The notes beneath the pieces are model-generated. The model had not been told where the DNA came from, searched no databases, and worked only from the letters and a program-made list of their open reading frames with translations. Shown here in pieces: positions 1 through 64,000 of a stretch of DNA of 64,000 nucleotides (its first letter is position 1; every line of letters starts with the position of its first letter). Source of the stretch: Sarea resinae (Eukaryota); contig JAPEUD010000037.1 in assembly GCA_026026165.1 (NCBI GenBank), positions 62,001-126,000 on the forward strand, read 5' to 3'. The position numbers and the translations under genes are program-made.

Positions 1-909
1 GTAACAGAGTCTCCGCTGATGAGCTTGCAGTCGTGAAGATCAATTTCTAACATATGCGGGCAATTCTCAGCAAGAGCTATTATCGATCTGTCTGTCAACT
101 GGGAGCAGTAATTGAGCTTGAGCTGTAGGTTGTCAGCTTCACTGTTTTGTTCCGGGCTTAGTGTTACCCACCCTTTTCAGGTATCTGCAATTCTCAGAGA
201 TGGCGACCAATGAATCGTCCGTCACCTTATTGCAACCGGTGATATTCAAACCTTGCAATCTCACAGAATTGTTTGCCACCGTCAACAACGTGCGGTCCGT
301 GATCGAGTCCACTCCTGACACATCCAGTGCCAGAAGACTCCTATTCCCGTCCACAAGAGATATAACGCCCAAGTCCGTCAGCTTGTGGCAGCCCGTCAAG
401 GTCAGCCTCTCTACCCTTCTGCAGACTTCTAAAGGTTTCACTGATCCATCGCTGATGATCTCCCCGAGGTTTGATAGATTCAATCTCTTTACCAGATCCG
501 AATAAAGAAATAGCCCGGTTGGCTTCCGTACTGACTGTATCACGTTGACCAGTCTGTTCCACTCGTTGCATAACGGTCGATGCCACAGAAGATCCACGCT
601 ATTCCTTGCCCAGGCTTTCGAAACCAGCATGCAGTTCCTCAAATCCGCTGGCGATGATGCTAGCTTGGCAAAGATCGCTATGAGAAGTTCTGGTGGAAGT
701 CTATCGATAGGTGAATGGCACTCCTCTGTATCTCTATTCTCTACCGTCATGTCCCTGAAAGTTGAAACCCCAAGAGAGGACTGCGAGTCGTTGGGCTGCG
801 CCATGAAGAAGTCTGTGTCATCGTACGCGGCCCTTTCCGGAGAACTAGATGATGACGATTCCGATGTCGGATTGCTCGTGATGCGAATGATCGGGCGTGG
901 CCGAGCCAT
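1..909 (-). CDS. GRR1: SCF ubiquitin ligase F-box/LRR subunit Grr1 (3' part runs off the window start)
   Basis: F-box (IDRLPPELLIAIFAKL...CMLVSKAW) followed by cysteine-containing LRRs (VERLTLTGCHKLTD, LQGLNITGCNKVTD). ATG at 909; GT-AG intron 123-171 restores the frame (...YLKR|LKLNYCSQLTD). Confidence 0.93.
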
Positions 910-2278
910 GATGGCTGACTCCGGTGAATCGATGCCGCGCTGTAGCCTCTCCACCCCCGTGACACCGAAATGCGAGTACTACCCCGAGTGTCCTTTTCTG
1001 CGACGTAGCTATTGCGAAGCAAGGCAAAAGCCGAAGGAAAATGGCTAGATCTGGAAGGAGCCGGGGCCAGGTGAGAGCTGAGTAGGTACAACGAGTTTCT
1101 GCCTTGGTAATCCAGTATCCAACAAGTCGTGGTGACGGAGCAGTGCGTGGCGATGATTATGCTATGTACGTCTCCCTGCGACAGCTTGTGTCGTGCTTGA
1201 TAATGATGAGGATGGAATGTCTGGTATTTATCTAGCGCGGCAGGAGGATCGACGATGCTGGTAGGGCGCACCTAGGAGTAAGGCTCGTGGAGGAAAGCGG
1301 GGGAGCGAGCAAATAAGCGCCGGTCAGACAGGACGAAGGACACCCGCGGTCGGCCGCCAAGCTCGTGTTGATGCCTTTCACGTTGGGCAGAGATGAGTGT
1401 CTCGAAGAAGTCTTACAGTCGGCGAGGATTGGGAGCGGTTGAGGTAGAGCAGAGGTGATTGATCGATTGAGTGAGTGAGCGAGCGAGTGTAGTGTAGTGT
1501 AGTGGTGTTGGGGGTTTAGCTACTGCGTAGGATCGTGACGAGGGTGACAGGGCCCGTTCCAGACTCAGCCGTCAGCAGTCTGTTTATTGCCTTTGCCCGG
1601 GGATGAGGAGGATGCGGTTGCGATACTTGTCCTGGCTGTGCTGATTGCCCCGACTCTCCTGATGACAGTACCTCGACGGGCTCCTCCGTGAGGCTGTGAT
1701 GCATATGGCGATCTTCCACTTGGTGCTGCCTTCTCCTGTTTGTCTTGTCTTGTCTTGTCTTGCCTCGTCCTCTGCTCGGTCGCAGCCTCAAGTTCGGGTG
1801 TGTCGCCCGCAGGGATGCGTGTTCGACATCGGTGCTGATCGGGTCGAATGGGGGATCTGTATGAAGTACTCTGTACTCCATAATCACAAGATCGAAGCCC
1901 GCATGCGACAAAGTACAGGCGCTGCTTTGTCATCCACCGTGCTCTCTACTCAGCGCCACACCTCAAGTGGGTCACGACGCAAGTATCGAGAACCTCATCC
2001 GCGACGATCGCAGAGGTATCTTGTACGGCTCGAGTTCGACATTCTATTCTGAGGGACCTTCCTGATCGATTCCAAAGAGGACTTGTGCACGTTTCAACCT
2101 TCCAGCCGCCCCCCTTTCATCTCTCATATATCCTCATGATCTCATATCTTAGAAGACCTATGCATGGGACTCGGGGTGACAGTTGCACGATGAGGATCGC
2201 TCTCTCTTCGTATTTTAATCATCTAGCTACTGGGTCTATTCCAAGGCACATAGACTTGCTTGACATCTCCCTCTCCCA

Positions 2279-4231
2279 TCATTTCACCTCATCCCTATCC
2301 GCCCCCTTGGCCCACTCTCGTAGGACATTCTTCTTCACCTTCCCCGTGCTCGTCTTTGGCAACTCGGGCACGATTTCGACCGCGCGGGGCACCATGAACT
2401 TGCTGATGTCGCTCTGATGCTTCGCCCATTCGATTACATCTTCGCCGCGGAGGTTGTGTCCGGCCTGTGCTGTCACGAACGCTTTGGGCCGTTCGCCCCA
2501 ATGGGAATCGGCGACAGCTACGACGCCTACTTCGAGAATATCGGGATGCATGGCCAGCATGCTTTCGAGAGCTACTGAGGATATGTTCTCGCCGCCTGGA
2601 CTCGAAGATGAGGATGGTCATTGGAATACATGAGGAGCAAGACTTACCGCTGATGATGATATCCTTGGCCCGATCCAGGATCTGCAGAGAGCCATCTGGA
2701 TGCCACACGGCCAAGTCCCCTGAATGCAATACGCCACCTGCGAAGAGTTTTCTCGTTGCTTCGGCGTCCTTGTAGTACCCCTTTGCGCAGATGTTCCCAA
2801 TGAAAACTACCTCCCCAATCTCCTTGCCGTCCTTTTTCACGTCAATTAGAACATCCTCGGCAAGGTCGGGTTTTATGACTCTGATAGGAAGACTCGTCAA
2901 AAATCCATGGCCCTGTCGTGCCATCCTCTTGTACTTCTGCTCGGCTGGTATGGTGTCCCACTCTGGCAGATAGTATCCCTTGGTAATCGGGCCATATGTT
3001 TCGGTCAGGCCATATACATGGACAGGATGCAGATTGAGATTCGTCATTTGCTCGAAGAGATGAGGGGTAGGAGGACTTGCTGCCACGGTCACCCGTACCG
3101 GAACCTCGAGGCGCTCAGCCTCTTTGGCCACACACAACATCGTGTTCACTGTTGGCGCGGCATTGAAATGGGTGATGTTCTCCTCTTTCAGCATCTTCCA
3201 GATCAGAGGTGGATCGATCTTGCGTAGGCAATAGTGCGTTCCTCGAACAGCAGTTACACTCCAGGGGAATGTCCAGCCTGTTCAGGTCAGTAAGCTACCG
3301 TGGTTTACGTTTTGCCGCTACTCACCCATGGCATGGAACATTGGTAAAGTCCACAAATAGCGGCATCGATCCTTGTGGTAATTCAAGCCGGACTCGACTA
3401 CATTTCCTAACGCAGCAAGGTACACTCCTCGATGAGTGAACTCGACGCCTTTTGGTCGGGCTGTTGTACCACTCGTATAAGCCAGCGCGATGGTATCCTC
3501 CTCGTTGGCAGCTTGGGTCGCAAGGCCATCCCAACCACGACTTCCTTGCGCGTGGTCAAGATTCAACCCCTCTAGTACAGCATCATCGAATGGTCCGCTC
3601 AACTCCCCCTCGGTTGCATCTGTGTCGGTGTCGACGATCAATGGTATGTGTGGGTTTGTATCTCGGAATTCCTTCAGAAGAGGCAAGAATTCTGCATCGA
3701 CGACGACAACTTGAGCATCGGAATGTGCAAGGATGTAAGCGATGTTGTCTGGCTTCAGCCGGTAATTTACAGCTATTCAAACAATGTCAGGACAACTCTG
3801 CTGGCCTTTTGACGGTCATAACCCACAAACGTTGACTGCTCCTGCTGCAGCGATTGCAAATATCGACTCGTAGAATGTCGGCGTATTCGGGCACAGTAAT
3901 CCAACTCTTGTATAGCCATGTGTCTTCAGATAGTATGCAAAACCTCGCGCACGATCCGCAGCCTCCTGATAAGAGCGCCGTAGTACCTTGTCATTTGCCG
4001 TGACATGATAGATTGCTTCGGCCTAATATGTATTAGCTTTTCAATGTATGCAATGCTGGATACACGGCCATTTACGTCAGGTTCAATCGATGCAGCCCGA
4101 GGTAGAAATATCGTGGGCGATAGACTGTGGATGTTGTGTTTGGCTTGCGGGACTGGGTCGGATGGAGGTGACGGCGAATGATGAAGGAAGTGTGACGTTA
4201 ATTTGGCCAATCTTGACGTTGTTCCAGACAT
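2279..4231 (-). CDS. AMP-binding acyl-CoA synthetase / fatty-acid-CoA ligase, multi-exon
   Basis: Adenylation motifs YTSGTTARPKG, YGLTE, HSGD, DRAKDIIISG|GEN, LPKTSTGK across exons joined by GT-AG introns; N-terminal RLAKLTSHF. Confidence 0.92.
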
Positions 4232-5227
4232 GGCTGCAGAGAAGTAGAGATCTTGTGGTCGGAGATCTCAATGCTTAGCAGTAGCCAAAGTACTCATCCA
4301 GAAAACGCGGGGTAAAGCGCACGAGGAACGAATGTTGATGGCGCGCTCTGAGAGGATGTTGGGAGATGGCCGAATTTATTCCTTTGCATCGTACCCCGAG
4401 TCGGGAAAGCGCTGTTCACTTCCATTGAGAGACTTGAAATACACATACATTTCCGTCATTAATAATGATACGTGGGGACCTGGACCGGGGTAGATATGGG
4501 GTCAGTCAACTACCGATTGCGGGGATTGTGGGGAAATGACAAAGCCCGAGTCCCGGGGCTCCCTCGGCGTTTAGAGGTCGAACAGCTCAGAACGGCAGTG
4601 AGGGCGGTGCTTAAACTCCGAATGCTGTACTCCAAAGTGATGAAGAAGACAGACTGGGCTATTTCCAGCTTTGATACGCTTATTTCCATATTGGGCCCTC
4701 AGCAGGCCCGCAGCATGGGTACCTACTAACCTTTGGGTTGCTGTGTCCACGAGTATTCCACTACTGACACTCGGACATTAATGATTCTCCTACGTAGCAT
4801 CCATCTATGAGCTCCACTCACTATATAAACATGCACAAGCACATCCCGAACGCAAGTACTCCATGGTGACCTTGAGTTGGAACGCATCCACATACGTTTT
4901 CACATTGAATCAAAACAGCTTTCACTTGAATCATCATCATCATCATCATCATTGAGCAAATATCATTTGAAACCTTTTCGACTACTTGCAAGTAACGTGC
5001 CAGTATTAAGAAAAAGGTGTACACACAAGTCTAGACCGACCCTATGTGCGCAAGCTGAGAAGTAACGGGATATCCGTCAATCCTCTCGGATACACTTCCC
5101 CGTTCGTACTTGTCTTCCGTCCAGGTCGACAAGTTTAGATATGGTTTTCGGTTTAGAGTAAACGTCCGCTTCCTGAGTCCCAACTACACTCGTCCCCTTT
5201 CCCCGATCGTCGTGCTCCAGTTGGCGC

Positions 5228-6108
5228 TTAGTAGCCGTACTCAGCAAGCTGGTACTTGGTAGTCTCGTCAACCTTGGCGTTCTTCTGGGCTTCTGATTGT
5301 TGTCTTCGGATAGCCTTCTTGCGTGCGTAGTATGCAGCGCTCTTAACTTTTCTCCTCTCCTCAAGTCTATTAAGAGTTAGTATCCATATCAGAATAATCT
5401 ATCGTAATGACGCACCTCTCAACAACGTCCTTGTACTTCCAGCCAACCTCGTGGCTCAGTCTGCCAACGGTGCAGTACTTCCTCCCAGGCTTCAACCTCA
5501 AGACTCTCAGGGCCTGAGGAACGACGAGTCTCTTCTTCTTGTCGTATGGGGCCGGGACACCCTCGAAGACCTTCAAGCGCTCCATGGCAGCGGCACCACG
5601 AGCGGTCTTGTGGGGAATCATACCACGGACGGTACGGTAGAAAATACGGGACGGGGCGCGGAAGTGGAAAGGTCCTGTCGGTTGAGTTAGATTCATGTTT
5701 GGGAGGGTGTGGCATGGTTTCATTACCTCCTCGAGTCGGGTTGTATCGGGTCATCTTTCGGAGGAAGGCCAGGTACTTCACTGTGGCTGTCGTCAGCATC
5801 GTGATCCCAAAACTTTGCAGCTTTCTGGAATTCAGAACGTACGTTTCGCGCGGAAGAATTCCCCAGAAAGGTTCAAGGCCTCGCATCTGACAACCACGAC
5901 CTTCTGACCGTTGAGCAGCTGCTTAGCCACGGTGCTGGCCAGACGACCGAGAAGGTGTCCCTTGCCGTCGATAACGACCTATACATCATGCGACACCGGT
6001 CAGCTCTATGACTCTTTCGATGCGCTTTGATCTGGCGCGACGGGAAAGCGATTGACGGCGAAGTTGATGGTGGCACGAAGCACTTACGACGGGATCGAAG
6101 GACGACAT
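5228..6108 (-). CDS. RPL16: 60S ribosomal protein uL13 (L16/L13a)
   Basis: Exons MSSFDPV | [33 protein letters not shown]... | [27 protein letters not shown]... | [13 protein letters not shown]...AEYGY*; stop at 5228-5230. Confidence 0.97.
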
Positions 6109-6292
6109 CCTGGTCGATGTTCTGCTGCAATTCGTGGATCAAGGGCCGATTAACCGGTTCTCCTATTCCTTCGAACGTGGAATGGAGATGTCGAATTTGT
6201 CGTTGTCGTCGTTGTTGGTCGAGTCGATCAATCAATGGCAGTTCGTGAGGTTCTTCTAGCGATTCTCGCTTAACGATGTGTGCGAAGCAGTC

Positions 6293-6308
6293 AGGGTGAA
6301 CCCTAAGA
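6293..6308. promoter_or_regulatory. Inverted AGGGT-GA-ACCCT / CCCTAA element upstream of RPL16 (Tbf1/Homol-E-like)
   Basis: agggtgaaccctaaga about 190 bp upstream of the RPL16 ATG; the 10-mer AACCCTAAGA recurs upstream of STM1 (60403-60412). Confidence 0.45.
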
Positions 6309-6669
6309 AGTACGAGTACAAGACGGATACGCGAGGTGCGATTTATTCTCTGAGGTAGGCACGAAGTTACGATCCTCTCTCCTAAGGTAGGTACATCGTA
6401 CTCCGCAGTACTACGTAGTATGTAGACGAGACTGCTGCTTACTAAGTCAGCCTTGCTATCAGATGGATATCAGATGCTCAGCCTTCTCTCTTGCAACACT
6501 GTTGAGCACAGACGACGAGATGCTTTCTATCATGTTGTGGTCTGCAAACGTCAATGAATAGTACGATATTTTACTTTGACCCGTTCTTTCTCTTTGCACT
6601 GAAGCTGTCCTCGGAAGCCGTACCAGGTGTCCTGTATTCATTGGCATCGATTTGAGAATTGCACAATTT

Positions 6670-7065
6670 CTCTGGAACCTCAGTAGCGTGATAAGCGTCC
6701 TGGCTTCACGCTGCCATCTGCAAGGAATTATGTGTCAATTCATGGTAACGGTGCCAATTCACTTCATCGCCCCTTTGTAATTTACTGGCATACAGTAGTC
6801 GACCTCAAACTCTCGCAAGGGGTCGAATCCGCATGTGAGTGAATACGGCAGCCAGCGGTAAAGGCTTGAGTTTCTCAACCAGGTGGCACTATCCTTATGG
6901 ATATCGGGTGAGTTGGGCGGAGGAGATGATCCATGGATCCAGTGCACTTGAGACAATAATAGCTCGAGCCCGAGTAACTCTCGGCTGCTGCGGGCCCATC
7001 GAATGGCAGCCCGAGCCCAAAGGCAATCCATTCCGGGCGCAAATCTACCTTACTCCATACCACGA
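6670..7065 (-). pseudogene. Decayed C-terminal fragment of an HSL-family alpha/beta hydrolase (Abhydrolase_3)
   Basis: Joining frames on the minus strand gives GLPFDGPAAAESYSGSSYY...PLAAVFT/CGFDPLREFEVD/YASKLQRGDEVNWHRYHELTHNSLQMAA*SQDA, matching the (C/A)GFDPLRD..Y..KL...V....Y..LTHGF pattern, with frameshifts and an internal TGA. Confidence 0.7.
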
Positions 7066-7431
7066 TCCACCATTCACGGCCAACAAGGAGATAGAGATTC
7101 GCCTCGTCTCATGGAAGCGCGAGCGGTCGAGATATTGAGGTGTAAAGTGCTGCTGGACTGAAGTAAGGCCCGAGATCGGTCCCATATATCGACCTTCCTT
7201 TCATTTTCCGACAACAACATTTACGTATGGATGTACTTCGTCGTTGAAGTACTGGAGTGGAGCTTGAGATGTTCTAGACTCGGTAGAGGCGAGGAGGAAA
7301 TCAATGACTAATCAAAGCTCGCTCTTCTGCTTGATCGCCTACTCTGTAGACGTTCCCTTTGGCTTCAATTCACTTTTCGACGTCTCCATCCTATCAATTG
7401 GCAGCTTCGGTTATCCAAGACAAGAACAGAC

Positions 7432-7980
7432 ATGTCTACCACTATTGGTCTCGGGGTTCCACTCCCCAAAATGCTACGTTAGTACTTACTCTTCATTGCT
7501 CACCCTGCTCACTCCACTCCTCAGAGTATCCCTGGCTGATAGACTAAACGTACAACAGCCGTCACCGGCACTTGGGCACTTCCCTTCACTGCCTACCTCT
7601 TCGTCCTCACCGGCCGCATCGTCAATGCTCGCATCAAGAACGACCGCTCCCTCGGCGACAGCATCTCCAGCACAGGACCAAATCATGACAACCCTGACGA
7701 ACTCTACATTGCGACGCGCGCACACGCCAACTTCCTTGAGAACGTGCCTCTCGCTTTTCTGCTTGCAGGTATTGCTGAACTCAATGGGGCAAATCGCAAG
7801 GTGATGAATTGGGCGTTTGGCGCTCTCTTTGTGTTGAGGATTCTGCATGTTGAACTGGGCTTGAAGCAGAAAGGCGGCGTGGGGTTGGGAAGACCGTTGG
7901 CATTCTTCGGGAGCTCTGGGTTCCTGGGTGGATTTGCTGCTTATGGTGCTTATCTGGTGAAGGGATACTGGGGATATTGA
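7432..7980 (+). CDS. MAPEG-family membrane protein (microsomal GST-like)
   Basis: Exon 1 7432-7477, intron 7478-7558, exon 2 with RAHANFLENVPLAFLLAGIAELNG and R.LH motifs plus hydrophobic helices. Confidence 0.88.
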
Positions 7981-9109
7981 CATGGGATTGTTGTCCTGTA
8001 AGATTAAAGTGTAAACAGCGTGTAGTCATTATTTCATGAATCGTCTCATGCTTTTTGTTACTGGCTTGATATTTTATCTATGACTTAGTTCAGGCCGCTC
8101 GAGTGCAGAAAAAGCGGGCGGATGCAACTATGCAGTGCTAATCTACCTAGTCTCCAGAACTTCCCCTGCATTTCGATGAATGGTTGCGAGAGGCACCAAC
8201 TGGACAACTTCTCAGCTCTATGACAGCAAAATAGTCAATGAAACACGTAATAAATGCAGCAAGACTGGCGTAGTCTTCATCTATGAACTTGCTTTCGCCA
8301 CGAATCCTGCTTCTCACAGCTGACGATGTGCTCCAGCTGTGACAGGAAAGGATGATGATAGACTACCTAGTACTCGAAGGCTATAAGATGCCCTCAAGCG
8401 GTCGACACGATGATCTTCCCCTTTCTTCCATAAAACCTCTTCGAGCACCTTATAAGAAGCACTTGATTCGAAACTAAAATCAGCATGTTCATTTATTCCG
8501 ACTCCCACAACCATCACAATGCTTTCACTCCACTCTATCCTTTTTTTCGCCAGCCTTGCTACCAGAGCGCATACTGTTAGTGTGTATGCGGATAGCAAAT
8601 GTGTGCTACCTAAAGCGATAGAAAACTGATCAATACTAGCCAATTGGCACTGTCTACTGGAAGTCGTCAAATTGGAAGCGAACCAGAGAATTGTGACCGG
8701 CCAGAAGATGGTGTTTTTGATGTATCTTACCGGTCTACGAGCTGCATTCATGATAAATTCAAACAACAAGAGGCAGCAATAAATATAAACCAATGACTGA
8801 GTGATATATGCTCACGGCCGTGGGCTGTTGCAATGTTGCTGTCGGTAAAGTGGCCGGGCACCAAGGGGCAGGGGGTCTCCAGATTTCGGCCCGCAAATTC
8901 ACACCATTCGCACTGTTTTGGCTTCAAGCGAATCGAGCCAGTCACCTGTGCGGTTTTCCTCAGGGTAAACAAACCAACGTCACTGCCATCACCCCTCCGA
9001 CCCTCACTTGCCATCTACCACGCGTCATCCATCTCTGCAAACGCACAACGACTCTGCTTCTCATCGAGACATCCATCAACATACCAGCAGCATCTCTCTC
9101 GGGGACACA

Positions 9110-11255
9110 ATGTCGCCTCCTCGTCGTAGGTCGGCTCGTCTACGGAGTGGCGCGACTCCAGAGGTGAGTAAACAAACGCGAAACCTTGAATCAACCGCCT
9201 TGGTATCTGCTGAGGATGATCGTTCAAAGGATGGCGCATGCTAACTGCCACCAGTCACGTAGAGCTACGCCACTGAAGTCTAACAGAATCTCTCCTGTGA
9301 TGGAGCGGGACGAGACCCCAGCTTCGAGCATACGAGCAAACCTCGACACCATCCTCTCATCTCCCATGCCATCACCAAACGTATCAATCCGACGCCACAG
9401 TTACCGTCGGCAGCCCTCTGTCACTCATACTCCTCCGGCCGAGCGATTGTATCCGAATCTCGAAGAGATGCATCCAAGCAAAGTTCAGCAGAGCACGACA
9501 AAGCAACCCGACTCTGGTCTTCGTCTCGGTTTTGTCGATATTGGCGCCAAGACAGCGCCTTCGAAGGGTAGCAACACGCTACATGCCACCCAAGAGACTC
9601 CGACCAAGTCTAGAGGCCCAGTCCATATGTCATCTCCAGGCTTTGACTTCAAGTTCGACAACACCGAACTGGTGCTGAGTTCAGACGCGCAAAAGATGAT
9701 GGAACAGATTCGTCAGGAGGCTGCCAAATACAAGGCTGAGATTGAAGAACGCGAGAGGACGAACGGCGAGAATGGCACATCAACGCAGACAGCTGGAAGA
9801 AAATTCGCCAAGGCAAAGGGCAAAGCGGGCAGATACAGTGATGTGCATTTGGCCGAATTCAAAAAGATGGACTCGATCGCAAACCACCCCTCTGCTTTCC
9901 GTGCACAGTCCGGACGAGCTCAAGCTCCGCCTGTCACACCGGCAAGCAAATCACTCAAACGAACAAAGTCACAGGCCGGGCTAGACGATGCTGAGCAAAC
10001 CTCACCCACGAAGTCGGTTAGGGCTGTCCGCACAGAACAAAAGGAGGAACGTCCAGAGTCAGGCCAGGCCAAACGGGTCAAACGCCACGTACAGGATGAC
10101 GCTTCGGCTGCTCGCCCACCATCCCGCGGAAACGACTCCAACCCTACGACTCCCGTAGGAGTGCGGACCAGACCGACTGCCTCGACCGTGTCAACGCCAA
10201 CAAAGGCCACCCTACTCCGTGCGGCCAGCGCCAAATGTCCGAAGACATCCATTGCTTCCTTCAGCCGGTCTTCTACGAAACCTCTCGCCACCCCCACCGC
10301 AACCCGCACGGAAGGGAACAACAAGTACAAATCTTCGCTTGCCAGACTCAGCGCTATGAAATCGATCCTTCGTCGTCCTCAACCATTGTTCGGGTCAAAA
10401 CTTCCCGCGGCCAATACCACTTCTCCAGCCAAGCCCCTCTTCGACTTGAACAAGGAGTTGCCCAGTCTACCCACCACGTCAGGACGAGGCAAGGTACCGG
10501 CCTCGCCAACTGTTAGACACGTCGCCTTCACCCCAGATGCCTTGTCCAAATCGAACCTTGACGATGGTAATGCGGTTCTGCCTTCCCCTTCCCCAGTCAA
10601 GCAAATCTTCCACTCGCACAAGAAGTCCAGCACGACAGCCACCCCAACAGTATCCTACCCGACCCTCTCACTCGCTGCGCCTCAGAGCCCCAGCCCGATC
10701 AAAGCCACTGCTTCGAGTGGTGTCCCCGCTCCGGTCCCGGGAACCTTTACCTTCCGTACCACCAAGCGTCTAAACCTGGGCAACACGATCCGTCAGGTGC
10801 AGCCAGAGGCCAGCCTCACGTCTTCTGCCAACGCGAATTATGTCTATCCAGTCGTCATGCCATCCCCGACCAAGAAGACATGCGCAACTATGCCGTCCAC
10901 CAACCTTCCCGCCGTTCCACACGGTCTGTCCAACAAGAAACGCCGTCGGGAGAGCTTCTCGCCGTCTCCCTGCCCTTCTTCGGACTACGAAAATGGAGAA
11001 GAGGCCAAGGAAAACCACTCACCATCGCCGTCGAAGAAACGTCGTACCAATCTCGGTAGCACCACCACCAAGGACGTCGGTGGGAGGGGACTTGAAACCT
11101 CACCTATCAAAAAGGGTAGGCTTGCCACGAACCGATCGCCCATCAAGTCAGCGTCTAGGTCGAAGATCCCTGGTCCTCCCAGTGGTAGCGGTGGTAAAGG
11201 CATCTTGAGTCTGAGCCGCTTGAATGCGCTTGCGCGGCCCAGAGAGAAAAAGTGA
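9110..11255 (+). CDS. Basic, Ser/Pro/Thr-rich hypothetical protein; candidate microtubule-associated (NuSAP-like motif)
   Basis: Exon 1 9110-9163 (MSPPRRRSARL...), intron 9164-9254, long ORF; block GRYSDVHLAEFKKMDSIANH, many SP/TP sites, NLS-like KKRRR, C-terminal SRLNALARP. Confidence 0.8.
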
Positions 11256-11639
11256 GGGCCGTACGCGTCTGCGGTAGTGGCGAGGGATTAGATCTGGTTC
11301 CGAGCGATTTGGGCGTGCGAGTCGACTAGTTTGGCTAATGTCTGGTGTTGCTGTTGGATCGACATTGGATGGTTTTCTCGTCGTGGATTGGACTGAATGG
11401 GGGAGTGTTCTTCCATCACCTTGTTCGCCCTTTCTCTCTTGCTTGCTTCCTTGCTGGCGTTGCTGATGCCGTGATGACCTTCTGTTCTTGCTTCTTCTTT
11501 TTCTTCCTTTTTTCCTTTTTTCCTTTTTCTCTTCCTTCTGCTCGCCCTTAGGGATCTGGCTATTGTTTCTTTTATTCTCCTTTTTACTTTTCTCCTCACA
11601 TCTCGTGAGAATAATCGTGTCGGCACTGCGTCATGCACC

Positions 11640-12486
11640 ACGCAGAGCATAGCGGCATAGCGGCATAGTGGTAGCTACAGGGTAAAACGGTTGTTTTGAT
11701 CGATTGATTGTCCGTCTGTCGGTTTTCCTGTCTGTCTGTCCGTGACACTATGCTATGCTATGCTATACCATGCCATCGCCATTCATGGGCCGCCATCTGC
11801 TCTGCCTTGCCCTTCCTGGTTCTCCAAGGCGTTGCATTGAATTGCACTGCACTGCATTGCGTTACCTTCCGTATCGTAGCGTAGCGTAGCATCCCCCGTC
11901 TCGCAAAAGAGGCCCATGGTCTTTGTCTTGCATCTCACGTCTCCCATCCTATATCCTATATCCTGCATCCTGCCTGCCCCATCTTCCCATTTCCCCATTT
12001 TCCACAAGTGGGCGCCTCGATTCGGTTCGATCCGATCGGATCCGATCGGATCCGGTTCGAGTCTTTGTTTTCATCCAATTCGTTCGGGCGGGCGGGCGGG
12101 CGGGCGGTCATTGTTTTTTTTTTTTTTTTTTAAAAAAAATAAAAGAAAAATGTTTTCTTTCTATCCTCTTCTCTAGCGGCGGGGTGTGATTCATACGGGC
12201 CAAGAATGAGAAGAAGAAGAAGAAGAAGAAGAAGAAGAAGAAGAATGAGAAGAAGAATGAGAAGAAGAATGAGAAGAATGAGAAAAGGGGATACGGGGAT
12301 AGTACTTACCTACCTACATACCTATCTACCTACCTGCCTAGTATGTCTAGTATGTATGCTTCCATCTAGTATGCGATGGATAGTAATAATGATAGGAATA
12401 GTAATAGTAATGGATGCGGATGCAGACTTGCAGGCCAGAGAAGAAAGAATGAAAGAAAGAATGAAAATAAAATTGTTGATTCATCC

Positions 12487-12540
<54 letters not shown>

Positions 12541-13140
12541 ATACTACTTATACTACTTATACTGTCACCACCCCTTCTGACATCTACTGCATGCCCTGGG
12601 CATGAGCATGAGCATGAGCATGAGCATGAGCATGAGCATGGAGCACAGGGGCTACGCGGCCCCGACCGACCCTCCTGATCCCAATACGTAAAGCGGCTCC
12701 TAGATGCGAGACGCACCCAAGAAGTGATTGTGATTGTGATTTGAGTCATCCCATCTCCACACATCCCGCGAGGATACTCACAGATGCATTTTTGTTCTTT
12801 CGTTCTTTTTTTTCGTCCTGCATTACATTTACCTTGGGTTTTTTCGTTTTGGGGTTTTCCTACAAGTACATACATAGACCGCCTTGCTTCATACCTATCC
12901 TTGATGAGATCATCGGGATACGAAGAGGCAGAGGGGTCAGCAGCGCGGACCGTCGATACACAAGAAAGAAGTAATACGAAACAAGAGAAAAAGCAACGGG
13001 AGAAGCGCTTCGGGCGGGATTAGTAAAGCTATCCTGATTCCTTTCCTTTCCTTTCCTTCCCTTTCATTTGCCTTCCCGATTGGATATTTTCGGCTGAGCT
13101 GCCGCGCCCTGCCCTGCCCTGCCGTGCCCTATACTCCCAC
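11640..13140. repeat. Dense microsatellite / low-complexity cluster between convergent genes
   Basis: (AGA)n ~12208-12285, (TAC)n ~12488-12560, (CATGAG)n ~12601-12640, (GGGC)n, poly-T then poly-A ~12114-12150, (CTATG)n, (CTGCC)n, (TACC)n. Confidence 0.95.
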
Positions 13141-13226
13141 TCCTTCCTTCCCTCGGGTATCAGCTGATACCCGAGGGGACGAGACATGCCCATGTTAGCT
13201 GGATGAACGTGCGTCTCACAAAGTGC

Positions 13227-15511
13227 TTACGCACCCGGTGGAGGTGGTGGAGGCGGCTGATCGCTGGGAGGCTGTGGAAAATGTGAGCATATGAATTGAA
13301 AACGACGGGAAAAAAAGACTTACAGGAGGCGGAGGAGCGTCACCCGGCGGTGGCGGTGGAGGCGGGCTGCCCGCACCAGGAGGGGCGCCGTAACCTTGAA
13401 ACAAAGCACCCAGCCCAGGAGGAGCGCCCAGACCACCAGCAGCGCCGGGAAGGCCTGGAGGCGCGCCCATCCCGTGAGGAGGCGGCGGAGGAGCAGACGG
13501 GTCGCCATAGCTCGAGGAGCCAGGATAGCCGCCGTAACCGCCGTAACCGGGAGCACCACCTGGCGGCGGCGGAGGCTGATGCCATGGCGCGGCACCACCT
13601 GGAGGAGGCGGAGGAGCGTCGTAACCGCCGTGACCACCATAGCCACCGTATTCGCCAGCTGGGGCTCCACCGGAACCACCGGCCCATGGGGGTGCGCCAC
13701 CATTGCTACGGTAGTCGTCGCGGGGTGGTCCACGATCATCACGACCACGCTGTTGCCAGGGGGCAGGACCGCCGGTTGGGCCGCGTTGCCAAGGCTTGAG
13801 ATCACGGTCACCACGATCACCGCCGTATGAGTCGGGGCGCGCGTTGTCGTAACCTCCTGGGCCAGCTTCGATACGTTGGGGAGCACCGTCGCCGGCAGGG
13901 GCACCTCCCGAAAGCTCTTGCATGAGCGACTAGAAATCCATAAGCATTAGGTCAATAAAGAGGATGGCACTACTGACCTCGTATTCACGATCGACAGCAT
14001 CCCCTGCACCGATAGCTCTCGGGGGACCACGGCCAGGTTCTGCTCCACGATCATTGTTGCGCCAGTCCGCGCCTCTCTGTCGGTCGGGGCAATCTCGAGC
14101 CATGTGACCAGCATTACCGCAAACGCGACAGATGATGTTGGCGGTGAAGTTGCGCTGCTCGGGACAGTCATATTTACGATGGCCGATTTGTCCACCTGGA
14201 CGATTAGTATGGAGGGTAGAAGAGGTGAAAAGCCACTCACAATTCTGACAAGCTTGGTTCTCGTCGTCACGAAGAGTACCGTTGAGGGCGGCAAGTTCAC
14301 GAAGCTGGTTACGCTTCAATTCATTCTGCCCCTCAGGAATGGAAGCAGCCTTTGTTAAATTAGCGCTGGGCCTATGAAAGAGAACACCAAGACATACCGT
14401 TTCAATGACATTGTGAATAAGCTTCTTCGCCTTGTTCACCTTGTCTTCGGTGTCGGCCATGATCAAACAATGAAGGTCTTCTTCCTGGTTGCTGGTGTGA
14501 GCCGCGTCGGAGCGCCCTTTTCCTTCCTTGACGGATCCTTTGCCTCGGATGGCGATCTTAGCACCTGATTCTGTTTCCATCTTCTTCAGAGTGTTTCCAC
14601 GAGGTCCGATAAGCAGTCCAACTTAGTAAAAAAGAAAGCGCGCTGTGTTAGTATAAGATCAATGATATAGGTAAAGCAACGAGTAGCAAATGTGGGTTAG
14701 TGGTAGAGTCATGCTGCATCCTCCAAGGGATGCCGCACGCATCACCAAAAGGAAAAGAATGGAAAGGTTAGAGGTTAGAAATCGAGGGTTAGTTATCATA
14801 CTGAAGTTAATCTCCGGGTAGTCATTGACCGGTACATAGACTTTCTCCTGCGTCTTAGTTGGACGTCTATAATCAGACGGCGGATGATAGTTTGGAATCA
14901 CTTTCATCGCCTTTTCGATGAGCTTGTGGCGTTCCTCCTCCAGACGCTTTCGATAGCGGTACTCTCGAGTGTTGACACGACGACCGAAGTTGTCATACTG
15001 TGGTGGGGGAGATGGGGATCTAAAGCGGCGTCAGGATGGAGAGACAAGATGGGGGAAAGGGATCTCACCTGTCGCCATCAGCAGGCACGACGTCGTTGAT
15101 TCTCAGCTTCTGACTGATCTCTTCAATGCGCAAGTGCAGCGTATAAGCCTCGAGCTGCTCGTTGGTCATGTTGGCCATGATCATGGTCGGAAGACCCATG
15201 AGACCGGCGGCCTTGTTCTCCTGAGCATCACCCCAGCGGTTTCTCTTCTTGCGCCTCCTGGCACCGTCCTCGGGCGGTTCAGCTGGCGAGATGTTAGACG
15301 ACAGGACCGAGATAGCCGTCCGTAGAGAGGACTCACATCGGAGAGGGCTTCGGCCACGCTTGGTCCCAGCTTCGGAGAGGCCATTCGCTGGCTGCGAGGG
15401 GTTGTAGCCTCCATCATCATTGGACGTGGCCGGGGAGCCGTCACCAAAGCGACGACGACTGCCAAGAGGGATGTTGTTCGAACCAGTGATGCCTTGATTA
15501 CGCCACGCCAT
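13227..15511 (-). CDS. MSL5: Branchpoint-bridging protein BBP / splicing factor 1 (KH-QUA2, zinc knuckles, Pro/Gly-rich tail)
   Basis: [13 protein letters not shown] motif; [45 protein letters not shown] domain; [23 protein letters not shown]2; two CCHC knuckles; several GT-AG introns; stop 13227-13229. Confidence 0.97.
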
Positions 15512-16441
15512 GTTGACGGACAGTGGTGGTCGAGGGGGAGAGTAAAGTCGGCGGAGGGATAAGAGGTGAGAGAAAGACGTCGAAGATGCGAAGACGAGGA
15601 CCGACCAGGTCAAGGACGAGGACAAGGTCGATATCGCAGTAGAGTGAGTACTACGTAGTACTTGGCCGTCCACTGCAGACAAGGGGAAACTGAAGTACCG
15701 GGTCGTACCGCGCCCAAGCGGTCCCGATCGAGTGAAGTGTGGCGACAGCCGAGAATGGCTCATGCACGTGATGGTGACGAGCTCTGATCGCGTGTGAGCT
15801 CCCGTCCCTGCGAACGCTGAAGACGCTGAAGCATTCCGACGCTCATGGTCCGGAGACTGTTTCCCATACTAGCAATGAGAGCGGTGCAGATATCACTATT
15901 ATAACACGTATCAACAATGGAACGCAGTCACACTCCAAGCCTCCTACGATGATCCGTCCGCCCGGGTGAGAAAATGGCCATCCCCATTCTCTGTCTCCCC
16001 GAGTCTCTGTCTTGCGAGCAGCACCTCAAGAGTCAGCAGTAAATCCGATCCGAGACTTGTACTATGAGTATGCTGCGTCTTCGTAGCAACTCCGTAGTAT
16101 GCAGTAGAGCAGAGTCCCGAGTAGAGAGATGATTACTCAGCACGGCTTTATCACTATTCACCCTTACGCAGTACGGCGGTGCTTTCAAAGCAGCCCAGAT
16201 GACAAATCTGCTGCATCATGGTGGGCAGGAGGGGGATCACTGTTTACAGTACTGTCCCAACTGCACCCCACCACACCCCTCCTACACAAAACACACCACA
16301 GAACTGCAAACATATAAACTCGCCCCAATCGCTCTCGAATTTAACTCCCAGACACAACATCGAGATCCCCAAGGCCGTCTCTTTTTCGAAATTTGAATGC
16401 TCTCTCGCGTCTCGCAATTAAGCAAGCACCTAACCCGCACC

Positions 16442-17296
16442 ATGGCGTCCAAGACCAGAACCCCAGACATCACCCTCTACACGACGCAGACCCCCAATGG
16501 AATCAAGATCTCCATCACGCTCGAGGAGCTCGGGTGAGATCCCCCCCGCCCTCCCCGTTCCCCTATGACCAAAGCGCTCTACACAGAAGAAGACGGACTG
16601 ACCACGTACCACACACATAGCCTGCCGTACAAGACCGAGAAGATCGACATCTCAAAGAACACGCAAAAAGAGCCGTGGTTCCTGGCCATCAACCCCAACG
16701 GCCGCATCCCGGCGCTGACGGACAAGTTCACCGACGGCAAGCAGATCAACCTGTTCGAGTCGGGCTCGATCATGCAGTACCTGGTGGAGCAATACGACAG
16801 CGGCGCGCACAAGATCTCGTACCCGGCCGGCTCGCGCGAGACGTACGAGGTCAACAACTGGCTGTTCTTCCTGAACGCGGGCGTCGGGCCCATGCAGGGC
16901 CAGGCCAACCACTTCAACCGCTACGCGCCCGAGCGGATCCCGTACGGCATCAACCGCTACCTCAACGAGACGCGCCGGCTGTACAAGGTGCTGGATACCC
17001 ATCTCGCCGGCAGCGCTTCCGGCTACCTCGTCGGCGACAAGTGCACCATTGCCGACATCGCCCATTACGGCTGGATCTCGGCCGGACCGTTCGCGGGCGT
17101 CGAGCTGGAAGAGTTCCCGAATCTGAAGAAATGGCAGGTGCAGATGAGTGAGCGGGACGGGGTGAAGAAGGGCCAGGACGTCCCGGAGCCGAACAAGATG
17201 CTCGAGCTGTTGAAGGATCCGGCCGCGTTGAATGAGTATCTCGAGAAGAACAGTAAGTGGGTCGTGGAAGGCATGAAGCAGGATGCGAAGAAATAG
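16442..17296 (+). CDS. Glutathione S-transferase, Ure2p/YghU-like class
   Basis: TPNGIKISITLEELG|LPY, NPNGRIPAL, FESGSIMQYL, GVGPMQGQANHF, YLVGDKCTIADIA; intron 16534-16620. Confidence 0.95.
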
Positions 17297-17573
17297 ATCA
17301 AGCAGGAGAGGAAAAAAAGCGCTGCATGCTGATTTGACTTGAAATCCGTGCAAGGCAAGGGGCTGGTCGTGATGAAGATTAAAGAGTGAAGAATCATGAT
17401 GAAATATTCCTATAGACTCGACGTCTGCCGTGCGACGCCCAAGTATGCAATGCTTATGCTATGATACACGTCTATCGTACAATGTGATCGTGAATCTCCG
17501 CCTTCTATTACCATACTCATATATTAGTCGCCACCTCTGCAGTGGTCTGCCAGGAATAATTCGAGCTAACGAG

Positions 17574-20520
17574 CTAATCCAATGCATGCGGCTGCTGCTG
17601 CTGCTGCTGCTCCAGCCCCTCCAAGTAACCCCTATCCAGACGGTCGACCAGCTGATACGCCGAAGTCACAAACTCCTCAAACGACCGTGGTGGCGCTTCT
17701 GCCTCTTTCTCTGCCACTACTGCCTGACCAGAAGAAGAGGCAGGCAATTGCTTCGCGGGATCGGATTGCTCGTCATTGAGGCCGGCAGTGGTCGGGTCCT
17801 CCGAGGCTCGTTCAGGAGCCGCAGCAGGAGCGACGTCATTTCCCTCGGGTTTCTCGGCCTCTGGAGCAGTAGTGGATCTACTAGCTTTGGCTAATTGGTC
17901 GAAGAAACTATAGAGTTTCGAATACTCTGCATCACTGGAAGGAGCATCAGGCGAAGGAGTAGCAGGCGTCGGGTTAGTAGGAGGAGGCGTAGCAGCCGGA
18001 GCAGTACCAGGAGAAGGAGCTTCGGGCGAAGGATCCATAGGCGAATAAGTAAAAGGCAAAGGCGTATCAGGCAAATGCCTTTGCATGCGCAACGCCAACT
18101 CTCCTCTGCGGCCGCCAATCCGGCCGGACTCGATACTGCTGTAGACGGCGGTCCATCCGTCAAAGTCAAAGGCCAGATGTTGTCTGTAATCGAGGCCGGC
18201 AAAGAGATAATCCATCTCCTCTCCGTCATTCTTCCCCTTCTCTACTGAGGAGTCTTTCGGATCTCGACGCATCAGTCGCGAAGGGATTCTGAGCTTCAGC
18301 GTTGGGGGCGCATGGAGACGACCTCGACCGGACAGCTGGAGGTTGCTCTTCTCGAGAAAGTCCCGGATGTGCTGGTCTTGCCAGGGATGAAGCAGCTTCA
18401 CGGCCGAGTGCGTCGTGAAAGCCAAGTCTAATGAGCTACTTGGCATCATCAGATCTGCCCTCCGCTTGTCGATGATAGCCGAGATATCCTTCAGGGTAGT
18501 CTCCTGTGTCTGTCCGTTGATCGAGACAATAACTTCGACAGGCGGCAACAGATCGAGTGCACTTTTCCCCATCGAGGACCAAGGGGACGGGATCAAGCGC
18601 AGACGAAGGTCTTGAGTTGTTTTAGAATGTTGAAAGTCCAAGTTGCTGAGCATAGTGGAATTACTGGTGACTGAGGTAGAAATGACGCGGTAATCCTGGG
18701 TTTTCTTCAACGCTTCGATGCTGGCTGATTTGACCATTTGGGGGCTGGGTATTCCGTGAAGAACATGTCCGACGACAGCAAAGGTTTCTTGAGAAAGCTG
18801 CTCTTGCCATATGGAACTGGGCTCATCATTTCCCCCTCCATCAGTTGGTGAAGCGGCTTGGATTCCAGTGAGGCCCGCTGCAGGCTCGTCTGGTCCGTCT
18901 CGTTCCAAGCTTTCGATCAGCGCCGGGACGATATGATTTCCCCGTAGATATTGCTCAATCTTTCCACAAACCTCTGTATCAGGCTCACGCAGACCAGCAT
19001 CAACATCTTTTTGATTAGAGCCGGGTGAAGACGGATACTTGAAACGCGCCCATTGCATTCTGCGGTCATTCCAAGCTAAGCCCGAGCCAGGATATTCGGG
19101 GTACAAAAAGCCTTCCATCTGAGAAGAATGGGTCGCGCACTCAAGATGCGATGCGACTTCTGTAGAAGATCCAACAGTAGACAACAGCAGGCGTCTTGCA
19201 TCGTCTGCATCCGTAGTCTTGGGGCCAAGATAATGAACAATGACCTTCTAAAAGATTAGTGACCAGATCTCTCGAGAGGGAATTTTTCTGACCTTTGAGG
19301 TGTTCGCCTCTTCCTCCAGCACAGTCCCCGTTAGGCCAGCAATCAAATCTCTTGTACGAAGATCAACAGCCCAAGGCGAGCTCTTCGCCTTCTTAGAACC
19401 TCGAAGAGGCTCCATATCCACCACGATCTGACGGACATTACTCAAGACGCTTTCGATATCTCTCACCACAGAGTTACACGCATATTTGTCTGCTGTGATA
19501 CGAATGAGACCCCGAGCACGAGAGACGTCAATCTTGGCCAAGCGCCTTTCCGCAAACCGTTTGAGGAAAATGCGATCTGAGAGCGGGTCAGTAAGCTCGG
19601 CTTTGCTGAAGGATACGGCTACTTCTCGGCTCACTTTCAGATAATAGGAGAGAGAGATCTTGCGACCGAACTTGAACTTCAAGCTCTCCAGTAGACTCTA
19701 TCTCTTCCTGCACCTCTAAGTGCCAGCGATGTCGACAAATACGCTCGGCTATTATCTCCTTCCTTGTTGTCGGCTGCGGGCCTGGATGAGGGCGCGATCG
19801 GCTCAGCCCGAGTTCTGAAAATGGTGTCTGGCCTTGAAGCCATTCGGTCTTTGCCAGTAAACTTGTTCTCTCCTTGCTGGCCTTTGACGGAGAAGTTTGC
19901 CGACGTTTTCGGGAAGAATCGGTTTGTTCTGCCGGATGCAGGTAAAGAGCAAGCTGTGCGATTGTAAATCCATCATTGAGCTTCGAAGATATTCCCTCAA
20001 AATCTTTCCGTGAGACGACTCTGTCTACAGGCCGTAGCGCCTCGATGTTCTGGTTGACGTGCTCTTGATCCACCAAGCCTCTCTCAGCCTCAACGGAAGC
20101 TAGTAATTCCAGCCCAGTCATATGCTCTCTCTCTGCATCCGCAATAGATATAGGGTCGGATTTAGCATCATCGGGCCGATTCTTTTTTGCATCCCGGAGG
20201 ATGATCACCTCAGATGGGTTGCCAAAGGTTTTGACATCGAGGCTGGCGGACCCTTCACGGAGCTCCTTCCCCTTCTTCCCTCGCAATTTTCCAAACGGAT
20301 GAGCTGTATTCCCTCTCCCGGAGTTGGAACGTACTCGAAGCTTTGGACCCTCTTTTGTTGCACTATTGGAGCTCGTAGAATTAAAGCGAATAGGTGGAAT
20401 TGAGGTCGTAGTGGCAGCTTGCGCCGAAGCCCGTTGGTAGTTGCGCTCCGCATAGCTCAGCGTGCGCTGTAGATGGCATCGGAGACATACTGTCGCGCCG
20501 GGTCTGGTAGACGCAAACAT
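17574..20520 (-). CDS. SLS1: Mitochondrial inner-membrane-bound regulator (Sls1-like), three exons
   Basis: Presequence-like N-terminus (MFASTRPGATVCLRC...RFNS); motifs FGNPSEVIILRD, GFTIAQLALY, WHLEVQEEIESTGELEV that I recall from the SLS family; introns near 19585-19633 and 19245-19290. Confidence 0.65.
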
Positions 20521-20943
20521 GTATAAGGAAGTGGAGAATGAGAGGAAAGGCTGCTCAGGGTGCAGCTTGCTATTTGTTTGCTCGAAATGGAATTTTGTGA
20601 TGGTATCGCCTAGATCTTTGACCTTTACAAAACGCATCAGTGGTCACCTCGCTTCACCGTAATATAATCACAAACTAAAGGGGTATGGATCTACCCCCTA
20701 CTCGAAAGAGAAAATTATTATGGCATCATCGCCATATTGGTGCAACGGCCTTCTCAAAGCTCAGGATCCATGATGATTCCGGTCTCGTTCTCTGTTTAGA
20801 CTCATCCGTCTTAAACAAGCTACATCGAATGTTTCGAATCTCAAAGAGCGAGTGAGGCATCCAAGAAAAATTATTAACAGCCGGCTGCGCGTACTGTAGT
20901 TGAAGTTTCGCCCCTTTCCGCCCCTAGATCCTCGTACATGTGC

Positions 20944-22481
20944 CTACCCATCCCCTTCCTCAACAGTGACCACTCCACCCCGCCTAAAGGCACCAATGCC
21001 CCTCGCCAGCGCGAGCGCAATCTGCAACCCAGGTCCAGGCGCCTCCCCGTCCTCTGCCCGACGAATCTCGTCAGCTGGGATAGAGATACGGCATTCCAAC
21101 CCCGAATTAGCTATATACCTCGCCCTGAGCGCCGGAATACCGAGACGATGTTGCAAATCCTGGATTTTAACTTCACTTTCCTCATCTTCTGAACTTATTT
21201 CTCTTCCTGATTCGGTTGTGTTTCTCGAATGCTGTGATGGAGAAGGAGAAGGAGTAGAAAGATCTAGATGCACCAAGTCCGCTGCGTGATTTTTTCTCTC
21301 GCCACTGAGGCTCAGAGGGGATGGGAATTGCAATCCAGGCCCCCGAGGAAGAGCAGTCGAAGACGAAGGTGAAGATGAGATGGTGACAACAGTAGCAGAG
21401 GACTTGAGATATGGTCGTATATTGTGCGTGTAGTATTCCACAAGCGCCGTTCCTGTTTCAGCCTCCCTTACCGATTCCATCCGGCTGAGAGGCTCCGTCG
21501 CGGCGGAGAAGATTAATACGTCGACGTCAATGAGTATTTCGGGCGTCAAGGACGCAGTTTGCTGGAGATCGGTGGTTGCGAGAGCGGTCTGGTGCTCGAC
21601 GTCTTCTGTGTTGGCAGTATATACCAAAGATGCAGAGTCGCCCATGTGTGTAGGGAATGGGACGGGTATGCAAACCAGAAGCTTTGGCTGCAAGGGTAAG
21701 GCTGTGGCGCGGAGGGTGTCTGTATAGATTTAGCCTGTTAGTATGATATTAGATCGGGCTGCCATAGCGCCAGAACCGCATCATCTCTGTCGATGGTATA
21801 AGTTGCGTAGAAGAAAGTAATAGTAGGTTATTTGGGGATATCATGAAAGAGGAAGCAATATTGGCACCAGACCGATCAGGACGAGTGCTGAGGACCCCAC
21901 GTATCATACAAGCAAGATAGGTTCGAGGTTGCGCCTCTCGCTGACTTCTGGCCGACTGATGCATTTGGGAAAAGAAATATAGAAAGAAGGATTGAAAATA
22001 AAAATAAAATCCGAAGATGTCCCAATTCACCTCATTCCGACACGAACAAGACAGAGAAGAAAAGAAGCGCGAATGAAAAGAAAAGACGGAGTAGGGCAAT
22101 CAATCGAAAGGAGTACGAACCCCTGAGATTCAATCCCACTGCCCTCCCAACATCCCCATACCCCACAACAACCACCTTCTTCCCAGCCAAACATGTCATA
22201 TCGACCTCCTCCTCACTGACCACTCTCGTATCAGTCTCGGTCTGCATAGGCAAACCCATTTTGCTCGTCACGCTTCCCGCACTGCTCGTCCGAGGCCTTC
22301 CTGTCAGAGCGATATTCCGTAAATCTGTCGCTGCTGTATTTCTCCGCACTTGAAGCTCCTCGGTAGGGCTGTAGTTGCTGTGTCGTTGGTGCGCTTTATA
22401 TCCCACGCCACTCAGGACGAAAACCGTGATGACAGGGGTGGTGGTATACAGGATCTTTTTTATCCCGCTCCTCTTGAACAT
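20944..22481 (-). CDS. Divergent ketol-acid reductoisomerase (IlvC) N-domain-like Rossmann protein with N-terminal hydrophobic segment
   Basis: Exon 1 22121-22481 and exon 2 20944-21719 joined in frame by intron 21720-22120 (GTTCGT...TACTAAC...TACAG), 378 aa. Motifs [71 protein letters not shown]. Confidence 0.6.
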
Positions 22482-23311
22482 TTCACTGCATTTCTTCGTC
22501 TCGTCTTATCTCATACTGTCTCGGAGATTATCATTTCCATTCCCTTCTGTATTTCAACGCACATGTCAGTAGTGTAGAATATATCAAGCCGCACCATGTT
22601 TATGGGTTCGTCAATAATGGCATGGCGTGGTGGTGTGGCTGTGGCGAGCGGAGAAATGGACCCCTGCTATCTGGCCCTTTGATTAGGCTACTCCGGAGTA
22701 CTTGAAACCGAGACAAATCCGGGGTCCGGGGTAGTCTAGGTACTCGCCACCCATATGATCATACCGCCTATCAAATTGCTTCACCAGGGCATTAGCCGGC
22801 TTGCATTACCTACTACGTAGGAGGCCCTCCTTTCATCATCACAAGACATAAATACAGGCCGTGATTGTGGAATGTATTACTAAGTCCTATCGCTCTACGT
22901 CTCGAACTACAGACATGCTCATAGTGCCTTACTGTTCCTATCGTACAGTCGCAAATGCCGCTCGCTCGCTGAATTGAAAAAAAAGGACCCTAGTACTTGC
23001 TTGCCAATCCCATGTGCATTCCTCCTCTTCTATGGTCGATTGATGAAATGCCACGATATAAAATAAGAGCAGATAGGAAAAAAGAAACAGCTGAAGAAGG
23101 GGAATCATAGTTATTTCGTTTCATGTCATTTCTTTCCCTGGCTTCCAGGACCCCAGCAATGCGGTGCAGTGACGATGTAGAATGAGGAAGTAAAGGAGTG
23201 CAAAAATGGAAAGCGATGCTTTCCAATCAATCGAGTAAACCAAGCCAAGCCATATCTATGCAGGCGAGAAACTGGCACGACGTTATCAGCAAGACCGCGA
23301 GCAAGGATGGC

Positions 23312-26300
23312 TTAGTACGGCGGCCTTCCCAACCCCTTTGTAATCCCTCCCAGCCCCTTCAAGGCCCCATCACGAATCTCGATCCCGCTTAATAGTCCCG
23401 TAAGATCAATCTTCCCACCCCACGTCACCTCGCTCCGACTAGCAGCACTCATACTCCTTCCCTTCCTTTGCTTTAGACTTCGACCAGCTCGATCGACCTC
23501 CCTATCATCGCCCTTCGCTGACAAGGACGATGGCAGCGGCAACGAAGCCGGCAACGGAGGCACAGGCGGAATAGATTCGGGCCCTTCGTTGGCAGATGAC
23601 AGGGTGTTCTCATTGCGAGCGTCGCTATCCCCTCTGCTCTGTGCTCTGGGCGTCATTGACCCCTCCCGGCTTTCGGTCGTCTTTGGCTCATTCGCGAATA
23701 CGGCAAAGTCCGCAGGGCTGATGCCTGTGGCAGTAGGCCTGCCGAGTGTGTATGATGCGTCAGATGCAGAAAAGTCCGCACTAATCATACTTTCGCTGCT
23801 GGTGTCATTGTTATAATATTCCGCTCCGCGCATCGATCCATTGGCAGTCGAAGCACGGCCGGTCAACACCCGCTTCAATTCATCGACTCGAACAGTCGAA
23901 TTTCTGCTGGAAGTGGTGTGAGGAGTCGGCGACCCCTCTTGTGTGCTAGCTCTTCGTTGAGCCATGAAGCTGCAGCCAATCAACCCGTACGTTGCTGAGG
24001 CTGGCCGAGGTTGCTGAAGTTGGTGTTGGAACAGAGGCGAAACATTTCTGCTTGCTGCCTGGTTCTCGCCGTTACCGTTGACCGCAAGAAAATTGCGTGT
24101 GCCAGAGCGATTTGTGCCCGACTTTGATCCATTGAGAGAGGTCGTACCGCTCTTTTCCAGTTCAACCTTTGCTAGGATAGCCTCTTTACTCCAGTCCGAG
24201 AGCATCTGGTCTCGGACCCTATTGGGCAGTAGAGGCTTTCCCTCGAAGTAATTTGAGACAGACCCATTGGGCTTGTGCATCGACACCGAAAATCGACGTG
24301 GAGAAGTGGGAGGACTGATTGGAGGCGATGCCACGGTGACTGAGTACGAAGAAGCAATCAGATCTACCATTGATGCTCGATCATCAAATGGTCTTAGAGA
24401 CTCCCTTTGGAAAACTTCCAATGTGAGTCTGTCAACACTTGATGACACGCCAGGCATGTTGATCTGCCCCAGCGTTGCTGGTGGTACTCCTATTTTCTCC
24501 ACCCATAATCCCTTCTCTTTACGTCGAAGGATTTCGTTTTGGATTTCTCTCCCAACGTGAGAAGTTTCAAATCCAAATTGATCGCTCAATACCCAAAAAT
24601 AGCCATGTACCAAACTTCCAATTCGGATTTTGGCCGTAGGACTGTCGACAACCATGATGTCTTCTTGTAATCGAAATATCATCGGCAGTCCACTTTTCAC
24701 CGCGTTGACGCCCAATTTGCTCACCAGAGCCGTCAAGATGAGATGTAACATTAGTATGTCCGGCTCAGAGTCGGCATTTTGAATAGCATTTTCATAGATG
24801 GCAAGATGCAGTAGCTGCAGAAAGGCCGAGGTTTTCGGTTTTGGTGACCGATCTCGATGAGCATTGGCTGATGCCACTTTCCGCGTCGGCTCCTCACCCA
24901 GCTTCCTTGGTTGGGATCTCACACTTCGTGGTCTCTCATCGAGGGCTCTGAAACTATCCTTGCTAACTTCGAGGTCGAGCCAGGTCAAGAGGGCGTCTGC
25001 ATACGCCCTTCGGACTCTACCGTCAGTATCTCGCAAGAGCCATTGCGTCCCATCCCAGACTTGTGTCCCCACTCTGTTTCGTGCCAAAGCAGCAGCTCCA
25101 GTACTTGAAGCACGCATGTTTGCTACTACCAAGATCTCCTTGATTGCCGAAAGGGCAGTGATTCTCGCAGTATCGAAAGAGAAGAAGCCATCTGTATTTG
25201 AGGACTCCAGGAGATTGGCAGAAGAGACTATGGCATTCGCAGCACCAGAAGGATCTTCGACGGCAGAAGCACCTACCATACCAGAAACTGGAGGCGGCTT
25301 CAATCGGACCAAGATAGCAGCCACCATATCCGAGATCTGGTCCGTATAGTAAATATGCGTGGCGAGATCTCCAATGGTTTTCTGAAGCTTCAAAAGGAGC
25401 TCTTTGCGAGCAAACGTCGCCGATTCGGCGGGCTCTATGGTCGGCGCCTCCTGGCCACTAGACACGAGTTGCGACGTCTTCTCCGATGCTAGATCAATTC
25501 CGACAGCCTCTGATTGCTGATGATGAGGGAGCACGCTCGTCCCCCGGCCTCCTAGCTGCAGAACAAGGAGTATGTGATGTACTAGGCCAAGAAGCACATC
25601 CATCACGCTCAGGCCAATCAGGTTGATTTTTGAACTCAATAGCCAGCTCACGATAGCCACAAGAACAAGCTGTTGCTGCACATTTTCTTCCTTCATGGGA
25701 CTCCTGACAAGAGCCTCCATGGCCGTAACAAGAATCACATAGCGATCTTGCACGGGTGCCCATTTGGCTACCATCTCGGTCAATGTTGTAGTCCATCCGC
25801 CGCTGCTGCCGATTACGGAATCCAACCCCTGTGTACTTGCACGAGGAGACAGCTTCTTCGTGATGAAGATCAGTAGCGCCGCCGTCCCTTGTCGGATCTG
25901 GAGTCTGTTGTTGACGACAAAAATTTGTTTGAGACTCTGGAGAGCTATGAGCCCAACTTCTTCCTCTGCCAGTTTGTCCACATCATCCGCAGTCCCGGAA
26001 GCAACAGCTGGATCGCCATCTGTCGTGGTCGAGGTTCGGACGGTCGCAGTACTGGTGCGCCGTCTCAGTAGTTGCTCCCTATCCGTCTCTTCTTTCGCCT
26101 GACTTCGCTGCTGAAGAACAAAAAGATAGTCATCTGTGTCAGAATAGAGATTCTGAAGAATGGCAGGCATAATGTATGAAAGCTGTCGACCAGGATCGGT
26201 TCCCAGTGTTTCCGAGAGTGTAACGCTTTTGATCGCTCGTAGGCCCACACTCCTCCATCGGATCGCCATCGGTGTACTGATAGGTAGCTTCTTCTCATCT

Positions 26301-26853
26301 GAAAGATTTGTCGAGCCAAATTCGGCGTACATCTGGACGATGCCTTCGTACTGTTTGACGTAGTCGTGAGCAGCCGCCCAGGTTGCCGGATCTTGGTGCA
26401 TGCAGAACGTCTCGAAAGTCGGGATCGAGTATTCGACCATCGTGATATCGTTTGAGCGCAAGATTAGGGTGAGGATGCGAAGGATAAACGCCGCGTATAG
26501 CAAAAGGTCGCGCGGCGATTTCTCGATGAATGCCTTGATGATCTGAAGCGTAACTTGGACATTGCTAAGCCACGCGTCAGCATGAGTGCCGGATGAGTCT
26601 CAAACATCGCACAGCAAGCTTGAACAGGCTCGACTTACCCGATTCGACCTCGCCACACATCTCTCGCCGTCCTTTTCTCCAGAAACTCCCCAACCTTCTG
26701 CACCTTGCTACGTCTCGTGCTCGCATAATATAGCAGATAACTCAATTCGCTCGAATTGGGTTTGACGTCGACGGCATTCTTCTGAAAGCGCGGATAGCAC
26801 TTCAGAATCAAGACCTGATGCTTCGGCCGACATCTCTGTCGCATGGCATTCAT
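23312..26853 (-). CDS. EFR3: Efr3, plasma-membrane scaffold of the PI4-kinase complex
   Basis: N-terminus CRPKHQVLILKCYP...PNSSELSYLLYYASTRRSKVQKVG; one intron ~26564-26638; long helical-repeat ORF. Confidence 0.95.
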
Positions 26854-28623
26854 CTGTGCTGACGGGTCTGCTGTGCCGTCCGCTTTGGGAAGAAGGGAGG
26901 CGTCACCGGATAGCGTCACGGATGACGGCGATGTCGCGAGATCGAAGGCTCGAGTCGACTGGCGACGCTAGCATGGAGGGAATCATTCAAGGGCAGACGG
27001 TCAAAGAGCCGGATCATCGATCAGGTTGAAGCATGAGATGTGGTGAAGACGAGATGATGGTGTCGGTCAATGGGGGGCGGATTTCGATATTATTGTAGGA
27101 TCTGGCAATTCCTGTCAGATACTGCGTATTGATGTCGGGACGGGGAACAGCAGGAGCGACCAAGCTCTAGCGGCCTGCTCGGTAGGAGTACAGAAGTACC
27201 TCCAGAGTACCGGTGAAGTCCTCCCCCGTGGTGACTGCGCACACGAGGACTTGTATCGCTTACAGAAGAACCAGCAAGCACATCCGCCAGCTTACGAGTC
27301 ACGATCGTCTTCCCTCTCCTGCCGTCAGTCGGGGGAATCAGCTCAAACCATGGACGACTAGCCCTGAATCTGATCTCCCGCTCGCTCCATCTAGAAGCAG
27401 CTGCAGTGCCAAAGCACACCGTCATGGAAGAACGTGAGCTCTGCATCTTCACCATCCCATCTCATCCCATCTCATCCCTTCCCTTCCCATCCCTTCCTGA
27501 CCCTCTCCCCCAAACCACCTTCTTCTTTCCATTGGGACCCCTATGAAGTACACAAGGGACGGACGCCTCGCCTCGCCTTGCCTCGCCTTGCCATGTCTTG
27601 CCTTGCCTTGCCTCGAAGCGAAAATAGAAAGGGGATCCAGATCACTCAGAAACATGATCATGCAATTGCACGCTACTTGCTCCGACACTACCGTACCTAA
27701 GGTTAAGGTAAGGTATTATGTATGTAGGTCCCGTCGCCCATCTCACCGCCTAGACGACGTGGACATGCGCGAACCAGTCTTTTCATCAACAATTTCGAGA
27801 GCACCGACTCTCTGTTCGAGTCGTATCAACCGTAGAAAGAAGAAAAAACTCGCACTCTTCCCAACAATCGTGAGTTGTAAAGAATGGGAACCTCGGTGAG
27901 AGCTTGGCAGGCTGGCGGGGGCAAGCGATCGCGTGCTCTATTCTCTGATAGCGCACAAATTAGGTAGTGCTTTGTCTGTCGGTCGGAATGCAGCGTGCCT
28001 CGTCAGCACAATAATCCAGATTGCGATTACTGCCGTTCCGTCATCTGCTCGGGGTCTTTTCGAGATACACAGAGCCCATCTGTGTAATGTGTGTTGCTAG
28101 ACCACTGGATCATTAAATTACATTGCTAGATTGCCAGACTGGATAGAGAAGCAGAGAACAAATTACTACTGCTCTCGGACTCAATCTCCTTTTCTCTCTA
28201 TCGGCTTCTCTCTGCCTTGCACTTCCTCAATTCTCTCCGTCCAATGTCACCGATCTCTGAATCCTCTTTCTTTCTCCACCCTTCTTCGCCTCTTTCTATA
28301 CTCTCTCGACACCTCACCGGGTTCTCTCATTCTTCTGTAGACCCTACTTCTATTCCGCTCATCCACGTAGGTTCCCGAGCTGCTGGGCGCTTTGGGTCCG
28401 GGGGCTTTGGGTCCGGGGAGGGGATAGTCCGGCGCAGTCTTCCTTGGGGAGACAGGAGCGGCTTACAATGTTTCGCACGCTCTTGCTATTTGTCTCTGTT
28501 TGGGCATGGGCTTGACAGTAATCGGATCTGAGGGCAAGGTAATGGAGCGTGTTTGCTCTGACGTGTGCCCACAGTATGCACTTCGTTTGATGCCTATTGT
28601 ATGCACCATCGGCGCATGCTCAA

Positions 28624-30964
28624 TCACCCCACGAAATCATTGATGCCATTAGCAGTCGCTTCCCCCCAGATAATAGAGTCCATGAGCGAATATGGTGACG
28701 ACGTGGTCATAGCCATGAGCGGCGATGGCCAATGCGGTGAGTGAGTCGATTTTACTATCCCATTCTCATTCCTCTCGTGAGACTCGGAGACAGGCCCCTT
28801 GGTACCCCCAGACGAGCTTGACAATGCCGACGGCGAAACACCCTCTTCGCGATTGAGCTTGCGGAGAGCGGCAAGTGAGCGAAACAGAGGACCATAGCCG
28901 TGGGGCGCACCTGCAGTAGGATTACTAGGATCGCTCTCATCGGGTTGAGATACTAATGCTGAGAGGACGGCAATCATTTCGCTGAGTAAAGCGCGAATCT
29001 CGGGATTGCGCAAGGGTTCTTCGACGATACCAAGGAGAAGAGATGCACTTAGAGCGCGGTGCAGGGCGGCCCATGAGCGAACGCCAATAGAGGATATCTT
29101 ATTGATTCCGAGAAAAGCCTTTACGGTAGTGACCAGATTCTCGAGACATGTTTTGCGGAGTTCACGAATCTCCCTGTCATCACCTGCGGCATGACCGAGT
29201 GCTGGACGGCAGAGCTCCGATACTAGATAAGAGATGTGCAGATTCAGAGAATAATGCTCTGTCTGGTCACTGACCGTCTGGCATTTTGCGGGATCTTTGA
29301 GCATATCGTCGGCATCGTTGATAATATCCTCAAGCTCTTTTCTGAAACTCGATATTTGTGAGAAGCCCAAGTTATGGCCTGGGGAAAGCATTCGCCCTCG
29401 GACGATGTCAAGCGTGACTTTACAGACCCTGTACATGGATTCGGTGTATGTCCTATGCCCGAAGCTAGAGGTTGCCGTAAGTCCCACATCGCCGTTCATT
29501 GTCGCAGTCGAAGAATCTCTATCGTAGGAAAGAGACAGCAGACTATCTTGCCAGACGACGGCCCACCATATCTTTCTTCTCAGAAGCTGTATGTTAGAGG
29601 GGAAAGATGTTTTATTCGCCTTATGCAGGCCCAATGATTGTGCTAATCGAATAGTCATGCCTGGATCGTTAGTCAATACTTCAGCAATCTCGGAGTGCGA
29701 ACCTACCAAGCAGAGTCCAAGAAACGCCAGGATTCATATTGTTAGAAATCACGTTTCCAAGTACCAAAAGCGCTTGAACGCTTTCTAGTGATGGCTGCTG
29801 GAAAAAGTTCGTAAGACGGAGTGCTTGAAAGGAACAGCACACTGTGGCACATTAGTAGCAATTTTATCAAAGGAGGTCGTCTCGCGCCTCACCATAAACT
29901 TGAGAAGTCAGCACCCTCTCTCGCCGTGATAAGTTCGAGCATTGGCTCCCGGACGCCAAAAGAGCGAAGAGTAATGCGATCCACGAAACGCTGGTCCCGT
30001 TCGACTCGTCAAGAGGGATGAGTCCATCGGTGTGGGCTCGCGCGTCTGCTCGATTCTTGAGGAAAGTCTCGAGCTCTAACTCGAAGGCGTTGATGTCCGC
30101 CACCGCAGGGTAAAAAGTAAACGCTACATCACGATAGAGATGGAAGAATCTATGGCATGTTAGCTCGGCACAAACACGGGCAAGACTGTAGCATACTCCA
30201 AGCACTCCGTATCGGTGGGAAGTGCTTTACACAGCTCGGCCGCCCCTGGGATATGACCACTTCCAGACCATAAGTCTACAAAGGGGTACGTTGCGCTCTC
30301 GTTGTCCAGTCCGAGCATAGGAAGAAGACCTCCGCTTAAGAGTTCCTCAACCTCGGCTTTATGAGCACTCTTTGACAGATTCATGACCAATGCCGGCACG
30401 GAGCTCCCGCCCAGGTGTACTGATGCGCCAGTCAGATTGTTGAAAGCATGAATACCTTCAGCATCGGGTTGTCTGGGTGCGGTGGTGGTGGGCTGCGCGC
30501 TCCTTGGTCTGGCCGAGGGCTCATACGTCCCAGCCATGCGTGCCATGTCCTCCTTCAACGCAAAGAGCGAACCCTCGATAGTATTGAGCCTCGAAAACAA
30601 CCAGTTCCAATCCTCTCGTGGCATTGATACGAGATCGCCTCGCTCTCGGGAGTCGCCCGCCGCAGATGGGCTCCTAAATCATGTCAGTGCCAGTTTTCTA
30701 GTGCGAGACAGCGTCAAAACGGTCAACGTACACGGTCGAACGTGCCCGCTTCGGATCCCCCGACTTGCCATCCACAGCACTGCTGGGCCGCTTGGTCGGA
30801 GCGTGAAGCTGACATAACATAGGATGGTTCCTCTCTTTGCAAGCGCGGCACGGCACACGATTGTCACATTTCACCTTCCGCTGACGGCATGGATAGCATG
30901 CCTTGAAGTCGCGGGCCTTGCGCTTCTTGTGTAAGATCTCATCGACATCGCTCGGGTAGTCCAT
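28624..30964 (-). CDS. Zn(II)2Cys6 transcription factor with fungal TF middle homology domain
   Basis: ACYPCRQRKVKCDNRVPCRACKERNHPMLC cluster; RLAQSLGLH and RRKIWWAVVWQDSLLSLSYDR motifs; several introns. Confidence 0.93.
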
Positions 30965-32177
30965 GATGGGATAGACAATCTCACAGACGGGAAAAAAGTG
31001 AAGAGCAACAGAAGTCAATCAATTGGCAAACATGATATGGAAATGGTGTCGTATATAACTCGACTCGTCGCAATCACAGAAGTCCCCACTGTTTGGGAAG
31101 GGAGGAATATGGAAGAGATCGAAGGGGTAAGGACCATGAAAGTCAAGAAGGCGGTGGAAGATGACTAAATGCCTCAACGAGCTACGTCTGGACGATGATG
31201 ATGATGATGGATTGGGGTCATTGGCCGTCGTCTACTGTTAGTAGAGTAGTCGGCAGCTACTGCGTACTACGATAGAGCCCGGTACCTGAGATTGTGCAGT
31301 GCCCGCGGCATCACCGTAGGTACCTAACCGTGTAGCCGATCGGGAGGGGAAGAGAAGATCGAAATGGCCGCGGATGAGGGAGCAGAGGAGCGAGAGACGG
31401 AGCTGCCGCCAAATGAGAGTCGAGGTCGCGAGGACGAGGAACAGAGACGTGCATGGACCGAACCGAGGATCGAGTCAAGTCTCTTGCTCGTCCCCCCGAG
31501 GTCTCTGACCGCCGCCGGGCGGGCCACAGAGGCACCTGGCACTACTCCGGAGTACTTCGCCGGGACTTCGATCCCGCCTGTCCTGCACTACCGAGTCAAG
31601 CTTGGAGGTCGAGAGTACTTGCTCCATTAGACGGCACCGCACGCCTTGCCGTCTCTTTCTATCCCGAGGACCTGATTGGCGGCGTCTTCTGATAAGCTCT
31701 CTTCAAAACTCTATCCCACCCCGAATAAGGTGGAACGGCGACGGCGACTGCAGCTGCGAGAACGCTTCGATCTCGGAGAAGCTTCTACGACTGAGTCATT
31801 TTGGCAGAATTGCAAATAGGCCCATCTCGACATGGCCTTGATCGCACGAGTTGCAGTCGCGCACTGGAGCTCCAATGTTTTGTTTATTTACTTGCTTTGG
31901 GGAATAATCGCGGGAATAATCGTGGTATATTTCTATAATGCTCACTCATGACCTCTACATTCTGTTTCTCATCGTCTTCCCCTCGCAAGGAGAAACCCTT
32001 CTCGGGAATTACATTATGACGTTCATCTTACTTCGTTAGTCGAGTAAGGCATGCCGGAAATTCTATAAAACTGCTCGATCGCTGAAAAACGGAGCATCAA
32101 CCACACCAGTAGAAAAACGTGACCATCACGATGCGCCATGCTATGCACTTTGGACCTCGCGGTCAAATCGCGCCATC

Positions 32178-34147
32178 CTAATGAGTACTGGCCCTGTCCT
32201 CGAGATCCTTCTCCGTAGGGATGACCTCATCATCAGGGTCAACATATGCAAATTTCGAATAACCCCGAATCGCTGCGCCTTTGAAATAGAAGACGTAGGG
32301 AATGGCACAGCAGGCGAGCGCGATGAAAGCGAGCAGAGAGCTCGCCCATTGGTACCCTAAGCGGTGATACATCTGAGCGGTGAATAACACTGTAGCTGCT
32401 CCCCAAATGGATCGGATGAAGGTCTTCGCCGCGAGAGCGGAAGCAGCTTGATGCTGGTAACAATCCACTGCCACATGTTAGACGTTGTAGAAGCCACATA
32501 GCAGAAAGAGAACATACCCAGATAATTATTGGCGGCGTTGTAAAGGAAGATGAAGCCGAAGCCGACAGGAAAGCCTCCAAGAGCTGGTCCAACCCAGATT
32601 AATCGTGGATATGAGGACCAAGCAAAGATGAAAAGGCCGACGGGGATAAGCCAGCAAGAGATCATCATCGGCACGAGCCGGACCTCGGCTGGTGGCTTGC
32701 CAGCGTACCTTTTGCACATCCGCAGGTAGTGTATGTTGACGACAGGCGAACAGGCAGCGCTGGCAATCACTCCGACAGCAAGCGGGATGAACATGAGACC
32801 TGTAACGCCGGGGCTGTAACCCTTTCCTTCGGAGAAAACCACAGGGAATGCCACGAAGAACATGTACAGGAGTCCGTAGAGTACCGACATGTACAGGGAG
32901 ATGAACAAGACAATCGGCTCGAGGAACAGGAGCTCGAACGGCCGAAGTAGGAACAGTTTCATTCTCTCGCCAAATGGACGCTCGTCCAAGTCTTGCTCTG
33001 TCACGTAGCGATCGTCTTTCTTCTCCTTTCGCAGCTTTTTCGCCCGCTTTGCCAAAATCGTAGGCGTATAGGTCTCGGGGACGGTGAAGGTGATCAGGAT
33101 GTAGGCGGCACCAGCAAGAATAAGCTGAATCCAGAAAAGCCATCTCCAGCCCTTGGCGTCGGAAAGGTAGCCGCCAACAAGAGGGCCGATGGCGGGGCCT
33201 AGAAACGGAGCGGCGCTGAAGGCCGCCATCGGAATGCCACGCTCTTCGTTTCTCCAGAGATCAGCTAGAGTACCACCGACCAAAGTCATAGGCGCACTGA
33301 ACGCGATGCCATCAATTGCACGAGCCACTAGCAATGTCTGTATATTCTTGGCCACGGCACCAGGAATGATGAAAATGACGGCAACCAAGAGCGTACTGCC
33401 GTAGATAAGGCGTCTGCCGACGACTTCACTGAGAGGGGCGAATACCATCGGTCCTGCTATAGTCAGCAAATGCCAGTAGCTGATGTAGGAGCGGAGAAAA
33501 GCACACCTAGGCCGAAACCAATGACGAAAAGCGTGATGCTCAGCAGAGCAACCTCATTGCTATAGCCGAAGCGGTCGGCAATACCTTGGGTATCAGGCGT
33601 CACGACAGAAGAACAAAAGGCGACGACGAAACAGGTGAAAGCGACCACCATGGTACAATACCATTTGAAGGCTTTCGACCAGTTCTTTGGATTTTCCGGG
33701 TCATTTTCGAAATAAGTCACCAGCTCGTATCTCTCGAGCTGGCCCGTATCCTTGGAGCGGACAGTCTTGAGAATGTGACCTTCAGTGGTTTCGGCTGTAT
33801 ATTCGTCGATGTTTGCGTCATTGCTGAGTATCCGATAGGGGATGTTGACCGGATCCGCCGGCTCTCGTGAGGTGATTCGGGATGTCGTCCGATAGACGGG
33901 ATCGAACAATTCGCGGTTGATGGAGCGTCGTGTCTCTTGCTGGGTGAGAGCACGGACTGGATCTATATCATGCTGAGGCGTGACCGCCCGTTTTGGATCT
34001 GCAGCAGCATGGTCTTGGGTGGTGGTGGTGGTCCTAATTGAAGTATCTGTCAGCATTTCCGATGAAACTCGGAATCGAGCAATTGACGTACTGAGCAGGC
34101 GAGCCAGCACCGCCGCTGATACTGTGATTGTCGGCTGTAGTACTCAT
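32178..34147 (-). CDS. MFS drug:H+ antiporter (DHA1; Tpo-like polyamine/multidrug transporter)
   Basis: [69 protein letters not shown] motifs; start MSTTADNH at 34147. Confidence 0.93.
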
Positions 34148-36659
34148 GACGTGTTGATGAGTGAGGTTTGGAGGGAGAGGAGGGAGAGGGGGAGAGAGAG
34201 AAGGCGTGGGGGAGATCAATATGGCTGTGGAGATTCAATTGCTTCTGATCTGGACATGATGCTATCTATATAGTTTTGCCATGGCCGCCGTGGCCAACCG
34301 CCCATCTGTCACCGTAGTAAGATTTGTATGGGCGGGCGTCCGAGCCAGAGCCTTGGACGCTGCACACGATCGGGTTTGTCTCGGTGATGTTGTAACGATG
34401 TAATGCTCTACGACGAGCGACGGGCCTAAGAGATCCTAACGGTTTGGTTTGGCCCAGATGCGACCGGGGGTAGGATAACGATGGATAAGAGAGCAGAGAG
34501 CTGCAATCCAACAATGGGCCGCTTGAGAGTCGGACATCTCTCGGATCTCAATCAGGGCCGCGAAGAGCATGGCCCATGGATGGGAAATGGCTGAAGCGAG
34601 TCGTCAAGGCCGTCATTCGTGCTCTCGTCTGCTCTGCTGCCCGATTCTCGAGGGCCGTCGACTCGGAGCACTACGTAGTACTTCAGTAGCAGAGCACTGG
34701 TGCGCGTACCGGGACGCAGTAGTGCCGTCACAACAGGGCAAATTCGAGTGTTCGGACTGTCTTTTCGTCTTTACCAGCTCGACCATCACAGATTACATAG
34801 CCCTGGCAGGGAAACGAAGAGACGGACCTCGTGCGAGTCGAGGATAACGTGCAGTAGTCGCAGCCACTAGGGTTTGGTTGAGTAAGGAGGAACGAGAAGA
34901 TGGCAGTAGAACCTTCGATTCTTGACCGCTTTGGGCGTGCCCTAGACCGCTTGAGGCCGGTCAAGTCCAGGGCCGGTGTCTCCGACGGCGTCCCGCGCCA
35001 ACTACATGGAGGCAACTTGACGACCATTGCGCATTGGCGAACTGGCCCGTTGGCTCATCATCATCACCGCCCGCCACGAGGCCGACCTTGGAACCCAGCT
35101 GAGCCGCTGATCCAACACGTTCCGACCACCTCATCCATGGACGGATGGCCGCTGCGCTCGCTGGATGGTGCTGCACAGTCATGGCTTACACGACACTACC
35201 ACCATTACAACATCACCCTTCCCACGCCCAACCAGTACGATGAGTACGATGAGTTGACGCTCTGAGCACGTCTTGTCGATATTCCTACAAAGTAACCTGA
35301 TGATCCCCGAACGAGCTGCGGCCACCTCTTAATCTCATGGTTGCTACCTAACACGGCCAGTAAGGTACTCCGATTCGAGTACGCAGGCGATTCGTCGTCT
35401 CCTCTTAGCAGGGACGGCCCGAAGCCCGTTCTTTCCACCCCCTTCCATTTCCCAATGCATGCAAGCCGGCGCTATTGTGCTCGATGCTGGTCCAGCAACC
35501 CTGGCAGATCCTCATATCAAATGCCCCCCGACACCGGACATCAAATCTTTGATATACGAAGCTACATGTGACATTGATATGGCGTGCGATACGATGAGAG
35601 AGAGGGAGGGGGAGAGAGAGGCACAGCATTCTGGACGTGGCGGACACGCAAGCCATCCGAAATGGGACCTCCTTTAGACCCTGACCTCCTGTTGCTGGAG
35701 CAGTCATCATAGCTACGTATTCGTCCTCCATCGGTACTGTAGATACCCAGCACAACACTGAAAAGATGCATCGACAACACCGATTCCTACCTCCAAAGCA
35801 ACGAGAGCAATGATGTCTCTGCACCCTCGCCATATGGCCTCAGTATCGATAGATCTTCACGTCAGGTCGTTATCCAGGCATGGATGTTTGGTGATGCCAA
35901 GCCACGCGCGACACCGCCCGTTGAAAACGTGAAATAAATTGCGTCGGTACGTAGTCCAAATCAAATCAATACGTATCTTCGTACCCGATCATGCAGCCTC
36001 CCTCGCTCCCTTTCCCGACAGCCCGGATCGGCCTTCTGCAGCGCGCAGTAGTCGCGTCCTCAGGGCATCAGGGATCGTGATAGGATGGGCGTTTGGACGA
36101 CGGACGATCTGGCCCGGGCGAGATTTACGAGGCGAAGTTTTTGCTTGCATGCTTACATACATAGAGTACGGCGTGATGACTGACTGCTACTGTGTGCGAT
36201 TGATGCTTTCTCGATGAGCCATCGATGCGACTGCGAAAGCTCAGATCGTCATTCCATGTTGTCGACGGAGTACAGCCTTCACTTCACCGTCTATCAGGAT
36301 CCCGTGAAATACTCTCCTATTGCGGTAGTAGCATTGGATAGCAGCCCTTTCGCCCATTAAGAGTAGAACCATCTCAATACTGGGTCGACGCTCTATCATC
36401 GCCTTTTACTTATCAGATCGAAGTCATGGCGAATAAACGAAACCGGTAAAATCCTTCAATCCCTGGAATTCTGAACTCATCAAGTATCGCCCAGTCCCTT
36501 TGCTATTACTCCTGCACAAGCACACCGCACACGACCGCCAAAATCAGGGGCACCAACAATCTTCAGAAACAATTCCTGCCCAATCCCCAAGTCTCAATCC
36601 CAAGTCTCGAAACCAGCAAAACCGCACAGCCCATCCACAGGGTCATAAGTAAAGCCTCT

Positions 36660-37170
36660 AATCTAGCCCTCCCGCCGCCGCCGCCGCGGCCACCACCACC
36701 ACCACCGACCCGTCCGTTGGGGCAGCCCAGCCCAGCCCAGCCCAGCCCAGGGCAATCTTCGCATCTTCCCATCGTCAATCCCAAACTCTCGCTCGCGCGT
36801 TTCTGCACCACCACCAGCACCACTGTATCCGTGAGCTAAAAAAAACGTAGCTCACAGGGCCAAGGCAGGAGTTCCAAAAAAAAAAAAAAAAAAAGAGCGC
36901 AATTGACAGTACGAGCACACACACACCGCCCACGAACGGATGAATACACGCACACGCCACGCGCCAGACACGCGATATCCAAAACCCAACCCAACACAGA
37001 CAGACATGGATGCAACTAACCTTCGGTAATGTAGGTAAAGTAGGTAGGTAGGTAACTAATGCGGACTAAACCCTACCCTGCCCTACCTTACCCTACCCTG
37101 CCCTTACGTTTCCTTACCTGACCTCCCCTTACCTACTCCCTTACCTACCCTGGGGAGGTACCTACCTAAG
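36660..37170. repeat. Simple-repeat patch: (CCG)n/(CCA)n, (CAGCC)n, poly-A, CCCTAC/TACC-type repeats
   Basis: Directly visible tandem units; A-tract ~36875-36894; ccctaccctgccctaccttaccctaccctg ~37071-37100. Confidence 0.85.
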
Positions 37171-37880
37171 AAGTTGGGTAAGGAGAGCTTGTCAAGCCTT
37201 CGATTTCGCCAGCCAAGCATTGATCGTTCTTCTAGAAGAAGGTAAGAAATCTAGGGGCAAGAATTTCAAAACACCCTCGAATAGGTTACTTACTCCGTTC
37301 ACCCATGCACGTACGAAATACGTTACGATCCCAAGGTACATGGATACTACCTACTACCTAGATAGCTAAAGGTCCTGCGGTCAGAGGCTTCCAGAAAGAT
37401 CCTTCATGACCCAGTACCTTAGTTACGAGCCACTATTCTAGACAACATACATACTCCGTACCTAGAGTAGGTAGCCTACTGAAGTATGATAACTACCTTA
37501 AGCTAGGTAGACAGGCCAGGAACGGTCTCAACAGCAATAATCACCCCTGATCTTTGTTTTGTCTGTCTGGTCCGTCGAACTCTCTTTTTTCTACCGCACT
37601 CAGATCTCCCTCTCGCTAGGTGGTGCGAGTAAAGTATGTCGTTACAATCGTGATACTCTATATACCAGCACTCATCTTTCCCGCACTCCTATATGTACAC
37701 GAGCCAAGCGAGGCGCGAACTAGGCCCAAGAGAGAGGGGGAGAGAGAGAGGAAGAAAAAGGGGGAATGCGTCCGAGAAGGGTAGAAGACGCAATAATGAA
37801 GAGAAAGAGCAACAGATGACGCGAGGCAGAGTCCAAAGATTTCAGATACGTGAGTCATATCGAAGCCTTCGATGAGTTCG

Positions 37881-37925
37881 AGAAGAAGAAGAAGAAGAAG
37901 AAGAAGAAGAAGAAGAAGAAGAAGA
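37881..37925. repeat. (GAA)n microsatellite
   Basis: Uninterrupted gaagaagaa run. Confidence 0.95.
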
Positions 37926-38510
37926 GGAAGTCATCGGCCCAACCAACCACGGAGTACTATGTAGTTCGTAGACAAGGGAACAATCAATATCGTTCGATAT
38001 GCTAGTCATTTTTTTCTCTCTCATTCTAGGTAAAATCTATCCATCGAAAGTAGTATTGCCGGTATGTAGGAATGCAAGAATAGCCTATGTAATACCTGGC
38101 ATGTAAGGTACCAAAAGGTAGCCGGTCCAAGTAAAGCAGCAGAAGAAACGGTGGCGCGACTCGCGAATCGTGGGCCCTTCTCGGTCCCTGCCGCCGGCGG
38201 ATATGCTAGTCTTAGTTGCATCCACTGGTTTTGGACCCGCTATAGGTACAGGTAGGCATGCTTCGTTCAGTAAGGCATGTTGAGCAAGGTCCCACTTCCG
38301 AGCCCTATTCTCAAGTTTCAAGTTGAGGCTGAGAGAGCATCAGGCGAGGCTAGTGAGTAATAGCAGGTATCTAGTAGTGTTATTACTGGCGGTAGGGTAA
38401 GGGACCTTGGATGTAGGAACACCTGCCCTATCTACGGCTAATGTTACAAAAATACAGATGTCTGGCCGTCTCGGACCAGCGGCCAAAGATGGTCCCTTCG
38501 CATTCGCATC

Positions 38511-41500
38511 CTACCCCTTCATCGTGGCCAGGAAAGACGACAGATCCAAATCTCGCTCGTAAGCGTTGTCATCCCAGAGCTCCTCCAGATCATCCAGCAA
38601 GCCTTTCTTTCCCTTCTCGCGCACCTCGCCTGTTGCATCCACCATATCTTCTTCCCTACCTGTCAGCTCGCCGGCTTTTGGCACGCCGCCGTCGGCCGTT
38701 TCGCCTAGATTGAAGAGATCGAGGATTTGGTCTGTTTCCATAGTACCGAGGCCCGCATTCTGTTGATTGACTACTGTCGAGGCGACGTCGATCTTGAAGC
38801 GCTGGAGGCTGAAGTGCTGTGTTAATATGACTTCGAGACGACGATGAATAGGAATTGCATACCTCATGATCTTTTCTTCTAGTGTACCTCGAGTAATCAA
38901 TCGGTAGACGTTGACGACCTTCTTTTGTCCAATTCGATGTGCGCGATCCATGGCTTGTAGATCTTTCTGAGGATTCCAGTCATGCTCGACAAAGATGACG
39001 GTGTCAGCTCCGGTCAAGTTTAGGCCCAATCCGCCAACACTAGTCGTCAGGAGTAGAACATCGTAACTTGGATCACTATTGAATTGATTGACGATGGCCT
39101 GCCGCTTGTTTGCTTCCACACTGCCATCCAAGCGAAGATACTGCACAGACGGAAGCATTTTCTTGAGCACATCGTTCTGCACAATATCGAGCATCTCCTT
39201 CATTTGACAGAAAACAAGAGCACGATGTTGACTGACGTAGTTCGTTTCGGTGGTGATTTCGCCCTCAGTCGCAGCAGTCTCAGTACCAATGCCGCAATCA
39301 ACGAGAAGGTCTCGAAGAGCAGTCAGCTTTGGCGCATGAGCTGGATCACGAAGGCTAGAGTTCTGGCGGGCCAGCTGCTTTTGAATCTGATCGTATTGCT
39401 TGTGGCCCTCTTTGACCACCAAGGCTGGAGAATTGCAGAGTTTACGCATGTACTGTAGCGCTTGGAAGATGTGCTGTTTGGCTTCTTTGTCGCCGGTTGA
39501 AGCCTTGTCCGCGAGCGTCTTACCCTCCTTCTTAGTGAAATCCTCGAACAACTTCCGCTGGATCTCGCTGAGGTCGCAGTAGTAGTTCTGCAAAATCTTT
39601 GGTGGTAGGTCGTTGAGCACTTCCTCTTTGAGTCGGCGCAAGAGAAATGGAAGAACCTGCTTATGAAGAGCCTCGATAGCGAGTGCGCCGGCTTCTTGCT
39701 CTTTCGATGATGACTTGCTAAAACGACTAGCTGCAATAGGTTTGGCAAATCGGTCCAAAAACACTTTTTCGGTGCCCAGAAAGCCAGGCATCAGGAAGTC
39801 AAACAGAGACCACAATTCAAGGACATTGTTCTGGATAGGCGTGCCTGATAAGATGAGTCTATGGTTGCTAGCCAGCCTCTTTACGGCCATAGTAATCTTA
39901 GCCTTGGGGTTTTTGATCAAATGTCCCTCGTCGAGAACGCAGTAATTCCAATTCAGAGGGGTTAGAACGTCAACATCGTTCCTGCAAATGTCGTACGAAG
40001 TAATGACAATATCCGTTTTTCCAAGTCCCGATCGGAGCTTGGTTCTTTCAGCCGGAGGGCCCACGTAAGCCATACAGGATAAGAATGGAGCATATGTTTT
40101 GATCTCTTGCTGCCAGTGTCCAGAGAGGGTCGGTGGACATACAATCAGGGATGGTAACCGACGGACATCAGGAGCCTTTGTCTTCTCATACTCCTCGGCA
40201 CGCATGTGATGATCGCTCGCCACGATACAAAGAGTCTGCAGTGTCTTGCCCAGGCCCATGTCATCGCAAAGAATACCGTGAAGATGGTAACGATTGAGGA
40301 ACGCTAACCAGTTGACACCCTCTTGTTGGTAGGACCGCAATTCTGCTTTGATAGCAACAGGTATTTCAAAAGGTTCAACTTTGTGAACGTCAAGCATTTG
40401 GGCAATGAACTTGCGCTCTCGATCACGGCCCTTCAATAGCTCTTCGGAGAAACCAGGGGGATCTGGGATACCAGCTTCGAGAGGTACCAGCTTGACGAGA
40501 GTCGCGAAGGTTGTAGTAGCGATAAGTCGGGTGTCGTTATCGGTATCACTCATTCGACCCAGGACTGGCACAATCAAGAAAATGACGTACGGCAGGATCT
40601 CATCTTCCATAACATGTATGAGATGATATATGCATTCGATCGCACCTTGTCGACATTGCAGATCGACCGCGTTGTTGATGGAAGGCAGAATCGTCTCCAC
40701 CAACATTGTCATGCCCTGGACTGGAAGAACGCTGCAGATAGTTGCGAAACATTTGGCAGCCGCGTATCTAAGCACAGAAAGGTTTGATTGCAGGCCTTTG
40801 GCAATCAACGGCATGAGATCAATGATGAACTTGTGGATATTAGGATGAAGCTTCGGGACCAAAGCCCGAATTGTCGATAAGCCATCGACCACCTCCTGGC
40901 CAAGCGTGTTATTGAGGTCTCTGATATCTGCCGGGAGGCCACCTGTAAAAGCCTGGCGAAGTGGCGTCTCGATAATATTTCGCAGAGTTGACACCTTCTC
41001 CAACAGTTCGCCGCCAAATATACCGGCAAGCCGCTCCAGCGCCTCTTTAGCACCACGACGCATGATTCGAGCTTCTCTGGCCTCCCTCTCAAATCTAGCC
41101 GCATCTGGATGGTCACGTCTATCCTCTTCTTTACGGAGAGAGAGGATCGCATTCTCCAGGTTTGAATTATGATGGAACTCGGGCGTCTCGGAGGTATCAA
41201 CACAGCAAAATTTCACCAGATTGGAAATGACTTTGTCCATGGGCCCGCGCCGACCAGTCAAAGCATAGTGTTTCAAGAGGGCTGCGATGGAAGCCGCCGA
41301 TCGCTGCTGCAATTCGATGTTTTCCTCTTTCTTCACACTATCCATTATGCTCTTGATAAGTTGGCTTGGTTTCTTCGGGATGTTATTAGCAGCTATCATT
41401 GCACCTGCTGCTGCCGCCTTGATTCGCACGTCCCTCTGTTCTTTAATCGTCTTTGCCTCTTGAATTGCCGAGACAACAATTGTTCGAGAATCATTGAGAG

Positions 41501-44500
41501 CTTGGATGCAGGTCATGCGCTGCGCTGGGGACAATAATTTCTTCAATCGATCAAAATCACTGTCAACAATTTTCTCAGCCAATCCAATGGAGAAAGCATT
41601 CGGGCCGGCATCTGGATCGCCTTCCACAACAATGGCAATAGCGGGTATTTTCGAAGGCGAGATACGCCCCACGTCGCGGAAAGTGTTGAGCAAAGAGTGG
41701 CATTGAGCGCGTGCTGTCTGGGTATAGCTGACAAGATCTCTATAACTGGGTGGACGATCCTCGTCGAGGAACGGAAGGAGGGCCTGGGCAAATGCTGAAT
41801 TTGGAGCGCCACAATTCCATGAATATTCTTCTAATACCATTGCGGCGGTGAGCTGTGTTGTAGAAAAGGGGGATTGAAGATTTGACAAAACTTTCGGGCC
41901 AAAGATGGCTTGGCAAGCGTCTTGAGGCCAGAGGCTCATGGCCTTTCCAAGAGCCTTTGCTGCGTGGATTTTCGATCTGATCAAAACGTCCGCGCTTACC
42001 AAATCGACGTCACCTTGTATCATATGGCCATCGATATTGTGCGTCGCAGGAGGCGGTTCGTCCTTCTTTTCCGACCTCTTCCTCCGCTTTGGCGTCGGTT
42101 CTGCTCCATTTGCAGGAGACGGTTTTCTCGGTGCAATTCCCGGTAAAGCATAGGGTTGTCCGGAGGGACGAATGAACAGCGAAGGGTCCATTGGAATAGG
42201 ATGTCGAGAGACTCCAATAGGATTGAGTGACAATGCAACCAGAGGGTCTAAGTGGGGTGAAAATTCGTGCGCAAATCGCTCCGCACCTTGCTCTGCCAGA
42301 ACATCTGCCAAGGCCATCCAAACTCGCAATGAAAGTTTGAGCACCTCTTCGTTTCGCTCGACAAGCAAGTTCTGAAAGGTAAGACGCAAGCTTTTCCCGT
42401 CAACCCAGCCTTTTGCTCCTTCGCCCTCGATGGTGAGGAACGTCATCAATGCCCGAAGGACTGAAGAGCGAACGCTTGTGATAGTGTGTCGGAGGAACGG
42501 GTACAGTCTAGGGACGAGACGCTCAAATGACTGTTCGGTGTGATGCGCAGCGTTCTCCTTCATAGCTTCTAGAACTTGAGAGAAGCTACATAGCTTGGCA
42601 AGGAGGTCCATGACAGAGCCAGTGCTAGCACTTAGATCATCCCGCAAGTTCGACAAACAATCCCAGACGATATTGATGAGCCCTGGAAGAGCGTTCGGTC
42701 GAAGATCCACAAATTCTTTGGCTATAGGAATCAGTGTTGCAGCGCTGACAGCCCGAACATCGTCGTCAAAGTCACTGAGGCCTTTCATGACGGCGTTCAC
42801 GACCCCATCAATCAAGTCATTGTCCGTGAGAAGTAGGTCATTCCGGACAGCAACAAGGTAACGGAGCCCTATCATACCTCCGTGGCAGACCTCCCAGACA
42901 GGGAAATTCAGTCCAATGTCTTCCTGCATGACCAAGCGGTACAAAATGCGATATACGGAATGGACTGTTTGCGCGGGTAAGTGGATCAAGAGCGCCCCCA
43001 GAGTCTGACCAACCGTCTCTCGAATAGGCGCGACGACGTTGTCCGATATGTAATCTCCAAAGCGATCGAGCATCAATACGCAACACACACGGCAAGCCAG
43101 GTCATCTAGCCATTTCCGGTTCAACGTATCATTTTCTGCTCGTGTTTTGCCATACATTCGTCCGGCTCCAGCACCGTGAACACGAATCACCTCTCTGATG
43201 CCCATCGCGGCGCCATGTCGGATCTCCCAATTATGATCAAACAGGTCTACTGAAAGGAACTCACAAAGCCTGTCAAAAGGCCATTCCAGGCCTTCATCCT
43301 CAATTTCAATTTCGATCGCAGACTTTTCGGGAACCATAGGTCCTTTGAACTCCGACACAACTTTGGACTCGTCGTCACTATTTTTGCGTTCCAAGGAAAA
43401 ATAATCAGTCGTTGAGTTGGCGCTGTCCTCGTGCTTCACCTCGGACTTGATAGCATGCGGTTCTGGAGTCGAAGGTGTTTGCGGAACATCCTGGCTCGAC
43501 CTGCGGGCAGATAGATCAACGACTCGGACCTTGTTCGCGTGATTCTTGGCGCTCATTTTGTTCTTGCGTTTCAGCTGGTTCAATTGCCTCTTACTAAGGC
43601 CCGACTCTTCGCTGGGTGTTTGCGGTACGGCATCATGAGGAGAGGTGGCCGTATTGATTGCAGACACTGAAGTGCCATGACCAGCGGACATGGAGGTGTC
43701 GAGCCGCGCCAAAGCTGGAGTCGGAGGCAACCCAGGGGCAGCAATGTCTTTTTCGGTCACCAGCTCATCCTCCATGTACTCTCCGCCAAGACCAAGCCGG
43801 GCTGTCAAGCTGCTCTTCTGATGTGCGAGTCTGGCTGCGGGGTCCATCGACGCCAGAGAATAATCATACTCTTTTCCAGCGCTACCGAGAAGCTTCTTAC
43901 CATATTTAAGGATTGATCCAATGTCCAAAGTGTCCAATTGAAGCTGATCATCTGATGACGACAACAAAGTTGTCGACCCTTCCTTTTTGATTTGAGCATC
44001 AGTCCAGCCATCTCCTTCGGCTTTGAGCGGGGGATCGTCAGCGTTTGGATCAAACTTTTCGGCATGCTCGACGATGCCTCCAATCGCTTTGGCAGCAGCG
44101 ATTCGAGTGTCCCATGACCTTGATCTAAGGTACGGGACCACTCTGGTCAGCAGATTGAAGAGCTCATCTGGATGTTGCTTCTGGACATCTGCGAGTTGCT
44201 GCGCGGCAGTATTACGAATTAATTGGGTACTTCCCGTCTCGAGGAGCCTAGATGGAGGTTAGTAGGAGGCAGAGGTAAGAATGGAAACGTGCGCAAGGGC
44301 ACAAAACCATCCAGAGTAAGATTAGTCTCACGTTACGAGGCGGTCGAGTCTGTACAAGAATGATTAGTCAGCGTTCTTATAGAATGACACCAATACCTGG
44401 AAGGACACTGGAAGGGCAAATCCATCGTGACAGCATGGCAAGGGGAGGTACGCTGCATAGTACCATGTGGTACTATGTTCGTTGTGCACGCACGAAGAAC

Positions 44501-44526
44501 AGTAATGAAACTCACCTCGAAGTCAT
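38511..44526 (-). CDS. MOT1: TBP-associated Swi2/Snf2 ATPase Mot1 (BTAF1)
   Basis: Microexons 44516-44526 and 44332-44349 give MTSRLDRLVTLLETGST; HEAT repeats; GILCDDMGLGKT, VLDEGH, SGTPIQN, QAMDRAHRIGQ helicase motifs; late intron ~38809-38861. Confidence 0.97.
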
Positions 44527-47094
44527 GGCTTGGCTTGCCGGAATCCTTTATCCGTCCATCCGGATTAGTAAGCGTGAAGTGAAAGCGAAAAGAAAATGAA
44601 ATGACGGCGCCTGATAATGCCAGTGAGAGCACAATGACGCGTAAAGACTAAAGACACGCGTCGAGATGAGAATCGTGAAGTCGTGAATTTAAAGAAAGAC
44701 GCGAAAACCGAAAAGTGCGCGTTTGGCGGCCGTGGCGACGACGACGATGGCAGATGGATGCGCTTTCCCGTGTTGATTTTCTCTCGGGAGTGGTCGACGC
44801 TGGTGGTGGTGGTGGTGGTGGTGGTGGTGGCGGGCCGGGGAGAGCGGAACACCCAAAGGTGCAAGTGCAGAAGTAGAGAAGTAGTCGAAGGGTCAAATCA
44901 AAGCTTGGATGCGAGAGGGATTTGTTAGTTGTTTATATGGAAGCGTCTCAGATCACATCGGACCTGGTGGCTGATCTGATAGGTTCGTCTGTGCACCTGC
45001 TTTGGGCAAGGCGTGGTGAAAGGCTGCGTCGTGCGCATCAGGGGGGACGTAGTTCAGTAGAGCACGGTACGTACCTCGCCGTGTCCAGGAAATGAGCGAA
45101 AAGTTGCCCTGTCAGGTTGAAATGATGACTCGCGACCTCTGGGACTCATTCATTCATTTACTACGAGTACTGATCAATCGATGTCGTCTGGCCGGGGAGA
45201 CTGGTGCCTGGTCGCGACCCGACACGCGCTGTGCACATTACACGTTACCCTCGATACCGACAATTGGATTGTAGCAATAGCATCCTTCTGTGGTACCCTC
45301 ACCTTCCCTAGGAATAAAGAGCTGGAGCCTGGTAGTAGAGCGAGCCAGGTGCGTATGAGGTAGGTATCTACGAAGATCTACCTTAGGTACCCAGTAGGTG
45401 CAGCTATTGACCAGAAAGTCGCAATAGCTCAGATACTACTGATACTTCATTTCTTTGGCCCGTACATTCGGAGCTTTTCTTTTCGCACATTTTGAGGGAA
45501 TCGGCGGGTATGCTGCCTAAGACCTCTTTTCACTCACGTATACTTTGTACTAGTTTCGTGGTGTGCTGCTAGTCCTTTTGAACGATTATTCATCTTTGGT
45601 TGATACTGTTTGGTCTCTGAATCTTGACCCTCTTCACTCCTTCTCTTCGCACCCATCTATTGGCCTGATTTGCTCGGCTTCCTGGTCATTTGAACCGCGG
45701 ACATGCGCCATGGTTCTGCTTCTACGGTCTTCTACATTGTTCTGCTACTGCGTTTCTTGGCACAGGAAGCTTTTCTTCGGACTGTGCTTTGGACATCTAA
45801 AGACTCAAGCCCTGCGCAATGCTTGTGTTGACAGCAGAATTTCGCTTTCCGCTCGTGGTGCGTCTCTCACAGGACCCAAAGAATGTAAGAAAGGGCCCGT
45901 GTTCAGAAATACATAAAGTCAATAAAAATCATACGTTGGCTGAACAGTTGCAGCAAGATGACTCTAAGGGGGGATCTTGAGCATTGTGTTAGCTCGGTCC
46001 CTCATATAGTGAACGGCGCGAGTATTTTGAGGAGTCCATCGTGATCGACACAGCCAGCCCTATGGTTGATATCATCACAGGTCATGAGCTCCTTGGTCCT
46101 CGAGCCCTAGTAGGCACTGTAGGTTGGAAAAAGCTCCGTGAGCCTCGAGAGTTTGCAAAGTCCGTCATGATCATCTTATCGGACTCGATCAAGCTCTTGG
46201 TACACGGCGAATTCACTCTACTTATAATGGCCTTCCAATATTCGTGCCTGTCGCCGATCACAACAACAGAATAGATGCATGTGCCCAATACGCGGCGGTA
46301 GATCCGACGTATCTGTCGGGTTCGTAGAAGATACGAGGCGACACGACAACAAGGCCTCATGATCTGAGAGAACCGCCTTACAGAAACCCTACGTCCCAGA
46401 AGCTCAAGACAGTTGGCCCTGAGAAATCTGCATACTGCTATGATTCACACGTGCGAAAGGTAACGGGGCAGTGCGTGAGCACACATGGACAGGCGGGTGG
46501 TAATATCCAGGGTTCTCTTAGTGGATACCGTGGCATCCAGTCTCACGGGGGTTTGTTTAAGGGGATGAGTGACGATGACGATGTCACTTTCGTCCCTGCG
46601 CAAACGGGCAAAGGGAATGGATTGATTGGCTGTACGAAGTACTTTGTCGTATGGAGTACTGCTCCAGGCGCGGCAGCATTGTAGCGACCTACGGTACTGT
46701 CCAATGTACGGATACCTACCTACGAGGTGGGCGAGTGAGCGAGTCACCCTCTCGACTCGACTCTCGGCGTCTGCTGTCCTTGGTACTCGTACCTTGGCTA
46801 CGGTGCAGTCGGTCAGGTAAGGCATGGTGTAGGTACTCCGGTACATGGAGGCAGCTGGTGTGTTCATGCAACACGATGCAACCACGTCTCTTCGACCTTA
46901 AGGTAGATTGCCCTATCTATATCTTTCAGGCAGCATCATTTGTTCTCATTAATTGCGACATCTCCTTGATTCATATTCATACGCTCCTATAATCGAACTA
47001 CACCCTCTCATCTCGTCAATGTCCAAGATATAAGACCGACAGTTCTGACTGCCGCCCACTCCAACTCCACGGCAGCAGCCTGGTGACCGCTCTC

Positions 47095-50000
47095 ATGTCC
47101 GCCTCTGCTTTCAATCCCCCTCTCCCAGGGCCTAAATCGGCACATCATCCTGCGGTCTATAATGCACCTGCTACCGCTCACAGTTCCGGGGCCCCAGCAG
47201 GGACCTTCGTCCCGGGTACCAAGGTGCAAGTTGGCAATCACAGAGTCGTCATTGAGAAGTATCTCTCCGAAGGAGGCTTCGCCCACGTCTATCTCGTCAG
47301 GTTACCAAAACCGATCGATGGATGGGATGTCGCTGTGCTCAAACGGGTGGCCGTCCCCGACAAGGAGGCTCTGGCGAATATGCGGACCGAGGTGGAGACA
47401 ATGAAGAAGCTGAAGGGTCATAGGCATATCGTGACCTACATGGATTCGCACGCGTCGCAGTTGAAGGGTGGGGGGTACGAGGTGTTTCTGTTGATGGAGT
47501 ACTGTGACGGAGGGGGCTTGATCGACTTTATGAATACTCGTCTACAGCACCGACTCACCGAGCCCGAGATCCTCCATATATTTTCCGACGTCGCCGAAGG
47601 GGTGGCTTGCATGCATTACCTAAAGCCACCACTTTTGCACCGCGACCTGAAGGTTGAAAATGTCCTGATATCAAATGGCCCATCAAGACGATACAAACTT
47701 TGCGATTTTGGCTCCGCAGCTCCTCCGAGACCGGCAGCTACGACGGCCACCGAAGGCAGACTGATTGAGGATGATATACAAAAGCATACTACCCTACAGT
47801 ATAGAAGTCCAGAAATGATCGACGTGTATCGGAAGCAGCCTATTGACGAGAAGAGTGATGTATGGGCCTTGGGTGTCTTGTTATACAAGCTATGCTATTA
47901 TACAACGCCGTTCGAGGAGCAGGGACAGATGGCTATCCTTAATGCCAGCTTTAGGTTCCCCGCATATCCTTCCTTCTCGGACCGTCTGAAGAAATTGATC
48001 GGTGAGTCTTCGAGACAGAAGAGAAGATTGCATCGCTAAGACAGGCCAGCCTCCATGCTCCGAGAACATCCACAGCTTCGGCCAAATATCTATCAGATAG
48101 TGCGTGAAGTCTGCCTCATGAGGGGAACAGATGTCCCGATCAAAGATGTAACCCTAGACCGCCACCTTTCGCTATTCATTCTGACGTCAATAGATCTATG
48201 CCGGACGTTCGCATTCAGAAGCTCGCAAAAACCAGCAATTACCATCACCTGAGCCCAAAATTGCCTCTCCTCCCATAGTAGGAGCGTATCACGCACCCCC
48301 AGAGCCGCCGAAGCAGATCATACCCGAGATAGCTCCAATGAGAAGAGGCCGACCTACCAAAGTTCCCCAGCAACCACCGGGCTCTAAACCGAGTCCGTCC
48401 CCCCTACGAGGTGCCACGAAAGACCCCTTTGCGGCACTCGACTCCAATTCTGCTTCCACCAGGGCAGCTGCTGCTGACGAGCTTGCGGCCCGTTTCCCAT
48501 CCTTGGATCAATTCTCTCTGCTTCACGATTCTGGAAACAAATTTGAGTTTGATCCAACATCTCCAGTCACCCCCTCGGCACCAAAGGACATCAGCCAGCG
48601 TGTAACAGAAGCATTAGCGGACGAAGCTTTTGCTTTGCCCAAGGTTCAACCGACAGTCACCGCAAGAGGCCTCTCTTCGCACGTCAAGTCTACTTCGATT
48701 GCAGCACGGCCTGAGCCACTCAAACAATCTCAGCCTGCTGAGCAGAGAGCCGAGCAAGTTCGGCAATCGCCTCTTCTACATCAGCCAACCCCAAGGCGGC
48801 CTGTCATGGTTTCTACGGGGACGATGACTTCGCCTACTAGTCCACCGCCTGAATGGAAGGGCTCGAACTCGGGCACTCAGAAACCAGTCCGGCTTCCAGT
48901 CACCTCGACGACTACCACCGAGCATAGGTCGTCCAGCCAGCCGAGGGCTTCGGATAATACACGTCTCTCAATCCCACCCAGCAAACCGGACAACAAGAGG
49001 CCACCTCTACTTGACATGCATCGTTCAAAGTCACAGACTCTGGCTCTTATTGGCGCGCCTCAGTCCCCTGCTTCCTCTCGTCCGTCTCTGGAGGGGCAGC
49101 GTCCATCATCGCTCGAGATCAACAACTCAATCAACCGTTCACGATCAGCCAATTCACGGCCCCGACCTTCCAGTGTCTACCTTGAGTCGAACTTGGACTA
49201 TCTACGAGATCGAGAATCCGCCCGAGGTAGAGGTCCACTAGCTTGGGAAGGAAGTGAAGGTCCAGAGGATCAAGAAGACAATGCTATCACTTCTAATGTC
49301 GATTTCCTCCGTTCAATGGAGGATGACGATTCGTCTAGAAGGAAAGAGAAACGAAGCAGTAGCAGATCGAAGCATGCCAAGCGCTCAAGCATTCCTGCAA
49401 TGGCGCTCTCGAACACAAAGACTATCTTGGCTGGCAAATTTGGAGACGCGTTCCGACGTTTTGAGGAGAATAGAAGTGGGTCTGGCAATCGTACGCCTAG
49501 CCCTCGACCGGACTGGGAAAGAAACAATCTTACTCCTATCACTGGGTCCGAAGCAACAGGGGAGCGAAGTGACGATGAGATTGCCGTTGAGGATGCTGCG
49601 GAGATACCAGCAGAGGTCCGAAGGGAGCTTGAGAGACGACGTCTCTCTCAGGAAGAGAAACGAGTCGCAAAGGCGAAATCCGAATACCGGAAGAAGCTGG
49701 CTCAAGATGACATAACCAGAGGTGGGCCAGCAACAGCAGGGGTGAATCGAGCTGCTTCCATACAAAACAGAGTAAAAAATCTGCTAGATGAAAACAAGGT
49801 CTCGCCATCGAAGACTGCAGACGGTTACGGGCGTTTCACGGAATCCGAGAGGAAGCTTCCGCCTCCGCAGTTTGAAAGGCCATCGTCGAGCTCTTATCAC
49901 TCGAACGCCAAACCTGAGCTCAGGCCGCCAACCGACTCGGGGATAGAGAGAGGTCCGATCGAGAAACCCTACTTGAAGGGAAGGGCGCCACACAATGATG

Positions 50001-50299
50001 TTATCTCGGCACCACCTTCTCAGCGGGTCGTACACCGACCGAGTGCTCCACCAAAGCCAAAAGCTCTCCAGACTCATGGGCCGGTCGATATACCCCAGCA
50101 ACATCCGTCCTCGCGGTCTCCGTATTTGGGTGCTCGACAGCCCGTACCACAGCCGCGGAATGAGGCCAATACTAGCGCAAACGGTGACGATTGGGAAGCA
50201 AGCTTCAGCAAGAGATATCCGAGTCTTTCTGGTCTCGAGATGGTCGAGACCGAGATTAAAGAGACTGGGCCGGGTGGTATTCGTATTAAAGACGTCTGA
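47095..50299 (+). CDS. NAK-family Ser/Thr kinase (Ark1/Prk1/AAK1-like endocytic kinase)
   Basis: LSEGGFAHVY, HRDLKVEN, LCDFGS, TTLQYRSPEM motifs; DPF motif and FPSL/YPSL repeats in the disordered tail; introns ~48002-48049 and ~48148-48193. Confidence 0.93.
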
Positions 50300-51125
50300 A
50301 AGTTTGCGGATGTCGAGTCGGAGGTGAAGATGGTAGGCAGGGATGAGTCGGATGAGTGGATAATGGGCATGAATAGTCTATAGATCTTATTGTGGCCGAG
50401 TTCAGCAGCATTGTTTTTGATTTTGGCATCACGCGGACCTTTGGTCCACGGTGGACGTTAGTTTATTCTGGTTTGCAGTTGTGATATCATTGATTGCGGC
50501 CTTGATGGTCTATCGACATGGTATCCCTCACAGGTTGGGGGCGGTCTTTATAGTAGGAATCAATGAATACACGATTCATGATCTATGCAGTCATATTCTC
50601 ATGCCATGTTGCCTGCCATCATCTTCACCATTTCGGATTCAAAACACATAGACTATTGTAGGCCAGCTAGATACAAGATTTGTGCCACCAGTGAGTGTGG
50701 TTGGAGGGTAGAGATGTTGTGGGTAGCTAGGGTTAAGGTTAGGTTTAGACTGTCAGTCAGACTTCGGGTTAGGGTCTGGTGAGACGTTCGACGGAAAAAG
50801 TCCAAAACCTAAGTCTAACCCCAAGTCACCTCGTACCTTGGCGCACGCAATAATCCCGTCCAGCTACTAGTCACTTCGTACCTCAACACCTTGGTGTCGT
50901 GACGCATCGCATCGCATACTGCTGCATCCCCAGGACGACCATGATATCTTGATAGCCACAAGCCACAAGCCATACGTTAGCTCCCTCAGGATCAATATCA
51001 AGCACACAACAGCATCAGCGGGTCCCATACCAATCAACGACGACTGTATACACGAGCCGTTAGCTCGAGGTTGGAGATCTGCTCTGATACTGTAGCTGGG
51101 GTGGGCGTCGATAACACTGGAAATC

Positions 51126-51886
51126 ATGACGCCGGTCTCTACGGATGGGGTCGAGGGTATGGCTTTCCTTATTTCTTCCTATCTTCTACGAGCTTCTGGC
51201 TTGTCTAAGGGTTTCTCTCCCAATATCCCGTCTGCATCAAACTCCTTTCCGCTCAATATCCTTTCACATTTCGCTGTCTCTACCACCACGGCAATAGAAT
51301 CCGCCCAGACGTACCCTATGGGTGTGAAAGAGAAAGGACGGTGGTCCGAATTTACTCAGAACGAAACTAACGCTGTAAAACCCGAAGAAAACCTCAAAGC
51401 CGTCATCCACGCCCTATTCCAGCTCCAGCTCTCGATCCACGGATACCAACACCCTCAGACGGCGCAGACGCTCAAAGATCAACTGTCCGTCTCCCCGCCT
51501 CCTCCTCCTCCTCCCTCCCCATCCAGCTCTCCCTCAACTAACATGCCCAACCACCACACAGAACCGACTTCACCGCCACGCTCTCGCACACCCTCCACAA
51601 GACCCAGACGCAATCGCCGCCGCTGCCGTCGATCCCGCCCGAGATCATCGCCTACGTGGACTCGGGCCGCAACCCGGACATCTACACGCGGGAATTCGTC
51701 GAATTGGCCCAGGAAGGCAACCGCGCTCTGAAGGCGCGCATGGAGGCCTTTGCCGCCTTCAGAGACGTGCTGGCGCGAGAGATGGGCAGCGCGCTCCCCG
51801 AGCTGAGGGCCGAGGTCGGCAAGGTGGTCGAGGATACGGGCGGCGTGTGGGACGAGAAAGGGGAGCGGGAAGTTCTGGGGGGATGA
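51126..51886 (+). CDS. MED10: Mediator subunit Med10 (Nut2)
   Basis: Spliced MTPVSTDGVE|ENLKAVIHALFQLQLSIHGY...|...IPPEIIAYVDSGRNPDIYTREFVE...KARMEAFAAFRDVL; introns 51157-51387 and ~51485-51561. Confidence 0.92.
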
Positions 51887-52660
51887 TGGGATCGTTGCGC
51901 CTAGGCTCGGAACAGATAAACGGAGTCGGATATGGTGGTTTTCGGGGTGGATTTCTGATTGCATGGTTGTCCCTTGGCAGGCGAAATGGAAAGGGACTGG
52001 CGTTTGGAGCCTTTCTAGATTTTCTATCTTCTTCGGGACCATAATATATACCATCACCCTCACCATGCCTGCAACGATGCCCAGTAGGCAAGCTCACTCG
52101 GAAACGCTGGATTCTGTCTTACCCCTTTCCGTTTCTTAGACCGTTCAGTGTACCTGGCAACGCTTCAGCATGTCAATGTCTACCAGGGAGTGCGGCGGGA
52201 AGATGGAAGGGTAGCTAGGGAATGGCAGAAAAATCAATACCAGAACCCGACACCAGGCACATGTCAATCCACAGGAAGGGCATGACTGATGGCTATCCGA
52301 GAGGAATCACACATAGTACAGTCTGGCAATGTAGCCTTCGAATTCTCTTCTACCTCCTTCAATTGAGTCAACTAGTATCATGATCAACTCAAGCCATTCA
52401 AGCAACAAACGAAATATCATTCATCTCCGGTTTTCTACCACGCCACACCACATTATTCTCCCTCGTAGTCCCTAGGAGCCCGTAATAATCCCAGGCAATA
52501 CCAATATCGGATACGATAGGAACGCATTTGCCCTCATTCGCCGCTGTTCGCCAACAGCAGACAAAAAGATATCATACCCAGTGATAGACGCTATCGATAA
52601 TGTCTGCCCAATTTTTTCTGCCCTTGGCTCTCCCACCGCCCTCCTTACCCCCGAAACTCC

Positions 52661-52689
52661 TAAAACTTCTAAAACTTCTAAAACTTCTA
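52661..52689. repeat. 9-bp tandem repeat (TAAAACTTC)x3
   Basis: taaaacttctaaaacttctaaaacttcta. Confidence 0.85.
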
Positions 52690-53206
52690 CCAAGTCCCCT
52701 CCTAAAATACCTACAACTTGATCAATCCTTGATTTGAGCACGTCAATTGTTGACGACAAGACTTGGGGAACGCCACAAAGGACATATAAAATCAAGATGT
52801 CGGAAGAAAAATATAAAAAAAGCTGCATGGACCAGTAGGGCCTTCAGAGGCGAAATTTTCGACTTCCAGAGACGAATTTCCGGCTAATCGAAAGAACGGA
52901 CCATGAGGTCTCAAGTTTGATCGCATCCGGTGGATCGAGCCCTTTGAATTGATGTGTCTCCTTCATTGCGGGCATTCCATAGTAGTTTCCGTGCACTCTT
53001 GGTCTTATAAGAATAAAGAAAAGCCTGAAATGAGCCGTGTCATCCCAATAGGAGCGTAATTTTGTGTCCACTGTCGACCGGCTTCTTAGTCGACCAGTAT
53101 TGTCGACGATGTCTGAGGAAATACTCGTCATCCTTCGTTGCAAACCTATATTGCAGCACAACAGAAGAAATAGAAATCATATGGAAATCATCCATCAGAT
53201 CTGCGG

Positions 53207-55613
53207 TCAAAAAGTTCCCGTGGAAGAGTTTTCCGAAATTTCCTTTTTCCTTCGCATCTCACGCATTGACCTCTTCTTCTTGTCTAGTTTCTTCTTCGTC
53301 ACGGGTGCCACGCTGTGGTCACTTAGAGGTTCAAGGTCGGCGCTCTCCGATCCTCCATAATCCTCAGAGCTAGTGAATCCCAAACCAGGAGTACTCATTT
53401 GGAGATGTTGCAGATGCGGGGCTTCGTTTGACAGAGCTCGACGAAGAAAACGCTTGATCTCCGGAATATCCTCGTTGCCGAGCCCGGTCCCTCTTCCGCT
53501 ACCAGTTGGGACATAGGCGTCAACAAAGCTGTTAGCTTTTTGAGGCTTGGGACGATGCGCGTTTACTTCACGAGTAATATCCTGTCTATCCTTTGCTTCG
53601 GCACGCAAACGAGACAAGCTCTTCTTTCTCGGAGCTTCAAATGCGCGACCCTGTGTAGATTGGGGCCTACGGCTGGAAGGTTTTGAGTGGCGCCGGCTTT
53701 TCTTTAGCTCGATGGCGGAGGCAACTTGTGCTATGGAGTTGGGAATAATGTCTAGAGAGTTCTACTTTTGACTCAGCATGTTTCAATCGAAGATGAGGTT
53801 TAGTTCTCACCATATGAATGACTATAACCGGCAGCTGGACCACGAGTAGTTTCCTGAAGTATTTAGTGAATGAGACTTAGTTCGAAGTGTATTACCTACG
53901 AGAATGAAGAGCTGACAAAGACATTGAGGAAATACCGGACCTCAAAATATCTGCCTGTAAACCGTCAGCCTTTATTGGGGATCATCATTATTTTCCAATT
54001 GCCAACCTGGTTTCACTGTGGCATGCCCTCTAGGAACTTCCAATTCGCAGGTTCGGGTGTCAGTGGTATGAGGGTCGATGCCGCTCCAGCCGGCACTTCC
54101 GCGCTTGATAACCACTCTGCTGACCACTTCTTTCTCGAGATGATCAGACGTACGCATATGGCTGGTGGATCGTCCAAGAGTAGCTGCCGGTGACTGCAAT
54201 TGCGATTCCTTGTTAGATATTGCTTTACGTGATGGGAATCGACTCGCCGCACAAAGCTTACGCATTTGTAGACTAAGATGATCCTCTCAAGTTGAGCTTC
54301 TAGTCTCTTGATAGCTTTCTCACTATGATTTGCGACGTGAACGTCGACAAAAAGACTGGTACCGCTCACCCAGACTTGACGATGTAAACCGGCAGTCAGC
54401 TTGATCGTCTCCGCTATCTTACCTCGTCGAGCGCTACATTCATCCGAGGCGGTCAACGGACTCGGCAATGAGACCAGTGCCTTTTCAGCTATCATGAGAG
54501 CGTCAGAAGTTGCTGGTACGAACATTGGTGATAAAACTTACGGTCAAAAACGGATAGGATCGAGATGTCATGAGATTCCCTGACAATATATTGCTTGTCG
54601 ACGTCCTTGATAAGCATCGTAGCACAAAGAATATATCGGATCTTCGCATGCCTTGAATTGAAGGGCGCAGGGCCCACATTGAGGGGTAGACTCATGCGAA
54701 AGGCTAAAGTGACCTTGGATGGGGCAAGAAGCCAAAAAGGATCATTCAGCGACAGTGGCGTGGTAGAAGCAAGCATGATACTGGGCGGCGGGTGGTCAAT
54801 GTCGATAAGCTCATTAGCCAACGACATGAAAATTGACCTCTTCAAGCTCGATATTTCTTCTACCCCAAGTATATCCACGGATAGTCTTGAGATCGATAAT
54901 TGTCTATGTTTTCGAGCTCGCTCACGAATTCCCTCATCGATGAGAATGTCAACTTTACCTTCCACCGTGCCCCCGCCCATAAAAAGCGAGGCCGGTATAC
55001 GCACGCTTACGCGTGCCCGCGGATGACGATGTTGTGGCGCATCGAGAATGTCCTTTGGAGGGGCGAGCCTGACGAAGGTCCTGGACGGAATCTTTCGAGC
55101 ACTCTCAGAAGACACAGGCTCATTTCTGGCGGCAGCTGCCCTCACAGGAGAGCGAGAAGGACCGTGATTTGGGATCGTCAGGCCCAAGCTTTTTGGTGGC
55201 GGAGCCAGTATTGGTTGATACTTGTGGTGGGAAGAGTTGCTTGACTCCCTTCGCAACAGAGTGGAAGACCTGCGCGGTGGAATGCTTTCTAACGGCAGGC
55301 TGGACGAGCTCGTATTCTTTGGGCTGTCGAGTGGAAATCTGGTTCCAAGATTACCATTTGTCGAACTTTCCTTCAACCCCCCTGGTCGTTCTGATTCTGA
55401 AGCCTTTGACAGACGTCTTGGATTAGATTCGAAAGATGTGCGTCCGCGAATAGCCTCTAACAAACTAGGTTCGGTATCTTCACGGATATCTGAGAGGGGT
55501 CTAGGGGCTAATCTCGAGTGAGCTGTTGAAGGACGAATGATGTCTGTGTTGAGGCTAAAATTCTCTTGATTCAAGTCTAGTTGAGGAGGGAGATCAATGG
55601 AATGGCGTCTCAT
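53207..55613 (-). CDS. Arrestin-domain protein with long disordered N-terminus, five exons
   Basis: LFMGGGTVEGKV, ISRLSVDILGVEE, F..SLPLNVGPAPFNSRHAKIRY, VFD|PEKALVSLPSPLTA, LHRQVWVSG, GRYFEVRYFLNV, VQLPVIVIHM|NSLDIIPN, joined by GT-AG introns. Confidence 0.8.
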
Positions 55614-58467
55614 CTCCGATTTGTCTGTGTCTGGTTAGTGATGCTCAACAGTTCAACTCAGCACCCGGATGCGATGCTCCATCTCTTGTTCGTTGGTCTG
55701 CATCATAAGCAGTCTAGTGGGGCAGCTCACCCAGCGAGCGCAACGACCTATGAAAATGGGATATGGGATCGAGTATTTGATCGATGTGTGACTCGAAGCT
55801 CAGAGGATGACTTCGCAGCTTCGTAGAAATCTCAAGTCAGAGAGTCCCTCAAAAGACAACAAGTCAGATCTCCAGACATACTGGAAGTATTGGAAAATCC
55901 ATCGACGATCATCTGTATCTGTCAAGGTTTGATGCTCTTTCGATGTAGTCTTCTCACCTCGACTACCGGAAGAATAATGAACGGATAGGACGAATCCGTC
56001 CCTAGAGAACCATGAAAAAAGTGTCTGAGAAAAGAAGAGGACCACTGCAAGAAGGTTCCTCGTTCTCGCTATACGAGAACACGAGGCTGTCAAGAGCTCC
56101 TTCCAGTACTCCATCCCCTCTTTGAGGCAAGTAAGGTAAGATAGGTTCTGGCAATGCTGGGAAGCACTTGCACCATTGAATCTCACGAGCAGAACATCGT
56201 CAGGAGGCATACATATCATCGTCATCTCTTCTCTTTCGATTTCAGAAACTGACTCCATTCATCTCGGTAGAATCCTAAGATACACGAATCTTGAGGATGA
56301 TAGAACGCATCGATGAGCTATCCCTAACGATTCCCGAGCAGACTCTCAATGTTGACGGAAGACTCTCCAGGCCATGGCAACCTTCGAGGACACGTTTGGA
56401 GGGACCTACACACTCTCGAGTATCTCCAGCTACCTAGTACGCAGTAGTACTCCGGAGTACTTCGTAGACGAAGGCAATTAAGATGAAGCACGAAAATCAT
56501 CATGCACGTACGACAGAAGGAGAAGTAAGGCTTTGCTGGCAAGATCAGGCCAGGCAGCACTATGCTACTCCTAGTGGCACAGATGCAGATCCATCAATCT
56601 TCATCATCTGAGATCCAATTTAATATTGCGGTGAAATCATGTCCCAGGCTGAGAGCAGTTTAACGGGCTGGCCCCCAGGATTGTGCCTCTGTGCATGGTG
56701 ATTTGTCGTACTAGTACTTGTTCCGTAGTTGGAGCCCCTCGGCTAGAAAAGTGCCTGTACAGATCTATTCCGGAGTAGCTACATACCTACCTATTCGTAG
56801 TGCAATGGGGAATCACTGTATTGGCCACGGCACGAGAGGGGCAGGGTTGGCCAAGTGTGACATGGTCACACCATCAGCTTCATGCATAAAACCCACGGAG
56901 CGATCTACAGTACAGGCCGGAGCTGTTCGAAGGAACTCATACGATGAACCTCACATGAGACGGAGTTGATTCCGCGGAAAATCAGACTACCACCTTGGAC
57001 GACAGTACTCTCCACCGTCCGCGAGGCATTGTCCTGTCCCAAGTCAAGTAGATTGTGATAGTGATGCAAACAAACGAGGCTCCAGCTCTCCTGCAAACCA
57101 AATTACAATATCTCGAGAAACTCCGGGTTTTCCCTTCGGATCCCCATGTGGATAGCGTGCTTATGCATCTTGCTCGTTCGTGCCAGTGCCGCTCCTGTGC
57201 CTGACCGCCTCGTGTTCGACATGGAATAGCGTAAGACAATGTGCCAAGCTGAAGCCAATGGAGTGGAAGTGCCGAGCGGCCAAGACATGCCAAGGACGGG
57301 GAGGTATGGAAGACTTGTCTCTATTGCGCGTGTCGGCAGCGGAAACGCGTACTGTCTACCTCTACCTTATTCTCCTCGCCCCTCGCAGCCCGCGGAGAAC
57401 CAGAATATTCTACGCCTTCTGAAGCGACTCCGGCCCTCCACCGGTGCTCGCCTCGACCTCGGACAACAGCTTAGATTGGCTACTATCTCCGCTTCCGGAC
57501 AAGTTTTCCCAACTTTTTCCACCCTGAACCCCTCCATGACCCTCCATGACCCATCACCCACATCACACACCTCATCCCTCCATGATGGATCTCTGATCCC
57601 ATTCTTCCTCCGCCTCCGGCTCCTCTTGGACCTTCCTTCTGCCTTCCACCAGCACTCTAGAGTGCTCCGAGTACCCTGAAGTTCCCACACTTCCCACACT
57701 TTCCCACACGCTTTCAGCCGCTATCCAATGACATGCAGCCTTACCCTCTTTTTTAGCCCTCTCGTGCCCTGTCAATCTGGAAATCTTTGGCGCCTCCCCG
57801 AGAGGGGTCGAAGGCCCTCTTAGCCGTCCAGCGGAATCCTTCGTGGCTTCTTCGAAGGTGGTCCCGCCCCCCCATCCCCTCGTGCAAGAAGCTTCGATCC
57901 AACCCTGAAATGCAACTGAGAAAATTTTACGTGGTGGCTCATCCCAGTCCTATATACTCAAAGAGGTGTGGTGAAACAACGCATGGGCTTCTTTGGCTTC
58001 TTGGAGAGTTCATGCATCGTCATCCTCCTGTATTAGAGAGAGCCATTTTCTTAGGGACTGTCGGCTCTGCCCTATGCCATTAACTGTTTGGGAATTGAGC
58101 CAGGCGTACCTACCATCCTATCATCGAGTGCAGCCGTTTTTACCGGTCACGCTAGTATTGCCTACAGCGTGACTCGAATCCGCCATATTATTATTCCTTT
58201 GCTCCCCTCATCTTTCCATCGCTCACATCTTTCATTTCTATTACGATATATCTTACCTCACAGCAACACAGATCCAAAAAGCATCCCTTCCCGTGTCAAC
58301 GGGAGATTGACAAGACGTGCCGCGCTAAGCGCTTGACCTAGGACACAAGCAAGTAGGATCATCCATTACACGCGCGTCCCATTCGTCAGGCACGCCGCTT
58401 GACACATCTTCCCGCAGTGGCTCCGTTGCTGTATCGCGACAGCCGCGACTCTGACGGCTTCGACGAC

Positions 58468-59865
58468 ATGGGCGACACAGGCCTTCAAGACATGACCTCG
58501 GTGACCAAAATCGAACACTCACGAGAGGGCTCAAGCAGTTCCATCGCCTCAACTCCCGAGCTTGCAGATCCCGATACGATAGCGCATGGAAATGCGCAGA
58601 CACAAAAGCGCAAAGGTGGCCGGAAGCCAGTGAGTACTATGGACCGGAAATTATAGGAATCAAAAGTAACAATTATCAAGATATACGCAACATCTGAGGA
58701 GAGAAAGCAACGAAACAGGCAAGCTCAAGCTGCTTTCAGGGAACGTCGTACAGAGTATATCAAGCAGTTAGAGACGACCATCAAGCACCATGAGGAGACA
58801 TTACAGAACCTGCAGCAAAGTCACCGGAGTGCGGCCGATGAGTGTCTTATGCTCAGATACAAGAATTCATTACTTGAGCGCATACTCCTTGAGAAAGGTA
58901 AGATCATTTCAAAACTATGGACGACCATGACTGACATGCAACCTAGGCATCGACGTTCAAGCAGAGCTCCATGCTAAGACTGGTAGTCCTCACTTAGGAC
59001 CAACTCATGCTCCACAAGGCCCAGTCTCTCAGCCTCCACCAATCCAGCGTGCTATCATGAACAGACATCATCAAGCTCGTCGGTCAACTGCTGGCATCGC
59101 CCCCAAAATGGAACTTGGCAATGCCAATCCTCAAACACCCCGCGAAGGCCCTTTCTCAAGTCACTCTCCGCAATTGCAGCCTACTCCTCCCTCCCATACT
59201 TCTTCTCCGACTACAGTAACATCACCTGGGTACTCGGCACCCGGGGGGATGTCTCCATCAGGCTCAGAGCTCCTATCGCAGCCCAGATCGCAGCCACATA
59301 GGGCTTTGAACCCAACACAGATTCCCATACAAGCAGTAGCTCCAAGGCTATCTGCTCCACGAGGCTTGGAACCTAGTCGGAATGGTGCTGGCGGATACTA
59401 TCCATCACCATTTCAGAATCATATAGATCAACTCGGCAAGCTGACCCGCCCCCTCCTTTCCATTTTCTTATGAAAGAGCTATGTTCGTCCTAGATTGATT
59501 CCGTGAGTACAGAACAGGAGTACGACGCCCAAGCCGATATGGTCGATGATGACCCGAGCGATGCCTCCAGCGGGCCCGGTCCGTATCCGCATATTATGCA
59601 GCAGCAGCAACAGCAGCAGCAACAACAACAAATACCGCCTGGTGCTGCTCACCCGATGGCTCGTCCAGGACAGCAGCAGCCAGTCCCACGATCCACACCG
59701 CAGCAGCAATCAGCAAACTCTAGCGATGGCAATGGTCCCGTCTTCGGTGCAATGACTCAATTATTTGACCCCTATGATCAAACTTTCGATGCCGATCCCT
59801 TCGGCCTCTCTGCCAGCATGCACTTGCCCACTCACTTCTCATTTGAGACTAGTTCTATGAGGTAA
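58468..59865 (+). CDS. bZIP transcription factor (Ada1/Zif1/Fcr3-like)
   Basis: KRKGGRKP|IYATSEERKQRNRQAQAAFRERRTEYIKQLE basic region and zipper; two GT-AG introns and a GC-AG intron 59436-59512; poly-Q tract. The subfamily name is from memory. Confidence 0.9.
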
Positions 59866-60703
59866 TACCTAGGGTAGAATGTGTTCTTCTAGCATAGCAT
59901 CTGCTTTTGGCACTCTCACCTTATCACTTGTATTCTAGTTGGACTCGGGCACAGGCGTTGCGCGATCGGGTGGCCTGTCTGGCGTTGTGCTTTCATCATT
60001 GTACGGTCTATTCTTTCCTTCTCGGCATCATTGTAGGCGCTGTTGAATACTGCATGATCTCGGGCGTCGCCCTTCTAAGGGATCCTGGGAAGGTGGCATG
60101 GGCTCGGCATAGGCGGATCATGATAGGGCAAGGGGGAAAAGTTCTGTCGTTTGAATGAATGTCATCTCTTATCCTGATTCTGGTTCTGAGTCCATGGTTG
60201 GCTTACTGGCAACCGTCACTCATGATTGAAGATCCATCTACCTAAGCGTGCCCGGGCGATCACGAACTGGGTACTTGTCGAACTGGCCGGACATGATCAT
60301 CTCACAGCCCCCGGCAACAATTCTCAGCAATGTGATTGTAGCCATCATCATCGTTTCCATCGCTATCATCATCATCATTCTCATCCCTATCATCTCGTCG
60401 TAAACCCTAAGAGCGTGGTGGCTCGAGGGTAGGTGAGACTGCTTCTTCGGCTAAAATTAGCCGAGCTATTCCTGTGTGCGTGTGTGCGTCCGTTGTGTCG
60501 TCTAGTCGAGTCTTGTCTCAGTGTCCACTACCAAGTATTAGCGAGACCAACCCAGCCCATTTGCTTTCTGCATCGACCCGACTCCACTTAGGGAACGACA
60601 GGATGCGATCATAGTACTCTCCTCGCCCTCAACATCAATTTCTCTGCACCGAGCTTTTGAACAGCAGAGAGGCCTTCCAGAGGCACTCGCCCAAGCCAGC
60701 ATC

Positions 60704-61940
60704 ATGTCTGGCGGCATCGTTTCGAAGGTAAGCCATTCACCTCATTCCCATGACGTTGGCTGTTTACTATCACATTCATCGCTCCGAATCCTTTCACGAA
60801 AGTCGATGGCTAATTGCTGTCGTTTAGAATCTCTACGAGCTTCTCGGTATGACCAGACTGTCAATTGACTGCGTCTCCGTCGATTCTAATCTGTCGCTCT
60901 AGGGAATGATCCTGAGCAAGACCCGGAGCGGGCGGAGCCTCAACCACCAACCACTGCGGTCGAGAAGCCTATTGCCAGGACCGGACGACGCAATGCTCCG
61001 GCTGACGCCCCAGCTGCCTCGAGACCAGCTGCCGGTGCACGAGGTGGACGCCAAGACTCCGCAACTGGCAATGAGCGAGGTTTGTTTTAGATGTGGCACA
61101 TAAGTTCGTCTCTGATATCAAATAGCCTTCCAGGACCGCTCCGCTGGCAGCGTGAACAACCGTGGCAAGCCCGTTGATGATAGTGTTCGGTTCGATCGTC
61201 ACTCTGACCGCCTTGGAGGTGGTCGCGTTCAGCAACGTGGACGGGGTGGTCGTGGCCGAGGTGGTGACCGTCACAGCCGCACCAACCATGCGTAAGACAC
61301 TTCTCATTATTTACATATATGTACTCAAAGCTAATATGATCCAAGTGATACTGAGAAGCAGACCGCTCAAGGATGGGGCGCTCAAAAGGGCGACAGCGAG
61401 TGGAACGACGAAAAGGCGGGAGAGGCTATCGCCAAGGCAGAGGAGAAGGAGGGTGATGCCGTGGTCCCAGCCGCCGTTGATGCAGAGGGACGCACTCCCG
61501 CCGAGGATGCCGAGCAAGAGCCAGAAGACAAGAGCAAATCCTACGCCGAGTACCTCGCCGAGCTGGCCCAGAAGCGACTGAACCTAAGCGTGCCCGAGGC
61601 CCGGGAACCCAGCGAGGGAAAGCAGGACAACAAGTTCAAGGAGGTCAAGCGGGCTGAGGAGGAAGAGGCCTACATCGCAGGCGCTGGCGGCAAGCACCGC
61701 AAGGAAAAGACCCGCAACAAGAAGAACTATCTCGACGTTGACCTGACGGCCGAGACTCCTCGTGGTGGACGTGAGGGTGGTCGCGGTGGCCGTGGCGGCC
61801 GAGGCGATTTCCGAGGTGGAGACCGTGGCCGTGGTGGTCGCGGTCGTGGCGACAGTGTCCGCGGTGGTGGCCGTGGTGGCCGAGGCGGTGCCAACGTCAA
61901 CGTCACCGACCCCAACGCTTTCCCTAGCCTAGGCGCATAG
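60704..61940 (+). CDS. STM1: Stm1 / SERBP1-HABP4 family ribosome-associated RGG protein
   Basis: MSGGIVSK|NLYELL|GNDPE N-terminus, DRHSRT, KSYAEYLAE, RGG repeats, C-terminal NAFPSLGA; includes a 19-nt microexon 60828-60846. Confidence 0.92.
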
Positions 61941-62928
61941 TCGCGGGATGTCGTCTGTCTCATAAGCAGCTCCATCCCTCCCCTTTCTACCATGTTGTTT
62001 TTTCCATCCTCCGTTCGACTCCTGTGAGCCAGGAGGGGAGGGATTGATGGACCGAATGAAGCTAGAGGGGATATAAAAAGGGGAGAGAGACAAATATCAG
62101 AAGTCCATGAATCGAATCAAATCAATTCACTTAGTTCGGATCTCTTTTTTTTTTTTTCCAAAGCTCGTTGTTCGCGAGTCGGAGCTTCTACCTCATAAAA
62201 AAACGTTCCAATGTCATAATCATAACTCTATGAACTCTGTGCAGATGAACAGTGGTTCCGGAAACGCAGGGTAATTTTCTATAAGTCTTCCCATCGGAAA
62301 TTCAGTTGTGATCTCGAAAGGTAGGAAGGAAGATCAGTGATACGTCCATCTAAACGCTAGCCCTTTGCATTGTACGAATACTTTTGGAATCACTTCTTAG
62401 AGCGGCAGCATACGATTAAAGCTACTTGATGTAATCATAATAATAATCATCGTCTGGCTAAACTGTTCTTGTTGTGTACACACCTTACATGAATAATAAA
62501 TATATCGCGTTCCGGAATATTTCAACATGCATTTTGATCGAAAATAGATGGAACGAGGGGAGGAAGTATGGATGGATGGATAGATAGATAGGTTTCATGA
62601 TCAGGACAATATATCAAGCGGTGTTTCTTTCTATACCTACTGCCAGATCGGAGATCTCTGTGTAGTCTGTAGCAGGTAGGTGCTTTGCGAATACAGCTTG
62701 AGGGTAAAGTAGTGTGATCGATCTATATGCTGGGCCTACCTATATATTTACATATATGCAGGTAGGTAGATAGGTAGATAGGGCGAGACTGACGGCCATA
62801 CTGCTGAGGGGATTTGTTGGAAGATAGGGGGCTTCAGAGAGAAGGGGAAGAGAAAAGAGAAGGAGATGAAGGGAGAGATGACACTAGGGTTTTTATAGCT
62901 GTTTACATACAATATGTAAGATGCTGAT

Positions 62929-62966
<38 letters not shown>

Positions 62967-63153
62967 ACGGGGGAGGGGATGGGGAGGGGGTAAAGAGGGT
63001 ATATATTTGATTCCATTCCGACAAAGACCCGCGGCGTTGCTTAGCACTCAGCCTGAACCGGCATCGCCGAAAACCCAAGAAAGAATATACCAAAGAAAAG
63101 AAAAGAAGTTGCACAATTGCAATTCCGTGGATCCTATGCTCACATGCAACTGA

Positions 63154-64000
63154 TTATTCCCTTTGATCCATGCCTCCCTCGTGCTCCTGCTGGTGTGATT
63201 GCACAGGCGTAGCGCCCAATACCCAGCCTAGCCCGCTCGCCAACCCCCCCGTCACCATGTTCGAGACCACGTCTCTCTTCCTGACCCGGCCTCCACCCTC
63301 GGCGGCTACGAAACTGCCTGCATCGCTACCGGCACTCGCCGTACTGGCGGTTCTGTTGTGCTGCTGCTGTTGCTGCTGTGCTGTGATATCGAACCCTGGC
63401 CCCGCTCCAGTGCGCCTCGTCCCCCGTCCAGCCCCGCCTGCTCTCGTTTCCTTTGTAGAGGAGACAGCAACACCATGAAGCGGAAAGGCAGACCTGGAAA
63501 GGGCCGCGGCGGCGCCTCTAGCAACATCAAAAAGACCCATAGGCGCCTCCTCACCCTTGCTGGCATGTCCGAACTGCCGTCCACCTCGGCGCGCTAGACT
63601 GGTATAATCGTCCTCTTGAAGCATCATACCACCTCCGACGAAGCCGCCGGGGATAGCCGAGGCACGTTTCTTATTCGCGCCGCGGTCATCCCAGGAGGTC
63701 TCTTCCGCGCTTTCCTGCGCCAGGAGGACGGATAGCTCTTCTTCGCATCTGCGCCATGCTGCTAGGATCTCCGAGAGCGCGGCAGGCGGGGCAATGAGGA
63801 GCGATTGCGAGAGAAGATCCATGCGCTTCTGAAGGCGTTGTAGCGAGGCGCTTGTAGCGGTTGTGGTCGTTGCGGCGGACGTAGCGGCATGGGCTGATTT
63901 GCCTAGGCGGTGACGGCCGGCTTGGAAGGCAGCACGCCACGAGATGTCATCTTGATCGGTGGGCGGACTGGGTTGGAGCGCCTGAGAAGATGCAGGCGAG
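63154..64000 (-). CDS. SEC39: Sec39-domain protein (Dsl1 complex), C-terminal part only
   Basis: RMDLLSQSLLIAPPAALSEILAAWRRCEEEL, EEAPMGLFDVARGA and RVRKRD...GLASGLGWVLGA, recalled as the C-terminus of filamentous-fungal Sec39; ORF open to the window end. Confidence 0.75.
   Translation of the reverse strand, partial: SPASSQALQPSPPTDQDDISWRAAFQAGRHRLGKSAHAATSAATTTTATSASLQRLQKRMDLLSQSLLIAPPAALSEILAAWRRCEEELSVLLAQESAEETSWDDRGANKKRASAIPGGFVGGGMMLQEDDYTSLARRGGRQFGHASKGEEAPMGLFDVARGAAAALSRSAFPLHGVAVSSTKETRAGGAGRGTRRTGAGPGFDITAQQQQQQHNRTASTASAGSDAGSFVAAEGGGRVRKRDVVSNMVTGGLASGLGWVLGATPVQSHQQEHEGGMDQRE

Follow-up and report, generated by a model that had tools for sequence, protein, structure and literature searches.

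Known autoregulatory and decoy systems

In yeast, RPL30 binds its own intron, and Drosophila Sxl exon 3 has a 3' splice region with two AGs at an autoregulated splice site. PTB, including the plant homologues At-PTB1/2, is subject to negative autoregulation via non-productive splicing of the pre-mRNA that encodes it (PMC4598772, excerpt). Tandem UACUAAC repeats in the Gomafu/MIAT RNA bind SF1 and delay splicing in vitro (PMC3116199, excerpt). Competition between SF1 and Quaking at ACUAA branch sites has also been described (PMC13004596, excerpt), in a paper where the term "autoregulat" occurs 0 times. Finally, intron detention by decoy splice sites or decoy exons is reported for SF3B1 intron 4 (PMC6097662, excerpt) and for OGT (PMC12017769, excerpt). 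We found no description of self-regulation of BBP/SF1 through its own intron in the full-text literature, a body of text that leaves most subscription journals outside its coverage.

The third intron of a fungal SF1/BBP gene resembles these systems in several respects. We propose that it is an old, deliberately inefficient intron that senses the product of its own gene, with BBP as the presumed sensor.

An unusual intron in an SF1/BBP gene

The window, meaning the whole stretch of DNA that was analysed, comprises 64,000 nt from Sarea resinae (GCA_026026165.1, JAPEUD010000037.1, positions 62,001-126,000 of the forward strand). The comparison set consists of 80 metagenomic orthologous loci, and motif counts refer to 43 diverged representatives. 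In our gene model, the coding sequence runs on the minus strand from an ATG at 15511 to a stop codon at 13229-13227. Pfam detects the N-terminal SF1 helix-hairpin (SF1-HH, PF16275) in exon 2 (E 3.5e-13) and exon 3 (E 2.3e-24), and a search of the gene also finds a BBP-type KH domain (PF22675, KH-I_KHDC4-BBP, E 1.3e-20) followed by a CCHC zinc knuckle (PF00098, zf-CCHC, E 5.4e-11). The gene carries the SF1-HH, KH and zf-CCHC domains by which the family is defined, and is SF1/BBP. Its relevant features are as follows.

13227..15511, minus strand: SF1/BBP (branchpoint-binding protein) gene, 8 exons and 602 codons in the gene model built here
14622..14801, minus strand: intron 3, 180 nt long and in phase 1, located where the KH domain begins
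14796..14801, minus strand: donor GTATGA, non-consensus with A at +6, conserved in orthologues
14767..14794, minus strand: donor-proximal CTAAC array, candidate decoys (AACTAAC 14794-14788, TTCTAAC 14780-14774, CTCTAAC 14773-14767)
14701..14747, minus strand: central hairpin-forming stretch, intron positions 55-101, from the MFE structure of the window intron
14696..14702, minus strand: middle CACTAAC (34 of 43 representatives have a middle CTAAC)
14659..14661, minus strand: TGA, the first in-frame stop when the reading frame is followed through intron 3 (retention stop)
14647..14653, minus strand: distal branch site TACTAAC, which matches the consensus and has its branch A at 14648, conserved in position
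14643..14645, minus strand: branch-proximal CAG, the first AG beyond the distal branch A, predicted to be non-productive if used
14622..14628, minus strand: TACTAAG, branch-site-like, overlapping the productive AAG acceptor (acceptor G at 14622)

The original prediction described a 180-nt intron that interrupts the KH domain and is much longer than its neighbours, and the six other introns indeed measure 45-54 nt. The five sense-strand CTAAC motifs that it listed are located at 14792-14788, 14778-14774, 14771-14767, 14700-14696 and 14651-14647, and the GTATGA donor and the productive AAG acceptor that it named are both present. It further held that an upstream CAG, 5 nt beyond the branch A of TACTAAC, would be a poison site. 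In the window intron this CAG ends at 14643, the same distance is measured, and the reading that would follow is T R F L F Y stop. Intron retention was also expected to hit a stop, and the first in-frame TGA is found at 14661-14659.

Conservation and abundance of CTAAC motifs

An intron is present at the same position and in the same phase in 72 of the 80 loci, and in 69 of the 70 evaluable loci that are not transcript-like. Its median length is 187 nt, versus ~54 nt for the other introns of these loci, and it is 3-4 times as long as neighbouring introns in all lineages. If the predicted element is real, CTAAC arrays and a dual acceptor should recur in orthologues, and alignment bears this out. 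The arrays are conserved in number and place, with at least three copies in 69 of 72 introns, and a branch-proximal AG accompanied by a second, productive AG 13-22 nt beyond it occurs in 37 of 43 representatives. Comparison of 13 independent close pairs shows 1 difference in 300 motif positions versus 353 in 2131 other intron positions (Fisher 8e-21); the CTAAC array is kept under purifying selection. Third codon positions in the flanking exons are near saturation, with a median identity of 0.50. One clade is without the array: the intron is missing from L037, and the short introns of L052 and L067 contain 0 CTAAC, a pattern suggestive of one loss event.

CTAAC occurs 56 times in the window, both strands summed. 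Five copies in the window's intron 3 are more than chance would give, because this frequency predicts ~0.08 per 180 nt of a single strand. Just one other place in the window has at least three same-strand copies within 200 nt; this cluster (29597-29745, minus strand) was dismissed as a chance occurrence that combines one ordinary short-intron branch site with what are apparently two Ser-Asn codons. The 43 diverged introns (8063 nt) hold 195 copies, versus 21.8 +/- 4.2 expected from 500 dinucleotide shuffles, none of which exceeds 36. Among the 5-mers of these introns CTAAC is the most frequent, and its antisense, GTTAG, appears 0 times. The 130 other introns of the same genes contain 62 copies, with two in just 2 of the introns and none or one in each of the rest. 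Outside the intron 3 region, ~six clusters of exactly three CTAAC within 200 nt are found in 627 kb of strand sequence, and a comparable array is seen in none of the other genes of the window and the locus flanks. Clusters located 5' to the gene in L073 and L076/L080 are not conserved, since 39 of 47 loci have none within 300 nt before the ATG.

The copies occupy characteristic places. Two to four donor-proximal copies are conserved per intron 3: 42 of 43 representatives have a CTAAC that begins at intron position 5-12, and the first 45 nt contain at least two in 39 of 43. Those in the window were thought unlikely to be usable as branch sites, and the spacing in the representatives agrees with this view, as 98 of 102 of the proximal branch-A positions lie less than 36 nt into the intron, which is the 5th percentile of control branch sites. 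The middle CTAAC follows CA in 21 of 37 copies. In 41 of 43 representatives a distal CTAAC places its branch A 20-32 nt short of the 3' end; its flanking consensus is CA.A.ACTAACACTTAGCT and the conserved bases around the branch site are ACTAACACTT. In the window, the distal TACTAAC (branch A 14648) is likely the productive branch site. At the 3' end, 25 of 43 representatives terminate in CTAA(C)(A)AG.

Copies also differ in quality according to place. Of the distal copies, 39 of 41 have an A at -1, versus 5 of 60 later proximal copies, and the full TACTAAC is formed by 16 of 41 distal and 10 of 15 terminal copies, whereas TA at -2/-1 is seen in 0 of 60 later proximal copies. Judging from their sequence, most proximal copies, which are without the consensus A at -1, may be poor binders of BBP.

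Abnormal splice signals and two potential acceptors

Both ends of intron 3 depart from the pattern of control introns. Donor position +6 is A in 35 of 43 representatives versus 5 of 103 controls, and the donor reads GTATGA in 25 and GTACGA in 9 of the 43. The acceptor is AAG in 26 of 43 representatives, and A at -3 is found in 10 of 103 controls. The distal branch A is separated from the productive AG by 20-29 nt in 40 of 43 cases; in controls this distance is 9-13 nt in 82 of 103. The first AG beyond the distal branch A lies much closer (of 43 representatives, 32 have it at +7, four at +6 and one, the window, at +5). It mostly reads TTAG or CTAG, which fits the acceptor consensus better than does the productive AAG. 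A branch-to-AG distance of 7 nt or less is seen in just 3 of 103 controls.

The in-frame stop that follows the upstream AG, which was central to the proposed poison acceptor, proves to be peculiar to the window. Among the 37 representatives that have this AG, its use would cause a frameshift in 28 and a stop-free insertion of 5-7 residues in 8. One of the frameshifts meets no stop within exon 4. The other 27 stop within exon 4 and, together with the in-frame stop of the window, give a predicted premature stop in 28 of 37 lineages keeping the AG, rather than in all of them. Insertion lengths show no frame preference across the 37 representatives. The CAG was also said to be the first AG after the upstream CACTAAC. 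This is true of the window, but the relation is found in just 6 of the 32 representatives that have both branch sites, and the proposed switch through choice of an upstream or downstream branch site is therefore not conserved.

Retention of intron 3 in transcript-like contigs

Six transcript-like assembled contigs provide RNA evidence; they represent orthologues only, are unquantified and, being contigs, drop rare forms. In L013, L042 and L004 all other introns are absent and intron 3 is kept. L046 matches genomic L070 at 99.6-100% identity; introns 1 and 2 are missing from it, and intron 3 is likewise kept. Intron 3 is spliced out of L003 (100% identical to genomic L007) and of L039. Comparison of L003 with L007 places the junction immediately after ACTAACAG, with a net loss of the entire 194 nt; contigs reveal net removal, and any intermediate steps are hidden. 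In a check for stwintrons, which covered nested donors unsystematically, the outer donor, distal branch site and acceptor were intact and conserved. A retained intron 3 contains a stop in 42 of 43 representatives. Of the two routes to a non-productive isoform that had been envisaged, retention is thus observed in four orthologue contigs, and a junction at the upstream AG is observed in 0 of 6.

Some of these contigs permit other readings. L004 might be genomic DNA from a lineage that lost its other introns, since the set holds no close genomic relative of it. The L046 contig is circularly permuted, and its join is non-canonical. A circular RNA was considered and rejected, as the join is off the canonical splice sites and is taken to be an assembly or template-switch artefact. 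We also rejected a truncated functional protein made from the retaining RNA: the first intron stop varies in position from 51 to 189 nt, and the read-through peptide is therefore not conserved. Retention of intron 3 could merely result from slow splicing of a weak intron.

RNA structure

Rfam yields no match in 14300-15100 at E values up to 1, nor in the whole window at the gathering score. RNAalifold predicts 0 consensus pairs for the 43 introns, whose centres align poorly. The stability of the complete window intron is unremarkable (z -1.02), and in 39 of 43 orthologues the central segment surpasses its shuffles in folding, with a modest shift (mean z -1.18). A structured RNA hosted by the intron, such as a snoRNA or a member of another Rfam family, was rejected in view of these searches, which gave neither a covariance-model match nor a consensus structure.

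Possible mechanism and alternative explanations

The conservation, in numerous distantly related fungi, of a long and poorly spliced intron packed with branch-site motifs suggests that BBP controls its own production. The pre-mRNA carries the cognate motif beyond the needs of splicing, as expected under autoregulation (five CTAAC in the window intron). CUAAC is the BBP motif (PMC3116199, excerpt, citing Berglund 1997), and loss of BBP or Mud2 causes pre-mRNA to leak to the cytoplasm (PMC2377449, excerpt). We slightly favor the view that BBP limits its own synthesis, with decoy branch sites leading to intron retention.

Productive splicing would connect the consensus distal ACTAAC to an AG that is unusually far away and often weak. 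The weak donor is adjoined by 2-4 lower-quality CUAAC copies that are presumably too near the 5' splice site for lariat formation, and in many species an extra UACUAA(C) lies on the productive acceptor itself. Scarce BBP would occupy mainly the best site, and the intron would be removed. Excess BBP would fill the decoys too, so that the donor might be trapped, the acceptor masked, or both, in dead-end early complexes. The intron-retaining RNA would then remain, probably kept nuclear by bound BBP. Because of the stop within the intron, this RNA cannot encode the KH-QUA2 RNA-binding domain, and the outcome would be negative feedback on BBP synthesis. The binding of BBP to the extra motifs, the direction of the feedback and the nuclear retention are what we infer in this scheme. 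In its most specific form, the element would be a BBP titration device of filamentous ascomycetes, in which graded branch-site copies read free BBP, excess is diverted into nuclear intron-retaining RNA, and the arrangement has been kept since before synonymous saturation; we regard this version as evenly balanced between right and wrong. Extra sites could instead recruit BBP to a long intron, in which case feedback would be positive, not negative.

The quantity sensed may be U2 snRNP instead of BBP, because CUAAC also pairs with U2 snRNA. Intron 3 might then be a weak, detained intron that reports general splicing capacity, whose CUAAC motifs titrate U2 snRNP or a BBP-U2AF/Mud2 complex, and BBP output would track spliceosome availability or an external signal. 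This explanation accommodates the conserved weak donor, weak acceptor and long branch-to-AG distance, as well as the orthologue contigs that retain intron 3 alone, and the ACTAACACTT bases at the distal site would presumably lengthen U2 pairing past the GUAGUA box. However, the multiplied motif is precisely that which the encoded protein recognizes, the other genes of the window and locus flanks have no similar array, and proximal copies with C or T at -1 would also pair less with U2. We therefore consider a general sensor rather unlikely. Another interpretation gives the main role to the poison acceptor, such that branch-site choice directs splicing to the productive AG or to the branch-proximal AG, the latter yielding an mRNA that NMD would degrade. 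In its favour, 37 of 43 representatives carry an AG at +5 to +7 relative to the distal branch A, mostly with a better consensus than AAG, and a premature stop is predicted in 28 of 37. Such a switch is nonetheless improbable, given that +7 is under the real branch-to-AG range (3 of 103 controls at 7 nt or less), that 8 of 37 cases are stop-free in-frame insertions with no frame bias, that the relation to the upstream branch site holds in just 6 of 32, and that the upstream AG is used in 0 of 6 transcript-like contigs, a very small sample.

The CTAAC motifs might also be splicing enhancers that gather BBP so that a long intron is still recognized, its length being due to something else, such as the central structure. 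An intron 3-4 times as long as its neighbours in every lineage, where intron definition otherwise operates on ~50 nt, could need such help, and central segments do surpass shuffles in folding in 39 of 43 orthologues. Yet intron 3 is the one that transcript-like contigs keep, and the tests run gave neither a consensus structure nor an Rfam family. Selection for efficiency is also hard to reconcile with a donor, acceptor and branch-to-AG distance that are conserved in a poor state, and we judge an enhancer role distinctly improbable. A function in DNA seems extremely improbable. Here the donor-proximal repeats (CTAACCCT) would affect transcription as the target of a DNA-binding protein, of the Myb type or another. 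The reverse complement of CTAACCCT appears to resemble the TTAGGG telomere repeat, and CTAACCC (58), TAACCCT (39) and AACCCTC (28) are among the commonest 7-mers. Against this idea, the middle, distal and terminal copies have different flanks and share just (A)CTAAC, the distal copy is located where a branch site is required, and the motif is the branch-site consensus within the gene for the branch-site-binding protein.

Relationship to known systems

BBP/SF1 helps to recognize the branch site at the outset, and a self-sensing intron, if confirmed, would be a simple level control in a large fungal group. It would also be the first instance in which a core factor of branch-site recognition regulates itself by means of decoys copied from a core splicing signal. 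The element is compact (~180 nt), with parts sharply delimited by conservation. Transcripts that retain intron 3 are likely common, and neither genomic contamination nor a truncated isoform of the protein should be read into them.

The proposed regulation resembles that of PTB and RPL30 in having a cognate motif at regulated splice sites of the factor's own pre-mRNA, a premature stop and a conserved element. It differs in that BBP, whose regulation is proposed, is a core branch-site factor, and in that the element consists of decoy copies of a core signal and not of a specialized site. With Sxl exon 3 it shares a branch-proximal and a distal AG that are both conserved, although the organism, regulator and outcome are different and the proximal AG of BBP is a putative acceptor.

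Like Gomafu, as portrayed in the excerpt cited, intron 3 has several conserved copies of the branch-site consensus in places where they are unused as branch sites. Gomafu, however, is a vertebrate non-coding RNA that acts in trans through exonic repeats, whereas the fungal array is within an intron of the SF1 gene itself, and most of its proximal copies match the Gomafu UACUAAC in CUAAC alone. In the SF1/Quaking case, too, occupancy of ACUAA-type sites by STAR/KH-QUA2 proteins decides between splicing and retention or skipping, as is proposed for BBP. That case involves two different proteins and ordinary mammalian target introns, and the excerpt of that report describes neither self-targeting nor a second reader. 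SF3B1 and OGT, to the extent that the excerpts describe them, provide the parallel of a splicing-factor gene with one intron left unspliced through internal, non-productive copies of splicing signals. Cryptic exons with their own 3' and 5' splice sites serve as the decoys there, within long mammalian introns, whereas those described here are copies of a branch site in a 180-nt fungal intron. If the proposed mechanism is correct, copies of a core signal placed where they are unreactive would serve as regulatory elements, extending to branch sites a logic that is known for mammalian decoy exons.

The third intron of the BBP gene

Exons of the BBP gene match the Pfam SF1-HH, BBP-type KH domain and CCHC zinc knuckle models, which identifies its product as the branchpoint-binding protein SF1/BBP. 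Intron 3 is 180 nt in length, whereas the remaining six introns are 45 to 54 nt each.

15511 (ATG) to 13227 (end of stop codon), minus strand: SF1/BBP gene, 602 codons, 8 exons
14801-14622, minus strand: intron 3, in phase 1, separating ...EINF from IGLLIGPRG where the KH domain begins

The donor is GTATGA, copies of the branch-site core CTAAC are at intron positions 10, 24, 31, 102 and 151, AG dinucleotides end at positions 81, 88, 159 and 180, and the acceptor is AAG with TACTA directly 5' to it. Splicing to the CAG ending at 159 (14643) would yield T R F L F Y stop, and retention would lead to a TGA at 14661-14659. What the original prediction said of this sequence (the 180-nt length, GTATGA donor, five CTAACs, AAG acceptor, CAG and stops) is correct throughout.

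The whole window holds 56 CTAACs on both strands together, and at least three same-strand copies within 200 nt occur at one site besides intron 3. At that site (29597-29745, minus strand), one copy is the branch site of an ordinary short intron and the other two resemble Ser-Asn codons; the open frame containing it matches Fungal_trans weakly (22.6 bits, cut-off 23). Divergent from the BBP gene is a glutathione S-transferase gene (16397-17296, plus strand; GST_N and GST_C matches), whose start codon is apparently in another frame at ~16439, which makes a short intron likely. Simple repeats are densely packed at 12140-12700, downstream of BBP; translated from stop to stop, the frames there give extended poly-Tyr, poly-Arg/Met, poly-Ser, poly-Leu, poly-Thr and His-Glu/His-Ala repeats.

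Conservation of the CTAAC array

Metagenome contigs searched with exon 4 yielded 80 orthologous loci, 93 to 100% identical over the 74 residues. Lengths of the 72 orthologous introns range from 52 to 264 nt, with a median of 187 nt.

Intron-3 position in 80 loci, and CTAAC copies in the 72 orthologous introns
Intron at same codon and phase: 72 loci
Intron absent: 3 loci (L003, L037, L039)
Contig begins too late for scoring: 4 loci
Rearranged contig: 1 locus (L046)
0 copies: 2 introns
2 copies: 1 intron
3 copies: 8 introns
4 copies: 20 introns
5 copies: 27 introns
6 copies: 14 introns

With the window included, there are 66 distinct intron sequences, which fall into 45 clusters at the 80% identity level. 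Pairwise identity has a median of 0.51 in aligned intron columns and of 50% at the third codon positions in exons 3 and 4, indicating that the sample is deep. Motif and anatomy counts refer to 43 cluster representatives, each 130 nt or longer; the short, CTAAC-less introns of loci L052 and L067 were left out. Intron 3 is the most constant of the gene's introns, being present in 69 of 70 evaluable loci when transcript-like ones are excluded, compared with 54/60, 64/68, 60/74, 26/68 and 34/55 at five other positions.

Conservation of the array, which the original prediction had proposed to look for, is pronounced: the 43 representatives (8063 nt) contain 195 CTAACs, versus 21.8 ± 4.2 (maximum 36) across 500 shuffles that preserve dinucleotides. 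No 5-mer is more frequent in the representatives than CTAAC, and GTTAG does not occur in them. The same genes' 130 other introns (median 54 nt) contain 62 CTAACs in total (none in 70, one in 58, two in 2). Excluding the intron-3 region, 627 kb of strand sequence yielded about six clusters with exactly three copies within 200 nt and none with more. As a control for relatedness, each of the 13 clusters with several members contributed one close pair; mismatches affect 1 of 300 bases inside CTAACs versus 353 of 2131 other intron bases (Fisher 8e-21), a comparison subject to aligner bias toward pairing identical motifs. The CTAAC array is under selection, and is not inherited by default.

In another orthologue (L073:2000-2106), CTAACTAAC followed by ACAG is immediately 5' of the ATG and looks like the end of a 5' UTR intron. 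The corresponding region of the window contains no CTAAC.

Splice-site anatomy

Of the 43 representatives, 34 have GTATGA or GTACGA as donor. Position +6 is A in 35/43, versus 5/103 control introns, and T in 0/43 versus 69/103, although the control boundaries were inferred by script and a few may be off. The first CTAAC begins at intron position 5-12 in 42/43, and the first 45 nt contain at least two copies in 39/43 and at least three in 17/43. Branch adenosines of this proximal array are chiefly at positions 13, 21 and 27-31; 98 of 102 fall short of position 36, which marks the 5th percentile for branch sites in the control introns (minimum 25, median 41). Among the array's later copies just 5 of 60 have A at -1, which makes them weaker versions of the consensus.

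The GC-richer centre of the intron folds better than its own shuffles in 39/43 representatives (mean z -1.18), but no alignable consensus structure emerged across the 43 and no Rfam match was found. A middle CACTAAC is present in 34/43. Several orthologues (including L017:2795-2975) have a second TTAGCT ~28-31 nt past the middle branch site, and this distance is within 27-33 nt in 15/32. Since it resembles the TTAGCT that follows the distal branch site, a unit of branch site plus AG may have been duplicated within the intron long ago.

A distal ACTAAC is 20-32 nt before the intron's 3' end in 41/43, with A at -1 in 39 of these 41 and conserved flanks CA.A.ACTAACACTTAGCT. The ACTT past this motif is predicted to lengthen pairing beyond the GUAGUA box of U2 snRNA. 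An upstream AG, mostly TTAG, is exactly 7 nt from the distal branch A in 32/43, at +6 in 4/43 and at +5 in the window; among control introns, 82/103 have their AG 9-13 nt from the branch A and 3/103 at most 7 nt from it. After a pyrimidine stretch, the productive AG follows 20-29 nt from the branch A in 40/43, versus at least 20 nt in 3/103 controls. The productive acceptor is AAG in 26/43 (A at -3 in 10/103 controls), and the intron terminates in CTAA(C)(A)AG in 25/43. The abnormal donor, branch-to-AG distance and acceptor across orthologues indicate that this intron is conserved in a poor state relative to its own neighbours.

Transcript-like contigs

Six of the 80 loci are on transcript-like contigs, four retaining intron 3 alone and two spliced, although contigs carry no quantities and rare forms drop out.

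L003: 100% identical to genomic locus L007 in six blocks, without any intron; intron 3 spliced
L039: without introns 3-5; intron 3 spliced
L046: 99.6-100% identical to genomic locus L070, without its introns 1 and 2; intron 3 retained
L013: 87% identical to six-intron locus L060, other introns all absent; intron 3 retained
L042: 84-86% identical to locus L064, other introns all absent; intron 3 retained
L004: no close relative in the 80-locus set, other introns all absent; intron 3 retained

The L003-L007 junction (TTCA|TTGG) removes an intron of exactly 194 nt ending in ACTAACAG, and confirms the productive acceptor. L046 has an unbroken block from exon 3 through the end of exon 4, including intron 3. 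The L042 intron clusters with that of L045, which carries 5 of 6 scored introns. L004 and L042 begin 28 and 54 nt upstream of the ATG, respectively, and are both approximately of mRNA length; from these sequence features they are probably RNA-derived, although L004 could represent a lineage that lost its other introns.

Relative to L070, L046:1-1068 is circularly permuted. Its first 120 nt equal its last 120 nt, and the end of exon 4 (plus GTA) is joined to the interior of exon 1 at a non-canonical site, which could reflect an assembly artefact, a template-switch artefact or a circular molecule. Genomic contigs L018 (69 kb) and L024 (44 kb) lost introns 1, 4, 5 and 6 and kept 2 and 3, the pattern expected if intron loss ran via partly spliced RNA retaining intron 3.

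Possible regulatory mechanisms

Several properties jointly favour negative autoregulation of BBP through intron 3 retention, which on balance we consider probable. The multiplied motif is the one read by SF1/BBP, the extra copies are placed where they are unable to react, CTAAC quality climbs from the donor to the true branch site, donor and acceptor are both kept weak, and intron 3 is the one found retained in RNA. SF1 binds the tandem UACUAAC repeats in Gomafu RNA, which delay splicing in vitro (PMC3116199), and in budding yeast BBP and Mud2 hold pre-mRNA in the nucleus (PMC2377449, crediting Rutz and Seraphin 2000). If the retaining RNA were likewise kept in the nucleus, this would account for an abundance sufficient for assembly. 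We infer all three of BBP binding to the CTAAC copies, the direction of feedback and nuclear retention. Intron 3, with its weak splice sites, might instead be a sensor of U2 snRNP or of general splicing capacity, which is possible but unlikely given that the multiplied motif is BBP's own. That the extra CTAACs serve as an enhancer is quite improbable, and that the array is a DNA element, very improbable.

The original prediction also proposed a poison acceptor selected by branch-site choice, which is improbable as the main route. The upstream AG is found in 37/43 representatives, so a dual acceptor is indeed conserved, but only in the window would its use give an in-frame stop. Read with each locus's own exon 4, it would cause a frameshift in 28/37 (27 of them with a stop inside exon 4) and would add 5-7 residues without a stop in 8/37; no frame is favoured among the 37 insertions. 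Contrary to the proposed branch choice, just 6/32 have no other AG between the middle branch site and the upstream AG, and none of the six transcript-like contigs uses it. Thus the AG is conserved, but its stop and the branch-choice logic are not. Fixed just inside the apparently usable distance, it may either help in recognising the 3' region or compete marginally with the productive acceptor.

Distribution and related systems

L037 lacks an intron at this position, L052 and L067 have ordinary introns (97 and 52 nt, respectively) whose donors are GTAAG and which contain no CTAAC, and L072 has a degenerate version with a GTATAC donor. These four loci form one group in an exon 3+4 DNA tree (FastTree, midpoint-rooted; branch support not considered), which suggests a single loss among the lineages sampled. 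The device thus has a wide distribution but can be dispensed with.

In the full-text literature searched, which covers few subscription journals, we found no description of BBP/SF1 self-regulation via its own intron in fungi or elsewhere. Its nearest known kin are the autoregulatory non-productive splicing of RNA-binding proteins, the Gomafu UACUAAC repeats (PMC3116199), competition between SF1 and Quaking at ACUAA sites (PMC13004596), and intron detention by decoy exons in SF3B1 (PMC6097662) and OGT (PMC12017769).
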